A stretch of 20,000 bases of DNA from an uncultured virus (IMG/VR IMGVR_UViG_3300045609_000049) (IMGVR_UViG_3300045609_000049), one strand, 5' to 3'; shown: positions 1 to 20,000, counted from the first letter of the stretch. Numbers and translations: made by a program. Notes: generated by a model not told the origin, from the sequence alone.

Positions 1-62
1 CAGGTAAGAGGCAATGCTTGGGTATATACAATGCTGAAGTAACTGGTGACGCAGAAGCGTGA
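1..62 (+). CDS. 3' end of an upstream hexapeptide-repeat (beta-helix) protein, truncated by the window; 1-nt slip near 27
   Basis: Frame 1 reads QVRGNAWVY then TMLK* (TAA 40-42). The repeat register continues in frame 3 as YNAEVTGDAEA* (TGA 60-62), matching the GNAxV repeats of the next two genes. Confidence 0.6.
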   Translation, partial: GKRQCLGIYNAEVTGDAEA

Positions 63-81
63 AGCTAAGGAGGTAGTTAAC

Positions 82-618
82 ATGCAAAAATATGAAATTA
101 TAACCGACCAAGAAGATGAAAACTACAGACACATTAGAGCTCTAACTGATTTTGATATTGTTAAAAAAGGCGACATTGGTGGTAAAATCGACAGCTATGA
201 CAATTTGTCGCAAGAAGGCAATTGCTGGGTAGGCTACGGTGCTAGAGTATGTGATGACGCTAAAGTATATGGCAATGCTGGAGTTTATGGCCATGCTAGG
301 ATATCTGACAATGCTAAAGTATGTAGCAGTGCGGAAGTATATGACAATGCTGAAGTATTTGGCACTGCTAAAATATATGGCAATGCTGGAGTATTTGGCT
401 ATGCTAAAGTGTGTAATGACGCTAAAGTATGTGACAATGCTTGGGTATATGGCTTTGCTAAAGTATATGGCAATGCTCAAGTGTATGACAATGCTCGAGT
501 GTATGACGAGGCTGAAGTGTACGGCAACGCTCAAGTGTACGGCAATGCTGGAGTATTTGGCCATGCTAAAATATATGGTAATGCTAATGTGTGCGGTGAT
601 GCTGAAGTACGAATATAA
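82..618 (+). CDS. Hexapeptide-repeat (left-handed beta-helix-like) phage protein, 178 aa
   Basis: RBS AAGGAGGT 67-74, ATG 82. N-terminal KYEI...IRALTDF..VKKGDIGG.I....NLSQEGNCWV domain is followed by about 20 [G/D]NAxV[Y/F/C] hexapeptides. Confidence 0.85.
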   Translation: MQKYEIITDQEDENYRHIRALTDFDIVKKGDIGGKIDSYDNLSQEGNCWVGYGARVCDDAKVYGNAGVYGHARISDNAKVCSSAEVYDNAEVFGTAKIYGNAGVFGYAKVCNDAKVCDNAWVYGFAKVYGNAQVYDNARVYDEAEVYGNAQVYGNAGVFGHAKIYGNANVCGDAEVRI

Positions 619-975
619 GGAGGAAATTAACATGAAAAAATACGAAATCATAACCGACCAAAATGACGAAAACTACAGTCACATTAGAGCTCTAACTGAT
701 TTTGGTGACGTAAAAAAGGGTGACATTGGCGGTAAAATCGACAGCTATGACAATTTGTCGCAAGAAGGCAATTGCTGGGTAGGCTACAATGCCGAAGTAT
801 CTGACAATGCTAAAATACTTGACAATGCTAAAGTGTATGGCAATGCTAAAGTATATGGCAAAGCTCAAGTGTATGACGAGGCTGAAGTGTACGGCAATGC
901 TAAAGTATATGACTTTGCTTGGGTATCGGGCAATGCTAAAGTATATGGCAACGCTAAAGTATTTGACGATGCTTA
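232..975 (+). repeat. Degenerate 18-nt coding tandem repeats (about 232-610 and 782-975)
   Basis: Unit approximately GRCAATGCTRAAGTRTAT, repeated in phase within both genes. Confidence 0.9.
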
Positions 976-1006
976 TATATCCACTATTCAAGTGTTTATT
1001 ACGTAG
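632..1006 (+). CDS. Paralogous hexapeptide-repeat protein, 124 aa
   Basis: RBS AAGGAGG, ATG 632. N-terminus is nearly identical to 82..618 (57-bp identical block 181-237 = 731-787) but has fewer repeats. The 239-631 part of the ORF-track entry is a shadow frame. Confidence 0.85.
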   Translation: MKKYEIITDQNDENYSHIRALTDFGDVKKGDIGGKIDSYDNLSQEGNCWVGYNAEVSDNAKILDNAKVYGNAKVYGKAQVYDEAEVYGNAKVYDFAWVSGNAKVYGNAKVFDDAYISTIQVFIT

Positions 1007-1071
1007 TTATAGCCTTGTAAATGTTAATTAAGAAGACTAAAATATGTCACTTAAATTCGTCGAGAAAACTA

Positions 1072-1100
1072 TTTACATCATTAAGTTTTCTTTTTATAAT
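1072..1100 (+). promoter_or_regulatory. Sigma70/SigA-type promoter upstream of the RM-like operon
   Basis: TTTACA (1072-1077), 17-nt spacer, TATAAT (1095-1100); RBS GAAAGGA and ATG 1123 follow. Confidence 0.7.
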
Positions 1101-1122
1101 ATAATTGAAAGGAAATTATACA

Positions 1123-2172
1123 ATGTCACTATTAGATAAAATAACTAAACAGAAAGAGTATTATTCAGCTCATCCTGAAGAAGCTAATAAAAGAAAAGAA
1201 GAAGCTGAACGACGTAAAGCTGAAGAACAAGCTAAACGCGAAGCAGATCGCCTAGCGGAAGAAAAACGTCTAAAAGAAGCTAATGCAAAAGAAGTTAAAA
1301 AGTCATCTACTGCAAAGTCTAAACCTGTTAAAATTTCTAAATCTGTTAAACTAGTTAAGGTTGAAATAGAAGTAGAGCCATTACTTACTGAAAAGCAAGG
1401 TATTTATAAGTATATACCAGACCTTTTAGTAGATAAGACTACTGGTGAAAATATTATCTTTGCAGAAGATGAATATGAAGGTTATGGTTTGACTGACCTT
1501 TATACTGAAGATATAATGAAAGAACTTATTGCCTCAAAACAACTAAATTATAGAGTACGAAAGTCTCTTGAACATCAGAAATCTAGAACAAAGAAGAATG
1601 CTGAGGTTTTCACTCCTAGTTGGATTTGTAAACAGATGATTGACATGTGTGAGCCACCTGAAGATTGGCAAGAGTTTGTTCAGTCTACTTGGCTCGAGAT
1701 TACCTGCGGCGAAGGAGTATTTTTAGTATCTCCTTATGATGCTACTACTGGTGAAGAAATTAAATTAAAAGATAGAATTGGTGTTCTTGATAGAAAATTA
1801 CAGGCTATTAATAAACACATTAAACAAGAAGATTATAAAGATGAGAGATCATATAAAGGGGCTTGGATGCAGTGGGTAATTAAAGCTTATCAAACTACTT
1901 ATGGATATGAATTGCAAGGTGATAATTTATTCATTGCTAGAGTTAATTTATTACAAACTTTCTTTGATTATTTTGAAGATAAATGGGATTATCAGGTATC
2001 TAATCCTAAAACAATTGAAAAAATAATTGAAATAATTACATATAATATATGGCAGATGGATGGATTAAAAGATGTAATACCAATGACTGACATTCCTGCT
2101 AAGATAATGGATTGGCAAACAAATGAATTTATTGAATTTAGATCTTGTAAGGAGTCTATATGCCTATTATAA
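1123..2172 (+). CDS. RM-associated methyltransferase N-terminal half (SAM-binding motifs X/I/II, no NPPY) with a charged coiled-coil N-terminal extension
   Basis: KKNAEVFTPSWI (motif X), WLEITCGEGVFL (motif I-like), YGYELQGDNLFIAR (motif II), NIWQMDGL. No catalytic NPPY/DPPY. The first ~80 aa are E/K/R/A-rich. Confidence 0.75.
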   Translation: MSLLDKITKQKEYYSAHPEEANKRKEEAERRKAEEQAKREADRLAEEKRLKEANAKEVKKSSTAKSKPVKISKSVKLVKVEIEVEPLLTEKQGIYKYIPDLLVDKTTGENIIFAEDEYEGYGLTDLYTEDIMKELIASKQLNYRVRKSLEHQKSRTKKNAEVFTPSWICKQMIDMCEPPEDWQEFVQSTWLEITCGEGVFLVSPYDATTGEEIKLKDRIGVLDRKLQAINKHIKQEDYKDERSYKGAWMQWVIKAYQTTYGYELQGDNLFIARVNLLQTFFDYFEDKWDYQVSNPKTIEKIIEIITYNIWQMDGLKDVIPMTDIPAKIMDWQTNEFIEFRSCKESICLL

Positions 2173-2200
2173 ACATAGTTAATAGAAAGGAATCTAGAAT

Positions 2201-3205
2201 ATGAAATTTTCATATGCAATCGGTAATCCGCCATACCAAGAAAGTCAAAATGGTAATAATACTCAAATTTGGCCAAAATTTATTGAAGAAACTAATAAAA
2301 TAACAAGTACTCAATGTATGGTTCATCCTGGTAGATGGGTTATTCCAAAAGATAATATGAAAAAAGTAAGACAAAATTTAATAGATTTAGGATTAGCATC
2401 TTTTAAATTTTATCCATGTTCTGAAGATGTTTTTAGTGGAGTATCTATAGATGGCGGAATAACTATTACGCGTATAAAACAAGGAAATCATAATATAAGT
2501 TATTATGTAAATAACGATTATAAAGGGGAATATAAAATTACAGATATTATTTTTCCAGGTAGTTATATGGAAGAAGCATATAATAAAGTATTTAATAATA
2601 TTAAAACTAATATGATGAAATATATTATTGGTGAATCTGGTAAATATGGAACCGGTGGTGGATATAATAAATCATTACATAACAATATTTTAAAAGATTC
2701 ATTAAATAATATGAAAAATCCTATTAAAATTTGGGCTTCAAAGGGATTTGGAAAAGGAGAATCTAGATTTAATTGGTATTATATTGAAAAAGAAGAGCTT
2801 ATAGATCCACCTGATATTTTTAATACTCGAAAGGTCATGATAGACTCGAAAGGTCATGCTATTGCTCATGGTAAAGGTAACGTAATCAATAATTTACCTC
2901 AAATTTGCGATAAAAATGTATCTGGTAATGCTGTATTTTTTATTATACCTAAAAATGACAGCGAGAGAGAGTTACAGCTTATTAAATCTTTATTTATGAC
3001 TAAAACTGCTCGTTATCTTATGTGTATAACTATGAATAGCTTGCACGTTCGCGGATTTGAAAACATACCTGATTATCTAGAGCTCGCCAAGTTATTACCA
3101 GAAGATGAGTTATTTACTGATAAGTGGTTTTATAAGACATTTGATTTTAGTAAAGAACTCATTGAAGATATAGAGACTAGAGTCTCACCGAAAGTAGAAA
3201 AGTAG
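2201..3205 (+). CDS. N6-adenine MTase catalytic half + target recognition domain (Eco57I-methylase-like), copy A
   Basis: Begins MKFSYAIGNPPYQ (motif IV), then CMVHPGRW and DVFSGVSIDGGI (motif VIII-like). No SAM-binding motif I. Confidence 0.8.
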   Translation: MKFSYAIGNPPYQESQNGNNTQIWPKFIEETNKITSTQCMVHPGRWVIPKDNMKKVRQNLIDLGLASFKFYPCSEDVFSGVSIDGGITITRIKQGNHNISYYVNNDYKGEYKITDIIFPGSYMEEAYNKVFNNIKTNMMKYIIGESGKYGTGGGYNKSLHNNILKDSLNNMKNPIKIWASKGFGKGESRFNWYYIEKEELIDPPDIFNTRKVMIDSKGHAIAHGKGNVINNLPQICDKNVSGNAVFFIIPKNDSERELQLIKSLFMTKTARYLMCITMNSLHVRGFENIPDYLELAKLLPEDELFTDKWFYKTFDFSKELIEDIETRVSPKVEK

Positions 3206-3227
3206 AAAAGTAAAAAGGAGAAAAGAT

Positions 3228-4253
3228 ATGCGTTTTGATTTTTGCATAGGTAATCCGCCGTATCAAGAGCAAAAAGGTGGAACTAAAAATGTTGATATAT
3301 GGCCAGAATTTGTAAAAGAATCGACTAAGATTGCAGATACATCCTGTATGATTCATCCTGGTAGATGGGTTATTCCTAAAAAATACATGAAAAAGGTACA
3401 ACTATCATTATTATCATTAGGTATGACTAACTTTAATTATTTTCCAAATTCTAATGATGTTTTTGGTAATGTTTCCGTTGACGGCGGTATATCTATTACC
3501 TTATTTAACTCTGACTCTAATGGAGATACTCATTATAGTATTAGCGGAGAAGATAAAGGTATTTTTAACCCAGATGAAAAAATATTCTCTAATAAGTTTG
3601 AAGAAGAAGCTTATATTAAAGTATTTACCAGTATTAAAACAAATATGGAAGCATATAGATATGGAAGAATGGCTTTTGATGGTGGTCAATATGGCTATGA
3701 TAAAAAGATAAATAGAGATAAAGTATTTGACAAACCTGATGGTATGAGACATCCAATTAAAGTCTGGTGTTCTACTGAATTTGGAAAAGGAGAATCAGAA
3801 TACAAATGGAGATATATTGATAAAACAGATTTATTAGATTTTTCTGAAGAAAAATTATTTAGTTCTAAAAAAGTAATGATTGACAGTAAAGGTCATGCTA
3901 TTGCACATGGTAAAGGTAACATAATAAATAACTTACCCGTTATTTGTGATAGAGAAACAACTGCTGGCCCTGGAGTATACTGGTTCTTTCCAAAACATGA
4001 GATAGAGAGAGAGTTACAGCTTATTAAGTCATTGTTTATAACCAAGACAGCACGTTATCTTATGTGCATCACACAAAAGTCATTGTACGTAGCTGGCTTT
4101 GAAAACATACCAGATTATCTTGAGCTGGCTAAACTTTTACCTGAATATGAGTTATTTACAGACAAATGGTTCTATAAGACCTTTGATTTTAGCGACGGTC
4201 TTATAAATGAGATTGAAACTAGAGTTAGTCAAAAAGTAGATAAGGAGGTGTAA
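3228..4253 (+). CDS. N6-adenine MTase catalytic half + TRD, copy B (paralog of 2201..3205)
   Basis: MRFDFCIGNPPYQ, CMIHPGRWVIPK, DVFGNVSVDGGI. Shares KVMIDSKGHAIAHGKGN and the C-terminal ~70 aa with copy A. RBS AAGGAG. Confidence 0.8.
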   Translation: MRFDFCIGNPPYQEQKGGTKNVDIWPEFVKESTKIADTSCMIHPGRWVIPKKYMKKVQLSLLSLGMTNFNYFPNSNDVFGNVSVDGGISITLFNSDSNGDTHYSISGEDKGIFNPDEKIFSNKFEEEAYIKVFTSIKTNMEAYRYGRMAFDGGQYGYDKKINRDKVFDKPDGMRHPIKVWCSTEFGKGESEYKWRYIDKTDLLDFSEEKLFSSKKVMIDSKGHAIAHGKGNIINNLPVICDRETTAGPGVYWFFPKHEIERELQLIKSLFITKTARYLMCITQKSLYVAGFENIPDYLELAKLLPEYELFTDKWFYKTFDFSDGLINEIETRVSQKVDKEV

Positions 4254-4256
4254 AGA

Positions 4257-7200
4257 ATGAATATAAAACCTAATAGTGTAATAAGACCTACAATATATTG
4301 TTACACCACTCCTAACGATAAAGAACATGAGGGATGGTGTAAGATAGGTTACACTGATAGAGATACTGCAGAGCATTGTGTCTACACGCAGACTAGACGT
4401 TCTGATACTCAAGCAAAATTAGAATGGGAAAGTCAAGCAGTATTTGAGAATGGTTCTTATCAGACATTTATGGACCATGATTTTCATAAGTATCTGATTG
4501 CTTGTGGAATAGAAAGAAAAGAATCTGTATATGAAGGAAAGAAAGCGCCTGAGTATTTTAAGATTACACCTGAAAAAGCTAGAGAGCTATTATTCCAGTT
4601 CAAATCTCTAGTAGAACCTGCGAAAGCAATTAGTAACGATTATGTCCTTAGAGAAGAACAGGATAGGGCTGTAAATCTTACTATGGACGTAATGTCAAAA
4701 GAAGGTAGACATGAGGTTCTTTTGAATGCTAAGCCAAGATTTGGTAAGACTTTGACTGTATATAATTATTGTCAGCGAGAAAACTTTAAAAGAATCTTGA
4801 TTGTTACTAATAGACCTGTAATTGCTACTTCTTGGTATAATGACTATGTCAAGTTCTTAAATACCGACAAATACAGATTTGTAAGTAACTGCGCTGAAGT
4901 CAAGAACAGGCAGTATTGTATTTCTAGAGAAGACTGGGATAAGACTGACAAAGAAGATTATAATCTTATAGAGTTCATTTCTTTGCAGGATTTAAAGGGT
5001 TCAAAGTATTTTGGAGGTCAGTTTAATAAGTTAAAAGAAGTCGCTGATATTGGTTGGGATATACTTGTTATTGATGAATCTCATGAAGGTGTAGAAACGT
5101 TTAAGTCTGAAATTGCCTTTAAGCATATAAATAGAGAAAGAACTATCTATCTTTCGGGTACACCATTCAAACAGGTTGCTGGAGATAAGTTTGAAAAAGG
5201 TTCTATCTTCAACTGGACCTATGCTGATGAACAAGAGCGTAAAGCGGCTTGGGATTATGATATTGATGATGTCAATCCTTATGAAGAGCTTCCTCAGATG
5301 AATCTATTTACGTATAGACTTACTGATATGTTCAAGAAGCCTACTGATATGGATGTGGCAGACGTTGATAAGTATTTTGATTTGAATGAGTTCTTTGAAT
5401 GTAATGGTAGAGCTTTTGTAAATAATGAAGACATTGACATTTTCTTAGATAAACTTGCAAATGACCCTCGTTATCCTTTTGCTAATAAAGAGTTCGATGG
5501 TCTTATCAATCATTCACTTTGGTTATTAGATAGAGTCAACTCTGCAAAGGCTCTAGCAAGAAAACTAAAAGAACATCCCAAGTTCAGTCAATACAAGGTA
5601 ATAATTGCTGCTGGAGATGGTAAGATTGATGATGCTGAGAAAGTAGATAAGTCTTTTAATGAGGTTGTAGATGCAATTGCTAAATATGAGAAAACTATCA
5701 CTTTATCAGTTGGTCAGTTAACTACTGGTGTTACAATTCCAGAATGGTCCGCAGTGTTTATGTTATGTAATGTAAAGAGTCCTTCTTTATATATACAGGC
5801 GACATTTAGAGCTCAGAATCCATGTAAGACAAGATTAAGTGATGGTTCTTATATACAGAAAGATAATGCTTATGTATTTGATTTTGACCCTGCTAGAACT
5901 CTTAACGTAATGGAACAGTATGCAAATAACTTATACACTGACACGGCAGATGGTAAAGGTACAGAAGCTAAGAGATTAGAAAATATTGAACGCTTGATTA
6001 AGTATTTTCCTATCTATGGTGAAAATGATAATGGTGAATTAGTTGCTTATAATGCTAAAGACGTTGTTACTATTCCATCTAAAATCAAAGCTATTGAAAT
6101 TGTTAAACATGGTTTTATGTCTAACTTTTTATTCCAAAATATTGGTAGACTATTCAATGATAGTCATGCATTAGCGATTTTAGGTAATGTTAAGTCTCAA
6201 GCGCAATATAGACTTACTACTCAGCCTAAATATAATGAAGATGGTAGTAATGAAATAGAGGATGAAGACAAGATTGATGAACAAGCTGAAACTTTACTGG
6301 AAGAAGTAAAAGACGATAGCCTTCAGAGTGACCAGAATGAATTTCAGGAAACTACAAATAAACAGATTATAGATTTTATAACCACAGTAAAAGCTGATGC
6401 CAGAGAAGAATCTGAGAAACGGGAGAAAGCTCACAATGCCTATATAGACGAAAGAGTTGACAATGCTAAGAAAGTAGTTACTGCAGCCTTAGATAAGTCA
6501 GGCTCGACGATATACAATAAGGCAAAGATAGAAAAAGATGTAACTGACGGCCTTAAAGCAAAACTTACAGAATCACGAATCAATTATGATATTGACTGTG
6601 TAAAACGTAAAGAAGAATATAATAAAGTTATGGGTCAGGCTACTTCTAAAGAAGAAATGAAAGAACTAACTGTAAAACAGGCTCAAGCTGATGCAGACGC
6701 TGAACTTGAACACATGTTTGAAATGAAGTTAATTGAGAACAACTTCAACAAATCAATTATTTCCGATACTATCAAGGAATCAAAAGAAACTCTACAAGCT
6801 AAAGAAAACAAGAAAGCTGAAAATGAGTTTGCATATCCTAAACTTAGGGCATTCTCAAGAGCTATTCCTTCTTTCTTAATGGCGTATGGTGATGAGACAA
6901 CTACCTGTAAAACATTAGCTAGAGCTATCAATAGCGAAATGTTTAAGGAAATGACTGGTATTGATTTGGCTGACTATGTTTACTTTATAGACCAGGAATA
7001 TTTCAATGAAGCTATTTTCAACTCATCAATTCAAGAATTCTTAAATCTAAAAGATAAACTAAGTAACTACTTTGAGGACACTGAGGAAGATATTTTTGAC
7101 TATATTCCACCTCAGAAAACTAACCAAATCTTTACACCTAAGAAGACTGTTAAAATGATGGTTGACTTCTTAGAACAGAATGACGCTGGTTGTTTTGATG

Positions 7201-7508
7201 ACCCTAATCATACTTTCATTGACCCTTATATGAAATCAGGTCTTTATATTGCTGAAATAGTTACTAGACTTTTCAATAATGAAAATATAAAGAAAGCTTA
7301 TCCAGATGATAAAGAAAGACTAAAACATATCTTTGAAAAACAAGTATATGGTTTAGCTCCGACTGAAATTCTTTATAAGATAACAACTAACTTCATATTT
7401 GGTTTTGATAAAGATGGTAAGTATGATAGAAGTCACTTTGTTCAATTAGATGCTGACCAATATGTCGGCGGTAAGCTAGAAGAAAAACTTACTGAGTTAT
7501 TTGGTTAA
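4257..7508 (+). CDS. GIY-YIG(T5orf172-like) nuclease - SF2 helicase/ATPase (Res-like) - coiled linker - MTase SAM-binding half fusion, 1083 aa
   Basis: N-terminal TIYCY...KIGYT...DHDFHKYL...EYF. Walker A NAKPRFGKT, Walker B VIDESHEG, LSGTP, QLTTGVTIPEW, YIQATFRAQNP. C-terminal QIFTPKK..., FIDPYMKSGLY, QVYGLAPTE. RBS AAGGAGG. Confidence 0.85.
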   Translation: MNIKPNSVIRPTIYCYTTPNDKEHEGWCKIGYTDRDTAEHCVYTQTRRSDTQAKLEWESQAVFENGSYQTFMDHDFHKYLIACGIERKESVYEGKKAPEYFKITPEKARELLFQFKSLVEPAKAISNDYVLREEQDRAVNLTMDVMSKEGRHEVLLNAKPRFGKTLTVYNYCQRENFKRILIVTNRPVIATSWYNDYVKFLNTDKYRFVSNCAEVKNRQYCISREDWDKTDKEDYNLIEFISLQDLKGSKYFGGQFNKLKEVADIGWDILVIDESHEGVETFKSEIAFKHINRERTIYLSGTPFKQVAGDKFEKGSIFNWTYADEQERKAAWDYDIDDVNPYEELPQMNLFTYRLTDMFKKPTDMDVADVDKYFDLNEFFECNGRAFVNNEDIDIFLDKLANDPRYPFANKEFDGLINHSLWLLDRVNSAKALARKLKEHPKFSQYKVIIAAGDGKIDDAEKVDKSFNEVVDAIAKYEKTITLSVGQLTTGVTIPEWSAVFMLCNVKSPSLYIQATFRAQNPCKTRLSDGSYIQKDNAYVFDFDPARTLNVMEQYANNLYTDTADGKGTEAKRLENIERLIKYFPIYGENDNGELVAYNAKDVVTIPSKIKAIEIVKHGFMSNFLFQNIGRLFNDSHALAILGNVKSQAQYRLTTQPKYNEDGSNEIEDEDKIDEQAETLLEEVKDDSLQSDQNEFQETTNKQIIDFITTVKADAREESEKREKAHNAYIDERVDNAKKVVTAALDKSGSTIYNKAKIEKDVTDGLKAKLTESRINYDIDCVKRKEEYNKVMGQATSKEEMKELTVKQAQADADAELEHMFEMKLIENNFNKSIISDTIKESKETLQAKENKKAENEFAYPKLRAFSRAIPSFLMAYGDETTTCKTLARAINSEMFKEMTGIDLADYVYFIDQEYFNEAIFNSSIQEFLNLKDKLSNYFEDTEEDIFDYIPPQKTNQIFTPKKTVKMMVDFLEQNDAGCFDDPNHTFIDPYMKSGLYIAEIVTRLFNNENIKKAYPDDKERLKHIFEKQVYGLAPTEILYKITTNFIFGFDKDGKYDRSHFVQLDADQYVGGKLEEKLTELFG

Positions 7509-7671
7509 ATTTAAGGCTTCTGGTTAAGCTGATTATGATGATAGTAATATTGAAGAATTATTAGATTGTATGTCTAATGAAGATATATTATTATAAGATG
7601 TATTTTTGTTTAGAAGACGAACTATATGGTATGCATCAGTTTTATAAAAATAAGAATGGAGATGAACAATT

Positions 7672-7971
7672 ATGGGAATATTGAGCGGTCTTAAAGCAGT
7701 CAATTCAGAACATTTTAGATTTGATAATTATGAAAGTAATTGGTGGTATATACTTGATATATCTTATGCTAATTCTATGAGTAAAGAAATTATAAAACGA
7801 TGTATTTTAGATTATGCAATAGGATATTGTGATGGCAGTAGAATAACAGTTAGACCTAATTTAAACTCGTATGCAATATTGTTTGAAAAAGATGGAGAAC
7901 AATTTTGGTTTCATGTAGAAAAATGGTTTATTGAAGAATGTGCAACTAATTTAGAGAATGAAGATTATTAG
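7672..7971 (+). CDS. Hypothetical protein, 99 aa
   Basis: ORF with upstream GGAG; no recognised motif. Confidence 0.6.
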   Translation: MGILSGLKAVNSEHFRFDNYESNWWYILDISYANSMSKEIIKRCILDYAIGYCDGSRITVRPNLNSYAILFEKDGEQFWFHVEKWFIEECATNLENEDY

Positions 7972-8108
7972 GATGTTAGATATGTTACAAATACGAAATT
8001 CTATTTTTTGAAACTAATAAGTATAAGGATCATCCAGAAGATATGGGAGTTCCTGATGGTTGGAACAAAGAAGTACTTAAATTTGCTACAGAACTGATTT
8101 CACTGTAG
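7958..8108 (+). pseudogene. Possible small gene frameshifted at T6 (8004-8009)
   Basis: MKIIRMLDMLQIRNSIF joins ETNKYKDHPEDMGVPDGWNKEVLKFATELISL if one T is removed. It then meets TAG TAG at 8106-8111, after which the frame stays open to TGA 8213. Confidence 0.35.
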
Positions 8109-8205
8109 TAGAATGGGGTAGTAGAGAAGCTAAATAAAGAGCTATTTAATTATATAAGTAATTTGTCAAATTATTGTAGAAAATCAATTAAAAAAAGGAG
8201 ATACT

Positions 8206-8541
8206 ATGATTGAAGTAATTTTCAGTGAAGGTGATTTCACATTATGTAAAGAAGATGGTATTGGAATAAGTGATACGCCTTGGGAAGGTCTTATCGTAAA
8301 AAGTTCTGATGCAGCTGAAAAGCACGTAGTAGAAGTTAGACTCTACAGAGTTGGTCATCCACCTTTTGATGGTACGCCTGTTAAGTATAGATACGATCCT
8401 GAGAGAACTGAAATCTCGCATGGTATGCGTATGCGAGTAGATACATTTGCAGATACTGAAGAGTATATTAAAGTTCTTGAGGCAGCTTTAGCGTTTGCTA
8501 AACGAGTTAACCAATACATTATTGATAGTGATTGGACATAA
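8206..8541 (+). CDS. Hypothetical phage protein, 111 aa
   Basis: RBS AAGGAG, ATG 8206. Confidence 0.75.
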   Translation: MIEVIFSEGDFTLCKEDGIGISDTPWEGLIVKSSDAAEKHVVEVRLYRVGHPPFDGTPVKYRYDPERTEISHGMRMRVDTFADTEEYIKVLEAALAFAKRVNQYIIDSDWT

Positions 8542-8553
8542 GGAGGAATTACT

Positions 8554-8919
8554 ATGCAATATGCAGAATTAGAAGAACATTTAACGTTCTTTGATAACGC
8601 CGCTAAAGCTTATGAACAATATAGTCATGGAAATTCTGAAAATGATATGGAATATGCTGGATTTATTTCTGGAGATTTACATGAAACACATGAAATTCTC
8701 TTATATGCACTTTCTGATTCTAGAGAAAACTATGATGCAGTTACAAAGTTTTTAGAGGAGCATTGTCCTAATACATTTAATATCATGATTGCAAACTTAG
8801 CTAGTCGTCCAGATGATTACGAGGCACTTTACGATCTCTGCAGAGAAATTAACATTAGAAAAGAAGATAACTTTGAATTTCCTGAAGATTGTTTGCAAAA
8901 GATCAAAATCTATAAGTGA
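8554..8919 (+). CDS. Hypothetical acidic protein, 121 aa
   Basis: RBS AAGGAGG, ATG 8554. Confidence 0.75.
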   Translation: MQYAELEEHLTFFDNAAKAYEQYSHGNSENDMEYAGFISGDLHETHEILLYALSDSRENYDAVTKFLEEHCPNTFNIMIANLASRPDDYEALYDLCREINIRKEDNFEFPEDCLQKIKIYK

Positions 8920-8929
8920 GGTGAATATT

Positions 8930-9031
8930 ATGAAAAATGCGTTAGAAAAGCTTGTAGAATTTGCAGAAGAATCTGGTACAGATAATGTAACATTTACTGT
9001 AGAGTTATATGTTAAGGGGGCAGTAAGATGA
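8930..9031 (+). CDS. Small hypothetical protein, 33 aa
   Basis: RBS GAGGTG, ATG 8930; the stop overlaps the next start as ATGA (9028-9031). Confidence 0.55.
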   Translation: MKNALEKLVEFAEESGTDNVTFTVELYVKGAVR

Positions 9032-9349
9032 CCTATAGAGAACTAAAGCCCCCTATTAAGAGGTTTATATTATGTAAACTTTGATTATGATATTTTATGT
9101 GATTTTGCTGAAAAGGCTGGATTCAATCTTATGAATGAACGAATCTTTGAACATTATGGACCACATGAAGCATATTTAGACGGTCTTGTGGACGATGAAC
9201 CTATATCAATTATGGATCCAGCTTGGGAAAATCTTGAACATTTGTCTAATGATAATTTTGTAAAAGATATATCACTTGATCGTTATACAGTTGATAAGAT
9301 TGAAGCTGATGACGAACATGGAATGGTGGTTCACCTTGTTCATGAATAA
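9028..9349 (+). pseudogene. Hypothetical protein (~106 aa) with a +1 frameshift in C5 (9049-9053)
   Basis: ATG 9028 is coupled to the upstream stop. MTYRELKP continues as LLRGLYYVNFDYDILCDFAEKAGFNL into ORF 9131..9349 if one C is removed. ATG 9131 has no RBS. Confidence 0.6.
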
Positions 9350-9361
9350 GGAGGAGTTATT

Positions 9362-9835
9362 ATGAGCAGAATTATTTCATATGAAGAGGCTTATGCTTTA
9401 ACTAGAGTATGGGATGATGTTGATATTGCAAATACACCTATTTTCAAAGAAGCAGCAGAAAATGGTAATGCAGACTTATATATGTGCACAACAACAAATC
9501 CGGTATCAATTGATATTATATACAAATACGAGTTAGGTACAAAAGATGGTGTTGGAATCTATATTGTTCCAAGAAAAGGTTATATCAATACTTGGGAAGC
9601 TTTTGAACAGAATGGAGACATTCGTGCTGGAGTACATCTTGCAGATGGAATTGATCCAGAAGCCAGTCTTAATGAAATTGTCAATAAGGCATTAGCAATA
9701 CTAAATATTTGTCCAGTATGTGGAAAATCAGTTCCATTTAATGAACAGCATAAATATTCATTTGCTGGCAGATGCTGTAGTGAATGTCTTCCAGCTATGA
9801 GAGAAAAGTTTGAAAAACCTGGTTGGTATGATTAA
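9362..9835 (+). CDS. Hypothetical protein with C-terminal zinc-ribbon-like motif
   Basis: RBS AAGGAGGAG; CPVCG...CCSEC. Confidence 0.75.
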   Translation: MSRIISYEEAYALTRVWDDVDIANTPIFKEAAENGNADLYMCTTTNPVSIDIIYKYELGTKDGVGIYIVPRKGYINTWEAFEQNGDIRAGVHLADGIDPEASLNEIVNKALAILNICPVCGKSVPFNEQHKYSFAGRCCSECLPAMREKFEKPGWYD

Positions 9836-9876
9836 ACAAGATGATGATTGACTATTTAATAATAATACAGATGTGA

Positions 9877-9910
9877 AAAAATGGCTTATCCGCTATGGGT
9901 AAGTCATTTT
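9877..9910 (+). terminator. Putative intrinsic terminator or regulatory hairpin
   Basis: AAAATGGCTTATCC-gctat-GGGTAAGTCATTTT stem-loop with G:U pairs, lying between genes. Confidence 0.5.
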
Positions 9911-9932
9911 AGTTATAAAAGGAGGATTTATT

Positions 9933-10364
9933 ATGTATTCACGTAAGACACTTGCAAAGTACATTGACATTGCATTAAACGCCGGCGCAGCTAATGGCAT
10001 GGTTGCTGAACTTATGAGTGAGCTGGAACAGATTCCCGTAAAAGCGGAAATAGAGGGTATGTCTCCAGCCGAAGCAAAAGAAGAGCTTAATCGTAATCTA
10101 CCGGATTATTTGCCAGATATGCTCGAAGAAGACGAAGTATATACTGAAAATCCTAAGTATAAAACAGAAGCTAGAGATTTCAATATATACGATAGTACTG
10201 GAAAGGTTATGCTTACTGTTTCTCCAGATAGAACTATCGACGGTCATGGAACATTAACATTCACTGTACCATTTTCTAGTCCTGAAGATAAGGAAGCTTT
10301 CCTTGATTTCTGTGATAGACTTCAGAAAAAGAGTGCAGTAAAATATCCAAAGAGCGAAGAATAA
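9933..10364 (+). CDS. Hypothetical protein, 143 aa
   Basis: RBS AAGGAGGA, ATG 9933. Confidence 0.75.
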   Translation: MYSRKTLAKYIDIALNAGAANGMVAELMSELEQIPVKAEIEGMSPAEAKEELNRNLPDYLPDMLEEDEVYTENPKYKTEARDFNIYDSTGKVMLTVSPDRTIDGHGTLTFTVPFSSPEDKEAFLDFCDRLQKKSAVKYPKSEE

Positions 10365-10610
10365 TTTTAGGAGGCGATAATCGTGTTTGATTATAATAAA
10401 GTAGATTGGCACAAGAATGGTGGTAAAGCTAAGCTTGACTTCTTTTCTTGTGACTTTAACGTAGAAGATAATTGCAATATTGTAACTTTCCATATTGTAG
10501 CATTTAATTGCAATGGTACAGATCTAAATTGCGCCGCAGACGATATTTTTAAAGCAAACGAAGTAGAAATCCACTAAGTCTTTAGCTTAGTGGATGAATA
10601 CGAGGTAATT

Positions 10611-11009
10611 ATGTCAAATTATAAAAGTAAAAATCATAGTAAATTTACTCTAAAATATCATATTATATTTGTTTGTAAATATCGTAAGAAATTATTAATT
10701 AAATATGGAGAAGAAATAAAACAAATTATAAAAGATATTTCATATAAATATGATTTTGATATTTTAGAAATTGAAGTAGATAAAGACCATATTCATATTT
10801 TAGTTGATAGTGAACCTAAATTATCTCCGTTAATGATAGTGAGAGTTCTTAAGCAACAATCAACTATAATTCTGTATGGCAGGCATCATACAGAATTAAA
10901 AAGACACTTCTGGAAAGAAAATACCTTTTGGACGGACGGATATTTTTGTTCAACAATAGGCGAAGTTAGTAGTAAAACTTTAGAAAAATATATTCAAAAT
11001 CAAGGATAA
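10611..11009 (+). CDS. tnpA: Y1 HUH transposase TnpA
   Basis: LKYHIIFVCKYRK, HUH motif DHIHIL, FWTDGYFCSTIG, catalytic Tyr in KYIQNQG. RBS GAGGT 10602-10606. Confidence 0.95.
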   Translation: MSNYKSKNHSKFTLKYHIIFVCKYRKKLLIKYGEEIKQIIKDISYKYDFDILEIEVDKDHIHILVDSEPKLSPLMIVRVLKQQSTIILYGRHHTELKRHFWKENTFWTDGYFCSTIGEVSSKTLEKYIQNQG

Positions 11010-11013
11010 ATAC

Positions 11014-11044
11014 TTGACAAAAATTAATTAAAATGTGTTATAAT
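11014..11044 (+). promoter_or_regulatory. Putative tnpB promoter
   Basis: TTGACA 11014-11019 and extended -10 TGtTATAAT 11036-11044. The 19-nt spacer is long, so the extended -10 is the stronger evidence. Confidence 0.55.
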
Positions 11045-11071
11045 AAATATAGAAAGAGAGGTGAATTAGAA

Positions 11072-12163
11072 ATGGCAAACAAGGCTTATAAATTCAGATT
11101 ATATCCTAATAATGAGCAAGAAATTCTTTTCAATAAAACTTTTGGATGTGTTAGATTTATTTTTAATAAAATGCTTGGTGATAAAATTGAGTATTATAAA
11201 GAAACAAAAGAGAAGTTAAATAATACACCTGCACAGTACAAAAAAGAATTTGAATGGCTTAAAGAAGTTGATAGTTTGGCTCTTGCAAATGCTCAACTGA
11301 ATTTACAAACAGCTTATAATAATTTCTTCAGAAACACAAAAGCTGGTTTCCCTAAATTTAAGTCAAAGAAAAGAAATAAGTTTTCGTACACAACAAATAA
11401 TCAGAATGGGACTGTTGCTATCGTTGAAGGAAAGTTAAAACTTCCTAAGGTCGGACTGGTAAAAATGAAACAGCACAGGATTATTCCATCTGACCAAAAG
11501 ATAAAATCGGCAACCATTTCAAAAACACCCTCTGGAAAATATTATGTTTCTGTTCTCGTTGAATATGAACAATACATACCAAATATTCAGCTTGATAAAG
11601 ATAAAGTATTAGGATTAGATTACGCAAGTCATAGTTTCTATGTCGATAGTCAAGGCAGAGAAGCTGATTACCCACGTTTCTATCGTAATGCTCAAAACAA
11701 ACTTGCAAAAGAACAACGTAAACTTTCACTTATGAAATACGGCAGTAACAACTATTATAAGCAAAAAGTGGTTGTTGCAAAAATTCACGAGCATATAGCA
11801 AATCAACGCAAAGACTTCATTCATAAATTAAGCACCCAGCTTGCTAATGAATATGATTATATTTGCGTTGAGGATATAAATATGCAGGGCATGGCACAGT
11901 CACTCAAACTTGGTAAATCAACAAATGATAATGGGTTTGGAATGTTTAGAACAATTATTGGTTACAAACTTTTTGACAGAGGAAAACAGTTGATTAAGAT
12001 TGACAAATGGTTTCCATCAAGTAAAATGTGTAGGCATTGTGGAGCAATAAATAAAGATTTGACACTTGCTGACAGAGTTTGGACTTGTGAATGTGGTGCA
12101 GTTATCAATCGTGATGAAAATGCAGCTATAAATATAATGAATGTCGGACTAAGCACGGTCTGA
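11072..12163 (+). CDS. tnpB: RNA-guided endonuclease TnpB
   Basis: KAYKFRLYPN N-terminus; RuvC D/E/D in GLDY, CVEDIN and NRDENAAIN; Zn finger CRHC...CECG. RBS GAGAGGTG, ATG 11072. Confidence 0.95.
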   Translation: MANKAYKFRLYPNNEQEILFNKTFGCVRFIFNKMLGDKIEYYKETKEKLNNTPAQYKKEFEWLKEVDSLALANAQLNLQTAYNNFFRNTKAGFPKFKSKKRNKFSYTTNNQNGTVAIVEGKLKLPKVGLVKMKQHRIIPSDQKIKSATISKTPSGKYYVSVLVEYEQYIPNIQLDKDKVLGLDYASHSFYVDSQGREADYPRFYRNAQNKLAKEQRKLSLMKYGSNNYYKQKVVVAKIHEHIANQRKDFIHKLSTQLANEYDYICVEDINMQGMAQSLKLGKSTNDNGFGMFRTIIGYKLFDRGKQLIKIDKWFPSSKMCRHCGAINKDLTLADRVWTCECGAVINRDENAAINIMNVGLSTV

Positions 12164-12295
12164 TAGTACAGATATATAAAGAACCGTAGGAACTACGGGG
12201 ATAGCCTGTTGATACTTATATCATTAGATAGATTGAGCAGGAAGCCAATTGGTCTTTAGCCAATTGGTAGTTCACTGGTCCATTTACAATTAAGT
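12164..12295 (+). ncRNA. Predicted TnpB omegaRNA (reRNA) scaffold plus flank-derived guide
   Basis: Hairpin CCGTAGGAACTACGG, GGATAGCCTG...CAGGAAGCC and the right-end hairpin. The guide is predicted to start at 12276 (TGGTCCATTTACAATT...). The 5' boundary is uncertain. Confidence 0.65.
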
Positions 12296-12510
12296 TTAAT
12301 AGACCACTTCGTCTGGCCGGTATTAGAGAAGTTACTTATGACGAAGAAGATGCCACGTTAATTATTGATGGAGAGCAGTATAGACCTATGTATTCGGATA
12401 TAATCTATTTCTGTGGAGATTTTCAAGCAGAAGAAAAACAGGCATTAGGTAACTTAATGAAACGTTTGGCAGAATACATAAAATTAAATTATGTATAAAG
12501 AAAGGAAATT

Positions 12511-12621
12511 ATGAATGTGGCAGTTATAGCATTGTGTGTAGCTATTGTGACATTCGTTTTACAAGAAGGAATTACAAATATATGGAGCAGGAAAATTATT
12601 ATAGGAGGAAAATTATGCTAA
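12511..12621 (+). CDS. Small single-pass membrane protein, 36 aa
   Basis: RBS GAAAGGA; MNVAVIALCVAIVTFVLQEGITNIWSRKIIIGGKLC; the stop overlaps the next start. Confidence 0.55.
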   Translation: MNVAVIALCVAIVTFVLQEGITNIWSRKIIIGGKLC

Positions 12622-13079
12622 ATATTTTAGAAAAAGTTTTTAAGCGTAAAGGAGGTGATCTAAATACGAGTGGAACAACCATGGATAAGAATATGATCTT
12701 TACCCATAATTGTGCTGCTCGTATTTAGGTCGTAGCAGGACGTTTGGAACAGACCGCTTCAATGATGGCACTTGGTTCAACATTAGGTACAACAGTAGAT
12801 GGTACTCATAAAGGTGCAGGTATCACTAAGATGCAAGGTCAAATTTCTCGTGTTCAGTATTATTTTGAACAACAGAAATGGATCAATGAAACTTATTTTA
12901 GACAGAGAGGTCTTGATGATTTAGGTTACTTAAATGGTGCATCTGCACAGGTATCAGATGATGTTGAGCTTGAGGGAGATATTGATCTTGATAATATGAA
13001 CTCCACAACTGTTATAGATTTTGATGGAGAGCATGCAGAAATTGATTCTCGTAAAGACCAGAAATTTGAAGAAATTTAA
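12615..13079 (+). pseudogene. ~154-aa hypothetical gene with one in-frame TAG (12726-12728)
   Basis: RBS AGGAGG, ATG 12615. ORFs 12534..12728 and 12744..13079 share a frame: HNCAARI*VVAGRLEQTASMM. Confidence 0.6.
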
Positions 13080-13099
13080 AAAATTTTTGTCTAAAACTA

Positions 13100-13128
13100 T
13101 TTATATTTTGTTAGATGCATGTTATAAT
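13100..13128 (+). promoter_or_regulatory. Sigma70/SigA-type promoter
   Basis: TTTATA 13100-13105, 17-nt spacer, TGtTATAAT 13120-13128. It has the same upstream AAAACTA context as the 1072 promoter. Confidence 0.55.
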
Positions 13129-13216
13129 TATATAGATACAGAAATTATTCAATTTGATGATATATTTTAAAAGACTATTTAATTATAATAATACTTGTTT
13201 TAGAAAGGAAATTATT

Positions 13217-13738
13217 ATGGCAGATACAGTAGAAAAAGTGAACGGTACTTGGACAGACGGTAAACCATATAGTATTAAAAAGATATGGGGAAAGAATCCC
13301 AGATGGGAAGGCCATGAATTTTCGGCAGAAGAGGCAGCTAAATTATTCGCAGGTGAAACCATTGAATTTGATGCTATTTCTAAAGCCGGAAAGCAGTATA
13401 AGGCAAAAGGATTGCTTGCAATGCAGTCATTTACAGATGATGAAGGCAATACACATGAATATTTAGGATTTACACTTAAATTTGATGACCAGAAAGAATC
13501 CACAGACGATGTAGAGCGATTTACAGGTATGTGGGATGGTAAAGACGTAAAAGTAAAGAGAGTTTGGGGCGAGCACAGATTTACTGATGAAGAAGTAGCT
13601 CATTTGCTCGCTGGAGATACTATTAAGTTCCAAGCTAAATCACAACGCACTGGTAATTACTATACAGCAGAAGGTAAGTTAGCTGAACAGGAATACAGTG
13701 GAAACAAATTTATAGGTTTCAAACCTAACTTTGGTTAA
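13217..13738 (+). CDS. Stand-alone protein with two topoisomerase-III C-terminal-repeat-like domains
   Basis: Internal duplication: IKKIWG..HEFSAEEAAKLFAGETIEFDAISKAGKQYKAKGLL versus VKRVWGEHRFTDEEVAHLLAGDTIKFQAKSQRTGNYYTAEGKL. RBS GAAAGGA, ATG 13217. Confidence 0.65.
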   Translation: MADTVEKVNGTWTDGKPYSIKKIWGKNPRWEGHEFSAEEAAKLFAGETIEFDAISKAGKQYKAKGLLAMQSFTDDEGNTHEYLGFTLKFDDQKESTDDVERFTGMWDGKDVKVKRVWGEHRFTDEEVAHLLAGDTIKFQAKSQRTGNYYTAEGKLAEQEYSGNKFIGFKPNFG

Positions 13739-13796
13739 TTACAGAAATGGATTATCAGTGAAGTATTACTAAAAGGAGGACAATATGCAAACAGTA

Positions 13797-14085
13797 GTGA
13801 ACGAATTACCGCTTAAAAGCGGGTAATCTTCTTTGTTCACAAGTCTCAGCTACAGAAATGTAGGCTACGTTATTTAAGTTATAACACCCTCGGTTGTCGC
13901 CCTAGACCGTTGCTCTGTTGCTTAGTATTAAGTTGGAATTAAACAAGAGTCCTGTGTGCTAAGTGTAAAAAGCTTTTATAACATTGACGAAGGGAAGTCC
14001 TAATTTTAGTTTGGTAACAGAACTAAAACAGGCGTATGAGCTTATTAATGTGCTCGCTTTACAGCATTAGAACATTAAAATATAT
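13797..14085 (+). ncRNA. IscB omegaRNA (HEARO-like) scaffold
   Basis: About 300-nt structured non-coding region before iscB. GTGAAC (13797) pairs with GTTCAC (13835-13840). It contains CTACA-GAAA-TGTAG-GCTACGTT and AACATTGACGAAGGG, motifs typical of IscB omegaRNAs. The 3' end is approximate. Confidence 0.75.
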
Positions 14086-14100
14086 TTAAGGAGGTTCTTT

Positions 14101-15385
14101 ATGAAAATAGCCGCATGCGTATTAGACATTAATAGCAATCCGCTTATGCCAATGTCTAGTTTTAAGCGTGTTCGTAAATTATTGAAAAATAACAAAGCTA
14201 AAGTGGTTCGTAGAGAACCTTTTACTATCAGGCTACTTTATAAGACAAAGACTAACGTAGTTCAATCAATTACATTAGGGGGTTGACACAGGTTCATCAA
14301 AAGTAGGTTTAGCAGCTATTACGAATAACGCAGTAGTTTACGCAGCTGAAGTAGAAATTAGAAATGATATAAGTAAGAAAATGGATGCTAGGCGCGATCA
14401 TAGACGCTCAAGAAGAATCAGAAAAACAAGATACAGGACAGCAAGATGGTTAAATCGTAAAAATTCAATTAAGAAAGATAGATTTAGTCCTACTATGATT
14501 AGTAAGATTAATTCTCACATTAGAGAAATTGAGTTTGTAAAATCTATTTTACCAATAAGTAAATTGGTTTTAGAAACTGGAACTTTTGATCCGCACCTGT
14601 TAAAGATGGAGGGTAAACCGTTTAATCGACATTGGGGCTACCAAAAAGGACCTAATTACGGATTTGGAAATGCGAAGGCAGCCTGTCTAAATAGGGATAA
14701 CTATACATGTCAATGCTGTAAAACTAAAAAAGGCACTCTACATGCACATCATATAGTTTACAGGTGAAACGGTGGTGCAGATACTTTAGATAATTTAATC
14801 ACGCTTTGTGAGGCTTGCCACAAGAAGTTACATGAAGGCAAGTTACAGACGTTTGAGTCAAACATCATAGGTAAAAAGAGGGGTACACTAAAACATGCTA
14901 CACAAATGAATAGTATCAGAAAACAGCTTTTACATAGATACCATGACGCTATAGAAACATTTGGCTATATAACTAAGGAGAACCGACAACTACTCTGTTT
15001 ACCTAAATCACACATAATTGATGCTTGTGTAATTGCAAGTCAAGGCAAAATGTTTGATTGGGATTTATGGTATTTTAAGAAAAAACATGTTGCAAAAGGT
15101 GATTATCAATTAACAAAAGGCATTCGGTGCGAACAAAAGATACCAACAGGTAAAATATATGGATTTAGAAAATTTGATAAGGTTAAATATTTAGGCAAAG
15201 AATATTTCATTAAAGGTAGAATGAGTAGTGGATTTGCAATTCTAATGGATATAGACAGTGTAAAAATCGATTTTAGCGATATGCCTAGAGGGCAGAAAAC
15301 CCCTAAAATGATTAATTTCAAAAGAATACGGGCAAGGAGCACTACATTATGTACAAGACAAAGAACCACTCTAAATACAGCCTAA
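14101..15385 (+). pseudogene. iscB: IscB (PLMP-RuvC-BH-HNH) with a frameshift and a premature stop
   Basis: PLMP motif; RuvC-I LGVDTGS broken by an extra G in G5 (14278-14282); Arg-rich bridge helix; LVLETGTFD; HNH CQCC...HHIVYR*NGG...DNLITLCEACH with TGA 14765-14767; RuvC-III SHIIDAC. Confidence 0.9.
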
Positions 15386-15744
15386 TAGCGCATTTTGTTT
15401 TTGTTGTAAAATATAGACATCCATTGTTGGTAGACCTAGGTGATTATACAGTATTACTAATTAAAGACGCATGTAAAAAATATAATTATAGTTTAATAAT
15501 ATGTGAAACACATATAGATCATATTCATGTACTCTTAGAGTATAATCCTAATGATAGTATAAACATAGTAGTTAAAAATTTGAAACAATATACAACATAT
15601 TACCTACGAAAGAATTATGATAGTATAATTTCAAAATATATCTATGGTAGTAGACGATTTTGGTCAAAAGGGTATTTTGTATGTAGCATAGGAAGAGGAG
15701 CTAGTTATGAAACAATTAAACGATACATTGAAGATCAAGGATAA
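15349..15744 (+). CDS. tnpA: Y1 HUH transposase TnpA of the IscB element
   Basis: LIAHFVFVVKYR, DHIHVL, FWSKGYFVCSIG, RYIEDQG. Overlaps the iscB 3' end by 37 nt. Confidence 0.9.
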   Translation: MYKTKNHSKYSLIAHFVFVVKYRHPLLVDLGDYTVLLIKDACKKYNYSLIICETHIDHIHVLLEYNPNDSINIVVKNLKQYTTYYLRKNYDSIISKYIYGSRRFWSKGYFVCSIGRGASYETIKRYIEDQG

Positions 15745-16106
15745 ACGGTCATTCATATTACCACCTAAAGGTAGTAATTTTTCTGACTGGAGGAGTATAA
15801 ACATATTCTCTGACGAGATTTCAAATTACGAGGATCAACTTCGTTATAAAGAGAAGTTTCTAGAAAAATTTGGTGATATCATTGACGCTGATGACCTATT
15901 TTATTTTGATAACGCTGATATTTGCGACGGTACTACTAGTGAAACTATAAAAGGTGTTAAACTTGAAAGAGATTCTTGGAATCGAATTACTCAAGTTCTC
16001 ATTAAATATTTCCACTTAGACTTATAAGGAGGTATTGTAATGGTTTCAGACGAACAGTTAAATGAGCTAAAAGATACGTTCACTCATAAGTATTATATTG
16101 TTTTTG

Positions 16107-17661
16107 TAAACAGCTGTAAATTTATGTAAATAACATATAATTATTGTTTATATTTTAGTAGAAAAATTGACTAAGTATCATTGTTGTATACTTTTATAAG
16201 TAAACTATACTATTAATTAAATAGAAAAGGAGGAGAACTGAATGAAAGATAATCTAGTAACCTACAAAATTAAATACAATTGTAATGAAAGTCTTTTACC
16301 AGTAATTAAGCAGTACAATTCAGTTCTCCGTTTTACCTACAATAGGCTTTTAGATGAAAAACTTTCAACAAAAGAACTCACAGTTTTGCATAAGACTCTT
16401 AACAACACTGATTTAATTCAATCACATCTAAGAAACTCAGCTATTTATGATGCTAAAACTTTAATTGCTAAATCAACTACACCTATCATCTTCGGCAGTA
16501 AAAAACTATTTATGCAAAGATGCAAACAGCAAATAACAAATGAGGAATTTCAAATAAAGAAGCTATTTTCGTTGACAAGTATAGGCGAAATGTGTAAAGG
16601 CTCAAATCGTCTTTTCAAAATCATTGACAACAAAACAATTAGTTTTAATTTAAACCGCAATTTACATTACAGGCTAAATCTTGTTGACGTTGGAACAAAA
16701 AGATCTAAAGAACTTGATCAGTTACTAAAACTTCAATCTAATAAACAAATAGCTATTACATATAAACTTGACCTCAACTATGTCTATTTAACTTTTGACT
16801 ATAATATGTTGAAAAATTATATCTATAGAGTGAAGAAGAATAGAGTGATGGCAATTGATATGAATCCTAACTCAATTGGATGGACAATAACTGACTGGTC
16901 AAACGAATCATACCACATTGTCAAAGCAGGCACGATCAGTATAAAACCTCTAAACGACTACAGAGATTCAAAATCAGTAGCCTCTTCAAGCGACTTTCAT
17001 AAATACATAACAAACAAGAGAAATCATGAAGTAATTCACATTGCAAAAGACCTTTTTAACTTGTGCAAGCATTTCAAATGTGAAACTTTTGCTATCGAAA
17101 AACTTAATATGAAGTCTTCAGATAAAGAAAAAGGCCGAATGTTTAATAAACTATGTAACAACGTTTGGAATAGAAATTTACTTGTGCAGCAGTTGACTAA
17201 GCACATACAATCAAGCTCAACTACTTTTATAGAAGTTTTACCTCAATACACAAGCTTCGTCGGTAATATATTATATAGACAAGAACATCTACCAGACGAA
17301 TGTTTGTCAAGCATTGAAATAGGCCGCAGAGGCTTTGAATTTACTAATCAATATATTTTTAAGCGAAGATTGCCACAAAAGAGCATAGTGTTTCCTGAGA
17401 TTGAGTCAGTCAAAAGTCGAATTGTTTTATCATTGGAAGAACTAAACATCGATGTTCCTGACTTTAATAACTGGATGACACTATATTCTGCAGTCAAAAA
17501 ATCGAAACAGAAATATCGATTTTCTTCTTCAGAAACGCAAGCATATAATTCTGAAGTTCTTTTTAGCAAATTTTATAAACATAAATACATATTAGTTTAT
17601 AACTATTTATGACATTTTATAAAATTTGTATTTTATAATTCAGTAAGTAATATTTGTTTTG
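16107..17661 (+). mobile_element. Non-autonomous IS607-like tnpB-only element, ~1555 bp
   Basis: TTTTG is present at both junctions (16102-16106, 17657-17661). Ends are AT-rich with recurring TAAGTA. There is no transposase and no GC-rich end hairpin. The exact boundary is ambiguous by up to 5 nt. Confidence 0.6.
16242..17612 (+). CDS. tnpB: TnpB-like RuvC nuclease (IS607-type, no zinc finger), 456 aa
   Basis: LRFTYNRL helix, RuvC-I VMAIDMNPNSIG, RuvC-II FAIEKLN, VLPQYTSFVG, PDECLSSIEIGRRG. RBS AAGGAGGAG. Confidence 0.8.
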   Translation: MKDNLVTYKIKYNCNESLLPVIKQYNSVLRFTYNRLLDEKLSTKELTVLHKTLNNTDLIQSHLRNSAIYDAKTLIAKSTTPIIFGSKKLFMQRCKQQITNEEFQIKKLFSLTSIGEMCKGSNRLFKIIDNKTISFNLNRNLHYRLNLVDVGTKRSKELDQLLKLQSNKQIAITYKLDLNYVYLTFDYNMLKNYIYRVKKNRVMAIDMNPNSIGWTITDWSNESYHIVKAGTISIKPLNDYRDSKSVASSSDFHKYITNKRNHEVIHIAKDLFNLCKHFKCETFAIEKLNMKSSDKEKGRMFNKLCNNVWNRNLLVQQLTKHIQSSSTTFIEVLPQYTSFVGNILYRQEHLPDECLSSIEIGRRGFEFTNQYIFKRRLPQKSIVFPEIESVKSRIVLSLEELNIDVPDFNNWMTLYSAVKKSKQKYRFSSSETQAYNSEVLFSKFYKHKYILVYNYL

Positions 17662-17847
17662 AAGTACTTGCTAAACGTAACAATAACCATAGTGTATCTG
17701 AGCAAGATCTTACTAAAGCTCAATATGAGAAAATTATTGAAGACGCACATGAATGGTTCATGACACACTTCTTTGATGATTTTAACGTAACAGAAGATTG
17801 ATGTTTTTAGCGAAAGCTATTTAACATAAGAAACTAGAAAGGAAATT

Positions 17848-17907
17848 ATGTCTATGGCAGTCGATTACATTGTTGGTGAAGATTGTGATATTGACGAGAT
17901 AGTCTAA
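17848..17907 (+). CDS. Putative 19-aa acidic peptide upstream of phoH
   Basis: RBS AGAAAGGA; MSMAVDYIVGEDCDIDEIV*; the stop abuts the phoH RBS. Confidence 0.35.
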   Translation: MSMAVDYIVGEDCDIDEIV

Positions 17908-17922
17908 AAAGGAGAATTAAAA

Positions 17923-19320
17923 TTGGTTAAGAATTATTTACTCGACACCAATGTTTTGATGTCAAATCCTAATAGTCTGTTTAGTTTTGCAGATAACAAT
18001 ATCTACCTTTGCGGTACAGTTATCCAAGAATTAGACAAACATAAGAAAGATCCTGGAGAAAGAGGTTATAATGCTCGAGAGTCACTTAGACTTATTGCAA
18101 ACTTAATTACGGATGCTATCGAGAATGAAACTGATAAGGAACAACGTCTTAAGATCGTACGCGATATTGGTATTGATCTTGGAAATGGTGGAAGATTGTT
18201 CTTTGAACCTGATGGTGTAGATATAGCAAATCTTCCTAAAGGATACGATATTACAGTTCCAGATAACAGAATTATTTCCTCTTGTGTTCATATGAATAAG
18301 AACTATCTTAAGGATAGTCCAGTTACTCTTCTCACTAATGATGGTGGATGTTTCATTAACTCACTTGTATGTGGTGTTAATGCAGATAATGTAAAGAGTG
18401 AGGAAATTGAGTACATTGGTTATTCAGGACATTTGGATCTCAAAATTGAAGATTGGAACATCATAAGTAAAATACATGAAGCTTTACAGATTGAGGCCTC
18501 AGAGATTCCTGAAATTGGAAAATTAGACTATCCATTATATGAAAATCAGTTTGTAACTATTACTTGTGGTAATATGTGTGTACTTACAGTATATCAGAAG
18601 GGTATTATCAAAAAAATTGAAGATATTGTAGTACATGACAATATTCAGCCGCTTAATAAAATGCAGACTTATGCAATGTGGGCATTAACAAACCCAGATA
18701 TTCCATTGGTTATCCTTGAAGGTCCTGCTGGAACATCTAAGACATTTGCTTCGCTTGCATGTGGATTACATCAGTTAGGTGTTGGAAATAAACGAGCTGC
18801 GCATGAAATTTATGATAGAGTGCTTATTTCTAGACCTAATGCAAAGACATCTGATGGTGACTTTGGTTATTTGCCTGGTACACTTGAAGAGAAAATGGGT
18901 CCTTTAGTTGCTTCATATATGGATAATCTAGAAGTTATTTTAGGTGATAAAGAAACACCTATCAAAGAAACAAGGGCGATCATTGAAGATATGATGCTCG
19001 ATAGATTTATTGAATTATGTCCTCTTTATTCTATTAGAGGTCGTTCTATCAATAATGCTTATCTTATTTGTGATGAGGCACAAAATGCTTCTAAGAAACT
19101 TATTAAGGACGTAGTTACAAGACCGTGTCAGAACACTAAGGTAATTATTGCTGGTGATCCTTCACAGGTTGATAACATGTCACTTGATAAGAGAAATAAT
19201 GGTTTAGTATATGCTAAAGATTGTATGAAGGGTAGTCCACTTTGTGCAATTATTAGATTTGAGCCAGATCATTGTGTAAGAAGCCCTCTCGCAGAAGAAG
19301 CTATTAAGAGAATGAAGTAA
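17923..19320 (+). CDS. phoH: PIN-PhoH (PhoH2/YlaK-like) ATPase/RNase
   Basis: PIN LLDTNVL...PDNRI...LLTND; Walker A GPAGTSKT; GYLPGTLEEKM, RGRSI, DEAQN, GDPSQVD. TTG start with RBS AAGGAG. Confidence 0.92.
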   Translation: MVKNYLLDTNVLMSNPNSLFSFADNNIYLCGTVIQELDKHKKDPGERGYNARESLRLIANLITDAIENETDKEQRLKIVRDIGIDLGNGGRLFFEPDGVDIANLPKGYDITVPDNRIISSCVHMNKNYLKDSPVTLLTNDGGCFINSLVCGVNADNVKSEEIEYIGYSGHLDLKIEDWNIISKIHEALQIEASEIPEIGKLDYPLYENQFVTITCGNMCVLTVYQKGIIKKIEDIVVHDNIQPLNKMQTYAMWALTNPDIPLVILEGPAGTSKTFASLACGLHQLGVGNKRAAHEIYDRVLISRPNAKTSDGDFGYLPGTLEEKMGPLVASYMDNLEVILGDKETPIKETRAIIEDMMLDRFIELCPLYSIRGRSINNAYLICDEAQNASKKLIKDVVTRPCQNTKVIIAGDPSQVDNMSLDKRNNGLVYAKDCMKGSPLCAIIRFEPDHCVRSPLAEEAIKRMK

Positions 19321-19330
19321 GATAAATAAG

Positions 19331-19364
19331 AAGAGGGCATTCAGAAATGAGTGTCCTCTTTTTT
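19331..19364 (+). terminator. Rho-independent terminator after phoH
   Basis: AAGAGGGCATTCA-GAAA-TGAGTGTCCTCTT stem-loop running into a T tract. Confidence 0.85.
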
Positions 19365-19384
19365 GTTAAAAGGAGTACGTTTAG

Positions 19385-19561
19385 ATGATGACGAGACACG
19401 AGATTTTATATGGATTGGATAAAATTCTTGAAAAAATGGAGAAAAATAGTGGTCTACTTGGCGGAAAGAAATATGGTGCGGATGAGATTACATCTGTGCG
19501 GGCAGCCAAGTCAATTATTGAACAAATACCTGATAATTATATCGACAATTATCAGCGATGA
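19385..19561 (+). CDS. Hypothetical protein, 58 aa
   Basis: RBS AAAGGAG; MMTRHEILYGLDKILEKMEK...DNYQR*. Confidence 0.6.
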   Translation: MMTRHEILYGLDKILEKMEKNSGLLGGKKYGADEITSVRAAKSIIEQIPDNYIDNYQR

Positions 19562-19573
19562 AAGGAATTTAGT

Positions 19574-20000
19574 ATGATAATAGGCGTTGATTTGGGTAAT
19601 AAAACTCGTAATTCAGTCTGTGTCATGCAGGGTGATAAACTACTTGAATGGAGTAGATTAAATTATGCAGATTCTGAATCAGCCTGGCATCATAGGCAAA
19701 AAATAGTTTTGCAGATTCGAAAGTATATTAAGAAGTATAAATTAACTAAAAAGGATTACCTACTATTTGAGGAAATTGCTTTCTACAGAGGTATATCAAG
19801 AATGTACAATATTGTTAGTATGGCTTTTTTACAGGCTACACTTATCAATGAGTTCTCTGATGTTATTTCTATAAGCACTGTTCATGTACAATCATGGAAA
19901 AGTAAAGTCTTAGGAAATAGATCTGCAAAGAAAGAAGATGCAGTCGCATTTATAGAAGATCATTATCCGCAAGTAGATTTGAATATTGTAATTCATCATC
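19574..20000 (+). CDS. RuvC-like Holliday junction resolvase (runs off the window)
   Basis: MIIGVDLGNKTRNSVC (RNase H strand with catalytic D), YLLFEE, V.VQSWKSKVLG...AKKED; frame open to 20000. Confidence 0.75.
   Translation, partial: MIIGVDLGNKTRNSVCVMQGDKLLEWSRLNYADSESAWHHRQKIVLQIRKYIKKYKLTKKDYLLFEEIAFYRGISRMYNIVSMAFLQATLINEFSDVISISTVHVQSWKSKVLGNRSAKKEDAVAFIEDHYPQVDLNIVIHH

Follow-up and report, generated by a model that had tools for sequence, protein, structure and literature searches.

How can an operon that resembles a restriction–modification (RM) locus modify DNA, if none of its genes encodes a whole methylase? The question is raised by a window (the whole stretch of DNA analysed, 20,000 nt) from an uncultured virus (IMG/VR IMGVR_UViG_3300045609_000049), in which four intact open reading frames on the + strand (Table 1) specify one methylase N-half on its own (A), two catalytic halves with a TRD (C1 and C2) and a nuclease-helicase that ends in another methylase N-half (NHB, with half B). 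The answer that we consider likely is that this is an RM-like system in which one exchangeable C completes either N-half, such that A+C would methylate, and helicase-B-C would read DNA without methylating it and restrict. Gene anatomy, the pattern of motifs, gene fusions, retained internal starts and the exchange of whole C genes are the observations on which this answer is built.

Table 1. Features of the split-methylase operon (positions are those of the window)
Feature	Position	Strand	Description
Promoter consensus	1072..1100	+	sigma-70/SigA-type, TTTACA-17-TATAAT, 11/12 match
Gene A	1123..2172	+	349 aa from ATG with Shine-Dalgarno (ORF-tool start, TTG 1105); stand-alone SAM-binding N-half of gamma-class N6-adenine methylase; motifs X-I-II-III, without NPPY; charged N-terminal extension of ~85 aa
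A motif I	1693..1716	+	LEITCGEG; first Gly kept
A motif II	1900..1911	+	YGYE; acid kept
Gene C1	2201..3205	+	catalytic half (NPPY aa 9-12, strands 4-7) and TRD
Gene C2	3228..4253	+	second catalytic half and TRD
3' ends of C1 and C2	2948-3205; 3990-4247	+	homologous, 258 nt, 76% identical
Gene NHB	4257..7508	+	T5orf172/GIY-YIG-like nuclease, SF2 helicase, helical stalk, methylase N-half B
NHB nuclease domain	4257..4610	+	aa 1-118; Atlas T5orf172/MUG113 0.91
NHB helicase core	4623..6173	+	SF2 helicase/ATPase; AKPRFGKT, DESH, SGT, TFRAQ intact
NHB half B	7062..7505	+	motifs X-I-II-III; DPYMKSG (K993), YGLA (A1034); predicted SAM-blind docking half

The initial annotation had described a methylase in pieces, and as to anatomy it was right: motifs I–III and NPPY never occur together in any of the four reading frames, motifs X, I and II are found twice (EVFTP, LEITCGEG and YGYE in gene A; QIFTP, FIDPYMKSG and VYG in the helicase tail), and NPPY lies at residue 9 of both C1 and C2 and in neither half A nor half B. 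The Pfam family Eco57I aligns to C1 (2e-5) and C2 (1e-7) only in part, from profile position 73 onward. Gene A is matched by the PADLOC profile MTase_II PDLC03390 (7e-61) and by our own profile for A, and belongs to Atlas clusters of 'restriction endonuclease subunit M' and of the N-half of 652-aa Eco57I fusions; NHB has Pfam matches to ResIII (2e-11), T5orf172 (0.005) and Helicase_C (0.01). An NCBIfam search with the four reading frames gave no real match, and PDB sequence searches (with C2, and with alignments of A and of C) gave nothing useful. The split in the window is not an assembly error, since contigs from two other studies (X2 and X4) cross the C1/C2 and C2/helicase junctions without an indel and with the stop codons unchanged, which also excludes a frameshift or read-through fusion of these genes; for C2, an identical 994-nt contig is present in both studies. 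The A/C1 junction is outside the coverage of these contigs, and A and C are separate genes in the close relatives L001 and L149. The proposed SigA promoter of the operon can be taken as no more than a match to the consensus: it ranks among the top two of 34 promoter-like sites in the region, but there is an equal match inside gene A, and 39 such sites are expected by chance (shuffles). In one RNA run (X17), A and the helicase were covered by short contigs and the C genes by none, to which we give no weight, as expression cannot be read from contigs.

Where exactly is the methylase cut? In a model of a natural A–C fusion (pLDDT 92.4) the boundary comes after strand 3 and before strand 4, and the split between motifs III and IV that had been supposed is supported; structure matches to CamA (Z 18.8, rmsd 7.1, 412 aligned), MmeI (Z 17.4) and LlaGI (5ffj, Z 16.8) run across both halves, and there is a further match to LlaBIII (4xqk, Z 16.2). 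The model of a natural B–C fusion was poor (pLDDT 61, from an alignment of 14 rows). B and C2, modelled as a complex, form a single sheet with a score of 0.84 (best control, 0.01), the mark for such scores being one that 116 of 157 solved pairs and 2 of 215 mismatched pairs reach. Its runs had a contact agreement of at least 96% and partner pLDDT of at least 86; in the sheet, the strand of motif I is paired with that of NPPY, and residues 986–989 of NHB with residues 3–7 of C2. The A–C fold and the docking of C2 on B are modelled, and the latter speaks for fit and not for binding, because the halves of split genes tend to pass by their likeness to solved one-chain methylases. Taken with the natural A–C and B–C fusions, this model supports the earlier suggestion that C could pair with either half.

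How far does this arrangement extend? Our survey took in 217 loci (the counts include related sequences, and hence are not independent). Residues 840–1083 of NHB match 7013 of 7997 candidates, and genome matches number at least 586, in gut Bacillota and Actinomycetota, Treponema, Fibrobacter, a methanogen and dairy plasmids. Current annotations of the family go no further than 'Eco57I domain', 'DEAD/DEAH helicase' or 'restriction endonuclease subunit M'. In agreement with the initial annotation, which knew of no account of a mechanism, we found no description of a split-methylase system, mechanistic or other, in the largely open-access literature searched; PMC9881135, PMC7824862, PMC13764132 and PMC12839542 concern, in the passages considered, other systems. 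This is apparently a widespread and undescribed bacterial DNA-defence system. A accompanies B in 172 of 202 loci, and 26 of the remaining 30 end at a contig edge.

Judged by their motifs, the two N-halves are not equivalent. A keeps the first Gly of motif I in 165 of 170 distinct sequences (the other five were not parsed) and E or D in motif II in 169, although it too departs from the canonical motif I, with GxA in 143 of 170. In B, Lys replaces the motif-I Gly in 180 of 187 sequences, and the motif II position is Ala, Gly or Ser in 182 and acidic in none. Profile similarity between A and B is weak (57%, E 1e-4). In the methylase fold, a change of this Gly to Lys together with loss of the acid would be expected to abolish SAM binding. 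Because both changes run throughout the family, half B has most likely lost SAM binding. The '2 SAM halves' of the initial annotation are therefore not supported as they stand; its copies of motifs I and II at the helicase C-terminus are present, their degeneracy having been overlooked. The asymmetry agrees with its suggestion that A would serve methylation and the helicase restriction.

Subunit C occurs both free and fused. Among 138 rows, 56 are fully split, 34 have C fused to A ('AC,NHB') and 13 have C fused to B ('A,BC,NH'); in a second set of 80 the C-to-A and C-to-B fusions number 33 and 23, and six plasmids carry A with a one-chain NHBC. The fused genes keep an internal start and Shine-Dalgarno sequence 7–14 codons before NPPY (52/54 and 37/37), and the same is found before C in the plasmid one-chain genes if TTG is allowed (7/7); among control 8-codon windows such a combination is seen in 2.5–5.7% (21/831, 97/2675, 90/2339, 651/13891 and 136/2374). 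In the B–C fusions, the Gly three codons before the start is encoded by GGA in all 13 that have Gly, and the start residue varies among ATG, GTG and TTG. From the retention of these starts in both kinds of fusion, it seems that free C is probably always made in cells, even from fused genes. In A–C fusions the starts could simply date from before a stop codon that was lost only recently, which is less likely for the B–C and NHBC fusions.

C is also exchanged whole. Loci L084 and L085 have identical helicases and B halves (100%), nearly identical A (98%) and C proteins that are only 19% identical, and between the window and L001 the corresponding values are 92% (helicase), 92% (B), 69% (A) and 22% (C). 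C1 and C2 are 57% identical overall; since their TRD regions are only 47% identical, the second C that the window's element would have gained probably gives it two specificities. The 2 x 2 layout that had been proposed is thus seen in the window, but it is not the core design, which is two halves and one C: two full-length C genes are present in only 2 of the 217 loci. C2 has 67 homologs. The homologous 3' ends of C1 and C2 are a candidate site for recombination by which a C gene would be gained or lost, and a contig branch at 3108–3150 / 4167–4225 in X2 and X4 gives a hint of this. The A–C gaps of ten loci (L010, L015, L019, L052, L059, L107, L108, L161, L162 and L183) hold no second C. Programmed inversion was rejected, there being no convincing inverted repeats.

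We therefore propose the following scheme. C, with its catalytic NPPY half and TRD, would be produced as a free protein; A+C would mark self DNA as an active N6-adenine methylase; and half B of NHB would dock C in the same way as A does, as modelled for C2. The NHB–C complex would recognize an unmethylated site and leave no mark on it, because of the predicted SAM-blindness of B, and may then use ATP, move along the DNA and cut, after the manner of ISP enzymes.

Might the pieces instead be decaying or mis-assembled fragments of one-chain genes, with no ability to assemble? One-chain NHBC and A–C genes do exist, and the C or helicase gene is frameshifted at some loci (e.g. L016, L035, L115, L149), but the cut is at the same strand boundary across all layouts, 59 of 62 free C genes have their own start and Shine-Dalgarno sequence, the junctions recur in the independent studies X2 and X4, and even orphan A genes (discussed below) show 291 synonymous vs 165 non-synonymous variants, so that we find this idea scarcely credible. 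It is less far-fetched, though still improbable, that both halves bind SAM, in which case NHB+C would be a full ISP-like methylating and restricting enzyme and A+C a helper for faster or second-strand marking. B does retain motif X (FTP in 118/119), the motif-I Asp (119/119) and a motif-III-like Asp (104/119), its invariant Lys could play a positive role, and four loci (L116, L117, L170 and L185) seemingly have B without A despite more than 5 kb of room; against this, both canonical SAM contacts are gone in every parsed B, one-chain NHBC included, and each of the seven one-chain enzymes examined on plasmids is accompanied by A (a Vagococcus plasmid enzyme considered as an A-less counter-example was ruled out, as its A spans the origin of the record).

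A different doubt attaches to the window's own copy of NHB. Its nuclease domain keeps Y14, K29-I-G31 and E99, but the nuclease Arg found in 183 of 186 family domains is replaced by Cys41 (codon 4377–4379), as it is throughout a clade of 14 proteins (two changes, on a quick helicase tree of 45 of the 121 proteins). The restriction by the helicase complex that had been suggested holds as a reading of the family, and is doubtful for the window's copy because of this replacement. Conceivably, then, this copy has a dead nuclease and no longer cuts, and the operon methylates the element against host enzymes belonging to the family, soaks up host C or blocks rival DNA by translocation alone, which is compatible with our favoured explanation on assembly and differs from it on the role of the window's copy. 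Helicase-free forms in phages (C+HTH+A in PTm1, an A–C fusion in FNU4, A alone in gut phages) lend this some plausibility; yet all 14 Cys proteins have an Arg seven residues later that could substitute (Arg48 in the window; 181 of 186 in the family have Thr there), the other nuclease residues and every helicase motif are intact, and the eight closest relatives show a helicase identity of 81–92% within the part that was searched. On balance we regard a non-cutting copy as rather unlikely, and prefer the reading in which C serves both a marking and a restricting complex.

What of the phages that have A alone? Of the best 80 viral A loci, 77 are of this kind, all of one gut-phage lineage, and since these 77 are 75–100% identical they amount to roughly one event. 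In five complete orphan-A phage genomes no C was found: the pattern NPP[YF] gave 6 matches vs 8 in the control, in frames of 24–104 aa, and the C profile none. It is a real if tentative possibility that phage A alone captures the host's C and then either methylates the phage at the host's site or starves the restriction complex, a counter-defence that would be independent of the specificity of the host, and that the family represents a new RM subtype, in which free C is switched between writer and reader by the half on which it docks (active A, or pseudo-half B on a motor-nuclease). The host and replicon of the window were judged from a 467-kb relative, in which the Terminase_6N profile had no match (control positive in 5/14), nor had the Gp23 and T4 portal profiles, whose controls had no match either, so that these two are uninformative; the 'large phage' of the initial annotation is plausible, its phage status unproven.

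If the model is true, marking has been split from cutting with a single specificity gene retained, and therefore the swap of one gene retargets both. Programmable methylation would also gain a useful tool from nature, a modular adenine methylase in which each half tolerates partners of only ~20% identity. A barrier, so far hidden, that impedes the transformation of gut and dairy bacteria would be explained, and phages are predicted to counter restriction with half an enzyme. New here are the retained C starts, the lost SAM marks of B, the single-sheet B+C2 model, the swaps of whole C genes and the A-only gut-phage lineage.

Among known systems, the Type ISP enzymes LlaGI and LlaBIII share the order nuclease – SF2 helicase – gamma methylase – TRD, as the initial annotation had recognized in calling the logic ISP-like. 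Identity between these two enzymes is >95% in the part that binds AdoMet and drops to <50% in the third that holds catalysis and TRD (PMC3553950), and the boundary at which they diverge is the gene boundary of the split system. The SF2 helicase here has intact motifs, but a gamma-class N6-adenine methylase followed by a TRD is found only in A+C or B+C jointly: ISP enzymes are single chains with an active methylase, whereas here there are four reading frames and the helicase ends before NPPY, C is separate or internally started, the half joined to the helicase has degenerate motifs and there is almost always a further half, A. ISP enzymes cut between head-to-head sites, by ATP-driven translocation and collision. 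The ISP nuclease is Mrr, in contrast to the T5orf172/GIY-YIG-like domain of NHB, for which Pfam gave no Mrr match at E<=0.1. In Type IIG/IIL enzymes a single chain combines nuclease with methylase and has no ATP motor, unlike the present system with its SF2 helicase (the best stretch of a PADLOC REase_MTase_IIG match, 4e-15, is residues 287–704 of the helicase). Type III systems combine Res with a beta-class Mod (catalytic motif, TRD, SAM motif), whereas the fusions here have the order X-I-II-III-IV-TRD and resemble gamma-class enzymes in structure.

MANTIS (Gao_RL) couples adenine hemimethylation to a separate helicase-nuclease effector (bioRxiv 10.64898/2026.09.23.753747), but according to its abstract, which mentions no split methylase, it needs the AAA+ ATPase MtsA and the co-regulator MtsB; no AAA family matched the four reading frames (Pfam, PADLOC, NCBIfam). 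M.AquI and M.EcoHK31I are active DNA methylases made of two polypeptides (PMC3404938), but are C5-cytosine enzymes cut elsewhere, with one fixed partner and without a helicase or a second, disabled half. In McrB, translation that begins within a restriction gene gives rise to a short form of the subunit beside the long one (PMC12707154); McrBS damps a methylation-dependent nuclease, whereas the internal product here would be the catalytic-specificity half for a separate gene product. DnmA-YeeB-YeeC (yeeABC of Bacillus subtilis) brings an N6-adenine methylase, an SF2 helicase and a T5orf172 protein together in one conserved cluster (PMC9973331), but DnmA is an intact MmeI-like chain and the helicase and T5orf172 protein are separate, whereas here the methylase is split and nuclease and helicase are fused. 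In Type I systems, finally, one specificity subunit is common to the methylating and restricting complexes and is exchangeable between strains (PMC6158711). C would play the part of HsdS while also contributing half of the active site. HsdM, a complete methylase, has no counterpart in any reading frame here; HsdS contains two TRDs but lacks catalytic residues, whereas C, which begins with NPPY and matches Eco57I and not Methylase_S, contains a single TRD together with the NPPY half of the active site.

The methylase of this operon is divided between genes, with motifs X, I, II and III standing apart from NPPY, much as the initial annotation had it. A is a stand-alone half with the SAM-side motifs, B is a second such half forming the tail of the nuclease-helicase chain NHB, and C1 and C2 (57% identical) are catalytic halves with a target-recognition domain (TRD); the motif labels follow what we take to be the gamma-class methylase scheme. 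All four genes are real and intact: a Shine–Dalgarno sequence precedes each, and contigs of two other studies span the C1/C2 and C2/NHB junctions with zero indels; the split is not an assembly artefact. The SigA promoter suggested for the operon is a good consensus match, but is not above chance in this AT-rich region.

Features of the window, with the genes of the split methylase first
Feature	Coordinates	Strand	Description
gene A	1123-2172	+	methylase motifs X, I, II, III; no NPPY
N-terminal extension of A	1123-1380		~85 aa, charged, probably helical; also in the 467-kb relative
gene C1	2201-3205	+	NPPY from residue 9
gene C2	3228-4253	+	NPPY from residue 9
gene NHB	4257-7508	+	T5orf172-like nuclease, SF2 helicase, C-terminal X-I-II-III half (B); 92% to G001
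tandem pair	46-618, 632-1006		YdcK/hexapeptide beta-solenoid repeat proteins (phrog_5070, phrog_7964)
TnpA-like gene and TnpB	10590-12163		Pfam OrfB_IS605, Cas12f1-like
two-internal-repeat protein	13154-13738		weak Toprim_Crpt likeness (topoisomerase C-terminal repeat), E 0.007; 54% to G001 protein
interrupted gene	14101-15744		presumed IscB-like, in three pieces, then second TnpA-like gene
456-aa protein	16242-17612		no Pfam match; 45% identical to G001 protein
PIN-PhoH protein	17923-19320		64% to G001
RuvC-like resolvase	19574-20000		74% to G001

Profiles of our own for A, B, C, nuclease and helicase, built from fetched loci, were used to classify 137 loci plus the window (one duplicate) and a second set of 80 metagenome loci, these sets being the top 80 entries of longer lists, with a bias to close relatives. 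The parts are arranged in four ways: A, C and NHB (56 loci in the first set, 23 in the second); an A–C fusion with NHB (34 and 33); A, a B–C fusion and a nuclease-helicase (13); and A with a one-chain enzyme, NHBC (one metagenome and seven plasmid loci). Most of the remainder are truncated at a contig end or carry a frameshift. C occurs fused to A or to B, always at the identical point. B is present in 202 of 217 distinct loci and is accompanied by A in 172 of them; of the 30 B loci without A, 26 extend upstream for no more than about 1 kb, and four have room for A but lack it. Residues 840-1083 of NHB match 7013 of 7997 candidates, and the best 120 of these matches are at most 1176 aa long, so none carries a C. 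An A plus NHBC system adjoins optrA on an Enterococcus plasmid (L143:1-7356), and plasmids of Enterococcus and Lactococcus often carry related systems. At L164:2797-6981, an ORF of 1394 aa that matches nuclease-like, helicase and C sequences is flanked by A on one side and by another nuclease-helicase gene on the other, which may represent two nested systems using a single A. The 467-kb relative has a 252-aa gene inserted between A and C (L001:6160-6918), its product presumably DUF4238-like with an HHIP motif; inserts of 0.6-3.3 kb lie within the operon at other loci.

The initial annotation counted two SAM halves, and A and B do both carry X-I-II-III, but they are not equivalent. The motif-I Gly and motif-II acid positions bind SAM; A keeps the former in 165/170 and the latter in 169/170, whereas B has Lys at the Gly position in 180/187 (one Thr, six not parsed), and its acid position is occupied by Ala, Gly or Ser in 182/187 (acid in none, five not parsed). 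B retains other motif residues, and its losses recur in the one-chain NHBC enzymes. With both SAM-binding positions replaced, B has most likely become a pseudo-half that no longer binds SAM and serves as a docking site to complete the fold.

Models of the fold are in keeping with this division. A natural A–C fusion (L093, 652 aa; pLDDT 92.4, pTM 0.89) is predicted to take strands 1-3 from A and 4-7 from C, and a structure search likened it to CamA (Z 18.8, rmsd 7.1, 412 aligned), M.BseCI, PglX, BpuSI, LlaBIII, MmeI (Z 17.4) and DrdV; against LlaGI, Z was 16.8. Of the half-pairs proposed earlier for modelling, B of the window (850-1083) and C2 were modelled as one fold with a complex score of 0.84 (best control 0.01), a level attained by 116/157 solved and 2/215 mismatched pairs, with at least 96% contact agreement between runs and partner pLDDT of at least 86. 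The closest predicted contacts set the motif-I strand of B (986-989) against C2 residues 3-7, the strand ahead of NPPY. Since split-gene halves tend to pass this test by likeness to solved one-chain enzymes, the model shows fit, not binding.

Among 93 loci having all four parts, C behaves as a cassette, near-identical systems carrying unrelated C genes: L084 and L085 share helicase (100%), B (100%) and A (98%) but have C at 19% identity; for L092 and L094 the values are 98, 99, 97 and 32%, and for the window and L001 they are 92, 92, 69 and 22%. The catalytic part swaps together with the TRD, which requires A and B to tolerate highly dissimilar partners. According to PMC3553950, LlaGI and LlaBIII diverge at the boundary matching the A/B–C split. 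Simple repeats in or just ahead of C (four loci among 217 scanned, plus L150 spotted by eye) suggest phase variation of C in a minority of loci: a four-base repeat translated TDRQTDRQTDR (L150:172-1203), five-base tracts of 11-12 units (L053:1-55, L055:1-60) and a G9 run at an interruption of C (L015:5235, L043:5250). At the position of the L150 repeat, the C genes of the window contain a short run of GA (2963, 4005).

The 2 x 2 layout first proposed is not general, two full-length C genes occurring in only 2/217 loci (the window and L021); the close relatives L001 and L149 have a single C slot. Within the set of loci, C1 has its best match in C2 and vice versa (catalytic part 53%, TRD 47%, end 85% identical), with a 3' repeat of 258 nt that is 76% identical. 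In sequencing runs X2 and X4 of two other studies, a contig resembling the 3' end of C1 (depth 61 and 80, respectively) is flanked by a piece running into the C2 start (27 and 25) and by another that has a C1-like letter in the C2 tail ahead of the helicase (41 and 63), and C2 itself has a depth of 12; contig depth is not copy number, and these values are hints that one-C and two-C forms coexist in those populations.

Free C is probably made even from fused genes, to judge from their start signals. An ATG or GTG with a Shine–Dalgarno sequence of -4 kcal/mol or better, 7-14 codons ahead of NPPY, is present in 37/39 A–C, 14/14 B–C and 1/1 helicase-B–C genes of the first set and in 37/37 fused genes of the second, counts that include kin and are not independent; the pass rate for 8-codon windows drawn at random from the same classes of gene is 2.5-5.7%. 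Young A–C fusions would keep such signals anyway, as remnants. Other observations fit selection on the start site: in the seven one-chain plasmid genes a GTG, TTG or ATG lies exactly 8 codons ahead of NPPY, behind GGAG or AAGGA; the Gly three codons upstream of the start in B–C fusions is GGA in 13/13 having Gly, GGA being a minority Gly codon in most of those genes; and the start residue there varies between Met, Val and Leu, solely as ATG, GTG and TTG. The internal start also solves a puzzle, since A in the A plus NHBC systems would otherwise be left with no NPPY half to pair with.

A conserved half-enzyme without its own partner is a prediction of this free-C model, and viral contigs contain at least 550 stretches encoding A against 58 for the helicase. 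In 77 of the best 80 viral A loci the flanks, which reach 4 kb or more on each side in 68 of the 80, showed neither C nor B nor helicase, and five complete 58-60 kb orphan-A genomes gave no match to the C profile (positive in the 467-kb record) or to Eco57I (control positive in 11/14). All 64 distinct A proteins encoded at those 80 loci keep motifs I and II intact, and orphan-A variants number 291 synonymous to 165 non-synonymous. The orphan proteins are 75-100% identical, hence one lineage, and some are 173 aa from the first ATG; they belong to gut phages of about 58 kb (L257-L335, for example L277:7959-8759), and the one locus scanned lies in a replication module with Sak4, resolvase and DnaB genes. 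Such an A could borrow C from the host, a candidate means of anti-restriction by capture; alternatively, it may be paired with a very distant phage-coded partner. In the jumbo Tenacibaculum phage PTm1, C is encoded together with an HTH gene and A (L337:2510-4942) with no helicase match found, PTm5 has an A match too, and Fusobacterium phage FNU4 has an A–C fusion (L336:5235-6875), methylase parts without helicase.

The replicon bearing the window, described initially as a large phage, appears from the gene content of a relative to be a large, phage-like extrachromosomal element, though only possibly a phage. Sixteen window ORFs match that relative, G001, an IMG/VR record of 467 kb (L232-L255) that bears direct terminal repeats, has 27% GC, NAD salvage genes and a 3841-aa protein, and may be a jumbo phage or a giant plasmid-like element. 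G001 has DNA polymerase, DnaB, topoisomerase II, RNA-polymerase beta pieces, a sigma factor and NrdD, but among the 73 scanned of its 158 ORFs of at least 250 aa, terminase and tail matches were weak and no confident capsid or portal was found. The runs containing the element are bioreactor-sludge and wastewater metagenomes, and the window has several IS200/IS605-type elements.

We infer, and think it probable, that free C has two docking partners: joined to A it would methylate self DNA, and joined to B it would let the motor-nuclease recognise a site lacking the mark, leave it unmarked, and go on to translocate along DNA and cleave it, by analogy with ISP enzymes. The sequences themselves document the anatomy, fusions, start signals, motif asymmetry and exchange of C, models supply the folds and the docking, and the chemistry is inferred throughout. 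For the window's own copy a non-cutting role seems less likely than not; its nuclease may be dead, or its catalytic Arg may have moved: NHB has Cys41 (codon 4377-4379) where 183/186 family members have Arg, which we take to be the catalytic GIY-YIG Arg. Cys41 is common to 14/110 parsed homologues, clustered on a quick tree, all 14 having an Arg seven residues on (window codon 4398-4400).

The separate halves match PADLOC profiles as 'MTase_II', and we found no description of a split, shared-subunit methylase system in the literature searched; as far as we found, the genes are catalogued but unexplained. We conclude that the observation is real and the system restriction-modification-like. By the defining tests of Types ISP, I, IIG/IIL and III, yeeABC and MANTIS it falls in none of them. 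Known two-chain methylases, according to PMC3404938, are C5 enzymes with one partner each. In its presumed working mode the A/C/NHB system would be similar to Type ISP, and the sharing of C would resemble that of the specificity subunit in Type I.
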